Assembly: GCA_046292385.1 (NCBI GenBank)
Contig: JBKBRF010000027.1
Span: forward strand, 1-62,177
Source: Armatimonadota bacterium
GTDB lineage: Bacteria; Armatimonadota; SYMT01
Length of the DNA stretch: 62,177 bases
Reading direction: 5' to 3'
In this document: positions 1 to 62,177 of the stretch, one piece after another
Position numbering within the stretch: the first letter of the stretch is position 1
How the letters are laid out: every line of letters starts with the position of its first letter
The notes under the pieces: model-generated
Told to the model about the DNA's origin: nothing
Databases searched by the model: none
The model's input: the letters and a program-made list of their open reading frames with translations, nothing else
Made by a program: the position numbers and the translations under genes

Positions 1-22
1 CGTGGGCCTGCAGGTAGCGCAT
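1..22 (-). CDS. 5' end of a gene running off the left edge (MRYLQAH...)
   Basis: Minus-strand ATG at 22-20, preceded by a perfect AAGGAGG Shine-Dalgarno (cctcctt at 29-35). Confidence 0.45.
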
Positions 23-93
23 CCCCGGCCTCCTTCGCGCAAGCGAGCGATGCGGCAAAACCTTCCTGCGCCACCAGCGGCGTAACTTTACAG

Positions 94-122
94 CGTGTGA
101 CACAAGCTACCGCACTCCAAAG
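94..122. repeat. REP-like element of the GCACTCCA family (caagctaccgcactccaaa)
   Basis: Shares the CAAGC..CGCACTCCA core with the inner repeats at 32135-32155 and 32209-32229; lies just downstream of the E2 stop. Confidence 0.45.
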
Positions 123-178
123 ACTGAATCGTTGTGGTAGATCCTCTTTGCGAGATTTCGGCTCCCCGACCCGCTTCC

Positions 179-1567
179 CTAAATGAGCAGCCGCGCCGGG
201 TTCTCCAGCAGCTCCTTGATCCGCGCCAGCGCCTGGGCGGCCGGGGCGCCGTCCATCGCGCGGTGGTCGAAGCTGAGGGTGAGAGTCATCATCGGGCGGA
301 CGGCGGGCGCGCCGTTCACGGCGACGATGCGGTCCTGGATGCTGCCGACGCCGAGGATGGCGACCTGCGGCGGGTTGATGATCGGGTCGAAGCTCTCTAC
401 CCCGTAGGCACCCAGGTTGGTGATCGTAAAGGTGCCGCCCGCGTAGGCGTCCGGCGGTAGCTGGCCGGTCCGCGCGCGCTTCGCCAGGTCCTGGATCGCC
501 ACGCTCAGCTCCGGCAGCGGGAGCGCATCGGCGGCGGGGACCACCGGCACGGTCAGCCCCTCGTCCAGCGCGACGGCGATGCCGAGGTTGACCGAGCCGT
601 GCACCCGGATCACGTCGTTCTCCAGGGTGCCGTTCAGGAGCGGGTAGGTGACCAGCGCGCTGCAGACGGCGGCGGCGATCAGGTCGGTGTAGGTGACCCG
701 GGCACCGCGCGCCTCCAGCTCCGGCTTGAGCTGACGGCGCAGCTCCGCGGCCGCGGTCATGTCGACCTCCGCCCGCAGCGGCACGTGGACCGCTCCCTGG
801 TAGCTCGCGGCCAGTCGGGAGGCGATCACCTTACGCATTCCCTGCAGCGGGATCTCTCGCGGCTCGATGGCGGGCCGGCGGCGGCGGGCGGCGGCGCCCC
901 GGACGTCCTCCGCTCGCACCCGGCCCCGGGGGCCGGAGCCGACGAGGTCTTCCAGGCTCACGCCCAGGTCGTCCGCCATCTTCGCGGCGAGCGGCGTCGC
1001 CAGGATCTCGGGCCGCGCGGCGGCCGACTCCAGGAAGGCCAGCACGTCTCGCTCCGCCACCATGCCTTCGAAGCCGGTGCCCTCCAGCTGGAGCGACTTC
1101 CAGTCGATGCCCGCTTCCGCGGCGGCTTCGCGCGCCCGGGGGGAGACGCTCGGGATCTCACCTGGGACTACCGGAGCGCTCGGGACGCTCGGGGCGTTCG
1201 GAATGCCAAGCGGTGCCGTGGGAGAGATCGACGGGACGGGCACGGCTTCCGCGGCTGCGCCCGGCGCGGCTTCGGCGGCGGGCGGGGCTCCGCCTGCCAG
1301 CTCGGCGACGAGCCCGGAGATGTCCTCGCCCGGCTGCCCGATGATGGCGATCGGCGCGCCCACCGGCACCACCGCGCCCTGGTCCGCCAGGAGCTTCAGG
1401 ATCGTGCCGGTGATCTGCGGCTCGACCTCCATGTTGATCTTGTCGGTCATCATCTCGACCATGCCTTCCCAGCTCTCCACGCGGTCCCCTTCGGATTTGA
1501 TCCAGCGGAGGATGGTCGCTTCGGTCATCGTCTGACCCATCTGCGGAAGGCGAAAGATCTCTGCCAT
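179..1567 (-). CDS. Dihydrolipoamide acyltransferase (E2 of a 2-oxoacid/acetoin dehydrogenase complex)
   Basis: N-terminal lipoyl domain (LPQMGQTMTE...MTDKINME), two E3-binding repeats (SPRAR, ATPLA...GSGPRGRV) and catalytic domain (GGTFTITNLG, PIINPPQVAIL, DHRAMDG). Confidence 0.95.
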   Translation of the reverse strand: MAEIFRLPQMGQTMTEATILRWIKSEGDRVESWEGMVEMMTDKINMEVEPQITGTILKLLADQGAVVPVGAPIAIIGQPGEDISGLVAELAGGAPPAAEAAPGAAAEAVPVPSISPTAPLGIPNAPSVPSAPVVPGEIPSVSPRAREAAAEAGIDWKSLQLEGTGFEGMVAERDVLAFLESAAARPEILATPLAAKMADDLGVSLEDLVGSGPRGRVRAEDVRGAAARRRRPAIEPREIPLQGMRKVIASRLAASYQGAVHVPLRAEVDMTAAAELRRQLKPELEARGARVTYTDLIAAAVCSALVTYPLLNGTLENDVIRVHGSVNLGIAVALDEGLTVPVVPAADALPLPELSVAIQDLAKRARTGQLPPDAYAGGTFTITNLGAYGVESFDPIINPPQVAILGVGSIQDRIVAVNGAPAVRPMMTLTLSFDHRAMDGAPAAQALARIKELLENPARLLI

Positions 1568-1696
1568 GGAACTCCTGCTCTTCTGGTTCGGTAGGGAGGC
1601 GCGGGCTCGGTCGAGCGGGCGTCGACGCGGAAGCTCGCCAAGGAGTGGTATCTCACCGGCCCCCGGTATGCCCAGACGGGTCCCCGGAGAAGCGGC

Positions 1697-2860
1697 TCAC
1701 TGGGGAGCGGGAGGCAGCTGGATCTTGTCGTCCAGCCCTTCCGCCCGGAGCAGGCGGACGAGCCGCGCGCGGGCGGAGGTATCGCCGGGCGCCCTAGCGA
1801 GGCGACCGCGCAACGCGGTGATCCGGCGGTCGGTCTCTTCGCACCGCCGCAGCCACTGCGCCGCCGCGCTCGCCCGCGCCCGCTCTCCGATCTCGCGGTA
1901 GGCGCGAATCAACGCCGCGCACGCCGCGCGGTCCCGGGGTGAGACCTGCACCGCCTGCTCCAGTGGGAGGATCGCATCCCGCGACCTCCCGCTGTTCAGC
2001 AGGAAGATCCCGTGATCCCGCCAGATGTAGGCGGTCTGCTCGGTCGGGCTGTAGGGATCGAATTCCGCGCGCCGGTAGGCGGTGTCGACCTCCTCCACCG
2101 GAGCGGTGCCGAGCATCTCCAACGCCTGGGCCCGGATGAGCCACGACTCACGGTCCGCGGGATTTCGCTCTAACGATCGACGCACTGCCTCCAGCGCGGC
2201 GGCGGGCTCCCGCGCGTCGAGGTGGAGCCTCGCGAGCTCGCGCTGATACCGGAACTCCTCCGGGCCGGTCTCGACCGCCAGCTCCAGCGCGCGCCGGGCC
2301 GCCGGAAGATCCCCGTCCCGGCGGTCGAGACGGCTGAGGAGCCACCAGCAGAGCGACGACTCCGGATACCGGCGGACGGTCGCGTTGACCAGGGAGCGTG
2401 CCCCCGGGGAGCCGGCCGCCACCTCGATCTCGGCCAGGTTCTCCAGGAGCTCCTGACTCCGGTCGCCCAGCGCGTACGCCCGCTGGAAGAATGGAAGCGC
2501 CTCCCGGTCCGCGGCCGCGCCGCGGTGGAGCTTGCCGACGTGCTGGAGCAGGCGCGTGTCCCCCGGGTTGAGGCGCAGTCCCTCGAGCGCCTGCGACATC
2601 CCGTCCGACCAGTCGCCCTGGAGGTAATGGGCGCGGCTCAGGTGATAGCGGAGCCGCGGGCAGGTGGGGTCCTCCTTGAGGAGCTCCTCCAGCCGCTCGA
2701 GCGGCTGCCGGGAGAGCCACCAGTCCTGCACCGGATCGCTGCGCCAGACGAGCAGCGCGGCCACCGCGAGCGCGAGGGCCGCCAGCAGCAGTCGCGCCGG
2801 GCGTCGGTGGAGCCCCGAGCCGGTGCGAGGCTCGGGGGATGTCAGGGCAGCGTCGGGCAT
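1697..2860 (-). CDS. Membrane-anchored tetratricopeptide repeat protein
   Basis: N-terminal hydrophobic helix followed by several TPR-like A/L helical repeats ending in P. Confidence 0.8.
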   Translation of the reverse strand: MPDAALTSPEPRTGSGLHRRPARLLLAALALAVAALLVWRSDPVQDWWLSRQPLERLEELLKEDPTCPRLRYHLSRAHYLQGDWSDGMSQALEGLRLNPGDTRLLQHVGKLHRGAAADREALPFFQRAYALGDRSQELLENLAEIEVAAGSPGARSLVNATVRRYPESSLCWWLLSRLDRRDGDLPAARRALELAVETGPEEFRYQRELARLHLDAREPAAALEAVRRSLERNPADRESWLIRAQALEMLGTAPVEEVDTAYRRAEFDPYSPTEQTAYIWRDHGIFLLNSGRSRDAILPLEQAVQVSPRDRAACAALIRAYREIGERARASAAAQWLRRCEETDRRITALRGRLARAPGDTSARARLVRLLRAEGLDDKIQLPPAPQ

Positions 2861-3064
2861 CGGCGGCTCCTCAGGAGACTGTGAACGCGTTCCCGATAGA
2901 GAGTGGTATTCAGTTCCGCAGAGACGGCCGGTCTCCTACGGGAATTCTATGAATGCTGAGGTTCATATCCGTCTCTTGTGAAAGAATGCACATGATTACG
3001 AGGGAAGGTTGTCCCGGCCCCTCACCCGCCCTATGCTGAGGGAGAGAGTTCCCGGCGGAAACCG

Positions 3065-4699
3065 ATGCCGAACCTGAAGATCGTGATCCCTATCGCACTC
3101 GCGGCCGCCGTCGCCGCGTTCGCGTGGACGCGCCTCCGGCCGGAGAGTGTATCCGTCGCGCGGGTGGAGACGGGACGTGTGGTGGAGGTGGTCTACGCGA
3201 CGGGGACCGTGCGTCCGGATACCGAGACCAAGCTGGCGGCAGAGGTTACCGGACGGATCGTGGCGCTGCTGGTCGACGAGGGGGACCGGGTCGCGCTGGG
3301 GCAGGCGGTAGCCCGGCTCGACGATACGGAAGCGAAGATTCGCCTGCGCGAGGCGGAGTATCGGGTGGAGACGGCGCGCGCGCGGCTGGAGCAGGCCGGC
3401 GCGCCGACCGATCCGCTGAACGTTCGCCAGGTGGAAGCGCAGGTGCGGGCGGCCCAGGCTCGCGCGCGCGCGGCGGCGGAGCGGACCGACGGCGCGCGCC
3501 GCCGGGTCGAGACGCTGCGCGACAGCGCGCGGGCGTCGGACTCGGCGGTGGAGAGCGCCGAGGCGAAGGCCCGGGCGATGCGCAGCTCGGCCCGCGCCGC
3601 GCGGCAGGAGGTCGACGTCGCGCAGGAGCGCGTGGATGCAGCCCGGGCGGAAGCGGCGCAGGCCGCCGCCTCGGCCGCGTCCGCTCGTGACCTGGCGCAG
3701 CGCTACGGCGAGCTGCTGCGCGAGGGCGCGATCTCCGAGCGGATGACCGTAGAGGCCCGCCGGGCAGCGGAGGCGGCGGAAGCCGCGACGCGGGCGGCAC
3801 GGAACCGGGTCAGCGCGGCGGTGCAGGGAGTGGAGTCGGCGCGGGCGAGCGCCGACGCGGCGGCAGCGCAGGCCGACGACGCCGACGCCGCGGTGCGGAC
3901 CGCCCGCGCGAACGCGGAAGCGGCCCGGGCGCAGGTGAGGGAAGCGGCGGAGACGATCTCGGAGCTGCAGCGCTCCTCCGAAGCGGCCGGCGACGACCTG
4001 GCGGCGGTCCGCAGCCAGCTCGCGCAGGCCCGGCGCGGCCCGCGCTCGGTCGACGTGGAGCCGCTGCGCACCGAAGTACGCACGGCCCAGGCGGCGGCGG
4101 CGCAGGCGCGGGAAGACCTGGCGAAGTACACCGTGCTCTCTCCGGTTACGGGCGTCGTCACCGAGCGACCGGTCGATCCCGGCGACTACGTGATCTCCGG
4201 GTCCCGCCTGTTCACGGTCGCCAACGAGCAGCGGATGTTCATCGAGGCGGAGGTCGACGAAGCGGACATCGCCGGCGTCCGGCGCGGCGCGGAGGCGCGG
4301 TTCCAGGTCGACGCGATCCCCGACCGCACCTACACCGGCCACGTGACCCGCATCGCGGACGCGGCGGACCGCACCACCAAGACGTACCGGGTGGAAGTGC
4401 GCGAGCTGAGCGCGACCGACGGCCTCCGGATCGGCATGACGGCGGACGTGAACATCCAGGGACGGGTCACGGAGCGCGCGCTCCTCCTTCCGGTGGCGGC
4501 ACTGCGGTCGGAGAACGGCGTCTCAGTCGTGTGGGTGGTCGATCCGTCCGGGCGGGCGCAGCGGAGAGAGGTACGGACCCAGGCGAAAGACGCGACTTCC
4601 GTGCAGGTGCTCTCCGGTCTCAGCGCGGGGGAGCGCGTGGTCCTGAACCCGCCGGACGGCCTGGAAGCGGGAGACCGGGTGGAGGTCCGGGAGCGGTGA
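3065..4699 (+). CDS. Efflux periplasmic adaptor (MacA/HlyD-type membrane fusion protein) with a long coiled coil
   Basis: TM helix, ATGTVRP, VDEGDRVALGQ, Ala-rich coiled coil, SPVTGVV, VDEADI, GLRIGMTA, GLSAGERVV. Confidence 0.9.
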   Translation: MPNLKIVIPIALAAAVAAFAWTRLRPESVSVARVETGRVVEVVYATGTVRPDTETKLAAEVTGRIVALLVDEGDRVALGQAVARLDDTEAKIRLREAEYRVETARARLEQAGAPTDPLNVRQVEAQVRAAQARARAAAERTDGARRRVETLRDSARASDSAVESAEAKARAMRSSARAARQEVDVAQERVDAARAEAAQAAASAASARDLAQRYGELLREGAISERMTVEARRAAEAAEAATRAARNRVSAAVQGVESARASADAAAAQADDADAAVRTARANAEAARAQVREAAETISELQRSSEAAGDDLAAVRSQLAQARRGPRSVDVEPLRTEVRTAQAAAAQAREDLAKYTVLSPVTGVVTERPVDPGDYVISGSRLFTVANEQRMFIEAEVDEADIAGVRRGAEARFQVDAIPDRTYTGHVTRIADAADRTTKTYRVEVRELSATDGLRIGMTADVNIQGRVTERALLLPVAALRSENGVSVVWVVDPSGRAQRREVRTQAKDATSVQVLSGLSAGERVVLNPPDGLEAGDRVEVRER

Positions 4700-5973
4700 G
4701 CGTCGTCGTCAGCATCGCCGTGCGGTACCTGGTGGCGCGGTTCCGGCAGAGCCTGCTCACCATCGGCGGCATCGCCGTGGGCGTGCTCGCGCTCACGGTG
4801 ATCCAGGCGCTGATGGGCGGCTTCCTGCGGGACTTCGTGCAGAAGCTGCTGATCGCCACTCCGCACGTCACCGTGCGGGACCGGCCGCTGGAGCCGCGAG
4901 ACCCCTCCGCGCCGACGCGAGACGCGCTGCGCCCGCTGAACGACCCGCTGCTGGTGCAGCTTCCGCGGCCCCCGGTGCCGGACGAGGAGAAGCCGATCCG
5001 CAGCGCGGAGACAGTGCAGGAGCGAATCCGGCAGGTGCCCGGGGTGGTGGCGACCACCCCCACCGTTTCCGGGCAAGTGATGGTTGGCTTCGGCGCGGTC
5101 TGGGAGCCGGTCTCCGTCAACGGCATCCTACCCAGCCGTCAGGACCGGGTGCTCAACTTCTCCTCCTACGTAAAGGAAGGCACCGCCGAGCCGCTGGAGC
5201 GCGACCTGAGCACCGCCGTGGTCGGCTGGTACCTGGCGGACCGCATGCGCCTCAAAGTCGGAGACCGCATCGTGGTCCGATCGGAGGAAGGGGAGCCGCT
5301 CCGCTTCCGGATCGTCGGCCTCTACCGCTCGCAGGTCTACGAGGTCGACAACGCCAGCATCTGGGTCAACCTGCGCCGCGCGCAGGCGCTGCTGGGGCTG
5401 GACGGCACCGTCAACCAGATCCAGGTGCGGGTGGCGGACTACAACGCGGCGGACGAGGTGGCGCGCCGGATCGAGTACGCCGTGGGGATGGAAGCGGAGA
5501 GCTGGATGGAAGCGAACCGCAACTACCTGAACCTCTTCTCGATGTTCACCGGGATCATGCTGCTCGTGAATAGCTTCACCATGGTGGTGGCGGGCTTCGG
5601 GATCGCGGGGAACCTGATCACCACCGTGGCGGAGAAGAGCTTCGACATCGGGGTGCTGAAGGCGATGGGGCTGCAGGCGCGGCAGCTCACGCTGGTCTTT
5701 CTGCTGCTCGCCGTGATGACGATGGCGATCGGCGTGGCGATCGGACTGACCGGCGCCTACTTCTCCATCGAGGCGATCGGCAAGATCCCGAGCGCGCAGC
5801 GGGCGCAGTTCGGCGCGGTGGTGGTGACCGACACCATGCCGGTGGTGAACGACTGGACGATCTACGCCATCTCCGGCGGCTTCGCGCTCGCGGTGAGCGT
5901 GCTGGCCGGGATCTCCCCCGCGCTCCGCGCCGCGCGCCTGGAGCCGCTCACCATCATCCGGGGGGCAGGATGA
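4696..5973 (+). CDS. ABC transporter permease (MacB/FtsX/LolE family)
   Basis: GTG start overlapping the upstream TGA; MacB-type periplasmic domain, EKSFDIGVLKAMG, PALRAARLEP. Confidence 0.9.
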   Translation: MSVVVSIAVRYLVARFRQSLLTIGGIAVGVLALTVIQALMGGFLRDFVQKLLIATPHVTVRDRPLEPRDPSAPTRDALRPLNDPLLVQLPRPPVPDEEKPIRSAETVQERIRQVPGVVATTPTVSGQVMVGFGAVWEPVSVNGILPSRQDRVLNFSSYVKEGTAEPLERDLSTAVVGWYLADRMRLKVGDRIVVRSEEGEPLRFRIVGLYRSQVYEVDNASIWVNLRRAQALLGLDGTVNQIQVRVADYNAADEVARRIEYAVGMEAESWMEANRNYLNLFSMFTGIMLLVNSFTMVVAGFGIAGNLITTVAEKSFDIGVLKAMGLQARQLTLVFLLLAVMTMAIGVAIGLTGAYFSIEAIGKIPSAQRAQFGAVVVTDTMPVVNDWTIYAISGGFALAVSVLAGISPALRAARLEPLTIIRGAG

Positions 5974-7232
5974 GGGGGCTCCGGTTCACGCTGCTGGTGG
6001 CGGTGCGGCACCTGGTGACCCGGCTGCGCTCGTCCGGGCTGATCCTGCTCGGTGTCAGCCTCGGCGTCTTCGTGAACACGGTAATGCAGTCGATGATGTT
6101 CGGCTTCCAGGGCGAGGCGATGCGCATCATCCTGACGATCAGCCCGAGCGTGCTGGTGCAGGGGCGGGAGCTCGGCGCCGAGCGGGAGGGGCGGCTCTAC
6201 GGGGGAGAGGCGGGGACTCTCTACGCGCAGACTCGCCTGCGGCCGGTCGACAAGGAGAAAGGCATCCTCAACTACCGCGAGCTCTCCCAGCGGATCGCCG
6301 CGATTCCGGAAGTGGTGGCGGTCGCTCCGATCGCCCAGGGTCGCAGCCTGCTCCGTTACGGGACCCGGGAGCGCGGGGTGAGCCTGATCGGCATCCAGGC
6401 GGACGACTACGAGCGGGTGGTGGAGTTCCGCTCCAAGATCGAGGCCGGCACGGTGGAGGACCTGGTGCGGCGGCGGCAGTCGGTCATCCTCGGTTACCTG
6501 CTGGCGGAAGAGCTGGGGATCCGCAGCGGGGACCGGATCCGGATGGAAGGGGCGGAGGGGCGCTTCGCGGACCTGCGCGTGGTCGCGTTCTTCCGGAGCG
6601 GGATCACCGCGATCGACCGCTCCTACTCCTTCGTGAACCTGCCGGTGGGCCAGCTCCTGCTCGATCTGCCGAACGCCGCCACCGACCTGGCGATCAAGAC
6701 GACCAGCAACGAGGTCTCCACGCCGGTAGCCCGCCGGATCGAGCACGTGACCGGGCTGGAGGCGCAGAGCTGGGACGAGCTGAACGCGAACTTCTACGCC
6801 ATCATGCGGCAGCAGAACTTCATCACGCTCGGCACCGTGGCGATGACGCTCCTGGTCGCCGGGTTCGGCATCGCGAACGGCCTGATCACCGCGGTGCTGG
6901 AAAAGCGGCGCGACATCGGCATCCTGCGCGCGCTCGGGGTGACCCGCGCCGGGATCGTCTCGATCTTCGCCTCGGAGGGGGTGCTGATCGCCATTGCGGG
7001 GACGATCGTCGGCCTGCTGCTTGCCGCGTGGGCGATCGCGGTGCTCGACGAGACCCCGCTCGCCGGTCGAGGCGGACTCTCCACCGCGGACACGTTCGTG
7101 ATGCTCCGGAATCCCTCGGTCTATCTCACCGCCTCCGGCTTCGCCCTCGTGGTGAGCCTGGTGGCGAGCCTCTTCCCTGCCTTCCGGGCCGCGCGGTACG
7201 ACCCGGTCGAGATCATCCGGACCTCCAAATGA
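5970..7232 (+). CDS. ABC transporter permease (MacB/FtsX/LolE family), second paralogue
   Basis: ATGA overlap; [27 protein letters not shown]. Confidence 0.9.
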
Positions 7233-7954
7233 CCCCGACCACCCCGCAGCCGGCGCCGCCCACCGGCGACGACGTGGTGCTCGCCGCGCGCGACATCCGA
7301 AAGGTCTTCGAAGGACAGGTCACCCTGGAGGTGCTGAAGGGGATCACGCTCGATTTCCCGCGGGGCCAGTTCGCCTCGATCGTCGGGCCGAGCGGCTCCG
7401 GCAAGAGCACGCTGCTATACATCCTGGGGGCGCTCGACCGCGCCACGTCCGGCTCCGTCCGCATTGGGGGCCGGCTGGTGGAAGAGCTCTCGCAGTCGCA
7501 GCTCGCGTCGCTCCGGAACGAGGAGATCGGCTTCGTCTTCCAGTTCCACTTCCTGCTGCCGGAGTTCAGCGCCGTGGAGAACGTGATGATGCCGGCGTTG
7601 ATCGGCGGCGCGGAGCGGTCCCAGGTCGAGGTCCGCGCCCTGGAGCTGCTGGAGCGGGTGGGGCTGGCGCACCGGGCAAAGCAGCGGAGCACCAAGCTCT
7701 CCGGCGGGGAGCAGCAGCGCGTGGCGGTGGCGCGGGCGCTCATCAACCGGCCGCAGATCGTGCTCTGCGACGAGCCGACCGGCAACCTCGACACCCGCAA
7801 CAGCGGCGCGGTCTACCAGCTCCTGCGGGACCTGAATCTGGAGAACCGGCAGACGATCGTGGTGGTGACCCACGATCCGGAATTCGCCCGCAAGACCGAC
7901 CGGACCGTCTACATGGTCGACGGATTGGTCGAGCGGGATGAGCTGAACCCGTGA
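7229..7954 (+). CDS. ABC transporter ATP-binding protein (LolD/MacB-like)
   Basis: GPSGSGKST Walker [24 protein letters not shown] signature, [16 protein letters not shown] overlap. Confidence 0.95.
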
Positions 7955-7996
7955 CCCAGTGCGGAATCGGCCTCCGATCCGGCGAACTGACCGGAG

Positions 7997-8845
7997 ATGC
8001 TGCTCAGACCTCGCTCGTACGCAGTCCTCATCACGGCGCTCCTTCTTCCCCCGCTCCTGATCGCCGGGGGCTGCCGCGGTCCTGAGAAGCTCGCGGGGAG
8101 GTCGCTCGCCGGCGCTTCCTGGCGCGGGCGAGATCTCCGCCGCGCGGACCTGACCGGTGCCGACCTGACGCGGGCAGACCTTTCCGGGGCCAGGCTGCAG
8201 GGGGCGAAGCTCTCCGGTGCGGTGCTGAACGGCGCCAACCTCTCCGGAGCCGATCTGACCGGAGCCGACCTCACCGGCGTCGAGCTAACCCGGGCCGACC
8301 TCGGCCGGGCGGAGCTCTCGCGGGCGGTGCTGCACCGCGCGCGGATGGGCGGCGCGCTGGCGGCCGGGGCGCGGATGCCGGGGATCGACGCGCGCGAGGC
8401 GGACCTTCGCGGCGCGGACCTGGCCGGCGCGGACCTGACCGGCGCGAACCTGGCGGGAGCGGAGCTGTCGCGCGCAACGCTGAACCGCGCGAAGCTGACG
8501 GGCGCCTCGCTGACGGCGGCCGATCTCCCCGGTGTGGAGCTCCGCGGGGCCGATCTGGAGAAGGCGGACCTGCTCCAGGCAGACCTTCGGGACGCCCATC
8601 TGGCCGGGGCGCGCCTCGCGGGCGCCACCCTGCGCGAGGCGGTGCTCCAGGGCGCGGACCTGCGGGGAGCCGACCTCTCCTCCGCCTTGCTCGTCGCCGC
8701 CGACCTCTCCGGGGCGGACCTTCGAGAGACCCGCCTGGAGCGGGCGATCCTCCGCGACAGCGTCTACGACTCCCGGACGCAGTGGCCGGCCGGGACTGAC
8801 CCGGTGGACCTGGGAGCGAGGCGCCGACTACCTGCCCGCCGCTGA
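7997..8845 (+). CDS. Pentapeptide repeat lipoprotein
   Basis: Lipobox-like IAGGC followed by dozens of A(D/N)LxG pentapeptide repeats. Confidence 0.9.
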   Translation: MLLRPRSYAVLITALLLPPLLIAGGCRGPEKLAGRSLAGASWRGRDLRRADLTGADLTRADLSGARLQGAKLSGAVLNGANLSGADLTGADLTGVELTRADLGRAELSRAVLHRARMGGALAAGARMPGIDAREADLRGADLAGADLTGANLAGAELSRATLNRAKLTGASLTAADLPGVELRGADLEKADLLQADLRDAHLAGARLAGATLREAVLQGADLRGADLSSALLVAADLSGADLRETRLERAILRDSVYDSRTQWPAGTDPVDLGARRRLPARR

Positions 8846-10561
8846 TCCCTCTCCGGCCAGGAGCGTGTGCGCCCGGTCCGCGGCGAGGGCATCCCACGCC
8901 TCCCGGGAGCCGTCCGGCCACCGGACCTCTACGCGGGCCTGCCCCGCCGTGCCCAGTCCTAAGGTGAGCGGAAGCTCGCTCTGCGAGCAGTAGCTGCCGC
9001 CGCTCCGTACTTCACGGAGCTGCACGCGATCTCCGGTGCGGACGGAGACCAACGCCCCGATGGCGGAGTGATTGGGCGCGCGTCCCTTCAGCTCCAGGCG
9101 CAGCCAGTGCGGTCCGGCCGTCCCCGAACCCTTCGGGAGCAGGTCATTCCGGAGCAGGTCCGGGGAGTCGGTCCAGTGGGTGACCAGAAGGTCTACGTCG
9201 CCATCGCGGTCGTAGTCGGCGGCGACGCAGCCGCGTCCCACCTTCCGTTCGAGGGCGCCGAGACCCGCGTCGACCGGTACGAATCCGCCGCGCCCGTCGT
9301 TCAGCAGGCAGAGCGGTGGGGCCACGAGCGCCTCCCGCGTGCGCGGATCCTCCGTGGCGCTGACGTGACCGTTCGCCACGAAGAGGTCCGGAAGTCCATC
9401 CAGGTCGAGATCATCCGAGGTGAGCCCGAAGCCGACGTACGGAGAGGTCGCCTGCACCAGGCCGCTTCGGGCGCTGCGGTCCTCGAAGGTGCCGTCGCCC
9501 CGGTTGCGGTAGAGCGCCAGGTACTCGTCGCTGAAGTTGGTGACGGCCAGATCGAGGTGACCGTCACCGTCGTAATCGAGCGTCGTTATCCCCATTCCAG
9601 CCTGCGGCTGCCCGCGGTCGTCAGTCGCCACGCCGCGCTCGCGCCCCTCCTCCGTAAAGCGGCCGCGGCCGTCGTTCACGAAGAGGAAGTTCGCCGTCAT
9701 GTCGTTGGCGACGTAGAGATCCTGGTCCCCGTCCCGGTCGAAGTCGGTCCAGATCACGCCCAGGCCCCGGCCCGGGGGCACCGCCAGTCCCGATGCGCGG
9801 GTGACGTCCGTGAAGGTGCCGTCGCCGTTGTTGCGGTAGAGCAGGTCCGGCAGCGGGGGGTAGACGACCGGCCGGCAGACCGAGCGGACGCGCCTTCCGC
9901 CGGAGGGCACGTCGCAAGGGCGGTCGGTCTCCGGCGACCAGCGGACGTACCGCGCGACGTACAGATCGAGATCGCCGTCCCCGTCCGCATCGCCAAAGGC
10001 GGCGCCGGCGCTGAATCCGCCCGCCGCCACCCCGGCGCGCTCCGTCACGTCCGTAAAGCTGCCGTCGCCCTCGTTGCGGTAGAGGCGGTTGCCGTCGAGA
10101 GTAGTCACATAGACGTCGAGCCGGCCGTCGCCGTCGAAGTCCCCCGCGCAGCAGCCGATGGCGTACCCGGGGCGCCCGAGGCCGGAGCGCGCCGTCTCGT
10201 CCACGAAGGTGCCGTCGCCGGTATTTCGAAAGTAGCGGCTCTCGAACGGCTCGGCATCTCTCGAGAGTGGGGCGCCGTTCAGCAGGTAGACGTCCGCCAG
10301 GCCGTCGCCCGACAGGTCGGCGAAGAGGCTGCCGCCGCCCATCACCTCCGGCAGGAAGAGCCTACCGGTGCCGCCGTCCTGGTGCCGGAACTCGACCTTC
10401 GCGGCGGAAGTGACCGCAGAGAGCCGCAGCGCCGGCGCACCGCTCGAATCCATGGGCCGGTCGCAGCCAGCGCCCAGGAGCAGGAGCGATCCGGCGAGTG
10501 CGGCCGCGCACCTAGCCCGGGGAGCGAGCAGTCCGATAGTAAAGCGACCATAGATGGCCAT
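8828..10561 (-). CDS. CRTAC1-family lipoprotein (FG-GAP/VCBS repeats + ASPIC/UnbV domain)
   Basis: LGAGC lipobox, repeated DxDGDGxLDL motifs, SGGSYCSQS...GLG...VRWPDG C-terminus. Confidence 0.9.
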   Translation of the reverse strand: MAIYGRFTIGLLAPRARCAAALAGSLLLLGAGCDRPMDSSGAPALRLSAVTSAAKVEFRHQDGGTGRLFLPEVMGGGSLFADLSGDGLADVYLLNGAPLSRDAEPFESRYFRNTGDGTFVDETARSGLGRPGYAIGCCAGDFDGDGRLDVYVTTLDGNRLYRNEGDGSFTDVTERAGVAAGGFSAGAAFGDADGDGDLDLYVARYVRWSPETDRPCDVPSGGRRVRSVCRPVVYPPLPDLLYRNNGDGTFTDVTRASGLAVPPGRGLGVIWTDFDRDGDQDLYVANDMTANFLFVNDGRGRFTEEGRERGVATDDRGQPQAGMGITTLDYDGDGHLDLAVTNFSDEYLALYRNRGDGTFEDRSARSGLVQATSPYVGFGLTSDDLDLDGLPDLFVANGHVSATEDPRTREALVAPPLCLLNDGRGGFVPVDAGLGALERKVGRGCVAADYDRDGDVDLLVTHWTDSPDLLRNDLLPKGSGTAGPHWLRLELKGRAPNHSAIGALVSVRTGDRVQLREVRSGGSYCSQSELPLTLGLGTAGQARVEVRWPDGSREAWDALAADRAHTLLAGEGSAAGR

Positions 10562-10684
10562 TAGTAATTACTTAGAAGGTTGGAGCAGGAGAACGGCAAA
10601 TCTTAATACGAGTTAATCACTGAGGTATCGGCCTGATCCCTCCCGCATCGGCGCGGAGGTGGAGGCAGCAAAGGAGCAACGTCG

Positions 10685-11464
10685 ATGATGAGAAGTCATC
10701 GGATCAAAGGCTTCACCCTGATTGAGCTGCTGGTGGTCATCGCCATCATCGCAATTCTGGCGGCGATCCTGTTCCCCGTCTTCGCTCAAGCTCGCGAAGC
10801 CGCTCGGAAAGCCTCTTGCTCGAGCAACCTGCGCCAGCTCGGCATGGGCATCGCGATGTATCACCAGGACTACGACGAAAGGTATCCGTTCTGGGCGTGG
10901 GGCAACAACTACGGGGGCGCCGGCAACATGCAGAGCCTGTGGCACGTCGCCATCTTTCCGTACGTGAAGAACCGGGGCATCTACGCCTGCCCCAGCGACG
11001 CGCAGAACTGGGGGCAGTCCACCACCGATCTCTACTGGTGGGGCATCCCCAAGGCTGACCGCCTGCGGGACTCGCCGCAGTTCGAGTCGCTCCTCGGCAG
11101 CGGCAGCGGCGGTCGCGATGAGATCGTCCTCAGCTACGGCATCGGCGAGACGTTCCACAACGCCGGCTGGGGCGAGTCCGCGCTTCCGGCGCCGGCTAGC
11201 ACCGCAGTGCTCTCCGAGGCTCCCTGCCTCCTGGGCGACCTGTGGGGCATCGACAACCGGCCGAACGCCCGCATCGCCATGCGCTTCGCGGCATCCAAGA
11301 CGGCGGCTGCTCCGTGGGGCACGGACCAGGTGTTCCAGTGGAATCCCGCCTGGGACAACAACACCCGGCACGGGGGCGGTCTCAACGTCGTCTACGCCGA
11401 CGGCCACGTCAAGTGGATCAAGGCGGACAAGATGCGTGAGAACATCACGCGGCCGGACTTCTAA
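10685..11464 (+). CDS. DUF1559 protein with prepilin-type N-terminal cleavage/methylation motif and H-X9-DG C-terminal motif
   Basis: [31 protein letters not shown]...[25 protein letters not shown]. Confidence 0.95.
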
Positions 11465-11494
11465 GGCACGCCACAGCCAGAGGAGTAGATCCAG

Positions 11495-11728
11495 ATGGAT
11501 ACCAAGAAAGTTGGCCTGATCGCGGCGGTGGTGGTGGCCCTGGTGCTGCTGGCGTTCAGCTTCCGCAGCACGTTTATGAACGAGCCGGCGGCGGCAGGTG
11601 CGGACCAGGCGCAGGCGATGAAGGCGGCGATGGAGAAGTCCATTCAAGACGCGAAGAGCCGCGGCGCGCGCACCGGCACCTCCGGTGGGGCGGCGGCACC
11701 GCAGCCCGCGCCACCGCCGGGTCAGTAG
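11495..11728 (+). CDS. Small single-TM hypothetical protein, companion of DUF1559
   Basis: GAGGAG RBS, KK plus hydrophobic helix, Pro-rich tail. Confidence 0.75.
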   Translation: MDTKKVGLIAAVVVALVLLAFSFRSTFMNEPAAAGADQAQAMKAAMEKSIQDAKSRGARTGTSGGAAAPQPAPPPGQ

Positions 11729-11783
11729 AATCGCACCCAGAACAATTCCGGCAACCCTCGCCGGCGAGCAGACCGTAGTGTAG

Positions 11784-13055
11784 TTGATGACGAACTTGCT
11801 TTGCTGGCGATGGGCCGCCGGTCTCATGGCGACAGGCTCCCTGCTCGGCGGATGCATCGGATCGAACGACGCATCCCCGGCGGCGGAGCCTGCCTCGTCT
11901 CTCACCCAGGCAGAGCCGCAACTCAAGACGCGGTACCTGGAAGCGCTGGTGCGAGAGCAGCCTCGGCACTGGCGCGCCTACGTCCGGCTCGCGGCCCTGC
12001 AGGCGGCCGAGCAGCAAGACGAAAAGGCGTTCGACTCGCTGCGAAGAGCTGTCGAGATCTCACCCGGAAACGTTGGCCTCTGGGTCAGCCTGGCGCAGGC
12101 CGCGGACCAGGCGGACTACCTCGACTGGACCCTCTACGCCTGGCGGGAGGCGATCCGGCTCGATCCCGATGACCCCGTCACCCGTCTGGCTCTCGGAAGC
12201 TTCTATCGTCGCCTGGGGTGGCAATCGGACGCGAACCAGCAGCTCGCCGTGGCGCAGAGCCTGGCGCCCAACTCGCTGGCGGTACTGCGAGAGCGTGCCG
12301 CGCTCTTTGCTGTCACCGGCCCGCTGGAGACGGCTCGCTCGCTTGCCCGGGAACTGGTGAAGAAGTTTCCCCAATCCCCATACGGCTACAGCCTGCTCGC
12401 CGATATGGCCGCAGACGCCGGCGATTGGCGCGAAGCCGTGGAGCAGGGACGCGCGGCCGTGCGCCGCGCACCAGCCGATGATCCGGTGTTCCTGGTGCGC
12501 CTGGCACAGTTCCAGGTGACCCGCACCGACGCGCCCGATCCCGACGAGGCGCTGTCACTCTTGAATCGGGCCGTCGAGAAAGCGCCGAACGACGCCGACG
12601 TTCACTACTGGCTGGGGGTGGTCTATCGCCGACAGGGACGGCAGGCCGACGCCGTCCGCGAGATGGAGCAGGCGTACCGGGTTGATCCCGGGTCCGGAGC
12701 CGTAGGGCTGCACCTGGCCGAGCTCTACCGTGCTGCCGGCCGTTCCGACGCGGCGGCGCGGCTGCTGAATGAGTACTCCAATCGGGAGGAGAAAGGCCAG
12801 AAGCACCGCCGGGCCGCGACCCGGATCGTGGTAAAGCCCCTCTCGCCGGAGACGCACCTGGAGATGGCGTCCGTTCACCTGGAGAACGGCCGCTACGGAG
12901 AGGCGGTGGTGGAGTATCTCACCGCGCAGCGTCTGGACCCCGCCAACACGGCGGCAGCCAAGGGTGTAGGGACAGCGCTCGAGCGCCAGTCGCGGTCACG
13001 CGAGAGCCTGGCGCCGTTGAGTCCTCCCTCTGCCCGAGCCACTGCTGCCGAATGA
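11784..13055 (+). CDS. TPR lipoprotein
   Basis: LLGGC lipobox; multiple TPR motifs (e.g. DADVHYWLGVVYRRQG). Confidence 0.85.
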   Translation: MMTNLLCWRWAAGLMATGSLLGGCIGSNDASPAAEPASSLTQAEPQLKTRYLEALVREQPRHWRAYVRLAALQAAEQQDEKAFDSLRRAVEISPGNVGLWVSLAQAADQADYLDWTLYAWREAIRLDPDDPVTRLALGSFYRRLGWQSDANQQLAVAQSLAPNSLAVLRERAALFAVTGPLETARSLARELVKKFPQSPYGYSLLADMAADAGDWREAVEQGRAAVRRAPADDPVFLVRLAQFQVTRTDAPDPDEALSLLNRAVEKAPNDADVHYWLGVVYRRQGRQADAVREMEQAYRVDPGSGAVGLHLAELYRAAGRSDAAARLLNEYSNREEKGQKHRRAATRIVVKPLSPETHLEMASVHLENGRYGEAVVEYLTAQRLDPANTAAAKGVGTALERQSRSRESLAPLSPPSARATAAE

Positions 13056-13076
13056 ATCAACTCGAGCCTACCTCCT

Positions 13077-14807
13077 ATGAACAGGCTGCTTGTAAGTCGT
13101 CTGGCCGTCCCGACGCTGGTGACGGCTGCCTCGCTCTCTCTCGCCGCCGGGTGTGACGGACCGGCGGCCGCACGCAAGGACGGCACCGCGCTCGCCCCCG
13201 CCAGCGCCTCCGCCTCGCGACCCGCGTTCTCGGACGTCACCGCTGCCTCCGGCGTGAAGTTCACCCACAACTCTGCCGCTTCCGGAAGCCACTATTTCGT
13301 AGAGACGATGGGCGCCGGGGTCGCATTTCTGGACTACGACGGCGACGGGAAGCAGGACCTGTTCTTTTTGAACGGCGCCCCGCTTCCGGGCTACCGGAAG
13401 TCCGGGCCGATGCTGCCGGCGCTCTACCGGAACCTGGGCGCGCGCAAGTTCCAGGATGTCACGAAAGAGGCGGGACTCGCGGTCGAGATGTACGGGATGG
13501 GCATTGCCGTGGGGGACTACGACCACGACGGGGACGACGACCTCTACCTGACCGCCGTGCTGGGTCCCAGCCGCCTCTTCCGGAACGACGGCGGCCGCTT
13601 TACCGACGTGGCGAAGGCAGCCGGCGTCGACCGGCCCGGCAGCTTCCCCACCAGCGCCGCCTGGCTCGATTACGACAAGGACGGCGACCTGGACCTCTAT
13701 GTCTGCAACTACGTCCGCTACCGCAGCGTCGCCGACGACCTGCCCTGCTTCTTCAAAGACGGAATCCGCTCCTATTGCATTCCCTCCGCCTATTCGCCGG
13801 AGAAGGACAGCCTGTACCAGAACCAGGGCGACGGCACGTTCAAAGACGTGGCGGCCCAGGCGGGAGTGGAAGGACCGGACGGGAAGTCGCTGGGCGTCGC
13901 AGTCTGGGACCTGAACGGCGATACCTGGCCGGACCTGCTGGTGGCGAACGACACCACTCCGACCCACGCCTACTACAACCGCAAAGACGGCACCTTCGAG
14001 GAGCGCGCGGCGATGGTCGGCGTGGCGTACGGCGTCACCGGCACCGCCAAGGCCGGGATGGGGATCGACATCGCAGACGATCGGAACTCCGGCCTTCCCA
14101 CGGTGGTGATGAGCAACTTCTCCGGGGAGATGGTCGGTCTTTACCGCGCGGACCAGGACGGCTTCTTCAAAGAGGAGAGCGTCGTCAGTGGGGTGGGGAA
14201 GGCGAGCGAGAAGCTGCTGGGGTTCGGCATCTTCTACTTCGACTTCAACAACGACGGCTGGCAGGATCTCTTCGTGGCGAACGGTCACGTCCAGGACAAG
14301 ATCGAGCAATTCTCCGAAGGGATCACCTACAAACAGCCGCCGCTGCTCCTGGCCAACATGGGAGGCGGGCAATTCCGCGACGTCACGCCGGACGCGGGAG
14401 AGGCGATGAAGACCCGCCTGGTGGCGCGCGGCGCGGCCTTCGGCGACATCGATGACGATGGTCGGCTCGACATCGCCATCAACAACAACCAGGGCCCGGC
14501 GTTCCTGTGGTCCAATGAGACCGAGGGGCAGGGGAACTGGCTCAAGCTTCGGCTCATCGGTACCAAGTCGAACCGCAACGGCTACGGGGCGCGGGTGACG
14601 TTGAAGTCGAGCGCCGGCACCCAGACGCGGGAAGCTCGCGGCGGCTCCAGCTACTGCAGCCAGTCGGACCAGCGGATCCACTTCGGCCTGGGCGGGGACG
14701 AGAAGGCGGGCGAGCTGGTGATCCGCTGGACGAGTGGCACCGTCGACACGCTCCGCGACGTACCGGCGGGACAGGTACTGACCGTAACGGAGGGATCCCA
14801 CCCGTGA
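13077..14807 (+). CDS. CRTAC1-family lipoprotein (FG-GAP + ASPIC/UnbV)
   Basis: LAAGC lipobox, ETMGAGVAFLDYDGDG, GGSSYCSQSD..IHFGLG. Confidence 0.9.
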   Translation: MNRLLVSRLAVPTLVTAASLSLAAGCDGPAAARKDGTALAPASASASRPAFSDVTAASGVKFTHNSAASGSHYFVETMGAGVAFLDYDGDGKQDLFFLNGAPLPGYRKSGPMLPALYRNLGARKFQDVTKEAGLAVEMYGMGIAVGDYDHDGDDDLYLTAVLGPSRLFRNDGGRFTDVAKAAGVDRPGSFPTSAAWLDYDKDGDLDLYVCNYVRYRSVADDLPCFFKDGIRSYCIPSAYSPEKDSLYQNQGDGTFKDVAAQAGVEGPDGKSLGVAVWDLNGDTWPDLLVANDTTPTHAYYNRKDGTFEERAAMVGVAYGVTGTAKAGMGIDIADDRNSGLPTVVMSNFSGEMVGLYRADQDGFFKEESVVSGVGKASEKLLGFGIFYFDFNNDGWQDLFVANGHVQDKIEQFSEGITYKQPPLLLANMGGGQFRDVTPDAGEAMKTRLVARGAAFGDIDDDGRLDIAINNNQGPAFLWSNETEGQGNWLKLRLIGTKSNRNGYGARVTLKSSAGTQTREARGGSSYCSQSDQRIHFGLGGDEKAGELVIRWTSGTVDTLRDVPAGQVLTVTEGSHP

Positions 14808-16183
14808 GCAGTGCGCCGGATGTGTCGGGGCAGGTAAAGCCCAGGGGGAAGCGGTCTGCGCTGCCGTTCCTCGTCGTTGGGTTGTTGCTGGCGATCGCTG
14901 CGTACTTCGCTACGGCACCCATGCGGCAGAAGGCGCTCGCGCGCACGGAGCAGCTCCGGCGAGAGGTCGACGACGCGGAACGGCGGCGGGATGAGGAGTT
15001 GAGCGCCCGCGGCAGGCGTGGAGACCGGGTGAAGCTCCTGACGCAGCTTGCAGCGACACCGGAGGACGTGACACTGCTGCTCAAGACCGGGCAGCTCTTC
15101 GCGGAGGATCGGGACCACGAGGACGCGCTCTTCCTGCTCCACGAGGCGCGGCGCATCGATCCGAGCAACATCGAGGTCTACCGCGCGCTCCACCAGGTTT
15201 ACATGTCACAGTCGCAGTACGACCGCGCCTACGACTACGCCGTGGCCGGCCTGGAACGCTCTCCGCGCGACCTGGAGCTGATCCTCAGCGTGGTGCACCT
15301 CGACAGCCTGGTGGGGTGGAACAGCCACGCACAGAAAATGCTTAAACTCCTGGATGGAACTCCCGAGGCGAGCCATCCGCGGGTGCGGATCGCCCGGGCG
15401 CTGATCCGCCGCCAGGTAGCGGACGCCAAGCATGCCGAGCAGGAATTGAAAGGTGCCGTCGAAGTAGAGCCGAAGAACGACACCGCACTGGCGCTCCTCT
15501 CTGGGATCCAGGCAGAAGCCGGCGATCTAGCAGAGGCCGAGGTAACCGTCCGGCGCGCCCTGGCGGTACAGCCGGAGAAGCCGGAGTATCTGCTCCACCT
15601 CGCGGATGTCCTGCTGCGGAAGAGCACCCCGGAGTCGGTCGTAGAAGCCCAGAAGACTGCCGAGTCGGCGCTGCGGGCCGACCCCGGCAATCGCAACGCC
15701 TTCTTCATGATTGCGCAGTCGCTGCTGGCACAAAAGAAGACCGACGAGGCTCGCGGCATTCTGGAGCGACTGCTGCAGCGCTATCCGGATCACCCGCTCG
15801 CGTCGCTGGAGCTCTCCCGGCTCTATGCCCGCGAGGGCAAGGAAGCGGAAGCCCGGCGATTGAACCAGCGGTATGCTTCTGGCCTGCAGCTCCAGGACCG
15901 CCTGAAGCAGCTCACGTTGAAAGTAGCCATGGTTCCGAACGATTTCGACGCCCACCTGAAGCTGGGGAGACTCTACCTGGAAGTTGACGAGGCGCAGAAA
16001 GCGTGCCCGGTCCTCCGCCGGGCGCTGCAGCTCCGGCCCGCCAGCGCGGAAGCGAGGCGGGAGCTGGGACGGGCGCTCACGGTGGTGAACCGGGTGGGCG
16101 AGCACGCGGAGCTGGCGGCGCAGCCGGAGTGGCACGCGGTGGAGTTCATGGCGCCGGTGGGAACCGTCTCGGCGGGCAGCTAG
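14804..16183 (+). CDS. Membrane-anchored TPR protein
   Basis: GTGA overlap with the upstream gene; TM helix then TPRs. Confidence 0.85.
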   Translation: MSSAPDVSGQVKPRGKRSALPFLVVGLLLAIAAYFATAPMRQKALARTEQLRREVDDAERRRDEELSARGRRGDRVKLLTQLAATPEDVTLLLKTGQLFAEDRDHEDALFLLHEARRIDPSNIEVYRALHQVYMSQSQYDRAYDYAVAGLERSPRDLELILSVVHLDSLVGWNSHAQKMLKLLDGTPEASHPRVRIARALIRRQVADAKHAEQELKGAVEVEPKNDTALALLSGIQAEAGDLAEAEVTVRRALAVQPEKPEYLLHLADVLLRKSTPESVVEAQKTAESALRADPGNRNAFFMIAQSLLAQKKTDEARGILERLLQRYPDHPLASLELSRLYAREGKEAEARRLNQRYASGLQLQDRLKQLTLKVAMVPNDFDAHLKLGRLYLEVDEAQKACPVLRRALQLRPASAEARRELGRALTVVNRVGEHAELAAQPEWHAVEFMAPVGTVSAGS

Positions 16184-16369
16184 CGCGCCAAACGGTCGGA
16201 ATCGGCGCCGCAGCGCCACCGGTCGAGGCGGCCGCCCGAGGGGGTCAAGAGCTACAGACGGGTGCGCAGAGGGTGGGGCGAGAAGCTCTGCCGGATTCGC
16301 CGCCCCGGACCAGGCGCATCCGCGTCTCGCCGGGCAGCTCCGGCACCGGAGGCGAGTTCGTCGCTCGCG

Positions 16370-17038
16370 CTAGAGATGCCGCGCGTCGGCCTCCGGAAGC
16401 TTCAGGCTCTCGCGGAGCTCCTCTACCCACTCCGTCTGCTTCCGGGTAGGGCGGCCGAAGTAACAGACGCGGCCACTGGGATCGATTCCCCAGATCATCG
16501 GCTTCGCCGAATGTTGATCTCCGGGAGCGCGGAGCCGGCGGGAGTACTCGCCGTCGGCGTCCTGCACCAGGCGACAGGCCCCACCGAAGCTTCCCAGCAT
16601 CCGGCTCCAGACGAACTCGGAAGTGTTGGCGACGAAGATGTTCGTCTCCATCTCATCGCCGACTTTCTTCTGCAACTCCCACACGCGACTGCCGCCCATG
16701 GCACAGTCGCGGCAGCCGCAAAGCACCGCCCAGACGGAGGGCTTTCCGGCCACGGGCAGGGTGCGCCGGTCGCCGCGGTTGTCTTCCACTCGGAGGCGCG
16801 GCGCCTTGCTGCCGACCGCCAGCACCGGTAGGGACAGGTACTCTTTCCAGTCAGCATCTGAGAGACGGACCGCCGTACTCGTCGGATCGAGAGCTCCGGG
16901 CGGCGCTTCCGGAGGAGCCGGCTCAATCTCTCCGGCTACTACGCCGGTAGCCGACCGATACACCTCGATTCCAACCACGGCGATGAGGACGCAAAGGCAC
17001 GCCGCGCCCACGCTGCTCCACCTGGATTTCATATGCAT
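16370..17038 (-). CDS. Membrane-anchored thioredoxin/redoxin-fold protein (CGCxxC)
   Basis: LAVGSKAP-type redoxin start, CGCRDC motif, D.DGE and GIDPSGRV redoxin-like elements. Confidence 0.6.
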   Translation of the reverse strand: MHMKSRWSSVGAACLCVLIAVVGIEVYRSATGVVAGEIEPAPPEAPPGALDPTSTAVRLSDADWKEYLSLPVLAVGSKAPRLRVEDNRGDRRTLPVAGKPSVWAVLCGCRDCAMGGSRVWELQKKVGDEMETNIFVANTSEFVWSRMLGSFGGACRLVQDADGEYSRRLRAPGDQHSAKPMIWGIDPSGRVCYFGRPTRKQTEWVEELRESLKLPEADARHL

Positions 17039-17418
17039 GGGTTACGCGCCGGAACCGCACTCCACCTCCCTTAGTCGGGTGAGACCGGCGATTCCCGCGG
17101 GGAGCTGCAATCCGGGGGATTAGAGTGGGGGCGAAGTGGATAGAATCAGTCGCGTTCACGGCTGCCAGTGCGGCAGCCGGCTGTGCTTGGCCGCTGTCTC
17201 GCCCCCCGGGACAGCGGCGTCTTTTTCTTGGTATCCGCCCCTCTATACCCACCCTCGCCGAAGCCAAACGGCATCGCGGCAAGCCGGGGTGCACGCACCC
17301 CAAATCTTCCGGGAACCTCCGCCCTGCTCGCCGGGTCCTTCGGCTGTCTGCGGAGGCAGAGGCGCCCGCGGAGCCTGGAGAATGCCAGGTTACCGGCGGA
17401 GCGATGGGGGAGCGCGCA

Positions 17419-18336
17419 ATGAATACGGGGATCTGGAAGCGAAGCGTGGCGCCCGCCCTGGCGACGGTACTCGCCGCCGCCGTGTCGGCGGAAGCGGCTC
17501 CGAGCTACGGCCGACGCGTGGTGCCGAGCAACACCGTGGTGCGAGTCCGGCTGGAAGACAGCCTGAACAGCCGCAGCGCGCGCGTCAGCCAGACGTTCGA
17601 GGCGACGCTGGATCGCGACGACCGCAGCGGCCTTCCGGAAGGCACCCGCTTTATCGGCACCGTTACCGAGGCCCGGCGCGGCGAGAAGAACCGGCCCGGC
17701 GTGCTCGGCGTGAAGTTCCGCACGATGGAGCTGCCGGACGGACGGCGCGTCCCGATCAACGGTACTCTCGGCAGCCTCCGCGACGAGGACGTGCGGCGCT
17801 CCTCGGACGGCCGCATCTCCGCCCGGGAAGGCGGGGGCGACAAGGGCAAGTTCGACCTCAAGTGGGTCGGCTACGGGGCAGCGGGCGGCGCGGTGCTCTC
17901 CACCATCCTGGGAGGCGACCTGCTGGACGGCGCGCTGATCGGCGCGGTCGGCGGCGCGGCCTACAGCTACCTGAAGAAGGACAAGGCGAAGGACGGCGAC
18001 GTGGAGCTGAAGCGCGGGACCGAGTTCGGCGTGCTCCTGCGGCAGTCGGTGGCGTTCAACGACAGCGCCAGCTACCGTTACGCCTCCAACCGCCGGAACC
18101 GCGACGATGTGCGGAACAACCGCGACCGCCGCGAGGGTCGGGCCCGCTACGACGACCGGTACGACTCCCGGTACGACGACCGGTACGACAGCCGCTACGA
18201 CGATCGGCGCTACGACGACCGCCGCTACGATGAACGGTATGATAACCGGCGCTACGACGAGCGCTACGACGAGCGCTACGACCGCCGCTACGAAGACGAG
18301 CGGCGCTACGAGGACGAGCGCCGCACGGCCCGGTAA
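17419..18336 (+). CDS. Secreted protein with a TrbI-like beta region, glycine zipper and C-terminal (R/Y/D) tandem repeats
   Basis: Signal peptide ending AEA; VRVRLEDSLNS...LPEGT..GTV pattern; GAAGGA...GALIGAVGGA zipper; YDDR repeats. Confidence 0.75.
   Translation: MNTGIWKRSVAPALATVLAAAVSAEAAPSYGRRVVPSNTVVRVRLEDSLNSRSARVSQTFEATLDRDDRSGLPEGTRFIGTVTEARRGEKNRPGVLGVKFRTMELPDGRRVPINGTLGSLRDEDVRRSSDGRISAREGGGDKGKFDLKWVGYGAAGGAVLSTILGGDLLDGALIGAVGGAAYSYLKKDKAKDGDVELKRGTEFGVLLRQSVAFNDSASYRYASNRRNRDDVRNNRDRREGRARYDDRYDSRYDDRYDSRYDDRRYDDRRYDERYDNRRYDERYDERYDRRYEDERRYEDERRTAR
18145..18320 (+). repeat. Coding tandem repeat (12/15-bp units) encoding RYDD/RYDE/RYED
   Basis: cgctacgacgac-like units repeated more than 10 times. 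Confidence 0.85.
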
Positions 18337-18357
18337 TCCCGGGGAGATCCTGAGACA

Positions 18358-18396
18358 GAGAGAGGCCGCCGATCCCGCTGATCGGCGGCCTCTCTC
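18358..18396. terminator. Bidirectional hairpin between convergent genes
   Basis: gagagaggccgccgatc / gatcggcggcctctctc, 17-bp perfect stem. Confidence 0.8.
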
Positions 18397-18413
18397 GTGT
18401 ACGGGGGGCGGAC

Positions 18414-19751
18414 CTACTTGCCCACGCAGAAGAGGCGGGTGTTGGTGCGAATGAAGAGATCGCCGTGCGCCACCGCGACGGAGGAGCGGATCTCGGTTTC
18501 GTCCTCCGCCATCGCGTTGGTGGCTAGCAGCTTGCCGCTCTCAGCGTCGAGCACGTGCACCTCGCCCCGCAGGCTGATCACGTAGATCTTGCCGTCCGCG
18601 CCGGTGGGAGAGCCCCAGCACATCGTGGGACCGTCCAGCGGAGTGGTCCAGAGCACGTTGCCGGTTCCCGGCTCCACGCAGGAGAGGTTCTTGCGCACGT
18701 CGCTCAGCACGTAGAACCGGTCCCGGTAGAAGAGCGGTGTCGGCACGTCGGTCGTCACCGGCCCGCGCTCTTCACTCTTCCAGGCCAGCGCTTCGTCCGC
18801 CATCGTGCCGCTGCCGCCCGCCTTCACGGCGAAGACCGGCAGCCGCTTCGGCCCGCAGATCAGCACCACGCCCGCCCCGGCGGCAGCGGAAGGTACCAGT
18901 CGCAGCGTGGGGTGGTTGTTGCCCGGGTCGAAGGTGCCCCAGCGCCACAGCTCCTTCCCGGTGGCCGGGTCGTGCCCGCTCAGGATGCTCCCGCCCGCCA
19001 GGATCAGCTCTTTGCGCCCGTTGTGCACGAACGGGATCGGCGTGGTAAACGCTTCCCGGGACTCCATCTTTGCGGGCGAGGGCCGGGAGACGCGCCAGAG
19101 CTCCTTGCCGGTCGCCGGATCGAGGGCGAGCAGGAACGAGTCGGCGCCGTCGCGACCGCGGCCGTCGACCGGGATATCCCGCTGCAGCACCTGGACGTAG
19201 AGCCGGCCTTCGAAGAGCTGCGGCGTGCTGGAGAAGGTCCAGCCGAAGTTGAAGTCGCCGTACTCCTTCTGGACGTTCCGCGCCCAGAGCCGCTCTCCGG
19301 CAAAGTCGTACGCCGCCAGGTCCCCGTTGCCGAAGAAGAAGATCACCTGCTTCCCATCCGTCACGGGAGACGGCGAGGCGTAGTTGCTGCGGGCGTCGAG
19401 AAAGACGGGGGTGCCGCGCCCCGCCGGCTTGTAGCCGCTGCCGGCGTCCTTCTGCCACTTCACCTGGCCGGTTTTGCGGTCGAGGCAGATCGCCAGCAGC
19501 TTCTCGTTCTTCAGGTCGGCCGCCGTGACGAAGACCGAGTCGCCCCAGATCACCGGGGTGGCCGCGGATGGTCCCGGCAGCTCGGTCGACCAGCGCACGC
19601 CTTCGGTCGGGGAGAAGCGGACGGGGAGATTCTTCTCGTCGGACGAGCCGTTGAAGTGCGGGCCGCGCCAGTTCGGCCAGTTCTGTGCGCCGGCTGCGGA
19701 AGCCAGCAGGAGCGAGAGCCCGAGCGCGAGGAGCGTGGGTCGCGGAGACAT
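18414..19751 (-). CDS. PQQ-like beta-propeller repeat protein (BamB-like family)
   Basis: Signal peptide, NWPNWRGP, repeated (L/A)DxxTGxxxW blades, C-terminal SSVAVAHGDLFIRT. Confidence 0.9.
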   Translation of the reverse strand: MSPRPTLLALGLSLLLASAAGAQNWPNWRGPHFNGSSDEKNLPVRFSPTEGVRWSTELPGPSAATPVIWGDSVFVTAADLKNEKLLAICLDRKTGQVKWQKDAGSGYKPAGRGTPVFLDARSNYASPSPVTDGKQVIFFFGNGDLAAYDFAGERLWARNVQKEYGDFNFGWTFSSTPQLFEGRLYVQVLQRDIPVDGRGRDGADSFLLALDPATGKELWRVSRPSPAKMESREAFTTPIPFVHNGRKELILAGGSILSGHDPATGKELWRWGTFDPGNNHPTLRLVPSAAAGAGVVLICGPKRLPVFAVKAGGSGTMADEALAWKSEERGPVTTDVPTPLFYRDRFYVLSDVRKNLSCVEPGTGNVLWTTPLDGPTMCWGSPTGADGKIYVISLRGEVHVLDAESGKLLATNAMAEDETEIRSSVAVAHGDLFIRTNTRLFCVGK

Positions 19752-19883
19752 GGTTCGAGACCTCCGTGGACGCGTAAAAGAAGAACGGGCCCCTCGTGAG
19801 GGGCTACTGTCGTCCGGTTCAACACCGCTCCATGGCGCTCCTCGGTTCTGGAAGCGGCAATGTACTGCGATCGAGCAGTGAGA

Positions 19884-21170
19884 CTACGGAGAGCCGTCCG
19901 GCGGCTCCAGCACCGTGACCGAGACGAGCGGGGTGACGTTGAAGCCTTCCGCCAGGATCCGCTGCTGGATCCGCCGCGTTAACTCGTCCCGAAGCTGATC
20001 CTCACTCACCTCGACTTTCGAGCTGCGCTGCACGTAGACGACGCACAACAGGGTACTCTGCCCGTCGCTGTCTGCCCGGGTGAAGCGCGAATTCACCTCT
20101 ACCAGGCGCGCGAGCCCGCTCCCCTGCACCGTCTGCTGGATCACGGCGGCGGCTCGCTGGCTCCGGCTGCTCCGCTGGAGGTTGGGCACGGACCAGAACT
20201 GCCACGTCAACATCGCGGCCAGTCCGAGGATCGTCAGCGCCAGTGCCCCCCAGAAGAGCCACTCCTTTCCGCGGGAATACCGCGCCCCTTCCGCGGAGAG
20301 CCCGTAGAGCCGGAAAACCAACCCGCCCGCCAGGTTGATCCCCAGTAACTGGAGCCCCAGCAGGAAGAACCCGGAGCGGACCATCTCCCATTCACCGATG
20401 GCGGCGGCCATGCCGATCATTCCTGCCGGCGGCGCGAGGGAAGCGGCCACCAGCACCCCCACCGCTGCCCCGGAGACCAGGCTGTTCCGCTCCGACTGCA
20501 CCAGGTTGAGCGCGCCCGCGGCGCCCGCGGCGAGGGGGAGCACGATCGCCACCGCGGAGACTGTGCTGGTGGCGATCATCTGCTCGGTCGCGATGCGCTG
20601 CTGCAGCACGAGGCTCAGCAGGTAGCAGACCGCGGTCGTTACCGCCAGCGCGGCGATATACCTCACGGCGCCGCGGCGGAGCAGGGTCGCGTCTCCGCGG
20701 GCGGTGCCCATCGCTACCGTCATGGCGGGCCCGGCAAACGGGGCGATCAACATGGCGGCGACGAGAAGAAACACCGTGTTGGTGAATAGGCCGGTCCAGA
20801 CCACGAACCCGGCGACCGTCGCGTAGGCGAGAAAGCCGCGCCACGAGCCGATGCTCTGCAGTCCGGAGTAGAACACCTCGATTGGACTGCGGGTTTCGAT
20901 CTCCAGCGCCTCATCCGGCGCTTCCTCCGGGGGCGGCTTCAGCGTAATGATGCCCTGGGGAGCGTACGCGACGCGGAGATCCGGCACCTCCTCCAACTCC
21001 GAGACCAGCGTCTCGATCTCGCCGTTGGGGACGTGGATCACCGCCACATCGAGGTCGCCCCGGCGACCGGTCGCCTCAAAGCGGGCCAGGTTAACGGCGT
21101 CATGCCGCTCCGCCAGCTCCAACACTCGCGCGCCGTACCCCCTTGGCACCTCTACGAGCAGCTGCCGCAT
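19884..21170 (-). CDS. DUF389 family membrane protein
   Basis: LVAAMLIAP and GVLVAASLAPPA motifs, about 7 TMs; ATG at 21170 with an AGGAG RBS. Confidence 0.85.
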   Translation of the reverse strand: MRQLLVEVPRGYGARVLELAERHDAVNLARFEATGRRGDLDVAVIHVPNGEIETLVSELEEVPDLRVAYAPQGIITLKPPPEEAPDEALEIETRSPIEVFYSGLQSIGSWRGFLAYATVAGFVVWTGLFTNTVFLLVAAMLIAPFAGPAMTVAMGTARGDATLLRRGAVRYIAALAVTTAVCYLLSLVLQQRIATEQMIATSTVSAVAIVLPLAAGAAGALNLVQSERNSLVSGAAVGVLVAASLAPPAGMIGMAAAIGEWEMVRSGFFLLGLQLLGINLAGGLVFRLYGLSAEGARYSRGKEWLFWGALALTILGLAAMLTWQFWSVPNLQRSSRSQRAAAVIQQTVQGSGLARLVEVNSRFTRADSDGQSTLLCVVYVQRSSKVEVSEDQLRDELTRRIQQRILAEGFNVTPLVSVTVLEPPDGSP

Positions 21171-21252
21171 CCGCACTCCTCCCCGGCGCGCCCGGACTAG
21201 AGGCGACACCGCCCAGGATATACCCGGCTGGGTTGGCACTCGCTCCAGCAAA

Positions 21253-21288
21253 GACGCCCCCGGCTTCACAGTGGAGACCGGGGGCGTC
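21253..21288 (-). terminator. Putative intrinsic terminator after the DUF1552 gene
   Basis: gacgcccccgg / ccgggggcgtc stem followed by TTT on the minus strand. Confidence 0.6.
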
Positions 21289-21311
21289 GGAACGGTGCGG
21301 TACGCGAGGAG

Positions 21312-22748
21312 CTAAGTCGCGGGCACGACGCCGCGGTAGGCGGGATCGCTGAGGCCCGGCAACTCCGCGGTGCTGTCGCCGAAGCGCTCCACCGGCGTGC
21401 CGAGCCGGTTCAGCATGCCGACGTAGAGGTTGCAGAGCGGCGTCTTCTTCTCGAACGCGAGGTGGCGGCCGGTCGCCAGGGTGCCGCCACCCCGGCCCGC
21501 CAGCACGATCGGCAGGTTGAACGGGCTGTGGGCGTTTCCGTCCCGCATCCCGCCCGCGAACATCACCATCGAGTTGTCCAGCAGCGTGCCCTCGCCGTCG
21601 CGGATCGACTTCATCCGCTCCACCATGTAGGCGTACTGCTGCAGGTGCCAGACGTTGATGCGGCGGTACTCTTCCATCTTCGCGGCGTCGTTCTCGTGGT
21701 GCGAGATCTGGTGGTGACCGCCGCTGACCCCCTCCAGGAACGAGAAGTTCTTGCCGCTCACCTCGTTGCCGAACATGAAGGTGGAGACGCGGGTGGAGTC
21801 GGTCCAGAACGCCAGCACCATGATGTCGAGCATCAGCCGCACCTGCTCCGTGTGGTCGATGCCGCGCTCGCTCAGCCGGCCCGGATCCCGGTAGTAGTCC
21901 GCGATGCGGCCGCCCAGCTTCTCCACCTCCGCGCGGGCGATCGGATCCGCCTCGTACTCCTGCTTGCGGCGGGTGGCATCGAACTGGATGCGCCGCTCCA
22001 CGGACCGGACCGACTCCAGGTACTCCTCCAGCTTGAGCTGGTCCGCCTTGCCGACCTGGCCACTCAGCCGCTTCGCGTCGTCCTGTACCGCGTCGAGGAT
22101 GGAGCGGTCGTTCATCGTCGCCGAGCCGGCGCCGCCCTGGTTGCGGAAGAGGCGGTCGAAGGCGAGCTGCGGGTTCACCTCGCGCGTCACCGGCGTCGTC
22201 GGCGTGCTCCAGGAGATGTGGGAGCCATAGAGGCGGGTGTAGCCGACGTTCGAGTCGACGCCGGTGGTGACCGGCTCGATGCTGAGCTCCAGCGAGGGCA
22301 GGGGCGTGAGGTTGCCGTGCTGCTGCGCCACGAGCTGGTCCAGGGAGACCGCGCCGCAGCGGAGATCGCTGCCGGTCGTCTTCGTGATCGGGGTGCCGGT
22401 GAGCAGCGGCGCCACCTTCACGTAGTGCCCGTCGCCCGGGATGCTGTTCTTGTTCATCAGCTCCGAGAAGACGAGGAGGTCGGACTTCACCTTCTCCAGC
22501 GGCTGCAGGATCGACGACAGCTCGAACTCGCTCCCGTAGCCTTTCGGCGTCCACTCCTTCGGGTTCACGCCGTTCGGCATGTAGAGCACTGCCAGGCGCA
22601 CCGGGCGCGCGGCCGCGGCCTTTCCGGCCGCTTTCGCCGCGGGGGCCGCGCCGGCCGGCAGCGATTCCAGCAGCGGGAGCAGCATGGTGACGCCCATGCC
22701 CCGGAGCACGGCGCGGCGCGATACGTGGACGGCGTGTCGATCCCTCAT
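21312..22748 (-). CDS. DUF1552 family protein (Tat-exported)
   Basis: SRRAVLRG Tat motif, YMPNG, SLDQLVA, P.LAFDRLF, TDSTRVST, GTLLDNS, GNAH. Confidence 0.9.
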   Translation of the reverse strand: MRDRHAVHVSRRAVLRGMGVTMLLPLLESLPAGAAPAAKAAGKAAAARPVRLAVLYMPNGVNPKEWTPKGYGSEFELSSILQPLEKVKSDLLVFSELMNKNSIPGDGHYVKVAPLLTGTPITKTTGSDLRCGAVSLDQLVAQQHGNLTPLPSLELSIEPVTTGVDSNVGYTRLYGSHISWSTPTTPVTREVNPQLAFDRLFRNQGGAGSATMNDRSILDAVQDDAKRLSGQVGKADQLKLEEYLESVRSVERRIQFDATRRKQEYEADPIARAEVEKLGGRIADYYRDPGRLSERGIDHTEQVRLMLDIMVLAFWTDSTRVSTFMFGNEVSGKNFSFLEGVSGGHHQISHHENDAAKMEEYRRINVWHLQQYAYMVERMKSIRDGEGTLLDNSMVMFAGGMRDGNAHSPFNLPIVLAGRGGGTLATGRHLAFEKKTPLCNLYVGMLNRLGTPVERFGDSTAELPGLSDPAYRGVVPAT

Positions 22749-22759
22749 CTCTTCCTGCC

Positions 22760-24646
22760 TCACAGGTTCTTCCGGTACTGGAACGGGTAGCTCTTCACCA
22801 CTTCGAGCACCAGGGTGGAGCTGCGGTAGTCGTCCTGCTTTACCGCGTCCGTAATCCGGCGCACCGTGGGAATGTCGTACGGCTCCAGGCCGCGTCCCAA
22901 CGCGTAGGACAGCATCTTCTCGGTCAGGTTGCGCAAGAAGTCGTCCTTGCGCTGCAGCACGAGCTGCTTCAGCTCCACCGGTCCCGTGAACGGCTCCCCG
23001 GTGGAAAGCACTCCGGACGCGTCGACCGGCTCCCCGCCCAGGTCGTCGCGCCAGCGGCCGACGGCGTCGAAGTTTTCCAGCCCGAAGCCGATCGGGTCCA
23101 TCCGGATGTGGCAGGAGGCGCACTCCGGCTTCTCCCGGTGCTTCGCCAACCGCTCCCGGAACGTAAGCCCCTCGCGGCGCCGGTCATCGGCCGGGAGGCC
23201 GCCGGCGTCCGGAGGCGGCGGCGGGATCTCCGCCCCGAACACCTCTTCCAGCACCCACTTGCCGCGCAGCACCGGGCTGGTCCGCTGCGCGAAGGAGGTC
23301 ACGGTGAGCACGCTCGCCATCGTGATCACGCCGCCGCGCCGCCGGTCCGGCAGGCTGACCCGCCGGAATTCGGGGCCGGTGACACCGGGGATGCCGTAGT
23401 GCCGGGCCAGCTCCTCGTTGACGTAGGTGTAGTCGGCGTCGAGCAGCCGCAGCAGGCTGGCGTCTTCCTGCAGCACCGAGTGGAAGAACTCGGTCGTCTC
23501 CGCGTACATCGCGTCCCGCAGCGAGTCGTTGTAAGTCGGGAAGCGCCGCGGATCGGGCTGGGCCGAGGTGAACAGCTCCCGCACGCGCAGCCACTGCCCG
23601 GCGAAGCTCTCGGAGAGCTCCTTCGCCTTCGGGTCCCGCAGCATCCGACGGACCTGCGCCTCCAGCACCTTCGGGTCGCGCAGCTTCTTCTGCCCCGCCA
23701 GCCGGAGCAGCGTGTCGTCCGGCATGGAGCTCCAGAGGAAGTACGAGAGGCGGCTTGCCAGCTCGAACTCGCCGACCTGGTAGGCTTCGGCGGTCGGCTG
23801 GTCCTTCTCCACGCGGAAGAGGAAGTGCGGCGACACCAGCACCGCCTTGAGGGCGAAGCGGACCGAATTCTCCCACGAGTCGCCGCGCTTTGCCGCCTGG
23901 TCGAACAGCGCCATCAGGCGGTCGACCTCCGGCCCCGTCACCGGGCGCCGGTAGGCGCCGAACGAGAAGTGCGCCAGGATCTTGCGGGCCGCCGTCTTCG
24001 CGTCGACGCCCTTGCCGGGCCGGATGAAGAAGAGGCGGTCGGGCGGCGCCTCGCTCAGGACCTCCCCGGCGGCGACGAGATACCGCTCCATCAGGATCGG
24101 CGGGATGAAGAGGGTAGCCGCGTTGTTGTCGAACCCCTCGCCGCCGCCCCCGTCCGCGGGGAAGCGGTCCGCCGGGCGCGACGTGACGCCGAACAGGTCC
24201 CGGACCGTGTTGTTGTATTCCGCGCGGGAGAGCCGGTGGATCAGCACCCGGCCCGGGTCCGGCGGGATCAGCGCCGGGTCGACGTTATCGAGCGCGTGGG
24301 CCAGCCAGGCGCTCAGCCGCTCCCGTTCCTCGATGGCCGGCTGCGGCGTGCCCCGCGGCGGCATGCTGCGCTCGCGGATCTGCTCCAGCACCTTGCGCCA
24401 GGTCTCCTGGTCCTTCTGAACCGAGGCGAGGTCCGGGTACTTCGAGAGATCGATCCCCCCGCGCGGGTTCTTCTCGCCGTGGCAGGCGCCGCAGTACTTG
24501 GCAATGAACGGCTGGGCCGTCTGGGTGTAGGTCGCCTGGTCCGCCGCCGGATCGACGGCCACCGCCATCCGCGCCAGGCCGGCGCCGTAGAGCAGTCCGG
24601 GCGCCAGGACGAGCAGCCAGGTTCGGCGGTTGCGAGCTTGAAGCAT
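22760..24646 (-). CDS. c-type cytochrome / DUF1587-DUF1595-DUF1592-DUF1588-DUF1585 protein
   Basis: CGACH and CASCH haem motifs, RLSRAEYNNTVRDL, LASRLSYFLWSSMPD, TSPVLRGKW, DPIGFGLENFD. Confidence 0.9.
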   Translation of the reverse strand: MLQARNRRTWLLVLAPGLLYGAGLARMAVAVDPAADQATYTQTAQPFIAKYCGACHGEKNPRGGIDLSKYPDLASVQKDQETWRKVLEQIRERSMPPRGTPQPAIEERERLSAWLAHALDNVDPALIPPDPGRVLIHRLSRAEYNNTVRDLFGVTSRPADRFPADGGGGEGFDNNAATLFIPPILMERYLVAAGEVLSEAPPDRLFFIRPGKGVDAKTAARKILAHFSFGAYRRPVTGPEVDRLMALFDQAAKRGDSWENSVRFALKAVLVSPHFLFRVEKDQPTAEAYQVGEFELASRLSYFLWSSMPDDTLLRLAGQKKLRDPKVLEAQVRRMLRDPKAKELSESFAGQWLRVRELFTSAQPDPRRFPTYNDSLRDAMYAETTEFFHSVLQEDASLLRLLDADYTYVNEELARHYGIPGVTGPEFRRVSLPDRRRGGVITMASVLTVTSFAQRTSPVLRGKWVLEEVFGAEIPPPPPDAGGLPADDRRREGLTFRERLAKHREKPECASCHIRMDPIGFGLENFDAVGRWRDDLGGEPVDASGVLSTGEPFTGPVELKQLVLQRKDDFLRNLTEKMLSYALGRGLEPYDIPTVRRITDAVKQDDYRSSTLVLEVVKSYPFQYRKNL

Positions 24647-24769
24647 CTTGGAAATCGAGGACGGAGGAGACGGCGCGGATACGCCTGCCGGGTGTGACCC
24701 GGTGACTACCTCCATGTTACGCGTAGGAAGCAGGCAGCGGGGTTGGGCTTTTCTAGGCTGGGGTCCCGA

Positions 24770-27700
24770 TCAGCGACCGTCCGCCCAGAGAGCGCCGTTC
24801 CGGATGACCAGCTCGCCAGCCTGGAGCAGCGTCTCGAGCACCTCTTCCACCCGGCTGGACGCCTTCTCGTTCGCCACGCGGAAGCCGAGGAGGTGGAGCG
24901 TCCGGCGGGCGCACTCCGAGGCCTCGATTCCGTAGGCGTTCCGGATCACCTGCCGGAGCGCGGCGGCGAGCTCCACCTCCGGCACGTACTCGATGCGCCG
25001 CTCGGCGGAAGGCAGGTCGGACCGATCCCGCGGCTCCACTTCTCCGGAGTGCGACGCCGCCACCCACGCGTCGCCGCGCTGTCGAAGCTCTGTCTCCTCT
25101 TCCAGCAGCGCTTCCAACCGCTCGCGGACCTGCCGTCCCACGCGGGCGTAGCCGGCCGCGACGCGCAGGCGCTGCAGGAGCAGCTCGTGGTGGATCGGAC
25201 CCTCGACCTCCACCACCTGCCGGGCGTAGAGGCGGAGGTCGGTTCCGGGGACGAACGGCGGCGCCACCTGGTACGGGGCAGCGGCGTCCGCGGCTTCCGT
25301 GCGGCGCTCCTCGGTGATCTCCACCCGTGGTGGCTCCGGTGCGGGTGGGGGAGAGATCGCCTCCTCCGCGGCGGCTGCTGCCACGGCGGCGCGCGCCAGC
25401 TCGATCGCCTCCCGCAGGCGGGCCGTCTCGCCGGGGCGGTCGCGCCACCAGTCGGTCGACCAGATCCGGTGCAGCCGCCAGCCGCGCGCCTCCAGCACCC
25501 GCTGGCGGAGCTTGTCCCGGTCGCGCGCGCTGCGGGCGGAGTGGTAGGTCGCGCCGTCGCACTCGATCCCGAGCAGGTAGCGGCCGGGCGCCTCCGGATC
25601 CCGCACGGCGAGGTCGATCCGGTAGCCCTCGGAGCCGACTTGCGGCTCGACCTCGTACCCGAGCGACCGCAACTCCGCCAGCACCTCTTCCTCAAACGGC
25701 GACTCCGGCTCCTCGCCGGTGGAGACGGGGGCGGAGAGGACCCCGTTCTGGGCGAACCGGAGGTAGCTCTGGAAGGCGGCGAGGCCGGGGCGTCCCGCCT
25801 CCACGCGCAGGTCGTCCCCCGTCAGGTTGCTGAACACCTCGCAGCGGAGGCGGGCGCGGGTGATCAGCACGTTCAGCCGCCGCTCGCCTCCGTCGCGGAG
25901 CAGCGGCCCGAACTGCTGCCGGATCACGCCGGCCGAGTCGCGGCCGTAGGTGACGCTGACGAAGACGACGTCCCGCTCGTCGCCCTGGACGTTCTCCAGG
26001 TTCTTCACGTCGAGCGGCTCGTGCGGGTGCCGCTCCCGGAAGCGCGCGAACGGCTCCGGCTCCTGCTGCTCCCGGATCTGGAGCAGCTCGTAGATCAGGT
26101 CCGCCTGCGGCTTGTTCATCGCCGCGATCATCAGGCTCTCGGCGGGATGCTCGCGCAGGTGCTTTAACACCGCCTCGACGACTCGCTGTGCCTCCAGCCG
26201 GTTCACCCGCTTGCGCGCGCCCGCCTCGTAGACCGTCTCCGGGAGGTGGTGGAAGACGACGCCGACCCGCCGCCCGCGCGTGACGGTGGAGGCGCTGGGG
26301 AAGACGACCAGCCGGCTGTCGTAGAACATCTCGTTCGAAGGCTGGATCAGCGCCGGGTGGAGGCTGCGATAGTGCCAGCGGAGGTCCGGGCGCCGCACGC
26401 GGCCCACCGCCACGGCGCTCATCATGCTCAGGATGCTCTCCATCTTGCGAGCTTCCACGCCGAGCTGCTCCGCCTCGTCCAGGTCGTCCGTGTCCAGGTC
26501 CCCGTCGTCGACCACCCGGTCGAAGAAGCTGGTCGGCGGCATCTGCCGGGTGTCTCCCACCACGATCGTCTGCTTCGCCCGGAGGATGGCGCAGAGGGCG
26601 TCTTCCGGCCGCACCTGGGACGCCTCGTCGAAGATCACCAGGTCGAACGGCGGCGCCTCCGGCGGCAGGTGGACCGCGGCGCTGAGCGGGCTCATCATGA
26701 AGACCGGCTTCAGGTGCATCACCGCCTCGCCGGCCCGCGCCATGATCCAGCGGATCGGCTTGTGGCGGCGCTGCAGCTCGCACTGCTGGCGCAGGATCAG
26801 CAGGTTTCCGGCCGCCGCGGAGAACGAGGGCAGCCGCCGCTGGTGCGCCAGCCGCACCCGGGCCCGGTTGTAGGCGAGCTTGAACTCGTCGAGTTTCCGG
26901 AACTCCGCGACCGCTGCCTCGTGGCCGGTACGGTCGAAGCTCCGCAGGGCGGGCCGCTCCGCCATCGCGGTCCGGACGACGCCCTCGTAGTAGCTGCGCA
27001 GGTAGCCGGTCGAGAGCCGGTCTGCCGCCCCGGCCCAGCCGCTCGCGACCTCCACCACCGCGTCGAGGCCCTGCTCCACCGCCTGCCGCCGGACGTTTGC
27101 GTGCTGGATGTACGCCTGAAGCTGCCCGAGCCCATCCCGCCAGCGGTGGAGCCGGTCGAGGGCGGCGCCGATCGGCTCCCGCTCGGGCTCGGCGGGATAG
27201 CGCAGGTGCCCGGCGGCGACCTCATACGCCTGCCGTGCCCGCGCCGCCGCCTGCTCCGCGGCCTCCACCTTGCCCAGCAGGTCCGGATCTTCTACCCGGC
27301 CCGCGAAGAAGTCGAGCAGCCCTTCCGGCACGACGGTCTGCTCCACCTCGGCGTGCAGCCGCAGGACCCAGTCGAGGAGTCGCTCCAGCAGCTCCGGATC
27401 CGACTCGACGCCCCGCCACTGCACGCCGAAGAGGCGGCCCATGGCCGCATCGGCTTCCGCCAGCGCGGCGGTGAGGCGGCGCGCCTCCACCAGCTCCCGC
27501 AGCAGCTCTCGCTGGGCAGGCGCATCGCTCGGAGCACCGGCCGCCAGCACCTTGGTAAGTGCCGCCCGTGCCCGGCGGAAGTCGCCGGAGAAGAAGCGAT
27601 ACCAGCGCTCGGCCAGCCGCTCGTAGGCGTCGAGCTGCGGCGACCAGTCGAGCTCCCAGGCAGACGGCGCCACCTGGGCCTCCCGGCTCGACCGGATCTC

Positions 27701-29497
27701 CCGCCGGCGCCGGAGACGGGAGATCGCCTCGCGCACCCGCGGCTCTTCGTCGGACCAGGTGCGGAGCCGCACCGCTACGCCGTCGAGGCCCGGGGCACTC
27801 AGGGCTCGCTCCACGCAGGCGCGCAGCACCCGCACCTCGCCGAAGGTCTCCGGAGCGGGGACGCGCAGCGCCTCCGCCGCGCGGCCGACTGCCTCCCGCG
27901 CCCGCTCGCAGGCGTCGATTGCCGTGCCGAGGTCCTCCCGAAGATCGAGCTGCAGGCCGGGATCCAGGTAGTCGAGCTCCGCGCCCCAGAACGGATGCTC
28001 CCGCGGCACGCCTACCTCTTGGAGCCGGGTTTGCAGCGCCTCGACCAGCGGCAGCCGCTTCCGCATCTCGGACTCGGTCCACTGCTGGAGGCGGGCGAAG
28101 TCGATCCGCCCCGGCCGGTCTTCCGCCGTCTCCGCCGGCAGCGCGGCGAGCCGGGCCATCGCGTGGAACGGGGTGCAGCCGAACCGCGGCAGCGGCTCGT
28201 TCACCGCGGCGGCGTGCGCGTTCAGCCGCTCCCGCAGCTCCGTCAGCCGCTCCACGCGCTCCTGCTCGTCCCGCACGTTCAGCGAGAGCTCGCCCGTCCG
28301 CTTCAGCTCCGCGTAGAACTCGCGGCGGTTGGTCAGCTTGTCGTGGAGGTCGAGGCACATCGCCCCGAGCCCCGCCTCTTCCAGCCGCCGCTTCACCACC
28401 TCCAGCGCCGCCCGCTTGGCGGAGACGAAGAGTACCTTCTTGTCCGCCTCCACCGCCTCCGCGATGATGTTGGTGATCGTCTGCGACTTCCCGGTGCCGG
28501 GCGGGCCCTCGACCACGATCGAGAGGCCCTCGGCGGCGCGGATCATCGCCAGGGTCTGGGAGCTGTCGGCGTCGTAGACTTCGTGGCACTCCGGGACCGG
28601 GCGGATCGGGTCCAGGAAGGTGCGGTCGTCGACCGGCGACTCGGGCGTCTCGTAGCCGCGGCCGAGCAGCGCCACCAGCTCCGGGTGCTCCCAAGGCTTG
28701 CGCCCGTCCGGCCACGCCTCGCCGCCCAGGTCGACGTACATCACGTACTTCTCGTAGTTGAAGAAGCCGAGATAGACCTCGTCCGCCAGCAGCGCCCAGT
28801 CTCCGCGGGAGCGGATGGTGGAGCGGACCATGTCGAAGTAGGTCGCGACGTCGTGGTCGTCGCTGTAGACCGGAAGCTGGAGGTTGTACTCCTGGAGCTT
28901 GGCGCGGAGGGGGAGGTTATCGCCGACGTCGCCGCCGGCGTGGGCCAGCCGCAGGGTGCCGTTCGACTGCCGCTCCAGCACCACCGGCACGAAGAGCAGC
29001 GGCGCGCGGTAGGCGCGGTCCGCCCCCGGCTCGCGCCACTCCAGCATCCCGAGCGTGAGGAACAGGGTATCGATCCCCAGCTCTTCGCTCGCCAGGTTCG
29101 CCTCGCGCTGGATCGTCCGCAGCTTCGCCTGGAGCAACGACTCCGGCTCATCCGTGTTCAGCTTCGAATCGCTCTGGCTGACGGTGGCGTACGGCACCTC
29201 CAGGTAGGCGTTCAGCTCGTCGATCGCCTCCTGCCGCGCCTGCTCTTCGGCGACGGGATCGTCGTAGAGCCGGTGCGTCGATTCCGCGGCCGGGCGCTTC
29301 GGCGGGTCGGGCCGGCCGGTGAAGCTCATCTTCCGGCCGTTTTCCACCAGGATGCGGTGGACCTGGGTCGCGTCCTCACCCGTGACCGTGACGCCCAGGC
29401 GAGTGGACGGCCGGAAGTTCAGCATCCGGTTGCGGAGGGTCAGCTCCAGCAGCTTCTGTCGCAGCGCTTCCACCTGGGGCCGGACCGACTGCACCAT
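24770..29497 (-). CDS. DUF4011 - SF1 helicase - Vsr-like (MTES_1575-type) nuclease - DUF3320 protein (Hhe-like antiphage gene)
   Basis: LLELTLRNRMLNF, GPPGTGKSQT, FDEASQ, GDTRQMPP, HYRS, QGDERD, RLNVLITRAR, ESPFEEEV..YRIDLAV..IECDGATYH..RIWSTDW, VEVEGPIH. Confidence 0.9.
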   Translation of the reverse strand: MVQSVRPQVEALRQKLLELTLRNRMLNFRPSTRLGVTVTGEDATQVHRILVENGRKMSFTGRPDPPKRPAAESTHRLYDDPVAEEQARQEAIDELNAYLEVPYATVSQSDSKLNTDEPESLLQAKLRTIQREANLASEELGIDTLFLTLGMLEWREPGADRAYRAPLLFVPVVLERQSNGTLRLAHAGGDVGDNLPLRAKLQEYNLQLPVYSDDHDVATYFDMVRSTIRSRGDWALLADEVYLGFFNYEKYVMYVDLGGEAWPDGRKPWEHPELVALLGRGYETPESPVDDRTFLDPIRPVPECHEVYDADSSQTLAMIRAAEGLSIVVEGPPGTGKSQTITNIIAEAVEADKKVLFVSAKRAALEVVKRRLEEAGLGAMCLDLHDKLTNRREFYAELKRTGELSLNVRDEQERVERLTELRERLNAHAAAVNEPLPRFGCTPFHAMARLAALPAETAEDRPGRIDFARLQQWTESEMRKRLPLVEALQTRLQEVGVPREHPFWGAELDYLDPGLQLDLREDLGTAIDACERAREAVGRAAEALRVPAPETFGEVRVLRACVERALSAPGLDGVAVRLRTWSDEEPRVREAISRLRRRREIRSSREAQVAPSAWELDWSPQLDAYERLAERWYRFFSGDFRRARAALTKVLAAGAPSDAPAQRELLRELVEARRLTAALAEADAAMGRLFGVQWRGVESDPELLERLLDWVLRLHAEVEQTVVPEGLLDFFAGRVEDPDLLGKVEAAEQAAARARQAYEVAAGHLRYPAEPEREPIGAALDRLHRWRDGLGQLQAYIQHANVRRQAVEQGLDAVVEVASGWAGAADRLSTGYLRSYYEGVVRTAMAERPALRSFDRTGHEAAVAEFRKLDEFKLAYNRARVRLAHQRRLPSFSAAAGNLLILRQQCELQRRHKPIRWIMARAGEAVMHLKPVFMMSPLSAAVHLPPEAPPFDLVIFDEASQVRPEDALCAILRAKQTIVVGDTRQMPPTSFFDRVVDDGDLDTDDLDEAEQLGVEARKMESILSMMSAVAVGRVRRPDLRWHYRSLHPALIQPSNEMFYDSRLVVFPSASTVTRGRRVGVVFHHLPETVYEAGARKRVNRLEAQRVVEAVLKHLREHPAESLMIAAMNKPQADLIYELLQIREQQEPEPFARFRERHPHEPLDVKNLENVQGDERDVVFVSVTYGRDSAGVIRQQFGPLLRDGGERRLNVLITRARLRCEVFSNLTGDDLRVEAGRPGLAAFQSYLRFAQNGVLSAPVSTGEEPESPFEEEVLAELRSLGYEVEPQVGSEGYRIDLAVRDPEAPGRYLLGIECDGATYHSARSARDRDKLRQRVLEARGWRLHRIWSTDWWRDRPGETARLREAIELARAAVAAAAAEEAISPPPAPEPPRVEITEERRTEAADAAAPYQVAPPFVPGTDLRLYARQVVEVEGPIHHELLLQRLRVAAGYARVGRQVRERLEALLEEETELRQRGDAWVAASHSGEVEPRDRSDLPSAERRIEYVPEVELAAALRQVIRNAYGIEASECARRTLHLLGFRVANEKASSRVEEVLETLLQAGELVIRNGALWADGR

Positions 29498-29643
29498 CTA
29501 CCTCTCCCTCGGGGCAATCGGACCACCTCGCCCGATCCTGCCATTCGCTTAGGTTGGGCAGTGGACGACCTCTGGCCTCCCAGGTGGTTTCCGTCTCGGC
29601 CCATGGGCTTGGGCATCGGCGGAGACGGCTGCTTCTCGTGCGG

Positions 29644-29680
29644 CCTCACCCCCGGCCCCTCTCCCGCGGGGAGAGGGGAG
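29644..29680. repeat. REP-like palindrome CCTCACCCCCGGCCCCTCTCCC...GGGAGAGGGG
   Basis: cccctctccc/gggagagggg hairpin preceded by cctcacccc, a widespread REP pattern. Confidence 0.7.
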
Positions 29681-29738
29681 CTATGGATGTGAAGCTTCCC
29701 TTCTCCCGGGTTCGGGGAGGCGCACAGCCTTCGCGGGT

Positions 29739-31136
29739 TTAGCCCAGCCGGTTGTAGCCGTTGAGCGCCGCCACCCGGTAGGCCTCCGCCATCGTCGGGT
29801 AGTTGAAGGTGGTGTTCATGAAGTAGAGGAGCGTGTTCGCCTCGCCCCTCTGCGCCATGATCGCCTGGCCGATGTGGATGATCTCCGAGGCGTTGGCGCC
29901 GAAGCAGTGGATGCCGAGGAGCTCCAGCGTCTCCCGGTGGAAGAGCAGCTTGAGCATTCCGACCGTCTGCCCGGTGATCTGGGCGCGCGCCAGGTGCTTG
30001 AAGAGCGCGTGTCCGATCTCGTAGGGGATCTTCTTCTCCGTCAGCTCCCGCTCCGTGGCGCCGAGGGAGCTGATCTCCGGGCTGGTGTAGATGCCGGTCG
30101 GGATGCCCTCGGTGCGGTTCGTGCCGGTGCGCTCGCACGCCAGGTGAAGCGCGGCGAAGCGGCCCTGGGTGTAGGCGGCGCTGGCGAGGGCGGGCGGGCC
30201 GATGATGTCGCCCACCGCGTAGATGTGCGGCTGCTCCGTTTGGTAGTTCTCGTTGACCCGGATCTGGCCGCGGTGGTCCGGGTGGATGCCGATGTCGTCC
30301 AGCTCCATGTTGTCGGAGTTGCCGGTGCGGCCGTTGGCCCAGAGCAGCGCGGCCGACTTGATCTGCTTGCCGGACTTCAGGTGCAGCACCACGCCGTCGT
30401 CCTGCGGCTCCACGCGCGCGTACTCCTCGCTGTTGCGGATCAACACGCCGAGGTCGCGCATGTGGTAGCTCAGGGCATCGCTGATCTCGTCGTCGAGGAA
30501 CTCCAGCAAGCGCGCGCGGGTGTTGACCAGGTTCACCTTCACCCCGAGGTTGCGGAAGATAGACGTGTACTCGCAGCCGACCACCCCGGCGCCGTAGACC
30601 GTCAGGGAGCGGGGCGTCTCCTCCAGGTCGAGAATCGTGTCGCTGTCGTAGACGCGCGGGTGGGAGAAGTCGACGTCATCTGGCCGGTAGGGGCGGGAGC
30701 CCATGGCGAGGCAGAAGTGGTTGGCGGTGACGCACTGGCGGGCGCCGGTCGGCTCCTCCACCTCCACGGTGTGCGGATCGACGAAGCGGCCGTGACCGTA
30801 GACGACCGGGATGCGGTTCCGCTCGTAAAAGCCCTGCCGCATGTCGACCTGCCGCTCGATCACGGCATCGGCCGAGTGCCGCAGCTCCGGGAAGGAGACG
30901 ACGGGCGGCACGCCCGCCTCCCGCATCAGGGGGTTGTGGCGCAGCTCCGCCAGCCGGGAGATGGAGTAGCGCAGCGCCTTGCTCGGAATGGTCGCCCAGT
31001 GGGTGCAGCCACCGCCGATCTTCTGGAAGCGCTCCACCACCGCCACCGAGAGCCCCTGCTTGGCGGCCTGCATCGCAAACCCCTCGCCGCCGGGGCCCGT
31101 CCCGATCACCACCACGTCGTAGTCCCGCTCCGCCAT
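29739..31136 (-). CDS. sthA: Soluble (Si-specific) pyridine nucleotide transhydrogenase
   Basis: [24 protein letters not shown] (CxxxxT instead of CxxxxC), [30 protein letters not shown]. Confidence 0.93.
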
Positions 31137-31231
31137 CTGTCCTCCGCTCGAGTCTTAACGGCCGCGCCGAGGGAAGTCTACCCCAAGCAGGCAGCGAGCG
31201 GGGGCTGGAAGGCGCGTCGCGTTCTCGCCGT

Positions 31232-31558
31232 TCAGCGGGTGGAGAGGAGGCGCTTCGGGGCGCGGCGGCGCCAGGCTTCGTCGAGCAGCTCCCGCACCCG
31301 GTCGGAGCCGGCGCGCGGCAGGTTCACCCGCACGCCCAGCAGCTTCTTGCCCCACCAGAGCTCCTCGAAGGCGCTGGAATCCTCCGCCACCGCGGCGCGG
31401 GTCTCCCCCTCGTCGACGAAGACGTGCAGGTGCTCCCCGTCCGGCGGCACCGTGGCGATGATGCGTCCACCCACCCGGAACGACCCCCAGGTGAAGTGCG
31501 GCGCCTCCACCACCTCCGGGAGGGAGAGGGCGTAGTCTCGGGCTTCGTCGATCGTCAT
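31232..31558 (-). CDS. MmcQ/YjbR family protein
   Basis: ALSLPEVVEAPH..SFRVGGRIIAT; RELLDEAWR.RAPK. Confidence 0.8.
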   Translation of the reverse strand: MTIDEARDYALSLPEVVEAPHFTWGSFRVGGRIIATVPPDGEHLHVFVDEGETRAAVAEDSSAFEELWWGKKLLGVRVNLPRAGSDRVRELLDEAWRRRAPKRLLSTR

Positions 31559-31929
31559 CCGCGTGAGAAGTAGAATTCGACTCTGGAGAGCCGCCGGTTT
31601 CCATCGAAGTAGATCAGTGTCAGATGGTCGATTCCGGCGACTCGGTAAGCCAGTACCGGGCCCTCCAACCGACCTGGCAGCCGGCTCAGGTGAGGCGATC
31701 CCGGCGGGAAGAGCCGACGAACCATTTCAGCCGAAGTGCACCTCCGCGTTGGCTCGGGGATTCTCTCTTCGACTTCCCGGATCGCAGTCCCGCGCCGTAG
31801 TCCCGCCGCGCGGGCTACGAGTTGGGTGTGTCGGTGCGACTGGTACAGCTTGAAGCTGGTCATCACCAACAGACCGAGCATCGCGGTACTCAGAACCAGG
31901 ATGCCGGTGCGCCGATTGTCGAGTGTCAT
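31555..31929 (-). CDS. Hypothetical single-TM protein
   Basis: ATGA coupling with the downstream gene; TM helix; C-terminal YFDGNRRL. Confidence 0.55.
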   Translation of the reverse strand: MTLDNRRTGILVLSTAMLGLLVMTSFKLYQSHRHTQLVARAAGLRRGTAIREVEERIPEPTRRCTSAEMVRRLFPPGSPHLSRLPGRLEGPVLAYRVAGIDHLTLIYFDGNRRLSRVEFYFSRG

Positions 31930-32050
31930 CAGTCCGAACCCGCCGATGCCATTTTCGCGCTAGCCTCCATGGACTCGGAATGCCTGCGCTGGGCGATCGG
32001 TTGGAACCGTCTCGCGGCCGCAACTTCACTGCCATTGAAGGGCCGCGCAA

Positions 32051-32288
32051 GGATACTGTTGGCGAAATCAGCAGGGCAGGAGAATTACCGGCGCGCGAGC
32101 ACTCCGGCAAGGTTCCCCTGGCGGGGAAGCGGTGGCAAGCATTCGCACTCCACAGACTTCCCCGAGGCAGTCTCCCTTTCGACGAGAGGGAATCTCTTCC
32201 GGGCTAGCCTGTGGAGTGCGAATGCTTGCTTTCGCGCCCCGCGCCAGCGGGGCATCGGAGAAGCTTCCCGATTTCGCCAACAGTATCC
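32051..32288. mobile_element. MITE-like element with 19-bp perfect terminal inverted repeats and flanking direct repeat
   Basis: ggatactgttggcgaaatc (32051-32069) / gatttcgccaacagtatcc (32270-32288); GCAA on both flanks; no transposase. Confidence 0.75.
32135..32229. repeat. Inner 21-bp perfect inverted repeat (GCACTCCA REP pair)
   Basis: gcaagcattcgcactccacag (32135-32155) / ctgtggagtgcgaatgcttgc (32209-32229). Confidence 0.85.
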
Positions 32289-32349
32289 GCAAGCGCGTCA
32301 CTCCGGCAGTCTCCGCAGGGAGTCCCCTCTGGATTGGAGCGATGGCGAT

Positions 32350-32417
32350 TCGCCCGGCACAATGTTAGGTAAAGCGAGCCAGGCCAACCGCTACGCAATA
32401 CGGAATACGCACTACGC
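32350..32417. repeat. Dispersed repeat copy A (TCGCCCGGCAC...GGTAAA...(TACGNAA)n)
   Basis: Same blocks as 33547-33628, 57741-57814 (inverted) and 57819-57892. Confidence 0.8.
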
Positions 32418-33443
32418 GGAGACCGCCGGCACCGTCTCCACGCTGCCGCCCTCGATGGAGCGGATAGCGGCTTCGATCACTTCCTGCACTGCCAGGCCGT
32501 CCTCTCCGCTCGCCTCGATCTCCTCGCGGGGGACTCCGGCGGTGACCTGCTCCAGCCAGCGGTGGATGCGGCTCTTGAAGGTGGCCTGGAAGCCGGTGAT
32601 GCCGCCCATGATGCTGTTGCGGAGGACGGTCAGCTCGTCGCCACGGCGGGGATAGAAGGTGAGCTCCTCGAAGCAGTTGTCGAGCACGAACCGGCCTTCG
32701 GTGCCCATTACCTCGCAGCGCTCCAGGTTGTGGCGCGGGGCGGCGTCGTAGCTGCCGGTGAGGTGGCCGACCACTCCGTTCGCGAACTCCAGGTTCACCT
32801 GGGCGTTCGACCAGCAGACCCGCGGCTCGCCGTCCGCCTTCGGCGCGTGGTTGGCGAACGCCTGCACCCGGCGCACGTCGCCGCAGAAATAGCGCATGAT
32901 GTCGATCGAGTGGGGGTGGAGCGCCCGGAGGTGGAACCAGGGCGAGGTCTCGTTCGGGTTGTCGATCCACATCGTCATGTTGATGAGGAGGAGCTGCCCC
33001 AGGCGGCCCTCGCCGACCCACCCCTTCGCCTTCGCCGCGGGCGGCACGAAGCGGTGGTTCAGGTTGATCCCGAAGTAGAGCCCCTTCGCCGCGGCGGTGC
33101 GGACCATCTCCCGCGCCTGCTCGATGTCGTTGGAGATCGGCTTCTCGCAGAGGACGTGCTTTCCCGCCGCGAAGCTCTCCATCACCGGCTCGAAGTGGAA
33201 GCTGCCGTTCTCGAACCCGCCGGTGGCGACACTGGTCGCGTCGAGATCGACCGCCTCCAGCATCTCCCGCACGCTGTAGAAGGCGGGCACACCCCACTTC
33301 GCCGCCGCCTCATCCGCGCGGGCGCGGTCGATATCGCACACCGCCACCAGCTCGGAGAGGGGGTCGTTCCGATACACCTCCGCGTGGGTGTTCCCGATCG
33401 CCCGCATGCCGATCACGCCCACCCGCAGCTTCTTCTCGCTCAT
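32412..33443 (-). CDS. Gfo/Idh/MocA family oxidoreductase
   Basis: LRVGVIG, VAVCD, GKHVLCEKP, NHRF.P, H.IDIMRYFCG. Confidence 0.9.
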   Translation of the reverse strand: MSEKKLRVGVIGMRAIGNTHAEVYRNDPLSELVAVCDIDRARADEAAAKWGVPAFYSVREMLEAVDLDATSVATGGFENGSFHFEPVMESFAAGKHVLCEKPISNDIEQAREMVRTAAAKGLYFGINLNHRFVPPAAKAKGWVGEGRLGQLLLINMTMWIDNPNETSPWFHLRALHPHSIDIMRYFCGDVRRVQAFANHAPKADGEPRVCWSNAQVNLEFANGVVGHLTGSYDAAPRHNLERCEVMGTEGRFVLDNCFEELTFYPRRGDELTVLRNSIMGGITGFQATFKSRIHRWLEQVTAGVPREEIEASGEDGLAVQEVIEAAIRSIEGGSVETVPAVSA

Positions 33444-33546
33444 CAGGCCCGCACCTTTCGTCATCTATCGCGGGGTAGTTCGGCACCCGGCCGCGAGATT
33501 ACCTGCGGCCGCACCAGCAGGCAGCCGCGTTGCCGGACCGCAAGTC

Positions 33547-33628
33547 AGCACCTCGCCCGGCACGACGGTCCGGTAAAGCGGGTGAAGCCGATCGCTACGC
33601 ACTACGGAATACGAGATACGGAACGCTA
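33547..33628. repeat. Dispersed repeat copy B
   Basis: agcacctcgcccggcacgacg..ggtaaagcg..cgctacgcactacggaatacgagatacgg. Confidence 0.8.
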
Positions 33629-34516
33629 CATTGCCACCGGCAAGTCGTCCCGCTCCGTCCACTCGTTCCAGCTGCCGTCGTAATTGCTCAGGCGGGGATA
33701 GCCGAGCATGCTGAGGGCGAAGAGGACCGAGGTCGCGGCCACCCCGCCGTTGCAGTAGGCGACGATCTCGCGCTCCGGACCGATACCCCGCTCACGCAGC
33801 TCTTCCAGCATCTCGGCGGAGCCGCGGAAGGTGCCGTCGGCGTGGGTGAGCAGCTCTCGCGGGAAGCTGAGGGCGCCCGGGATGTGCCCGCCGCGGGGGC
33901 CGCGGCGCAGCTTTCCGGTGTACTGTCCTTCGTCTCGGGCGTCCAGGAGCAGGGTACCGGAATCGCCGAGGCGGGCCAGCACCTCCTCCGCCGTCTGCCG
34001 CCAGTCCGGCTGCACCCGCGGGGTGAGCTCGGCGGGCGGGAACGAGGGCGCCTCCGTGGAGACCGGCCGGCCTTCCGCGGTCCAGCGCTTCCAGCCGCCG
34101 TTCAGCACCCGGCAGCCCGGGTGTCCGTAGTAGCGGAGCAGCCACCAGAGACGGGTGGCGAACTGGCTGCTCGGGTGGTCGTCGTACGCCACCACCAGGG
34201 TGTCGTCTCCGATGCCGGCGGCGCCGAGCACCCGCGACAGCTTCTCGGGCGGAGCGGCCTGCACCTTCACCGGATCGGTATCCGAGACGAGATCGGTGGT
34301 CCAGTCGAGGTAGACCGCGCCGGGGACGTGGCCCGCCGCGTAGGCCTCCCGTGCGCCCAGGTAGTCGGCCGTCTGGTAGCCGGTCGCGTCGGTCTGCGTG
34401 CTCACTCGACCGCGCATGTCGACCACCCGCACCCGCGGGTCGGCCAGGTGCGCCTCCAGCCACTCCGGCTCCACCAGGTGCTCCGCTCGCAGCCGCTCCA
34501 GTACTTCCGTCGTCAA
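33626..34516 (-). CDS. Two-domain sulfurtransferase (rhodanese / SseA-like)
   Basis: YAAGHVPGAV, RLWWLLRYYGH, LNGG, GHIPGA, YCNGGVAA, YDGSWNEW. Confidence 0.92.
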   Translation of the reverse strand: MTTEVLERLRAEHLVEPEWLEAHLADPRVRVVDMRGRVSTQTDATGYQTADYLGAREAYAAGHVPGAVYLDWTTDLVSDTDPVKVQAAPPEKLSRVLGAAGIGDDTLVVAYDDHPSSQFATRLWWLLRYYGHPGCRVLNGGWKRWTAEGRPVSTEAPSFPPAELTPRVQPDWRQTAEEVLARLGDSGTLLLDARDEGQYTGKLRRGPRGGHIPGALSFPRELLTHADGTFRGSAEMLEELRERGIGPEREIVAYCNGGVAATSVLFALSMLGYPRLSNYDGSWNEWTERDDLPVAM

Positions 34517-34686
34517 CGCTTGCCCCTTCCGCGCTCAAACTGTCACTCGGTCTTCCGGCCGCCGACTGAGGTACCGGGAGCCTCGGAGCAGCGGGAGACG
34601 CATTCCCATTCACCCTTCTCGCGGGCCAACCCTGCGGAGGCGTAAGAGGTGACGAATTGGGGGTAATTCGTGCCGAGGAGAGAGAT

Positions 34687-36726
34687 ATGGCGAAAGTCGC
34701 GACGGCGATCCGACCGATCAAAGAGCTGTTCCCGTTTCCGCTGGATGAGTTCCAGCTCGACGCGATCGCCCGGATCGACGAGGGGCACAGCGTGCTGGTC
34801 TGCGCGCCCACCGGCTCCGGAAAGACGGTAATCGCCGAGTACGCGGTGCATCGAGCCCTGTCGGCGGGCAAGCGGCTCTTTTACACCACGCCGCTCAAGG
34901 CGCTCTCCAACCAGAAGTTCCGCGACCTGGGCGCGGCCCTGGGCGAGCACCGGGTGGGTCTGCTGACCGGCGACGTGAGCCTCAACCGGGACGCCGACGT
35001 GGTGGTGATGACCACGGAGGTCTTCCGGAACATGCTCTACGGCACCACCCTCGGGGCCGTGGAGACGAACCTGCGCGACGTCGACTTCGTGGTGCTGGAC
35101 GAGGTCCATTACATGAACGACGCCCAGCGGGGGACCGTCTGGGAAGAATCGATCATCTACTGCCCGCCGCAGGTGCAGCTGGTGGCGCTCTCCGCCACGG
35201 TCGCGAACGCGGTCGACATGGCGGCCTGGATGAACAAGGTCCACGGCGATACCACGCTGATCCTGAGCGATTACCGCCCCGTCCCGCTCCGCTTCCACTA
35301 CTACGACGGGCGCAATATGCGGTCGCTGCTCCGCCGGCAGCCGCGCACCGGCGACTTCAAGTCTCGGATCGACACCGATACGAGCCGCCGGCTGCGGCCG
35401 TGGGAGATGCAGGTCGATCCCTACGGCCTGGTGGAGGCGCTGGACGATCGGGAGATGCTCCCCGCGATCTACTTCGTCTTCAGCCGGAAAGGGTGCGACC
35501 AGGCGATGCACACCTGCGGGCACCTGCAGCTCCTCTCGGAAGAGGAGCAGGCGGAGGTGGAGCGATTCGTGGAGCGGTACGTGCGCGACTACCCCTCCGT
35601 GGCAGACCACGAGCACCTGCCGTATCTCTTCCGCGGCGTGGCGGCGCACCACGCGGGGCTGCTGCCGACCTGGAAGGTGCTGGTGGAGCGGCTCTTCCAG
35701 AAGGGGCTGATCAAGGTCGTCTTCGCCACCGAGACGCTGGCCGCCGGGATCAACATGCCGGCACGCAGTACGGTGCTCTCCAGCATCACCAAGCGGACCG
35801 ACGACGGCCATCGCACGCTCACCGCGAGCGAGTTCCTGCAGATGTCCGGCCGCGCCGGGCGGCGAGGGATGGATCCGGTGGGCCACGTGGTGATCGCGGC
35901 GAACCCGCGTCAGACGATGTCCGAGGCGCAGATGCTCGCCACGGCGCCGCCGGATCCGCTCGGCAGCCATTTCACGCCCACCTACGGGATGGTGTTGAAC
36001 CTGCTGCAGCGGCACACCCTGGAGGAGTGCGGCTTCCTGGTGTCCCGCAGCTTCGGGCAGTTCCTCGACGACGTGCGCCGCGCCAAGCGTCCCGCTCGCC
36101 GCCGGCAGCGGCCGGAGCGCCGCCGCGCGAGCCGAGAGGAGGGGGAGGCGCCCTCCGGCAACTGGCGCCGCTTCCTGGCGCTGAAAGACGTGCTGGAAGA
36201 CTTCGGCTACGTGGAGCACAACCACCCCACGCCCCCCGGCGTGACCGCCGCCTCGCTCCGCGCGGAGCACGAGCTGCTGGTGGCCGAGGCGCTCCTCTCC
36301 GGCGCGATGAACGCGCTCGAGCCGTCCGAGTTCGCCGGCGTGGTAACGGCGCTGGTGGGGGAGGAGCTGCGGCGGAACGCCTGGGTGAAGCTGCGCCCCA
36401 CCGGCGGTGCCGCGCGGTCGCTCCATCACCTGGTCCGCCTGGCGCGGCAGGTGCGCACCGTCCAGTGGCGGCACGGGCTGGAGCTGGAGACCCGCATCCA
36501 CGCCGACGCCACCGGCCTCACGCAGCTCTGGGCCTCCGAGAAGGAGTGGGAGCACGTGATGGAGTTCACCAACCTGGACGAGGGGGACGTGGTCCGGATC
36601 TTCCGGCGGACCGTCGACCTGCTGGAGCAGATCTACCACGCGCCGATGCTGGACGAGGACCTCCGCAAGGTGGCGCTGGAAGCGAAGCGCGTGATGGACC
36701 GGGAGCCGGTGAAGGAAGTGCTCTGA
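34687..36726 (+). CDS. helY: Ski2-like DEAD/DEAH RNA helicase with DSHCT domain (HelY-like)
   Basis: APTGSGKT, PLKALSNQK, DEVHY, LSATV, TETLAAGINMPA, QMSGRAGRRGMD, EGDVVR..RR..DLL.QI. Confidence 0.88.
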   Translation: MAKVATAIRPIKELFPFPLDEFQLDAIARIDEGHSVLVCAPTGSGKTVIAEYAVHRALSAGKRLFYTTPLKALSNQKFRDLGAALGEHRVGLLTGDVSLNRDADVVVMTTEVFRNMLYGTTLGAVETNLRDVDFVVLDEVHYMNDAQRGTVWEESIIYCPPQVQLVALSATVANAVDMAAWMNKVHGDTTLILSDYRPVPLRFHYYDGRNMRSLLRRQPRTGDFKSRIDTDTSRRLRPWEMQVDPYGLVEALDDREMLPAIYFVFSRKGCDQAMHTCGHLQLLSEEEQAEVERFVERYVRDYPSVADHEHLPYLFRGVAAHHAGLLPTWKVLVERLFQKGLIKVVFATETLAAGINMPARSTVLSSITKRTDDGHRTLTASEFLQMSGRAGRRGMDPVGHVVIAANPRQTMSEAQMLATAPPDPLGSHFTPTYGMVLNLLQRHTLEECGFLVSRSFGQFLDDVRRAKRPARRRQRPERRRASREEGEAPSGNWRRFLALKDVLEDFGYVEHNHPTPPGVTAASLRAEHELLVAEALLSGAMNALEPSEFAGVVTALVGEELRRNAWVKLRPTGGAARSLHHLVRLARQVRTVQWRHGLELETRIHADATGLTQLWASEKEWEHVMEFTNLDEGDVVRIFRRTVDLLEQIYHAPMLDEDLRKVALEAKRVMDREPVKEVL

Positions 36727-36794
36727 CGGGCTGTTTTCTCCGACACAGAGGGACACAGAAGAACCAACAGAGTAACACAGCAGTGGCTAGGAAG

Positions 36795-37113
36795 CTGGGG
36801 TTCGCCACTCGTGGACATACCGCGCAGATGCGCACTCGGGAGCGCGTCCTGTGGAACCCGGAGGCTCCGCCAAAGGCGGAGGTGGAGGGGTTCGCCTGTG
36901 AGGTCCCCTGGCGAGGGGGCCTCGCTTGAGCCGGACGGAGCGGCCCGTGAACCGCAGTACTGAGGCTGCCGCCGCACCAGATCGCGGGGCTCAGCCTGCC
37001 GGCTCGCACGCCCGGAGCAGTCCGCTAGCCCGCAGGGCGTGAAAGGACTGCGGGAGGGCCAAACACGCGGGAGGGCCGCTCCGGCAGGTTAGGGCCGGGG
37101 GGTGGAACCCCGG
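36795..37113 (+). ncRNA. Candidate large structured noncoding RNA of unassigned family (strand tentative)
   Basis: 600-bp gene-free gap containing a long-range closing helix (36795-36810 / 37100-37113) that encloses at least 6 nested helices, including a perfect 11-bp 36936-36946 / 37073-37083. Confidence 0.55.
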
Positions 37114-37213
37114 AAAGATGACGGCGACGCCAAGAGTCTCTCCTGCGACCAACTGCGGTTGACTCTCTGCAACGCTGTGCCCGTTGGCGTTCGGAAGCAA
37201 AAAGGAGTCCGAG

Positions 37214-37241
37214 GGAACCTTACTGAGAAGAGAGGGTCTAA
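37214..37241 (+). promoter_or_regulatory. ECF (sigmaE-type) promoter GGAACCT-N16-TCTAA
   Basis: Close match to the RpoE-type consensus, upstream of a Spy/CpxP-like gene. Confidence 0.65.
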
Positions 37242-37326
37242 CCACCCGGCCGCCCGCGATACTGAACCTGTGGGCGCGTCCCCCCGTCATGACGCTCAGA
37301 ACCCCCTTTGAAAGGAGTCTTCCCTC

Positions 37327-37770
37327 ATGAATCGCTGGATGACGACCCTGGCCGCCGGTGCGCTGGCCCTTAGCTTTACGGGCTCCGCGCTGGCCCAGGC
37401 CCCCGCCAAGCCGGCGCAGAAGCCCGCCGCGCAGGACGGTCAGCGCGCCCAGCGCGGCCAGCGCGGCCAGGCCCGCCTGAAGGCCGCTCTGGACAAGCTC
37501 GGGCTGACCGCGGACCAGAAGACGAAGGTCGACGCGCTGATGAAGAACCAGGCCGCGGAGATGAAGAAGCTCCGGGAAGCGCCGGGCACTCCGCAGGAGA
37601 AGCGCCCGAAGATGCGCGAGGCTGCCAAGCAGTTCCGCTCCAAGCTGGAAGCGATCCTGACTGCGGAGCAGAAGACGAAGCTGCGCGAGATGCAGCGCGA
37701 GGCGCGCCGCAACCGCCAGAACGGCGGCGCGCGCACCACGCCCGCCAAGCCGGCCGCCCCGAAGGCGTAA
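37327..37770 (+). CDS. Spy/CpxP-like periplasmic protein (LTxxQ motifs)
   Basis: AAAGGAG RBS, signal peptide ALAQA, LGLTADQK and ILTAEQK motifs. Confidence 0.8.
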   Translation: MNRWMTTLAAGALALSFTGSALAQAPAKPAQKPAAQDGQRAQRGQRGQARLKAALDKLGLTADQKTKVDALMKNQAAEMKKLREAPGTPQEKRPKMREAAKQFRSKLEAILTAEQKTKLREMQREARRNRQNGGARTTPAKPAAPKA

Positions 37771-37793
37771 GCGAGCCCCAGTCTCAAATCCAG

Positions 37794-37832
37794 AGAAGCC
37801 CCCGGCACGATCACTCGCGTCCGGGGGCTTCT
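37794..37832 (+). terminator. Intrinsic/bidirectional terminator
   Basis: agaagcccccgg / ccgggggcttct stem. Confidence 0.7.
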
Positions 37833-37865
37833 TCCATTGGAGAGCCGTCTCCCGCTCACCCGGAT

Positions 37866-38345
37866 CTATCCGGAGCTGCAGAAGTTCCGATCTTCAGCGT
37901 CGTCCGGATTACCGACGAACAGCTCGAAGTCGGAAGCCAGACGCAGGCGTGAGATCTCCGCCTGTACCTCATCCGAAGAGAGCGCGGCAGCACACGCCCG
38001 CAGGATCAGGTCGGTGGCTGCTTCCGCCGCGTCCGGACTCTCCGCGACCCGCGCCTGCCAGTACGTCCGCATCCGCTCTCGCCAGACCTGCGTCTCGCTC
38101 CAGGAATCTTCAGCATCTTCGGAGTCGGTGAGCGGATAGAGCTCCCACTCGCCGATCTCCCACTTTCCGGCCTCGTCCTGGTCGGTCAGCACCGCCAGAT
38201 CAAGAATGCCGTGCCAGGGGTGACAGTCTACCACCAGCGCGCTGAGCTCGTACTCCCGAAGCTGCTCGTGCCGCTTCTGCAACTCCTTTACGATGCTCCG
38301 GGACAGCTCCCTGGCGAACTCGGTTGCGTCAAACTCGGGTGTCAA
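37866..38345 (-). CDS. Acidic hypothetical protein (possibly orphan immunity-like)
   Basis: TTG start with a GGGAGGGA RBS; acidic, Trp-rich, globular composition. Confidence 0.6.
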   Translation of the reverse strand: MTPEFDATEFARELSRSIVKELQKRHEQLREYELSALVVDCHPWHGILDLAVLTDQDEAGKWEIGEWELYPLTDSEDAEDSWSETQVWRERMRTYWQARVAESPDAAEAATDLILRACAAALSSDEVQAEISRLRLASDFELFVGNPDDAEDRNFCSSG

Positions 38346-38548
38346 TCCGTCCCTCCCGATCCAATCCGCCCCAAACAGGGGTGCCGTGGGCTCACTGACG
38401 GCGCCTGATCACGCTAGAGCTAAGTGAGCGAGCAGGCGCGTGGATGCTTTCGCTGGGCCGCAGCGGAACACCTTCAGGCGCTGGTGGGAGCGGCCGAAGT
38501 TGCACTCGATCCCGGGGGAGGGGTGACGCCGGTAAAAATGCGGCGAAG

Positions 38549-39205
38549 CTACGCCGAAGTGGGAGGCAGCACTCGGACCCGCCGGCCTTCGATCCGCAGC
38601 CGCCCTTCGGCGAAGAGCCGGATCGCCTCCGGATAGGCCTGGTGCTCCTGCGTGAGCACGCGAGCGGCGAGGGTCTCGACGGTGTCGTCCTCTTCTACGG
38701 GCACCACCCGCTGGAGGATGATCGGGCCGTGGTCGTACTGGGCGTCGACGAACTGGATCGTCACGCCGGTCACCTTGGCGCCGCTCTCCAGCACGCCCTC
38801 GTGGACCTTCCGCCCGAAGCAGCCCTTCCCGCCGAACGCGGGCAGCAGCGAGGGGTGGACGTTCATGATCCGGCCGGAGTAGCGGGAGAGGAACTTCGGG
38901 CCGAGGAGCCGCATGTAGCCGGCCAGGCAGACCAGCTCCACTCCGGCCTCCTCAAAGGCGTCCGCCAGCGCGGTATCCAGCGCGTCGGCGTCCGGGTGCT
39001 CCGCGGGAGAGACCAGCCGGGCCGGAACACCCGACTCCCGTGCCCGCTCCAGCGCCGGGGCTCCGGGGGAGGTGCTGAGCACCAGCGCCACCTCGCCGGG
39101 TACGCGCCCGTCACGGGTGGCATCGATAATCGCCTGCATGTTGCTGCCGCGGCCCTTGCCGGAGAGCAGGATCCCGATGCGGAGGGGAGAGGCTGGGGGA
39201 TTCAC
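38549..39205 (-). CDS. purN: Phosphoribosylglycinamide formyltransferase
   Basis: SGKGRGSNMQA, LAGYMRLL, NVHPSLLPAFGG, YDHGPII. Confidence 0.95.
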   Translation of the reverse strand: MNPPASPLRIGILLSGKGRGSNMQAIIDATRDGRVPGEVALVLSTSPGAPALERARESGVPARLVSPAEHPDADALDTALADAFEEAGVELVCLAGYMRLLGPKFLSRYSGRIMNVHPSLLPAFGGKGCFGRKVHEGVLESGAKVTGVTIQFVDAQYDHGPIILQRVVPVEEDDTVETLAARVLTQEHQAYPEAIRLFAEGRLRIEGRRVRVLPPTSA

Positions 39206-39247
39206 GTCTTGTGGGCTGAGTGGGGAAACGGGGTGTCGTTAGCAGGG

Positions 39248-39322
39248 CTGCAGGTTGCAAGCTCCAGGTTAAGCCAGCCGACGGCCGGAAACCTGCAAAC
39301 CTGCAACCTGCGAACCTGCAAC
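39248..39322. repeat. Heptamer-based inverted array (CAGGTTN)n...(AACCTGN)n
   Basis: caggtt units on the left, four aacctg units on the right; a second copy at 56605-56698. Confidence 0.8.
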
Positions 39323-39325
39323 AGA

Positions 39326-40816
39326 TTAGACGAGAACGGGCTCGCGGCCCGGGAGCGGCTCTTCGAGGGCGAACTTGGAGACCTTGACGTCGTGCGGGAT
39401 CTCGATCGGGTAGTTGCCGGTGAAGCAGGCGGTGCAGAACTTGTCGCCCTTCATGCCGACCGCCCGCTTGAGGCCGTTGACACTCAGGAAGCCCAGGCTA
39501 TCCGCGCCGATGTGCTTCCGGATCTCCTCGATCGTCTTCCTGGCGGCAATCAGGTCCTTCTGGTCCGCCATGTCGATGCCGTAGAAGCAGGGCCACTTCA
39601 CCGGGGGCGAGCTGATGCGGACGTGGACCTGCGTGGCGCCGGCCTCGCGGATCAGCTTGACGATCTGCCCGGTGGTGGTGCCGCGGACGATCGAGTCGTC
39701 TACCATCACCACGCGGCGGCCGGCCAGGTTCTCCTTGAGCGGGCTCAGCTTCATCCGCACGCCCAGCTCCCGCATGCGCTGGTCCGGCTCGATGAAGGTG
39801 CGGCCGATGTAGCGGTTCTTGATCAACCCTTCGCCGAACGGGATCTTGGTCGCCTCGCTGAAGCCGATCGCGGCCGGGACGCCGGTATCCGGCACGGGGA
39901 TCACGATGTGGGCGTCCACCGGATGCTCCGCGGCGAGCTCGTGACCCATCCGGCGGCGCGTGGCGTGGAGCGAGCGGCCGTAGATATGGCTGTCCGGGCG
40001 CGCCAGGTAGATGAACTCGAAGACGCACATCGCGGGGCGCTGCGGGAATAGCGGCGGGAACTCCAGCACGCCTTCCTTCCCGATCACCACCAGCTCGCCC
40101 GGCTCGATCTCCCGGATCAGGCGGGCGCCGACCACGTTCAGCGCGCAGGTCTCCGAGGAGACGACGTAGCCGGAGCCGTTGAACCCGGCGAGGCAGAGCG
40201 GCCGGATGCCGTTCGGGTCGCGGAACGCCAGGATCTGGTCGTTGGTGAGCACCACCACGGAGTAGGCGCCCTCCACGCAGGCCATCGTCTCCCGCACCGC
40301 GCGGACGATGTCGCCGCGGTGGAGACTGGCGATGCACTTGGCCAGCACCTCGCTGTCGTTCGTCGTCTCGAACGAGATCCCGTCCGCCTCCAGCTCCTGT
40401 CGAAGCTGGCGGGTGTTGACGATGTTCCCGTTGTGCGCCACCGCGATCGGGCCGTGGGGCGTCTCGACGACGATCGGCTGCGCGTTGCACAGGATGCTGG
40501 AGCCGGTGGTGGAGTAGCGCGTGTGGCCGATGGAGATGCTGCCGCGGAGTCGCGCCAGGCTCTCCTCGGTGAACACCTGGTTCACGAGCCCCATGTCCTT
40601 GTGGCAGGCGATGCGCTCGCCGTTGGAAACGGCGATGCCCGCGCTCTCCTGCCCCCGGTGCTGGAGCGCGTAGAGCCCGAAGTAAGTGAAGCGCGCCGTC
40701 TCGGTGCCCGGCGCATACATTGCGAACACGCCGCACTCGTCGTGCGGCCGGTCCAGGTCCGGATCGAAGTGGGCCAGGTCTATGGCGCCATCGCTGCTGG
40801 GATAGTCCGCTCCCAT
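39326..40816 (-). CDS. purF: Amidophosphoribosyltransferase
   Basis: DECGVF, LQHRGQESAG, GHTRYSTTG, HNGN, VDDSIVRGTT, PCFYGIDM, CTACFTG. Confidence 0.97.
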   Translation of the reverse strand: MGADYPSSDGAIDLAHFDPDLDRPHDECGVFAMYAPGTETARFTYFGLYALQHRGQESAGIAVSNGERIACHKDMGLVNQVFTEESLARLRGSISIGHTRYSTTGSSILCNAQPIVVETPHGPIAVAHNGNIVNTRQLRQELEADGISFETTNDSEVLAKCIASLHRGDIVRAVRETMACVEGAYSVVVLTNDQILAFRDPNGIRPLCLAGFNGSGYVVSSETCALNVVGARLIREIEPGELVVIGKEGVLEFPPLFPQRPAMCVFEFIYLARPDSHIYGRSLHATRRRMGHELAAEHPVDAHIVIPVPDTGVPAAIGFSEATKIPFGEGLIKNRYIGRTFIEPDQRMRELGVRMKLSPLKENLAGRRVVMVDDSIVRGTTTGQIVKLIREAGATQVHVRISSPPVKWPCFYGIDMADQKDLIAARKTIEEIRKHIGADSLGFLSVNGLKRAVGMKGDKFCTACFTGNYPIEIPHDVKVSKFALEEPLPGREPVLV

Positions 40817-43011
40817 GTCGCCTCCATCTCGGCCACGGTCAGGTCCAGGACCCCGTGGATCGTCAGCCGGTCTCCCTCAACTGCTCCGAGCTCCGCGAAC
40901 GGCACTGCGGCCGCTTCGAGCCGCTGCCGTGCCGCGTCGCTCTTTTCCGGTGACACTGTGACGACCACGCGCGACGGGGCTTCGCCGTAGAGCGCTTCCG
41001 CGGACGCAGTCCACGGCAGCTCCAGCGAAGCGCCCCGGCCTCCCGCGATGCAGCTTTCGGCCACTGCTACCGCGAGACCGCCTTCCGCGCAGTCGTGCGC
41101 CGACTCGACCAGTCCGTCCTGGACGAGTCCGCGCAGCACCTCCTGGAGCCTCAGCTCCAGCTCCAGATCCAGCCGCGCCGGGCGGCCGACTTCCAGGCCG
41201 TGCTCCACCGCGAGGTACTCGCTCGCGGCGAGGCTGCCCCCCGGCTGCAAGTCGCCGAGAAGCCAGACCCGGTCGCCTTCGTTCCGGAAGCCGATCCCGC
41301 CGGAGCGGGCGATGTCCGGAACTACCCCCAGCATACCGATGATCGGCGTCGGATGGATCGGGCCGCTGGGGCTCTCATTATAAAATGAAACATTTCCGCT
41401 CACAACCGCTGCGTCGAAGTCGCGGCACGCGTCGGAGATCCCGCGCACCGCTTCGCGGAACTGGTAGTAGCGGTCCGGCTTGTCCGGATTGCCGAAGTTG
41501 AGCCCGTCGGTAACGATCCGCGGCTCGGCGCCGACGCAGGCAAGGTTCCGCGCGGCTTCCGCCACCAGCAGCCGCGCGCCCTCGTACGGGTCGAGGTAGA
41601 CGAGCCGGCTGCTGCCGTCCATCGTGAGCGCGATCCCCAGCGGCGCGGCTTCCTTGATCCGCAGCACGGCGGCGTCCCCGCCGGGGCCGGCGACGGTGTT
41701 GGTCTGCACCATCGTGTCGTACTGCTCGTAGACCCAGCGCTTGCTGCAGATGTTCGGGGAGCCGAGAAGACGGAGCAGCGCCTGGCCGTGGTCCGCCGGC
41801 TCCGCGAGCGAAGCGACGTCGAACGCCCACGCCTCGCGCAGGTAGGCCGGCTCCTCGGTGGGGAGGTCGTAGCGCGGCGGAGTGGTGAGGAAGTCGGCCG
41901 GGAGCTTCGCCACCTCGCGGCCGCCGTCGAGCACCGTCAGGATGCCGTCGTCGGTCACTTCGCCGATCACCGCGGCCTGGAGACCCCACTTGTCCCGGAA
42001 GATCCGGATCAGGTCGTCCTCGTGCCCCTTCTGCGCCACCAGGAGCATCCGCTCCTGCGACTCGCTCATCAGCACCTCGTACGGCTCCATGCCGGACTCG
42101 CGGCGGGGGATGTTCTGCAGCTCCACCCGCATCCCCATCCCGCCGGCGGCGGCCATCTCGGAGGTGGTGCAGGTAACGCCCGCCGCGCCCATGTCCTTCA
42201 TCGCGACGATGTAGCCGGTCTGCGCCGCCTCCAGGCACGCCTCGATCAGCCGCTTCTCGGTAAACGGGTCGCCGATCTGGACCGTCGGACGCTTCTCCTC
42301 GCCCTCGCCGAACTCGTGGCTGGCCAGCACGGAGCAGCCGCCGATGCCGTCCCGGCCGGTGCTGCTGCCGGCGTAGAGCACCGGGTTGCCGGGGCCGCTC
42401 GCGGCGGAGGAGAGGAGCTGGTCGACCGGCGCCACGCCGACCGCCATCGCGTTGACGAGGCAGTTGCCCAGGTATGACTCGTTGAACTGCACCTCTCCAC
42501 AGACCGTGGGCACGCCGATGGAGTTCCCATAGCCGCCGATGCCGTGCACCACCCCCGCGAGCAGGTAGCGGGTGTACGGGTCCGAGAGGGGGCCGAACCG
42601 CAGCGAGTTGCCGGAGGCGATGGGACGCGCCCCGCAGGTGAAGATGTCCCGCACGATGCCGCCGACGCCGGTCGCCGCGCCCTGGTACGGCTCTACCTGG
42701 GACGGGTGGTTGTGGCTCTCCACCTTCATCACCACCGCCAGTTCCGGCGTGAGGTAGAAGCCGCCGCTGTCCGCGCCGACCAGCACCTCCGCGCGCCGGC
42801 TGGTGTTCGGCAGCATCCGGAGCACGTTCTTGCTCTTGGGATAGCCGCAGTGCTCGCACCATTCCACGGAGAACATCGCGATCTCCGTGATCGTGGGCTG
42901 CCGGCCGAGGCCTTCCAGGATGCGGTCGTACTCGTACTCGGTCAGGCCCCAGTCGTAGGCGGCCTGCCGGAGCTGTGCGGGGGTGAGTTGGGGCTCTGCG
43001 GCTACAGTCAT
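40780..43011 (-). CDS. purL: FGAM synthase subunit PurL (small form)
   Basis: EHC motif, KVESHNHPS, GAATGVGG, DMGAAG, SESQERM, GNVSFYNE. Confidence 0.97.
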   Translation of the reverse strand: MTVAAEPQLTPAQLRQAAYDWGLTEYEYDRILEGLGRQPTITEIAMFSVEWCEHCGYPKSKNVLRMLPNTSRRAEVLVGADSGGFYLTPELAVVMKVESHNHPSQVEPYQGAATGVGGIVRDIFTCGARPIASGNSLRFGPLSDPYTRYLLAGVVHGIGGYGNSIGVPTVCGEVQFNESYLGNCLVNAMAVGVAPVDQLLSSAASGPGNPVLYAGSSTGRDGIGGCSVLASHEFGEGEEKRPTVQIGDPFTEKRLIEACLEAAQTGYIVAMKDMGAAGVTCTTSEMAAAGGMGMRVELQNIPRRESGMEPYEVLMSESQERMLLVAQKGHEDDLIRIFRDKWGLQAAVIGEVTDDGILTVLDGGREVAKLPADFLTTPPRYDLPTEEPAYLREAWAFDVASLAEPADHGQALLRLLGSPNICSKRWVYEQYDTMVQTNTVAGPGGDAAVLRIKEAAPLGIALTMDGSSRLVYLDPYEGARLLVAEAARNLACVGAEPRIVTDGLNFGNPDKPDRYYQFREAVRGISDACRDFDAAVVSGNVSFYNESPSGPIHPTPIIGMLGVVPDIARSGGIGFRNEGDRVWLLGDLQPGGSLAASEYLAVEHGLEVGRPARLDLELELRLQEVLRGLVQDGLVESAHDCAEGGLAVAVAESCIAGGRGASLELPWTASAEALYGEAPSRVVVTVSPEKSDAARQRLEAAAVPFAELGAVEGDRLTIHGVLDLTVAEMEATWERTIPAAMAP

Positions 43012-43025
43012 GTCACTTCTTCAGA

Positions 43026-44942
43026 TCAACGGGCGATCGGCTCGAGCTCGACCCAGCGCGTCTCGACGCCGGTGCCGGTCGGAACGGTCCACTCGCCGCG
43101 GCCGGCGGTGAACAGGTGGGAGGCGCGGCGCTCGCCTCTCTCATCTTTCCACTGGAAGGTCACCTTTGTCGCATCGGCGGCGGGAACCTGGTACGTCAGG
43201 TGCAGCTCCGCGCGGGCGTAGGCGCGGCCGCCGTCGTTCCGGAACCGGACGCGCACCCGGGAGGCGTCCCCGCGCACCGGGACGGAGCCCCAGCAGAGAC
43301 TCTGGGACCAGAAGTCGGCCGGCTCATCCCCCTTCCGGGCGATCTGCCAGTCCTTCACCAGCGGCTGCCACGAGGCGCCGGCATCGAGCGAGTACTCGAT
43401 CTGGTACCGGATGTCGGCATTCGGCGGGTTGCCGGAGAGGACGTGTGCGGCGGCGTGGATGCCGGTCACGCGCTCGCCGCGCGGCGTCGAGAGCTCCAGC
43501 GTCACCGCGGGGGTGCCGAACGCTCCCTCCACCACGTGCGTCCGCGCCTGCTCCAGGTTTGGCCCCGCGGAGACCACCGCCTGTCCGGACGCTTCGAAGG
43601 TGAGCCGGGTCCCGCCGTCCCGCAGGCGTGGCAGCACGGAGGAATTGACCTGGCAGACGGTGGTCACGACCAGGCCGGCGTTCCGCAGCGCGGCGGCGCC
43701 CGCGCCGAGGCGCAGCAGGTACTGGCGGCGTCCCTTCACGTGGTCCGTCAGGTCGAGCGTGCCGTCAAGCCGGCCCGCCTCGCTCCAGGTGCGGCCGCGG
43801 TCGACGCTCACCGCTACCGGAGCGCCGCCGGAGCCCTTCACCACCAGTCCGTTGCGGCCGCCGGGCTGGTAGACGCCCCATTCGCTCGCGTCCGGCGGGG
43901 TGGCGCCGATGATGAACGGCGTGGTGAATTCGAAGGTGACCGCCCCCGGCGTCTCCGCGGCGACGCCTTCCCGGTAGGAGCCGTCGGTGAAGTCCGGCCG
44001 GTAGGTGTAGACCGCGTTCGCGAACCGCGCCTGGCCTTCCCGATAGGGGGCTCCGTTCGTAGAGCCGTGCATCGCCTCCGGTTGGTTCACCCAGGTGAGG
44101 GAGCGCTCCGGACCCGGTACCCCGCCGGTTTGATAGTTACGGCCCCAGAAGACGAAGGTGCGCCCATCCTCCAGCCCGGGGCGCAGATAGCGGCGCAGCG
44201 TCTCCCCACGGCGGAGGTGGACCATCGGCGGCGGACCGCTGTAACCGGCGAAGTACTCCGCCGTGTTGTAGTCCTGGTAAACGCCGCCGTCGCCCGGGTG
44301 CAGCCCGCAGACGAGCCAGCCGCGCTGCTTCTCCGGATTGAAGGCGCGGTTCACCAGGTTCTGCCAGTCCGCCTTCACCTCCGGAATGGAGAGCAGCGCG
44401 GTGCCGGCCCGGTTGAAGACGACGGTGGAGAGATCGTGATCCAGCAGCGCCCACTTCCCCTCGCCGTACTCCCCGCCGGTCAGGTAGACCTCGAACGAGT
44501 TGTGGCCCGCCACCCCCACGCCCCGGCCGCGGCCGTGTCCCAACAGCGCTTCCATCTCCGCGGTCCACTGCGAGTGGGTCGTGCCGCAGAGCCCGAAGCC
44601 GTGGGCGAACAGCCCGGTCCAGTACTCGCGCGTCCGCAGGTCGCCCCCGCTGAACCCCTTCCCCCAGAGGTCCTCCGCGCCTTCCTCGCCGTGCCAGTAG
44701 TGGGTGTTGCGCCAGAACCAGGAGGCCAGCGCCTTCTGCTCGTCGGTCTTCGGATCGATGCCGGTCACCCGCCGGTACTGCTCCGCCTGCGTGGCGAAGA
44801 GCCGCTCGAAGGTGGAGCAGGCCAGCTCGCCCGGATACCACGGGTGGTCCGTGCGCACCTGCGGGTCCCCCACGCCGGCTGTCACCGGGGCAGCGGCCAG
44901 GATTGCCACCGTGGTGGATACGAGCGCGGCCCGGATGGACAC
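43026..44942 (-). CDS. Secreted protein with a transglutaminase-like Cys-His-Asp region and beta-rich C-terminal domains
   Basis: Signal peptide; GFGLCG...GHNSFEVY...KWALLD pattern; tight spacing to purQ and purL. Confidence 0.7.
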   Translation of the reverse strand: MSIRAALVSTTVAILAAAPVTAGVGDPQVRTDHPWYPGELACSTFERLFATQAEQYRRVTGIDPKTDEQKALASWFWRNTHYWHGEEGAEDLWGKGFSGGDLRTREYWTGLFAHGFGLCGTTHSQWTAEMEALLGHGRGRGVGVAGHNSFEVYLTGGEYGEGKWALLDHDLSTVVFNRAGTALLSIPEVKADWQNLVNRAFNPEKQRGWLVCGLHPGDGGVYQDYNTAEYFAGYSGPPPMVHLRRGETLRRYLRPGLEDGRTFVFWGRNYQTGGVPGPERSLTWVNQPEAMHGSTNGAPYREGQARFANAVYTYRPDFTDGSYREGVAAETPGAVTFEFTTPFIIGATPPDASEWGVYQPGGRNGLVVKGSGGAPVAVSVDRGRTWSEAGRLDGTLDLTDHVKGRRQYLLRLGAGAAALRNAGLVVTTVCQVNSSVLPRLRDGGTRLTFEASGQAVVSAGPNLEQARTHVVEGAFGTPAVTLELSTPRGERVTGIHAAAHVLSGNPPNADIRYQIEYSLDAGASWQPLVKDWQIARKGDEPADFWSQSLCWGSVPVRGDASRVRVRFRNDGGRAYARAELHLTYQVPAADATKVTFQWKDERGERRASHLFTAGRGEWTVPTGTGVETRWVELEPIAR

Positions 44943-44947
44943 GTTGC

Positions 44948-45697
44948 TTAGCCCTCGCTGTTAGCCCGTCCGAAGGAGCGGACGATGCTCTCGAACATCC
45001 GGCGGCCGTCGACCGAGCCGAGCTCTTCCTCGCTGGCGCGCTCCGGGTGGGGCATCAGGCCCATCACGTTGCCGCGCTCGTTGCTGATCCCGGCGATGTG
45101 GGCGGTGGCGCCGTTCGGGTTGGCGACCTCCGACAGCTCGCCCGCGGGGTCGCAGTAGCGCAGCAGGATCTGGCGGTTCTCTTCCATCCGCGCCAGCACG
45201 TCCGGATCGGCGTAGTAGTTGCCTTCCCCGTGGGCGATCGGGATCCTGAGCACCTCGCCCTCGCGGTAGCCGCTCAGGAACGGGGAGTCGGTGTTCTCCA
45301 CGCGCAGGTGGACCCAGCGGCAGACGTAGCCCTTGCGGTTGCGGAGCATGGCGCCGGGGAGCAGGCCCGCCTCCAGCAGCACCTGGAATCCGTTGCAGAT
45401 TCCGATCACCGGCTTGCCGGTCTCCGCGAAGCGGGTCACGGCGTCCATGATCGGGCTGAACCGGGCCACGGCGCCGGCGCGGAGGTAGTCGCCGTGGGCG
45501 AAGCCTCCGGGCAGCACCAGGCCGTCGTAGCAGGAGAGGTCCTGCTCCGCGTGCCAGACGATCTCCGCCTCGTAGCCGAGCACGTCCCGCAGCACGTGCA
45601 CGGTGTCGTGCTCACAGTTCGAGCCGGGAAACAGAACGACTCCCCACCGGAACGTCCGGGACGGGGAGTCGGAAAGGGTGGGGGCGGCGACGGTCAT
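44948..45697 (-). CDS. purQ: FGAM synthase glutaminase subunit PurQ
   Basis: FPGSNC, PGGFAHGDYLRAG, GICNGFQ, AHGEGNY, GLMPHPER. Confidence 0.97.
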   Translation of the reverse strand: MTVAAPTLSDSPSRTFRWGVVLFPGSNCEHDTVHVLRDVLGYEAEIVWHAEQDLSCYDGLVLPGGFAHGDYLRAGAVARFSPIMDAVTRFAETGKPVIGICNGFQVLLEAGLLPGAMLRNRKGYVCRWVHLRVENTDSPFLSGYREGEVLRIPIAHGEGNYYADPDVLARMEENRQILLRYCDPAGELSEVANPNGATAHIAGISNERGNVMGLMPHPERASEEELGSVDGRRMFESIVRSFGRANSEG

Positions 45698-45940
45698 CTA
45701 CCCCTCCGACGACATGGAGATCGAATACTGCTCGATCACCGGGTTAGCGAGGAGCTGGTTACACATCTCGCGGACCTGCGCCTCGTCCGTTCCCGGCGCC
45801 AGGTCGAGCTCTACGTACTTCCCCAGGTGGACATCCTGCACTCCCTCGAAGCCGAGGCTGTGGAGGGCGTTCTTCACCACCGCTCCCTGGGCGTCCAGGA
45901 CGGTGGGCTTGAGACGGATCATGATCCGGGCTTTTGGCAT
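45698..45940 (-). CDS. purS: FGAM synthase subunit PurS
   Basis: LKPTVLDAQG, GKYVEL, LLANPVIE. Confidence 0.95.
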   Translation of the reverse strand: MPKARIMIRLKPTVLDAQGAVVKNALHSLGFEGVQDVHLGKYVELDLAPGTDEAQVREMCNQLLANPVIEQYSISMSSEG

Positions 45941-46100
45941 GCGATTCGGCCTCACCCGGCGTGCGACAGCCAGCAGAAAGGGCCGCGCGTTCCGGGTCTA
46001 GCGACGCCTAATCATAACCGTCCGCGGCCCCAGAGAGCAACCATCGAACGGAGCGCGCCCGCTTCGAGCCCGGAGAGGGAGGAGTGGGCCGCTCGCTCGC

Positions 46101-48770
46101 CTACGGGGCCTCAGGATCGCGGCTGAGCTCCGCGACGAACGAGTCGATCAGCCGGGCCTCGCCGCCCTGGAGCTTGCCGCCGGAGGCGTCGGTCAGGTAG
46201 AAGGCGTCGCGGACGCGGTCTCCCTTGGTGTTGATACGGGCGCTGTGGATGTTCCAGCCGAGCGCGGCGCAGGCGCGGGTGATGCGGAAGAGGAGGGCGG
46301 GCTGGTCGTCGGCCTCGATCTCGAGGACCGAGTGGGCTTCCGCGACGTCCTGGTGGATCCGGATCCGCTCCGGCGGCGTGACAGTGGGGTAGCGGTGCCG
46401 GCGCCGGAGGATCACCTCTTCCACGTCGCCGCTCTTGAGCACGGCGACGAGGTCCTGCTCCACCTCCATCCGCTTGATGGGCGGGACGGGGCGGTCGCGG
46501 AAGTCGACCCACAGCGTGTCGAGCGCGAGGGCGGGCTCGCCGCTGCTGCCGGCGGCGCGGGTGAAGACCTGTGCGCCGTGGACGCCGATCTCGTGCGCGT
46601 AGAGGACCCCGGCGATGCGAGAGAGCAGGCCTGGCTCCGGCCGCTCCACCGTGCAGACGTGGAGGGTGGTGACGTCCTCGCCCTGCTCGCTCTCGAACTC
46701 GACCACCGGCCCGTCGTGCTGCAGCGCCTCGACCATCCGCACGTGGAGCGCGATCTGCTGCGTCGGCGTGTTGACCAGGTAGGAGACCGGCATCCCTTCC
46801 GTATGCTGGCGGATCTGCTCCGGCGTGAGGTTGGCGGAGGCGAGCTGCCGGGAGAGGCGGCTGCGGAAGCGGCGGGCGCGCTCGTCGCCGGCCGCCGCCG
46901 GCGCGGCTCCCATCAGCGCGGATTCGGCGCGGTAGTAGAGATCCAGCAGGAACCGGATCTTCATGGAGGTCAGGACGCCGGTCGCCTCCATGTCCGCGTA
47001 GGTGAGCAGCGTCAGCATATTCAGCAGCTCGACCGAGTCGATGACCTCGGTGAAATCCTGGATCGTCTTCTCCAGGGTGAGGTCCCGGAGCTGGGCGGTC
47101 TCGGACATCAACAGGTGGTGCCGGACCAGCGCGCTGACGCGGGCCACGGAGGGCGGGTCGAGGGAGAGCCGGCGGCAGATCTCCTCCGCCATGCCGGCGC
47201 CCAGCTCCGCGTGGCCCTTCTCCGGCGCGATCTTGCCGACGTCGTGGAGCAGCACGGCGAGGATCAGGATCCCCGGCGCGTCGATCTCGGACCAGATCCG
47301 GCGGAACTCCGCCAGGCGCTCGTCTTCCGTCGTGCGGAGCACCTCCAGGGCCTTCACCGCCTCCAGGCAGTGGAAGCCGATCGTGTGGCGGTGGACCTGA
47401 TCGAACGGCACACGGCGGAACGCTTCGCCGATCTCCGGGATCAGGCGCTGGAGAATGCCCATCTCCGCCATCTTCCGCAGCGTCTCGTAAGCGCCCGGGA
47501 GGCGGCCGACTTCCGACGGCGCCGGCGGGCGCAGCAGCGAGAGGAAGTCGTCCGACGTCTCGGAGTCACCGCCCAGCGGGGCGCAGTCGTCCAGGTACTG
47601 CGCCACCATGCGCCGCAGCTCGTAGCCGGGCGTGAGGCCATGCTCGTGGCACTCGACGAACATGTCTACCAGGAACCGGGGAGAGCCGGTCTTGACCCAG
47701 GAGTAGGCGGGCACCAGCTCGTTCCCGGAGCAGGCCAGCTCGTCAGTGAGGCTCAGGCGCTCGGCCAGGCAGCGGTCGACCACGAACCGGGAGATGCGCG
47801 CCACGTTCTCCGCGTGCTGATAGAAGCGCTCCATAAAGCGCTCCACCCGGCAGGCGTGGTCGTCGTCCTTGAAGCCCAGCGCCTCCGCCAGCAGCTCCTG
47901 GCGCTCCCGCACCAGGAGATCGGCCTGCCGGCCGGCGTGCCAGTGCATCCAGGTCCGGACGGTGAGCAGGAACTCCCGCGCGGCGGCGACCTGCTGCGCC
48001 TCGCCGCGCGTGACGACGCCCAGCTTCTGGAGCTGGCGCCATACGTCGCCGCGAGTGGAGGGGAAGGAGACCGCGGCGACCCACTCCGCGATCTGGAGGT
48101 CGCGCAGGCCGCCGGGGCCTTCTCGCAGCTCCGGCTCGATCCGGTGGAGTGCGCTGCCGTGCTTCTCGATCACCTGCTGGCGCTCCAGCAGCTTCCGCCG
48201 CACGAAGGCGGCGGGCCAGATGTGCCGGGCCAGCTCCAGGCCGAAGACGTTCGTGAGCGAGTGGCTGCCGCCAATGACGCGGAGGTCGAGCAGCGAGGTC
48301 TGCGTCTGGTGGTCGAGCTGAGCCACGTCGGCCGGGCTGCGGTAGCCGTAGCCCACCTTCAGCCCGCAGCGCTGGCTGAACACCTCCATCAGCAGCAGGA
48401 ACATGGAGCGGACGGTGGCGTCGAGCGTCGGCTCGTCCTCCTCCGCAACGATGAAGGTGACGTCGATATCGGAGTAAGGGCAGAGCTCCCGCCGTCCGTA
48501 GCCGCCGGTCGCCACGATCGAGATCTTGTGGCGGATCGCCTCCCAGCCGAGCGGGTCTTCCGGCCGCGCCAGCATCAGCATCCGCCCGATGACCTGGTCG
48601 CAGACATCGGTGAGCGCGCGGCAGGCGCGCAGCCCCTGCGGCTGCTGCAGGTTGGCGTCTCGCAGGCGCTCGCGAGCCCGCGTTAGAGCCGCCGCCAGCT
48701 CCTCTGGCGTGCTCGCCTGCGCCAGCTCGGCGCGGTCCAACGCTGTCCGGGCGCCAGGGGGGGAAGGCAT
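46101..48770 (-). CDS. glnD: [Protein-PII] uridylyltransferase/UMP-removing enzyme
   Basis: ATGGYGRRELCPYSDID, GPGGLRDLQ, HD domain (LLHDVGK, HHLLMS), two C-terminal ACT domains (D.PALL, DAFYLTD). Confidence 0.92.
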   Translation of the reverse strand: MPSPPGARTALDRAELAQASTPEELAAALTRARERLRDANLQQPQGLRACRALTDVCDQVIGRMLMLARPEDPLGWEAIRHKISIVATGGYGRRELCPYSDIDVTFIVAEEDEPTLDATVRSMFLLLMEVFSQRCGLKVGYGYRSPADVAQLDHQTQTSLLDLRVIGGSHSLTNVFGLELARHIWPAAFVRRKLLERQQVIEKHGSALHRIEPELREGPGGLRDLQIAEWVAAVSFPSTRGDVWRQLQKLGVVTRGEAQQVAAAREFLLTVRTWMHWHAGRQADLLVRERQELLAEALGFKDDDHACRVERFMERFYQHAENVARISRFVVDRCLAERLSLTDELACSGNELVPAYSWVKTGSPRFLVDMFVECHEHGLTPGYELRRMVAQYLDDCAPLGGDSETSDDFLSLLRPPAPSEVGRLPGAYETLRKMAEMGILQRLIPEIGEAFRRVPFDQVHRHTIGFHCLEAVKALEVLRTTEDERLAEFRRIWSEIDAPGILILAVLLHDVGKIAPEKGHAELGAGMAEEICRRLSLDPPSVARVSALVRHHLLMSETAQLRDLTLEKTIQDFTEVIDSVELLNMLTLLTYADMEATGVLTSMKIRFLLDLYYRAESALMGAAPAAAGDERARRFRSRLSRQLASANLTPEQIRQHTEGMPVSYLVNTPTQQIALHVRMVEALQHDGPVVEFESEQGEDVTTLHVCTVERPEPGLLSRIAGVLYAHEIGVHGAQVFTRAAGSSGEPALALDTLWVDFRDRPVPPIKRMEVEQDLVAVLKSGDVEEVILRRRHRYPTVTPPERIRIHQDVAEAHSVLEIEADDQPALLFRITRACAALGWNIHSARINTKGDRVRDAFYLTDASGGKLQGGEARLIDSFVAELSRDPEAP

Positions 48771-48863
48771 CGTGAGACTCCCGGGAGCGGTGCGGGGACC
48801 GCCCTCCGGGACCATTGTATCGTCCGGTCCATACTCCGGAAGCCAGAGCGCCGGAGAGGTTCC

Positions 48864-48889
48864 GGTTGAGAGGTGCGCCATCTGGGTAG
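48864..48889 (+). promoter_or_regulatory. Candidate SigB/SigF-type promoter (GGTTG-N15-GGGTAG)
   Basis: Resembles the GTTT-N-GGGTA consensus; about 95 bp upstream of the GG-ending small ORF. Confidence 0.4.
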
Positions 48890-48984
48890 GAACCAACTGA
48901 GCGCGCTTCGGGGCGAGCCTGCGAGCCCGGAGCTAGCAGAGACGAGAGCTGGAAGAGAGCGCCGCGAGCGTCGGGAGAGATGAG

Positions 48985-49206
48985 ATGGGTATGATCCGCT
49001 GGATGAGCGCCGCCGGTGACACACAGGTGGCCTGGGACGAAACCGACACCGCCTCGCTGGAGCGCGCGCGGGAGATGATCGAGCGCGCATACCAGGAAGG
49101 CCGGGGTGTCTTTGCCATCGACGACGAGGGCGTCGGCACTCGTCTGCACCAGTTCGATCCGAAGGTGCGCAGCATCGTCGTGACCCCACCGATCTGCGGT
49201 GGGTAG
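48985..49206 (+). CDS. Small putative ubiquitin-like (beta-grasp) protein ending in PPICGG
   Basis: GGGAGAG RBS; 73 aa; predicted beta-beta-alpha-beta-beta-beta pattern; C-terminal Gly-Gly directly before TAG. Confidence 0.7.
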   Translation: MGMIRWMSAAGDTQVAWDETDTASLERAREMIERAYQEGRGVFAIDDEGVGTRLHQFDPKVRSIVVTPPICGG

Positions 49207-49306
49207 CGCCACATTTCGCTTTAGGCACCGCGGGTCCGGCCGGGAGCGGCCGGGCCCAGTCTCATTTAGCCGTCGCCCTCACTCCACTTAAACGATACCG
49301 TCCGCT

Positions 49307-49918
49307 ATGTATCCCGAGCTCGACTCTCCCAGCGTGCGCGCGGACCAGCTCCTGCGCGACGTCCTCGGCACCGCCGCCTACCAGCGCCTGAAAGAAGTGG
49401 GCTACCTGGACCTGCCGTCCGGGAAGCGGCCGGGCCGGATCTACCGCCTCGACAGCCTGGGAAACCTCTCGTACCGCGATCCCGGCGACACCGCCTTCCA
49501 TACCAGCCTCTGCGTGCAGCCGACCGAGGCGGTGCCGCGCGACGACCAGGTGGTGATGCGCTACCTGCTGGTCACCGCGGATGAGGAGCGGCTGCTGCGG
49601 ACGGCGAACCCGATCAGCTTCACCTTCACTTCGCTGGCGCGGGCACTGCAGCACGACTTCTCCCAGCGATTCGCTCCGGCTACGGCCTGGGCGCTCACGA
49701 TGCTGGCGATCGTCGTTTCGATAGCGTCACTGATCGGCGAGGCTGCGGTGCTCTACCACTCGATGTCGCTGCACCCAGGGGCGACGCTGGCGCTCTTCCT
49801 GGTCCTCTTCCTGCCGGCGCTGATCGGGATCGTCCTGGCGGCGGCAGCCGTGGCGGAGGTGTGGCGAGCGATCTCGGTCTGGAAGGCGCGGCTCCGGCTG
49901 GAGACTGCCTCCGGGTAG
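49307..49918 (+). CDS. Hypothetical protein: ~100-aa soluble domain with a single Cys (SLCVQP) + two C-terminal TM helices
   Basis: Coding-like ORF co-oriented with the GG protein; hydrophobic helices in the C-terminal third. Confidence 0.75.
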   Translation: MYPELDSPSVRADQLLRDVLGTAAYQRLKEVGYLDLPSGKRPGRIYRLDSLGNLSYRDPGDTAFHTSLCVQPTEAVPRDDQVVMRYLLVTADEERLLRTANPISFTFTSLARALQHDFSQRFAPATAWALTMLAIVVSIASLIGEAAVLYHSMSLHPGATLALFLVLFLPALIGIVLAAAAVAEVWRAISVWKARLRLETASG

Positions 49919-50093
49919 CCGGCTGCGCGCCAGGGTGAGTGGGGGAGGGATGTAGGGCTGCCATCCCGCCCCGCGCCGGTCGCTTCCCGGCCAGGCGCCG
50001 GCAGTCTCGCTCGACCGGCTCCTGGTGGAACGTTTTTGTGGACAACGGCCGCCCGTTCTATTAAATGGTAAGGGGTCCCCTCCCTCGTTGCGG

Positions 50094-50121
50094 GGTTTCC
50101 GGGACGGCCGAACTGGGGTAT
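50094..50121 (+). promoter_or_regulatory. Candidate SigB/SigF-type promoter (GGTTT-N17-GGGTAT)
   Basis: Matches the actinobacterial SigF-type consensus, 35 bp upstream of the STAS gene. Confidence 0.55.
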
Positions 50122-50156
50122 CGTCTCGTTATCCCACCTTACTGCTGGAGTGCCCT

Positions 50157-50501
50157 ATGCTCAGCCCTGAAGAAGCGCAGGATTCGCCCCCTGCACCCCA
50201 AGATCACGTGTACGAGATTCCTCAGGAGAGCATCGACGCCAGTACCGCCTGGGACGTGCGGCCGGCCCTCTTGAAGGCGCTCTACTCCAACGGCCCTGTC
50301 CTCTGGGTGGACCTCCGGAAGGTGAGCTTTATCGACAGCACCGGCCTGGGAATGCTGGTCGGCGTGCTGAAGGAAGCCCGGGAAATGAACGGCGACTTGC
50401 GGCTCATGAACGCCGGACGCGAGGTGCGCCGCATCCTGCAGGTCACGGGGCTGGAGGCGCTGTTCGAGGCGCGCCCGCCGGAGGCGATGGCCGCCACTTA
50501 G
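50157..50501 (+). CDS. STAS domain anti-sigma factor antagonist (RsbV/SpoIIAA-like)
   Basis: VDLRKVSFIDSTGLGML phospho-Ser motif; VRRILQVTGL. Confidence 0.9.
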   Translation: MLSPEEAQDSPPAPQDHVYEIPQESIDASTAWDVRPALLKALYSNGPVLWVDLRKVSFIDSTGLGMLVGVLKEAREMNGDLRLMNAGREVRRILQVTGLEALFEARPPEAMAAT

Positions 50502-50534
50502 ACGGGCGCCCGCGCAAATGCGGACGGAAGACGC

Positions 50535-50584
50535 AAAGAGCGGGCGAGTGGGCTCCGGAATGCCGGTCCACTCGCCCGCTTTTG
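50535..50584. terminator. Bidirectional terminator between STAS and sigma genes
   Basis: agcgggcgagtgg / ccactcgcccgct stem flanked by A and T runs. Confidence 0.8.
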
Positions 50585-50613
50585 ATTTTCTGACCCTTCG
50601 CTTCCGCTCGGGA

Positions 50614-51438
50614 CTAGGCGAGCATCGCCTTCAGCCGCTTCAGCGCCTGCCGCTCCAGGCGGGAGACGTGCATCTGCGAGATGCCGAGACGCCGGGCCAC
50701 CTCCGCCTGGGACGCCTCTTCGAAGAACCGGTAGTAGATGATCGACCGCTGCCGCTGATCGAGGCGGTCCAGCGCCCGCCGCAGCGTCTCCCGCTCCTCG
50801 ATGGCGGAAAGCTCCGGATCGGAGCGCCCGATCGCCTCCCAGAAGGATGACTTGTCGTCGCCGTGCTCGTCCTGCAGATGCGCGTCGAGCGAGGCCGGCT
50901 GGTAGATCCGGTCGAGGTCCATCGCCTGCAGGAGGCGCTCCTCACTCACTCCCGCGGCCCGCGCCATCTCCTCCACGGTGGGGGGCCGGCCGAGGTTCTG
51001 CTCGAGCTGCTCCCGGAGCTTGCGCAGGCTCAGGCCCAGCTCCCGGAGGCGGCGCGGCGCCTTGAGGCCCCACGTCTGGTCCCGGAAGTAGCGCTTGATC
51101 TCGCCCAGGATCGTCGGCACCGCGAAGGTGACGAAGCTGACCCCCTTGTCCGGATCGAACCGGTCGATGGCGGCGATCAGGCCGACGTAGCCAACCTGGA
51201 CCAGGTCGTCCTGGGAAGTGCTTGCGCCGGCGCCGAAGCGGCTGGCGAGGTAACGGACCATTCGCTCGTGGAGCACGACGAGTCGATCCCGGATCGCGAT
51301 GTCTCGCGTGCGGGCGTACTCGCGCAGCAGCTCCTGGGGATCGTCGCTCAATGCGCGTCGGGGACTTTCGGACATGGAGGTCACTACGCCGGCTTTGCTC
51401 ATGCGGGCATCGACGGCGAGAGGAACGCTTTCAGCCAT
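50614..51438 (-). CDS. RNA polymerase sigma factor, SigB/SigF/SigG family
   Basis: DDLVQVGYVGLIAAIDRFDP, FAVPTILGEIKRYFRD, SQAEVARRLGISQMHVSRL; start may be 51438, 51402 or 51375. Confidence 0.95.
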   Translation of the reverse strand: MAESVPLAVDARMSKAGVVTSMSESPRRALSDDPQELLREYARTRDIAIRDRLVVLHERMVRYLASRFGAGASTSQDDLVQVGYVGLIAAIDRFDPDKGVSFVTFAVPTILGEIKRYFRDQTWGLKAPRRLRELGLSLRKLREQLEQNLGRPPTVEEMARAAGVSEERLLQAMDLDRIYQPASLDAHLQDEHGDDKSSFWEAIGRSDPELSAIEERETLRRALDRLDQRQRSIIYYRFFEEASQAEVARRLGISQMHVSRLERQALKRLKAMLA

Positions 51439-51644
51439 TAGTTAGATACTGCCTATCCGCCGCGGAGTACGACATCCTCTTCCGCAAATGGACCACGGCG
51501 CTGTTCCACGAGTCCGCTTGATAATCCTGCCGCCAGGCCTGGCGGCGCCGGACGGTGGTCACGTAAACCCTATATCCTCTATACGGGCTCCGGGGCAAGC
51601 ATCGTTCGCCGGGGCCTCCAAATCACCGCGGGGGAGAAACGCAC

Positions 51645-52013
51645 TTGAGTGACCGCATCCGGATCGAGGGGATCGAGCTGCACGGGTTCCACGGCGTGCC
51701 GGCCGCCGAGCGGGAAGTGGGGCACCGGTACCGGGTGGACGTCACCTTCGAGCTGGACCTCCGGGCCGCCGGGGAGACGGACGACTTCACCCGGACGGTC
51801 GACTACGCCGCCGCCGCCGCCGCCGTGATCGAGGAGGGCACCGGCCCCTCCGTGCAGCTCGTGGAGGCGCTGGCGCACCGCATGGCGCAGCGGCTCCTCG
51901 CGGACTTTCCACTCGTGGGCGCGGTGGAGCTGAGGGTCGCCAAGCTCAAGCCGCCCACGCCGGTGCTCTTTGAGGCCGGCGTGGTAGAGATCCGCCGCCG
52001 CAGGCGGCAGTAG
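51645..52013 (+). CDS. folB: Dihydroneopterin aldolase
   Basis: DRIRIEGIELHGFHGV..AEREVG, DDFTRTVDY, LVEALA, VAKLKPP. Confidence 0.93.
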   Translation: MSDRIRIEGIELHGFHGVPAAEREVGHRYRVDVTFELDLRAAGETDDFTRTVDYAAAAAAVIEEGTGPSVQLVEALAHRMAQRLLADFPLVGAVELRVAKLKPPTPVLFEAGVVEIRRRRRQ

Positions 52014-52237
52014 CAGAGCCTGCCTCGGGCTGCCAGGGTCTACGGAAACGGCGCGCCGGCCCTCGAGCTGGCGCGCCGCTTCCGCGCGCCGCCAGGCGTA
52101 CGGGTGCTCCACTCCGCGCCGACTGAAAGCCGCGGCGATCCTTCCCCGGGGAGCGAGCTGCGAGGCGCCTGTGTACCACCGTAGCTCACCCCTGCCCGGG
52201 CGCCGTCCCGGAGAACACCCGTCTATCAGCCCGGGGA

Positions 52238-52264
52238 GGTTTGGCCCGTTTCCTCTCCGGGTAA
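52238..52264 (+). promoter_or_regulatory. Candidate SigB/SigF-type promoter (GGTTT-N16-GGGTAA)
   Basis: Consensus-like, upstream of the PqqD fusion gene. Confidence 0.45.
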
Positions 52265-52431
52265 CACCCACCGATCTCCGTTTCCGAGGCAACACTGCAA
52301 GGTGGGATCGGGATACCCCTGCCTTTACCGGTCCCATTCGACGCTCCGGAAGGAGCGGTTGCCAATTACCGGCGAGTACTCGCTCGCCGTTCCGTCCCGC
52401 GGTAATCCCGTGGTCATGTGGAGGGTGCACG

Positions 52432-53088
52432 ATGAGCTACCAAGCACGAACGGACCGGTTGATCAGCGCGACCCTGGGGGATGAGGTCTTGTTCTATGAC
52501 CTGCGTCGGCATCGGGCGCATCGCCTCAACCGCACGGCGGCGCTGGTGTGGAAGCTGTGCGATGGAAACACTTCCGTTGAGGAGATCGCGGCGGGGCTCG
52601 AGCGCGAGCTCGGCACGGCGGTGCCGGGTGGGGTGGTGCAGGACGCGCTGGCGGAGCTTCGCGAGGCGGAGCTGCTGGACGACTCCGGCTTCCCGGATGA
52701 TGCCTCGGCGTCAGCCTCTCGGCGGGAGCTCTCGCGTAGGGCCCATCTTACGGGAGCGCTGGCCGTCCTCGTGCCGTCGGTGATCTCGATCACCGCCCCC
52801 ACCGCCGCGCAAGCGGCTTCGGGCGGCCCGAAGAAGCCTGGCAAGAAAGGCAAACACAAGCCCCGAAACCGGGGGGACGAGGGAAACGACGGGCTCGATG
52901 GGGGCGACATTGCCGCGGCCGGCGTTCCTCTCGCCGCTGGGGCGTACGGCTACTCCCGGCGCCGGCGCCGGCCGGGGGAGCGCCTGCCACGCTGCTACGC
53001 TCCGTCTTACCTGGGAGCCGAGCCGACCTGTCAGCGCGGCCCCGGCTGCCGGACGTGTCGCGATTACCAGGTGGCGCGGCGGAGGTAA
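52432..53088 (+). CDS. PqqD/RRE domain fused to a Tat-like leader, Gly/Lys-rich linker, hydrophobic segment and Cys-rich tail
   Basis: GGAGGG RBS; LGDEVLFYD...HRLNRTAALVWKLCDG..SVEEIA...L.EL...LL is PqqD-like; then SRRELSRR...APTAAQAAS. Confidence 0.8.
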   Translation: MSYQARTDRLISATLGDEVLFYDLRRHRAHRLNRTAALVWKLCDGNTSVEEIAAGLERELGTAVPGGVVQDALAELREAELLDDSGFPDDASASASRRELSRRAHLTGALAVLVPSVISITAPTAAQAASGGPKKPGKKGKHKPRNRGDEGNDGLDGGDIAAAGVPLAAGAYGYSRRRRRPGERLPRCYAPSYLGAEPTCQRGPGCRTCRDYQVARRR

Positions 53089-53281
53089 GAACGTCCGGAG
53101 CCCACGGAACCGGAGCTCCCGGTGGCGGAGAGGGGTTGACCCCACCGGGAGACCGTGACGTGAAGCCCGGGGCGCGGGGTACCCGAAGCCCGTTTGCGGA
53201 TGCTCTCGCACGTGTCTCGAATCCGCGCTCCGGGCCATGTGGACGGTGCAGGCAGCCAGGAGGCCCGTACCCCCCGAAGCC

Positions 53282-53536
53282 CTAACTCCCCGGGCGACCG
53301 TCGAGCCAGTGGGGCTTGCCCTTCATCCGGCTCAGCAGGGAGCCCGGCACCTCATGGGCCGTGTACTCCGCGATGCCGTGCTCTCGGGCGTAGGCGTCGG
53401 CGTTCTCTCGCGAGGTGAAGAAGAGCGGTCCGCTGCTGCGGGGATCGGTCCCACCGCCGCGGAACGCCTCTCGCGTCTCCGGATCCACGATCATCCACAG
53501 GCTCTCTGGCTCGGCCACGCTCGATCCCCCTGTCAC
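53282..53536 (-). CDS. Small hypothetical protein
   Basis: Globular-looking 84-aa ORF (PLFFTSRENADAYA) filling the gap; start uncertain. Confidence 0.5.
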   Translation of the reverse strand: MTGGSSVAEPESLWMIVDPETREAFRGGGTDPRSSGPLFFTSRENADAYAREHGIAEYTAHEVPGSLLSRMKGKPHWLDGRPGS

Positions 53537-53561
53537 CTTTCACGGTCCCGACGCGGCGGCG

Positions 53562-53590
53562 TGGACACTTTGCCCACCGCGCGGTAGACT
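53562..53590 (+). promoter_or_regulatory. Sigma70 promoter TGGACA-N17-TAGACT for perR-ahpC
   Basis: Near-consensus -35/-10 with 17-bp spacer. Confidence 0.7.
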
Positions 53591-53599
53591 GGCAGTAGA

Positions 53600-53614
53600 T
53601 TAGAATCGTTATTA
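53600..53614 (+). promoter_or_regulatory. Putative Per/Fur box (TTAGAATCGTTATTA)
   Basis: 11/14 match to TTATAATnATTATAA; AT-rich island just downstream of the promoter. Confidence 0.6.
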
Positions 53615-53629
53615 TTCTGGAAACGATCC

Positions 53630-54073
53630 ATGCTGGCTCTGGAGCGCCTGATCGACGACTGCCGCGCCCGCGGCATCAAAGTCACCCCGCAGCGCACCGC
53701 GATCTTCGAGGCGCTGCTACGGCATCCCGGGCACCCGTCTGCGGACGAGGTGTACCAGGAGGTGCTCCAGCGCTACCCCATGCTATCGTTCGCCACCGTC
53801 TACAACACGCTCCAGCTCCTCACGGAGATGGGGCAGGTGCGGGAAGTGATCGTGGATGAGCTGCGGCGACGGTACGATCTGAACGCCGCCCCGCACCAGC
53901 ACGCGGTCTGCCGCCTCTGCCACCGGATCGAAGATGTGCCGATCCGCGCCGAGGACGCGCTCCGCCCCGCCGCGCGGTCGGCGCTGCAAGACTGCGGCTT
54001 CCAGCTCGAGACCGCGACGGTTCAGTTCATCGGTTTGTGTGGTTCGTGCGCGCGCTCGGAGGCGACGGACTAG
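53630..54073 (+). CDS. perR: Fur family regulator, PerR-like
   Basis: KVTPQR, HPSADEVY, SFATVYNTL, HQHAVCRLC, GLCGSC; adjacent to ahpC. Confidence 0.8.
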   Translation: MLALERLIDDCRARGIKVTPQRTAIFEALLRHPGHPSADEVYQEVLQRYPMLSFATVYNTLQLLTEMGQVREVIVDELRRRYDLNAAPHQHAVCRLCHRIEDVPIRAEDALRPAARSALQDCGFQLETATVQFIGLCGSCARSEATD

Positions 54074-54134
54074 TCTACCCCCGGGCGCAGTCAGTTCACG
54101 CCGCGGCGAACAGCCGCCAGAGGAGAGACACGTA

Positions 54135-54731
54135 ATGGGCGTACTGGTCGGAAAGCCGGCACCGGATTTCAGCGTCACCGCCGTGCAGAACGGCGAGATC
54201 CTGGAGGACTTCACGCTCTCGCAGTTCCGCGGGAAGAAGTACGTGGTCCTGTTCTTCTATCCGCTCGACTTCACGTTCGTCTGTCCCACGGAGCTCCACC
54301 AGTTCCAGGCCAAGCTGCAGGAGTTCGAAGCGCTCGACGCGCAGGTGATCGGCGGCTCCACCGATAGCTGGTTCTCCCACCTCGCCTGGCTGCAGACGCC
54401 CAAGAAGCAGGGCGGCATCCAGGGGGTGACGTACCCGATCATCAGCGACTTCAACAAGACCGTGGCGCAGGACTACGACATCCTGCTCCCCGGCGGCATG
54501 GCGCTGCGCGGCACCTTCATCATCGACCGGGAGGGGATCGTCCAGAGCCAGATCGTGAACAACCTGCCGCTCGGCCGGAGCGTGGACGAGACACTGCGCA
54601 CGCTGCGGGCGCTGCGCTTCTGCGAGGAGCACGGCGAGGTCTGCCCCGCCAACTGGACTCCGGAAGCGCAGGGGATGAAGCCGGACGCCGAGGGGCTGCG
54701 GACCTACTTCGGCGGCCAGGACGAAGAGTAG
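54135..54731 (+). CDS. ahpC: 2-Cys peroxiredoxin
   Basis: FFYPLDFTFVCPTE, GRSVDETLR, GEVCPANW. Confidence 0.95.
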   Translation: MGVLVGKPAPDFSVTAVQNGEILEDFTLSQFRGKKYVVLFFYPLDFTFVCPTELHQFQAKLQEFEALDAQVIGGSTDSWFSHLAWLQTPKKQGGIQGVTYPIISDFNKTVAQDYDILLPGGMALRGTFIIDREGIVQSQIVNNLPLGRSVDETLRTLRALRFCEEHGEVCPANWTPEAQGMKPDAEGLRTYFGGQDEE

Positions 54732-54845
54732 CGCCGATCCGGATAGGCACCAACGCTTCCGAGCGGGCTGGAGCAGACTCCGCACCTGCCGATAATCCGG
54801 GAGGCCTCGGCGGGTGCGGAGTCGAACCGTCTCGAGCGATGGCAT

Positions 54846-54880
54846 AAAAAAATGGTCCCGGTGCCACCACCGGGACCCAT
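54846..54880 (-). terminator. Hairpin with poly-U tail on the minus strand
   Basis: ggtcccggtg-ccac-caccgggacc preceded by A7 on the plus strand. Confidence 0.6.
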
Positions 54881-55023
54881 CGCCATGTGCCCTGCCTGTC
54901 AGCGTCCGCGCTCGCCTCTCGGTTCGCGCATCAACGCCCTTCCGGTGCGCCTTACCCGTGCGCGCCCGGTGCGTAAACGCGTGGGGGTGGGCGGCGGCGC
55001 GGCGCGCCCGTGAAGGAGCAGTT

Positions 55024-56598
55024 ATGGACACGCCTTTTCCCACTCGCGCACGGCGCGGCCTCGGCCTCACCCTGGCGGCCTCGGCCATGCTGGTCCTGGC
55101 CGGACCGCAGAGCCTGAGCGCCGCCCCCGCAAAGTCGCGGTCCGCCGCCAAGGCGCCGGCCCCCGCCGCGGATCCGTTCACCCGGGGGAAAGAGCTGTTC
55201 AAGCAGGGGAAGCTGGCCGATGCCCTGGCCGCCTTCCAGGAAGCGGAGAAGAAGAGCCCGAAGGACGCGGTGGTCCAGTCGTGGCTCGGGTTCGTCCACT
55301 TCAAGCTGCGCCGGCATGACGAGGCGATCCAGCACCTCCGCGCCTCGCTGGAGCTGAGCCCCAACGATCCGGACACCTACAACAACCTCGGCAACGCTTA
55401 CCTGGCGAAAGGGGAGGTGGAGCCGGCGATCGCCGCCTACCAGCAGGCGGTGGAGAAGGTGAAGGACCGTCCCGGGGGCCAGTCGGATTTCCACTACAAC
55501 CTCGGAAACGCCCTGGTGAAGAAGGGCGACCTGGATGCGGCGCTCGCCTCGTTCCAGGAAGCGGAGCGGCAGGCTCCGAAGGACGCCCTGGTACAGAACA
55601 ACCTCGGCTACGTCTACGAGCGGAAGTATGCGGCGCTGCCGGACCCGAAGATGCTGGAGAAGGCCGTAGCCCACTACCGGAAGGCGACCGAGCTGGCGCC
55701 GAAGAGTGCGGTCTTCTACCGGAACCTCGGCCTGGCAGCCCGGCGCCAGGAGGGCGGGGCCGCGGAAGCGGTGACGGCGCTGACCCGGGCCGTCGAGCTC
55801 GACGCGCGCGACTTCAGCAGCCACCTGGCGCTGGCGGAGGAGCACCAGGCGGCGGGGAAGACGGCGGAGGCGATCGCCTCCTACCGCTCCGCGATCGGGC
55901 TGCGCCCGAACGAGTTCGTCCCCCGCTACAACCTGGGGCTGCTCTACGCCCGCCAGGCCGCCCAGACCGGGAACAACACCCAGCGGCTGCGCCACTACAA
56001 CTCCTCGCTGGTGGAGCTTCAGCAGGCGGTCAAGATCGAGCCGAAGGATCCCCGCGCCCTGAGCGCCATGGGCTACGTCTGCTTCAAGGCGGGCAAGACA
56101 AAGGACGCGGCGGAGTGGTACCGGAAAGCGCTGGAGGTGGCGCCGGACTCGCAGGCGGCCCACGCCAACCTGGGGTTGGTGCTGGAGCGGCTCGCCAACC
56201 CGGAAGGCGCCATCCGGCACTGGCGTGAAGCGGTGCGCCTGGACCCGGCCGACGCGGAGACCCGTGTGCTCCTCGCCTCCGCCTACCTCTCGCAGGGGAT
56301 GCACGAAGAGGCGGTGGCCGAGTACCGCGAGGTGCTGAAGCTGAAGCAGGACGGCAGCGTCTACAACAACCTCGGCTTCGCGCTGGAGAAGCTAAGCCGG
56401 ACCGACGAGGCGATCGCCGCCTACAAGCAGGCGGTGGAAGCCAATCCGAAGCTGGCCGTCGCGCACAACAATCTCGGCGCCTGCTACGCCCGCCAGGGGC
56501 AGAAGGATCTCGCCCGGCAGCACTACCAGAAGGCGCTGGAGATCGACCCCAAGTTCGCCGACGCCAAGAAGAACCTGGACCGCCTCGGCGGGAGCTAG
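55024..56598 (+). CDS. Secreted multi-TPR protein
   Basis: AAGGAG RBS, signal peptide, many canonical TPRs (YNNLGNAY, AHNNLGACY). Confidence 0.92.
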   Translation: MDTPFPTRARRGLGLTLAASAMLVLAGPQSLSAAPAKSRSAAKAPAPAADPFTRGKELFKQGKLADALAAFQEAEKKSPKDAVVQSWLGFVHFKLRRHDEAIQHLRASLELSPNDPDTYNNLGNAYLAKGEVEPAIAAYQQAVEKVKDRPGGQSDFHYNLGNALVKKGDLDAALASFQEAERQAPKDALVQNNLGYVYERKYAALPDPKMLEKAVAHYRKATELAPKSAVFYRNLGLAARRQEGGAAEAVTALTRAVELDARDFSSHLALAEEHQAAGKTAEAIASYRSAIGLRPNEFVPRYNLGLLYARQAAQTGNNTQRLRHYNSSLVELQQAVKIEPKDPRALSAMGYVCFKAGKTKDAAEWYRKALEVAPDSQAAHANLGLVLERLANPEGAIRHWREAVRLDPADAETRVLLASAYLSQGMHEEAVAEYREVLKLKQDGSVYNNLGFALEKLSRTDEAIAAYKQAVEANPKLAVAHNNLGACYARQGQKDLARQHYQKALEIDPKFADAKKNLDRLGGS

Positions 56599-56604
56599 AC
56601 GATC

Positions 56605-56698
56605 CAGGTTGCAGGTTGGCAGGTTCCAGGTTTCAGGTTCCCGAGCCCCGGAAACCGGATAACCTGCAACCTGCTAACCTGAAACCTGCAAACCTGCA
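56605..56698. repeat. Heptamer-based inverted array: 5x CAGGTT...5x AACCTG
   Basis: Directly visible; long imperfect hairpin right after the TPR stop. Confidence 0.85.
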
Positions 56699-56810
56699 GC
56701 AGCCCGACGCTGCATCCCCCCGGGCGTCCGGGGTAGACTGACACTCGGTTGGAGTGCGGGGCGCCTGGTGGTCGGGCGCCCCTTCACCGTCTGGAGACTA
56801 GAGGACCTTC

Positions 56811-57683
56811 GTGCCGACCTTCGGGATCATCGCCAACGCGCAGCGCGACCCTGCCGTCGCCTGTGCCCGGGAGCTGTTCGAGTGCCTTTCGGCCGCGGGC
56901 GTAGCGGTGCGCTTCCATCCCGATCTCGCCGGCCGGGGCGGGCCGCCGTCGAGCGCTGCCACGGAAGAGGAGGTGGCGCAGTCCGACGTGATCCTGGCCC
57001 TCGGCGGTGACGGCACGCTGCTGGCGGCCCACCGGGTGGCGGCTCGCCACGGCACTCCGATCCTGGGGATCCACCTCGGCGGTCCGGCCAGCTTCGGCTT
57101 CCTGACCGAGATGCCGCCGGAGAATGCCTGTGCCGCGGCGCTGGCGGTGGCGGAGGGACGCTATCGGGTGGAGGAGCGCCTGATGGTCAGCGCGGAGGTG
57201 GTGCGAGGCGGGGAGCCGGTCCACCGTCACGACGCGCTCAATGACATCGTCCTGCGCGCGCAGGCGCGGATGCTGAAGATGCGCGTGACGGTGAACGAAA
57301 CCTACATCGCCACCTACGCGGCGGACGGGATCATCGTGGCCACCCCCACCGGCTCGACCGCCTACAACCTGGCCGCAGGTGGGCCGCTCGTGTTCCCCGG
57401 GGTCGATACGATCCTCCTGACGCCGATCTGTCCTCACACCCTGAACGTGCGGACGCTCCTGGTGGGAGTAGACGACGTGATCCACGTGCGCGTGGAGTCG
57501 GGGGACCGGGACACGAACCTGCTCACCGCGGACGGGCAGGTCAGCTTTCAGGCCGCCCCGGGAGACGAGATCGCCTTCCGCCGCAGCGCGCTGCGGGCGC
57601 GGTTCATCTCCCTGGACGGCGCCGATTTCTATCAGAAGGTGCAGCGCCGCTACCGCCTCGGAGAGCGGTTCGGGAATTCTTGA
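56811..57683 (+). CDS. nadK: NAD kinase
   Basis: LGGDGTLL, FGFLT, ALND, ADGIIVATPTGSTAYNLAAGGP, PICPHTL, DGQ. Confidence 0.95.
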   Translation: MPTFGIIANAQRDPAVACARELFECLSAAGVAVRFHPDLAGRGGPPSSAATEEEVAQSDVILALGGDGTLLAAHRVAARHGTPILGIHLGGPASFGFLTEMPPENACAAALAVAEGRYRVEERLMVSAEVVRGGEPVHRHDALNDIVLRAQARMLKMRVTVNETYIATYAADGIIVATPTGSTAYNLAAGGPLVFPGVDTILLTPICPHTLNVRTLLVGVDDVIHVRVESGDRDTNLLTADGQVSFQAAPGDEIAFRRSALRARFISLDGADFYQKVQRRYRLGERFGNS

Positions 57684-57740
57684 GGCTTCTCGCGCGGGGC
57701 GTGTCTGCCGCGCGGGGAGGCGGCGCTGCGGCGGACGGGG

Positions 57741-57892
57741 GCGTATTCCGTATCGCGTATTGCGTAGCGAGGTGCTTTTGCCGCTCTCCAGTACGTCGTG
57801 CCGGGCGAGGTGCTTCTGAGCGCTTCGCCCGGCACGACGTCGACGGTAAACGGTAGGGGCCGACCGCTACGCAATACGGAACACGCAATACG
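57741..57892. repeat. Head-to-head pair (copies C and D) of the TACGNAA dispersed repeat, forming a ~150-bp imperfect palindrome
   Basis: cgtattgcgtagcg...cgtcgtgccgggcg / cgcccggcacgacg...cgctacgcaatacg. Confidence 0.85.
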
Positions 57893-57956
57893 ACCCGCTC
57901 CGCTATAATAGCGCCGGAATCGTGCCTCTCCGGCTCTCCATCACCCGTTCTCTCGC

Positions 57957-59642
57957 ATGCTCGCGCAGCTCTCGATCCGCAACTTCGCTCTGATCGACGC
58001 CGTCACCCTGGAGTTCCGGCGCGGCTTCAACGTGCTCACGGGGGAGACCGGCGCGGGGAAGTCGATCCTGATCGACGCGATCACCGCCGCGCTCGGCGAG
58101 CGGGCCGGGGCCGACCTGGTGCGCCGCGGTGCCGACCGTGCTTCCGTGGAGGCGGTCTTCGAGATCGAGGAAGACGCCCTTCCGCTCGTTAGCGAGTGGG
58201 CGGAAGACGGGCTGGTAATCCTCTCTCGTGAGATCAGTGCGAGCGGCCGGTCCAGCTTTCGGATCAACGGTCGGATGTGCACCGCCTCGACGGTGCGGGA
58301 CGTCGCGGCCGACCTGATCGACATCCACGGCCAGCACGACCACCAGTCGCTGCTGAACCCGGAGCGGCACGTGGAGTTCCTCGACGCCTGGAGCGGGCGG
58401 GATGTGGTGGCGCTGCGGCGCACGGCCCAGGAGCGGCTGGCGGAGTACCGCTCCGCCGTCGCGGAGCGGGAGCGCCTGGCGACCGGCGAGCGCGATCGGG
58501 TGCAGCGCCTCGACCTCTACCGTTTTCAGCTCGAAGAGATCGATTCGGCCAAGCTCGACCTCGAGGAGGAAGAGGAGCTGACCGCCGACCGCTCCCGGCT
58601 GGCGAACGCGGAGCGGCTGGCCGCCGGCGCCGGCGCCGCCCGCGGAGCGCTCGACGAGGCGGAGCCCTCCGCACTCGACCTGCTGGCGAGCGCCGCGCGG
58701 GAGGTGGAGACGCTGGCGGAGCTCGACATGCAGGCCGGCGCGATCCGGGAGCTGTTGGAGACGGCGCTTGCCGCCGCCCAGGAAGCCGCCTCGGAGCTGC
58801 GCGGCTACGTCGAGGCGATCGAGTTCAACCCGGAGCGGCTGGCGGAGGTTCAGGAGCGGCTCGACCTCTATCGCTCGTTGAAGCGTAAGTACGGCGATAC
58901 GGTGGAAGAGATACTCAGCTACCGGGAGCGCATCGCCGCGGAGCTGGAGGCGCTGGACCACAGCGAGGAGCGGCAGGAAGAGCTGGCCCGGCAGTGCGCG
59001 GCGCTGGCGGCGCAGGTGGAAGCCGCCACCGGGGCGCTCTACGCCGCCCGCAAGGAAGCGGCGGCCCGCTTCGAGACGGAGATTGCGGGACACCTGGGCC
59101 ACCTGAACATGGCCGGCACGCGCTTCGCCGTCCAGCTCGATCCGCCGGCTTCCCTGGGCGGTCCGGGGGAGCCGTCCGCTGCCGCCGTGCTGGGGCGGGC
59201 GGAGTTCCTGATCTCGGCGAACGCGGGGGAGCCGCTCCGGCCGCTGGCGAAGATCGCCTCCGGCGGCGAGATGTCCCGCGTGATGCTGGCGCTCAAGACC
59301 GCCATGGCCGGGAGCCACCCGGTGGCGCTGATCTTCGACGAGATCGACGCCGGCGTGGGTGGAAAAACCGCAGAGGCGCTCGGCGCCAAGATGGCGGAAC
59401 TAAGTAAGAGTAACCAGGTACTCTGTATCACGCACCTGCCGCAGATCGCCTGCCTGGCCGATCTGCACGTCCGCGTCCGCAAGGGCGTGGAAGGGGAGCG
59501 CACGGTGGTCGACGTCGCTCCGCTGGAGGGAGAGGCCCGGATTGGCGAACTCGCGCGAATGCTCGGTGGGTCTGAAGCAACGGCTGTCCAGCACGCTCGC
59601 GAGCTACTGGCCGCGTCTGCCGGGCCGGGCGTCGCCTGCTGA
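57957..59642 (+). CDS. recN: DNA repair protein RecN
   Basis: LTGETGAGKS, IHGQHDHQ, ASGGEMSR, FDEIDAGVGG, ITHLPQIA; TATAAT at 57904-57909. Confidence 0.97.
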   Translation: MLAQLSIRNFALIDAVTLEFRRGFNVLTGETGAGKSILIDAITAALGERAGADLVRRGADRASVEAVFEIEEDALPLVSEWAEDGLVILSREISASGRSSFRINGRMCTASTVRDVAADLIDIHGQHDHQSLLNPERHVEFLDAWSGRDVVALRRTAQERLAEYRSAVAERERLATGERDRVQRLDLYRFQLEEIDSAKLDLEEEEELTADRSRLANAERLAAGAGAARGALDEAEPSALDLLASAAREVETLAELDMQAGAIRELLETALAAAQEAASELRGYVEAIEFNPERLAEVQERLDLYRSLKRKYGDTVEEILSYRERIAAELEALDHSEERQEELARQCAALAAQVEAATGALYAARKEAAARFETEIAGHLGHLNMAGTRFAVQLDPPASLGGPGEPSAAAVLGRAEFLISANAGEPLRPLAKIASGGEMSRVMLALKTAMAGSHPVALIFDEIDAGVGGKTAEALGAKMAELSKSNQVLCITHLPQIACLADLHVRVRKGVEGERTVVDVAPLEGEARIGELARMLGGSEATAVQHARELLAASAGPGVAC

Positions 59643-60780
59643 CGTCCCGGTCAGCGGTCGCGCGCGGGTCGACCGCCGCACCAAGAGACTCTGCCGCCGC
59701 CTGAAGCGAGGTGAGATCGCCGTCATCGACCACCGAGACCTTGACGGCGCCGCCGCGGAAGCGCTGGTCGAGTGCCGCCCCGCCGCGGTGGTGAACGCCT
59801 CCGAATCGATCTCCGGCCGGTATCCGAACAGCGGCCCCGGGATCCTGCTGGAAGCCGGGATCCCGCTGCTCGACGCGTGCGGCCCGGAGTTGCTCGACCA
59901 GGTGGCCGAAGGCGAGCGGCTGGAGCTGCGCGGCAACGAGGTCTGGTCGCCGCGCGGGCTGGCGGCCCGGGGGACCCGCCTGGAGCGCGCCACGCTGGAG
60001 CGCACGCTCGAGAGCGCCCGGGGCAACCTGGGCCGGGAGCTGGCCGACTTCACCCGCAACACGCTCCAGTACCTGGAGCGGGAGCAGGAGCAGGCGCTGG
60101 ATGAGATCCCGATGCCGCCGCTCCGGACCGTGATGAAGAACCGCCCGGCGCTGGTGGTGGTCCGCGGCGAGGGCTACCGCCAGGACCTGCAGTGGGTGCA
60201 GCCGTACATCCGGGAGCAGAAGCCGGTGCTGATCGCCGTGGACGGCGGGGCGGACGCCCTGCTGCAGGCCGGGTTCCGGCCGCACGTCATCGTCGGCGAC
60301 ATGGACAGCGCCAGTGACGAGGCGCTCTCTAGCGGGGCGGAGCTGGTGGTGCACACCTACGCCGACGGCCGGCACAGTCCGGGCGTGGACCGTCTCCGCG
60401 AGCTGAGCCTGACGGGACACGAGCTGGCCACTCCCGGGACCTCGGAAGACGTGGCCATGTTGATGGCGTTCCAGGGCGGCGCCTCGCTGATCGTAGCGGT
60501 CGGCACGCATTTCTCGCTCGTCGAGTTCCTCGACAAGCGCCGCGCCGGGATGGCGAGCACCTTCCTGACGCGGCTCAAGGTCGGCTCGATTCTGGTCGAT
60601 GCCAAGGGCCTGCGGCGTCTCTACCGCCCGGGGCTGAGCCCGACCCTGGTGGCGGGGATCTTCCTCTCCGCAGGGGTCTGTATCGCCGTGGCGGTGGCCA
60701 ACTCCGCGGGCCTCCAGCGCTGGCTGGGGCTGCTCGGCATGAGTATCGAAGTCTGGCTCCGGAGGCACGGCCTGCGATGA
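59542..60780 (+). CDS. steA: SteA family putative cytokinetic ring protein (TPK-like domain)
   Basis: ARVDRRTKRL..RL..G.IAVIDH.DLD, SISGRYPN.GP, AVDGGADAL, GTSEDVAM, FLDK.R.GMASTFLTRLKVG, C-terminal TM; start uncertain (TTG 59542 or GTG 59566). Confidence 0.85.
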   Translation: MANSRECSVGLKQRLSSTLASYWPRLPGRASPADVPVSGRARVDRRTKRLCRRLKRGEIAVIDHRDLDGAAAEALVECRPAAVVNASESISGRYPNSGPGILLEAGIPLLDACGPELLDQVAEGERLELRGNEVWSPRGLAARGTRLERATLERTLESARGNLGRELADFTRNTLQYLEREQEQALDEIPMPPLRTVMKNRPALVVVRGEGYRQDLQWVQPYIREQKPVLIAVDGGADALLQAGFRPHVIVGDMDSASDEALSSGAELVVHTYADGRHSPGVDRLRELSLTGHELATPGTSEDVAMLMAFQGGASLIVAVGTHFSLVEFLDKRRAGMASTFLTRLKVGSILVDAKGLRRLYRPGLSPTLVAGIFLSAGVCIAVAVANSAGLQRWLGLLGMSIEVWLRRHGLR

Positions 60781-61664
60781 TCGATCTCCGCTACGTCGCC
60801 CTTACCGGCATCTTCATCTTCCTGGCGCTGGCGGTCGGCATGATGGCCGGCTCCGCCCTCGGCGGGCCGGACAAGCGGGACGCAGCCTATGCGGGCCTGC
60901 GCGACGAGTTCGAGCTGCTGCGGTCGGAGAACCAGCGCGTCCGGGATGAGAACGATACGGTGAAGCGGCGCCTCGAGGCCCGGGACCAGGCGCTCCACAG
61001 CCTGCTGCCGCTGGCGGTGCGCGGACGCCTGGCGGGGACCACCGTGGCGGTGGTGGTCTGCGGCGGGGTGGACGAAGGCCGGTTCTGGAGCGAGCTGGAG
61101 AACGCGCTGGAGGTGGCGGGAGCGCAGGTGGGGCCGGTGCTCCGGCTGCCGGACTTCATGGAGTCGCTCACCCCGCAAGACCACGCCCGCTTCGCCCGCA
61201 TCTGGAGCGATCCGTCCGCCACGCCGGTCGCGCCGGAGCGGCGTCCTTATGAGCCGGTCGGGTGGCTGCTCCGCGGGATCACGGGAGACTCTACGCGGGC
61301 GGAAGTCCGGGACCTGGCGAGCGCGCTGGGTGCCGAGCTGCGCGCCTATGAGGGACCTTCCAACCGCGTGCTGGTGCTTACCACCGCGAACGCCGCTCGC
61401 GAGGTACGCGTGACCGGGAGCCTGATCCCGGAAGCGGAGGTCGTACGGACCGCGCTCGACCGCGATCTGCGCGTGGTGGTTGCCGAGCCGGAAGCGAGCG
61501 AGAAGAGCGTGGTGGAGCACCTGCGGGGACGGGAGGTGGCGACGGTCGACAACGTCGACACGGTCGCCGGGCGGATCTCCACCGTGCTCGCGCTTGCGGG
61601 GCAGGACGGCCACTTCGGGTCCCGACCCGGGGCGCAGCCGCTGCCGGACCCCGGCGTCTATTGA
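60777..61664 (+). CDS. steB: SteB / MctB ('copper transporter') family protein
   Basis: MIDLRY...IFLALAVG, coiled coil, TVDNVDT.AG...LAL. Confidence 0.8.
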   Translation: MIDLRYVALTGIFIFLALAVGMMAGSALGGPDKRDAAYAGLRDEFELLRSENQRVRDENDTVKRRLEARDQALHSLLPLAVRGRLAGTTVAVVVCGGVDEGRFWSELENALEVAGAQVGPVLRLPDFMESLTPQDHARFARIWSDPSATPVAPERRPYEPVGWLLRGITGDSTRAEVRDLASALGAELRAYEGPSNRVLVLTTANAAREVRVTGSLIPEAEVVRTALDRDLRVVVAEPEASEKSVVEHLRGREVATVDNVDTVAGRISTVLALAGQDGHFGSRPGAQPLPDPGVY

Positions 61665-61680
61665 GATCGGGCGGCAGACG

Positions 61681-62177
61681 ATGAGCCGGACGGGGCAGGC
61701 ACGTGCGGGAGCGACGGGCAGCGCCGGGGCCAGCCCGGCCCCCAGGGTTTCCGTCATCATCCCCGCCTATGCGGAGGCGGGCCGGGTGGGGGAGACGGTG
61801 CGCGCCGCCGCGGACGCGATGCGCCGGCTGGACGCCGGCCCCTGGGAACTGCTGGTGATCGACGACGGCTCTCCGGACGACACCGCGGGCGAGGCCGAGG
61901 CGGCCGGCGCGCGGGTGGTCCGCCTTCCTCGCAACCTCGGCAAGGGGGGTGCGCTCGCCCGCGGTCTCACGGAAGCCCGCGGCGACCTGCTGCTCCTGCT
62001 CGACGCCGACCTGCGCGAAACGGCCTCCGAAGCGTGGAAGCTCCTGGAGCCGGTGCGGCGCGGCGACGCCGAGATGACGATCGCGCGGTTTCCGCGCCAG
62101 GCCGGGCCGGCCGGCTTCGGACTGGTGATGCGCTTGGCGCGGTGGGGCCTGGGGGGCGGGGGAAGAGAGACAATGGG
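61681..62177 (+). CDS. Glycosyltransferase family 2 (partial, runs off the right edge)
   Basis: VSVIIPAY, VIDDGSPDDT, NLGKGGAL, LLDADL; not in the ORF track because there is no stop. Confidence 0.85.
   Translation, partial: MSRTGQARAGATGSAGASPAPRVSVIIPAYAEAGRVGETVRAAADAMRRLDAGPWELLVIDDGSPDDTAGEAEAAGARVVRLPRNLGKGGALARGLTEARGDLLLLLDADLRETASEAWKLLEPVRRGDAEMTIARFPRQAGPAGFGLVMRLARWGLGGGGRETM

Follow-up and report, generated by a model that had tools for sequence, protein, structure and literature searches.

The single-strand DNA signals known for gene-less repeats are short hairpins, and the spread of such repeats is only partly understood. Alongside them stand gene-less, PATE-like derivatives of IS200/IS605. 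REPs, which with their BIME and REPIN arrangements are mobilised by RAYTs (TnpA-REP, Y1 HUH enzymes), are hairpins of 20–50 nt preceded by a tetranucleotide, mostly GTAG (PMC3116915, PMC8266576, PMC6006769), and the IS91-family miniatures of IS801 are gene-less fragments of 229–679 nt that are moved in trans (PMC3189936). A real, uncatalogued structured mobile repeat from an Armatimonadota bacterium is described here, which is ten times larger than those hairpins, shows covariation as strong as that in structured RNAs, and has defined ends and a target word.

The window, a stretch of 62,177 nucleotides (contig JBKBRF010000027.1 of assembly GCA_046292385.1), contains a 600-bp gap (36727–37326) between a HelY/Ski2-like helicase gene and an LTXXQ-like gene (Table 1). 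BLAST of this gap against its own genome returned 116 matches; an nhmmer profile returned 153, of which 135 cover at least half of the model, and none in the reversed genome; and a covariance model found 141 copies. The window copy, which aligned with five 400-bp copies, scored 213 bits with nhmmer and 170 bits with the covariance model, and its left end is blurred and decayed, the start given being approximate. That the region is a mobile repeat is very probable. A sequence-only reading of the region had treated it as a single locus and missed its multicopy nature; a single, 6S/Ms1-like ncRNA gene is not supported, as some 140 copies adjoin unrelated genes in both orientations. The same reading's conserved but unassigned structure stood, in that one strand folds, covariation is strong and no Rfam family matches; its status as a single helicase-linked ncRNA gene fell.

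Table 1. Features of the helY locus and of the window copy (positions in the window).
Feature	Position	Strand	Remarks
HelY/Ski2-like helicase gene (DEAD, Helicase_C, DSHCT)	34657..36726	+	neighbour
ACAG-rich short repeat	36736..36780	+	separate from the element
Window copy of the mobile element	36815..37178	+	solo copy of type A, diverged; akin to the 400-bp form
Structured core (arm)	36850..37125	+	~280 nt, common to all copies
P1, bulged hairpin with GGA internal loops	36854..36893	+	loop AAA here, mostly GNA in other copies
P2, near-perfect covarying hairpin	36900..36923	+	in other copies its loop takes insertions of other elements
P3/P4, long-range closing stem	36923..37097	+	36923-36927 with 37092-37097, then 36931-36946 with 37073-37088
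V1, variable sequence of fixed length	36951..36982	+	32 nt in 53/56 type-A copies
V2, variable segment of fixed length	36988..37010	+	23 nt in 51/52 type-A copies
P5/P6, stem with GNA/GGA internal loop and C(GNA)G-capped hairpin	37010..37059	+	loop GCA at 37032-37034
V3, variable linker	37060..37065	+	6 nt in 51/51 type-A copies
Probable right end of the window copy	37173..37179	+	CGCTGT then G, as in the young subfamily; placed by alignment
ECF-type promoter-like motif	37214..37241	+	GGAACC then GTCTAA
LTXXQ-like protein gene	37327..37770	+	neighbour; below Pfam cut-off; syntenic with helY in 5/6 relatives

Orthologues of helY are present in all six family relatives, and none of the six carries the element at this locus. 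Five keep the LTXXQ-like gene downstream, across gaps of roughly 50–240 bp as judged by eye, which points to the helY site in the relatives as a putative empty site. In G005, whose own copies lie elsewhere, another short repeat occupies this position. An ncRNA serving as substrate or partner of the adjacent helicase, as had been suggested, would fit a well-folding + strand lying next to the helicase gene on the same strand, but the copies elsewhere, the six helY orthologues without the element, and the lack of a neighbour family common to the copies beyond large metabolic families leave this explanation with a negligible likelihood. Strong covariation beside an RNA helicase need not, then, signal an RNA gene. 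The earlier view that the region is not the leader of the next gene was supported; a motif similar to the ECF-like one can be made out by eye in four of the five syntenic relatives without the element. About 20 stretches similar to the ACAG-rich repeat 5' of the element were found genome-wide by BLAST against the own genome; such repeats flank many insertions of the element, and the target word is contained in them. Near 29700 of the window, translations of ORFs hint at one more repeat, short and palindromic. In one soil DNA run, a contig links the helY end to the next gene over 571 bases, with unknown letters between, and the contigs of one RNA run, which had little cover, do not cover the element; neither was counted as evidence.

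The covariance model found 17 (G005), 8 and 3 copies in three of the six family relatives (G004–G006), and none in the other three nor in one further genome of the order (G001–G003 and G007, these four being 69–95% complete). With this genome (G000) included, four of eight genomes of the class have matches, and copy number ranges from 0 to 141 among family members. A phylum-wide model search, with 15 candidates scored per genome, matched at least four of 151 genomes. Twelve metagenome loci were retrieved with a specific pattern, 11 of them confirmed by the covariance model, and one of nine viral loci was confirmed by the model (one viral contig); a looser pattern applied to genome contigs gave, among the matches listed, no profile-confirmed locus (0/72, and 0/1 viral), and BLAST gave no match in plasmid and phage collections. 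A tree of 44 rows, 21 of which represent copies in this genome, sorts the copies largely by genome, with rough support. The element has expanded separately in different lineages, and an ancient split of its two arm types, A and B, across genera is not supported by this grouping. The metagenome copies L210 and L212 lie near genes 79–84% identical to copy-flanking genes at G000:C32 10639 and C10 70909, in a different position, and from these neighbours some sites may be old and shared.

Within this genome the copies are intergenic: none of 135 overlaps a gene by more than half, as judged with a crude gene caller. Solo copies show no bias in orientation to the upstream gene (36 vs 33), sites are somewhat enriched between convergent genes (29/102 vs 830/5542), and GC skew is too weak to orient contigs with respect to the strand of replication. 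Copies also cluster locally, with 11 sites on C8 against 2.4 expected and eight on C40 against 0.9 expected. From 13.6 to 40.0 kb of G000:C40, eight co-oriented copies interleave with and flank a phage-like cluster (terminase, portal and capsid, named by eye), on the strand opposite to the genes and at a spacing of 1.4–6 kb. A single copy lies opposite phage-like genes at L137 1218–1449 (G006), and the viral contig L226 has a copy beside terminase genes (2853–3074).

Several other arrangements were observed in the relatives. In G005:C3 (L138), four copies (4643–4879, 5428–5661, 10321–10540 and 10677–10896) sit at the trailer ends of two type I-E-like CRISPR arrays around cas1, flanked there by degenerate repeats; the head of each copy abuts a repeat, and one junction is a perfect 26-bp inverted duplication across the repeat. 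In G006:C47 (L136/L117), three complete copies and two partial ones follow one another in tandem with a period of ~430 bp, and G004 (L178) has duplicated tails. In G005, genes for DUF4268, AbiJ-N and GIY-YIG proteins lie between two co-oriented copies (L140 4211–7637), and at L142 and L139 copies flank a methyltransferase and an MmeI-type enzyme, which are defence-like; a trend of copies beside defence-like genes was not seen in G000.

The copies in this genome comprise 58 of type A and 77 of type B. Neighbouring copies within 400 bp are arranged head-to-head in 33 cases, a few of these pairs being partial or overlapping, and tail-to-tail and same-strand in one case each; by chance, ~2 gaps would be doubly occupied. 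Fixed ends were defined for the young subfamily of this genome, in which 20 of 25 left-end matches have a right end within 1.5 kb. Ten of these two-ended copies measure 789–821 bp, six 400–416 bp and four 548–888 bp. The 789–821-bp form consists of a reversed B arm, a spacer of ~59 nt and an A arm; in the 400–416-bp form, the left end is joined to arm A, making it a deletion form. The left junction reads T or C, then CTGT, in 14/20 copies, and the right junction has CTGT in 16/20 followed by G in 20/20, figures that are biased upward since the end-search motifs included CTGT and the final G. The left and right 4-mers are identical in only 10/20, and terminal inverted repeats were found in none of the 20. 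As to the classical features of a DDE-mobilised MITE, terminal inverted repeats and a target duplication, inverted ends are absent, and the shared 4-mer could formally be a duplication. When the flanks were joined with one CTGT, three of the 20 reconstructed empty sites could be aligned over the junction to intact copies of other repeats elsewhere (19, 8 and 6 matches), two of them in ACAG-rich repeats and gap-free, the third with one gap; the other 17 had no spanning match, as expected for unique DNA, and are uninformative. The youngest subfamily has fixed ends, lacks terminal inverted repeats and moves as one unit into (C/T)CTGT^G sites.

The loop of P2 attracts insertions. L214 530–2458 contains a Tn5-like IS flanked by an arm on each side, a similar IS end is present in L213, the P2 loop at 35.0–35.6 kb of G000:C40 has received a small element that is bounded by inverted ends and accompanied by a duplication of 8 bp, and P2-loop insertions are also seen at several contig ends. 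The Tn5-like transposase of L214, which lies between outward-facing arms, was considered as an autonomous parent and rejected: it has 17-bp inverted ends of its own, arms are present in 0/30 of its relatives, and this query did not detect it in G000 or G005. It is read as an IS inserted into P2.

The fold was examined by checking the helices proposed earlier, all of which can be read in the window, on 47 other type-A copies. Compared with shuffles, the + strand has the better fold (z -3.33, with 0/100 as good); for the - strand this is not so (z -1.21). Several of the proposed helices survive comparison: in P1, the outer gaaccc/gggttc is paired in 76% and the inner ctccgcc/ggcggag in 89%; the P2 hairpin gaggtcccc/ggggcctc is 96% paired, with 4/10 pairs covarying; the 11-bp helix 36936–36946/37073–37083 is paired in 515/517 cells; and gcagtcc/ggactgc is 89% paired. 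Others do not. The outer helix thought to close the region is paired in 30% (nine pairs tested, 36795–36803/37105–37113), gcgc-agat-gcgc in 36% and aggctg/cagcct in 44%, and the 11-mer gcgggagggcc, noted as doubled, is present twice in only 9/48 copies. The supposed switch pairing ccgcagt/actgcgg is 73% paired with 0/7 pairs covarying, and the possible pseudoknot cacgccc/gggcgtg is 87% paired in type A, yet also has no covarying pair among seven; one of its pairs is kept in only 10/75 type-B copies because that base covaries with another partner. The true closure of the fold is the pair 36923–37097, missed by the sequence-only reading, which is Watson-Crick in 48/48 copies (29 C-G, 19 T-A). 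The long closing helix has 16 pairs, 12 of them covarying, and a tandem G.A step between the two P3/P4 segments is possible.

Over the whole structure, 24 of 45 pairs change on both sides among 21 copies from two genomes, a value reached by 0/500 shuffles, although the structure was derived from the same 21 sequences, which favours this result. Slid controls are 35–53% paired against 92.7% for the structure, and in the type-A helix test G.T is more frequent than A.C by only 38 to 18. The unpaired motifs between V1, V2 and V3 are nearly invariant (119–132 of 133 copies). In ten full young copies, identity is 68–77% in V1/V2, 73% in the spacer and 85–95% in the cores; V1 and V2 thus match the spacer in variability and exceed the cores, and therefore look unconstrained in sequence and fixed in length. 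A coding origin of the arms was rejected, as P6 length variants differ by 8 nt and V1 has stops in all six frames, as was a G-quadruplex reading of the G-runs, considered by eye, the runs being broken in many copies.

Old copies retain strong structural conservation at a mean pairwise identity of ~76%. This would suit a domesticated chromosomal single-strand signal, such as a priming/single-strand initiation or protein-loading site, which benefits the host and spreads secondarily, as would the co-oriented run in and around the phage-like cluster of C40; structured motifs of 223–349 nt may act as ssDNA in replication, according to Weinberg et al. (PMC5737381). Such a signal is nevertheless quite improbable, given a copy number that falls to zero among family members, young copies that insert with precise ends, a co-orientation that is gone without C40 (8 vs 8), and the absence of matches in the plasmid and phage collections.

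Whether the arm acts as DNA or RNA was approached through its loops. GNA triloops in 133 copies number 260 on the sense strand and 23 on the antisense strand, against 54.5 in matched random segments, whereas GNRA loops (31 vs 23 background) and UNCG loops (6 vs 19) are not enriched; GNA loops were found in 0/60 terminator-like hairpins. The GNA excess is smaller in 25 foreign copies (17 sense vs 2 antisense; nine GNRA). The GGA/GNA internal loops of the element can also be read as DNA zippers. In DNA, GNA triloops have been described as stable and as closed by sheared G.A pairing, and steps of the form pyrimidine-GA-purine as sheared pairs in tandem (PMC10085684). The excess on one strand, together with its absence from terminators, therefore favours single-stranded DNA, and the fold rather likely forms in this state. 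By folding energy, DNA and RNA are not told apart (mean z of -3.20 and -3.67, respectively, in 16 copies), and Weinberg et al. likewise note that ssDNA and ssRNA motifs are hard to distinguish computationally (PMC5737381).

The chief competing explanation is that the arm works as RNA, as the scaffold or guide of a mobile element (bridge-RNA-like or omega-RNA-like), with CTGT as the recombination core of an IS110-type or serine/tyrosine recombinase and the variable segments as guides. A multi-helix fold of such size with G.U pairs is typical of RNA, the RNA z-scores are as good as the DNA ones, IS110-type recombination uses a short shared core without inverted repeats, and this genome has two IS110 genes. 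We nonetheless regard this as rather unlikely. The longest match of V1/V2 to their own flanks is 6.9–7.2, against 6.9–7.0 for the flanks of other copies (n=61), the loops typical of RNA are not enriched in this genome's copies, and orientation shows no preference with respect to transcription. No IS110 match was found in G005 despite its 17 copies, and 0/3 IS110 loci have a copy within 1.5 kb. There was also no match to the reverse transcriptase family RVT_1 (control positive in 3/14), to IscB-type RRXRR (control silent) or to a TnpB zinc ribbon. Rfam 15 at the gathering threshold gave no match in the whole window, only sub-threshold matches appearing at E<=10, and none for 12 further loci; the families covered include 6S, Ms1, RNase P, tmRNA, SRP, HEARO, riboswitches and ribozymes. 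This agrees with the earlier failure to match the region to RNase P, tmRNA, SRP or a riboswitch, and a tmRNA is present elsewhere in the genome.

No enzyme that moves the element was found in searches that covered several further families. A copy within 1.5 kb was found at 0/26 Y1 loci in six genomes, whose assemblies are fragmented, and the five Y1 genes of this genome lie amid repeats of other kinds. The figure is 0/30 for Tn5-like loci and 1/24 for GIY-YIG loci, and the protein at this one locus is not matched in this genome. Both small GIY-YIG genes of the genome are flanked by another repeat, into which the element is inserted once. A Y2 transposase was not matched in five genomes, a weak result as the control was silent, and 18 tyrosine recombinases were listed in the enzyme search. 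No transposase was seen by eye among the flanking proteins (first 62 residues, with C8 and C40 viewed in part). In the search for an autonomous parent with the same ends, end segments were found only at arms or, close to where contigs stop, in truncated copies. With 91 contigs in the assembly and several breaks inside repeats nested in the element, the parent could be missing. At G000:C40 62236, on the contig with eight copies, the 9-mer that opens the left end lies ~24 bases upstream of a Y1 gene, which may be chance, as 10 of 24 genome-wide matches of this 9-mer are not ends. Other sets of repeat plus enzyme are present in G000, with Y1 genes on C51, C22, C40, C83 and C5, small GIY-YIG genes on C56 and C43, and IS110 on C6 and C91, both IS110 copies sitting inside such repeats.

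The reading preferred here, which we put slightly above an even chance, is an oversized counterpart of a REPIN, a gene-less, non-autonomous element that an enzyme acting on single-stranded DNA would move in trans. The arm would fold on single-stranded DNA at a replication fork, in a transcription bubble or on an excised circle, where a host enzyme whose gene lies elsewhere would bind it, nick after CTGT and join the strand to a CTGT^G target; an HUH nuclease (Y1-type), or an enzyme with the same function, is the most likely candidate. This enzymatic step is modelled on REPINs and RAYTs (PMC3116915, PMC8266576, PMC6006769) and on IS801 miniatures (PMC3189936), and that the enzyme is of HUH type is by this analogy conceivable, if short of an even chance. 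Head-to-head doublets would, as REPINs do, provide each strand with one folded arm; V1, V2 and V3 would act as spacers between recognised motifs; and internal deletions that keep both ends (400–640 bp) would stay mobile. A bolder and improbable proposal is a new class, in which the ~230-nt core is a tertiary-folded ssDNA module that directs or catalyses its own nicking and joining at CTGT, built from GNA triloops, GGA zippers, tandem G.A steps and ruler-like spacers; on that equally improbable construction, a host enzyme, so far unrecognised, would be optional. The element is a concrete substrate for pull-down and for a nicking assay, through which a new enzyme of single-stranded DNA, or a complex DNA fold of natural origin, might come to light; if RNA, it would be an uncatalogued mobile structured RNA.

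No published description of the element was found, the supplementary motif lists of PMC5737381 and PMC11109978 and most subscription journals lying outside the scope of this search. With mobile/repeat sequence candidates (MRSC) and the ssDNA-candidate motifs ARRPOF, GEBRO, PAGEV and DUF1874 (PMC11109978, PMC5737381), the element shares a covarying multicopy motif in inconsistent orientation, and the question of RNA versus ssDNA; MRSC-65-2, unlike the element, is a single long stem found in many phyla. The SRM repeats of Ssn nucleases are hairpins read as single-stranded DNA (PMC11893778), and this genome too has two small GIY-YIG genes, but SRMs are 20–50 nt long and flank their own gene, whereas the small GIY-YIG genes here are flanked by another repeat.

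Gene-less IS200/IS605 derivatives resemble the element in a single-strand route, insertion beside a short word and subterminal structure (PMC8266576, PMC6006769), and differ from it in that here two homologous arms lie on opposite strands, far from the ends, and no parent IS or guide tetranucleotide was found. IS801 miniatures (PMC3189936) also lack proper terminal inverted repeats, have a conserved junction tetranucleotide and are gene-less fragments moved in trans; the short forms here, however, keep both ends as internal deletions, while those of IS801 are one-ended, and no match to the Y2 transposase of IS91 accompanies them in the five genomes searched with a silent control. Compared with REPINs, the arm of ~280 nt is a multi-helix fold closed by a long-range stem, not a palindrome of 20–50 nt with GTAG or GGAG at its foot, and belongs to a unit of ~800 bp with fixed ends; no RAYT flanked by the element was found (0/26 Y1 loci). 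On size, tetranucleotide and cognate gene, the element is therefore not filed as a REPIN. It nonetheless shares with REP, BIME and REPIN sequences a gene-less, intergenic, high-copy and lineage-restricted nature, and, like them, it occurs as inverted doublets with a variable linker, as singlets and in tandem clusters, and is read as a folded single strand (PMC3116915, PMC8266576, PMC6006769).
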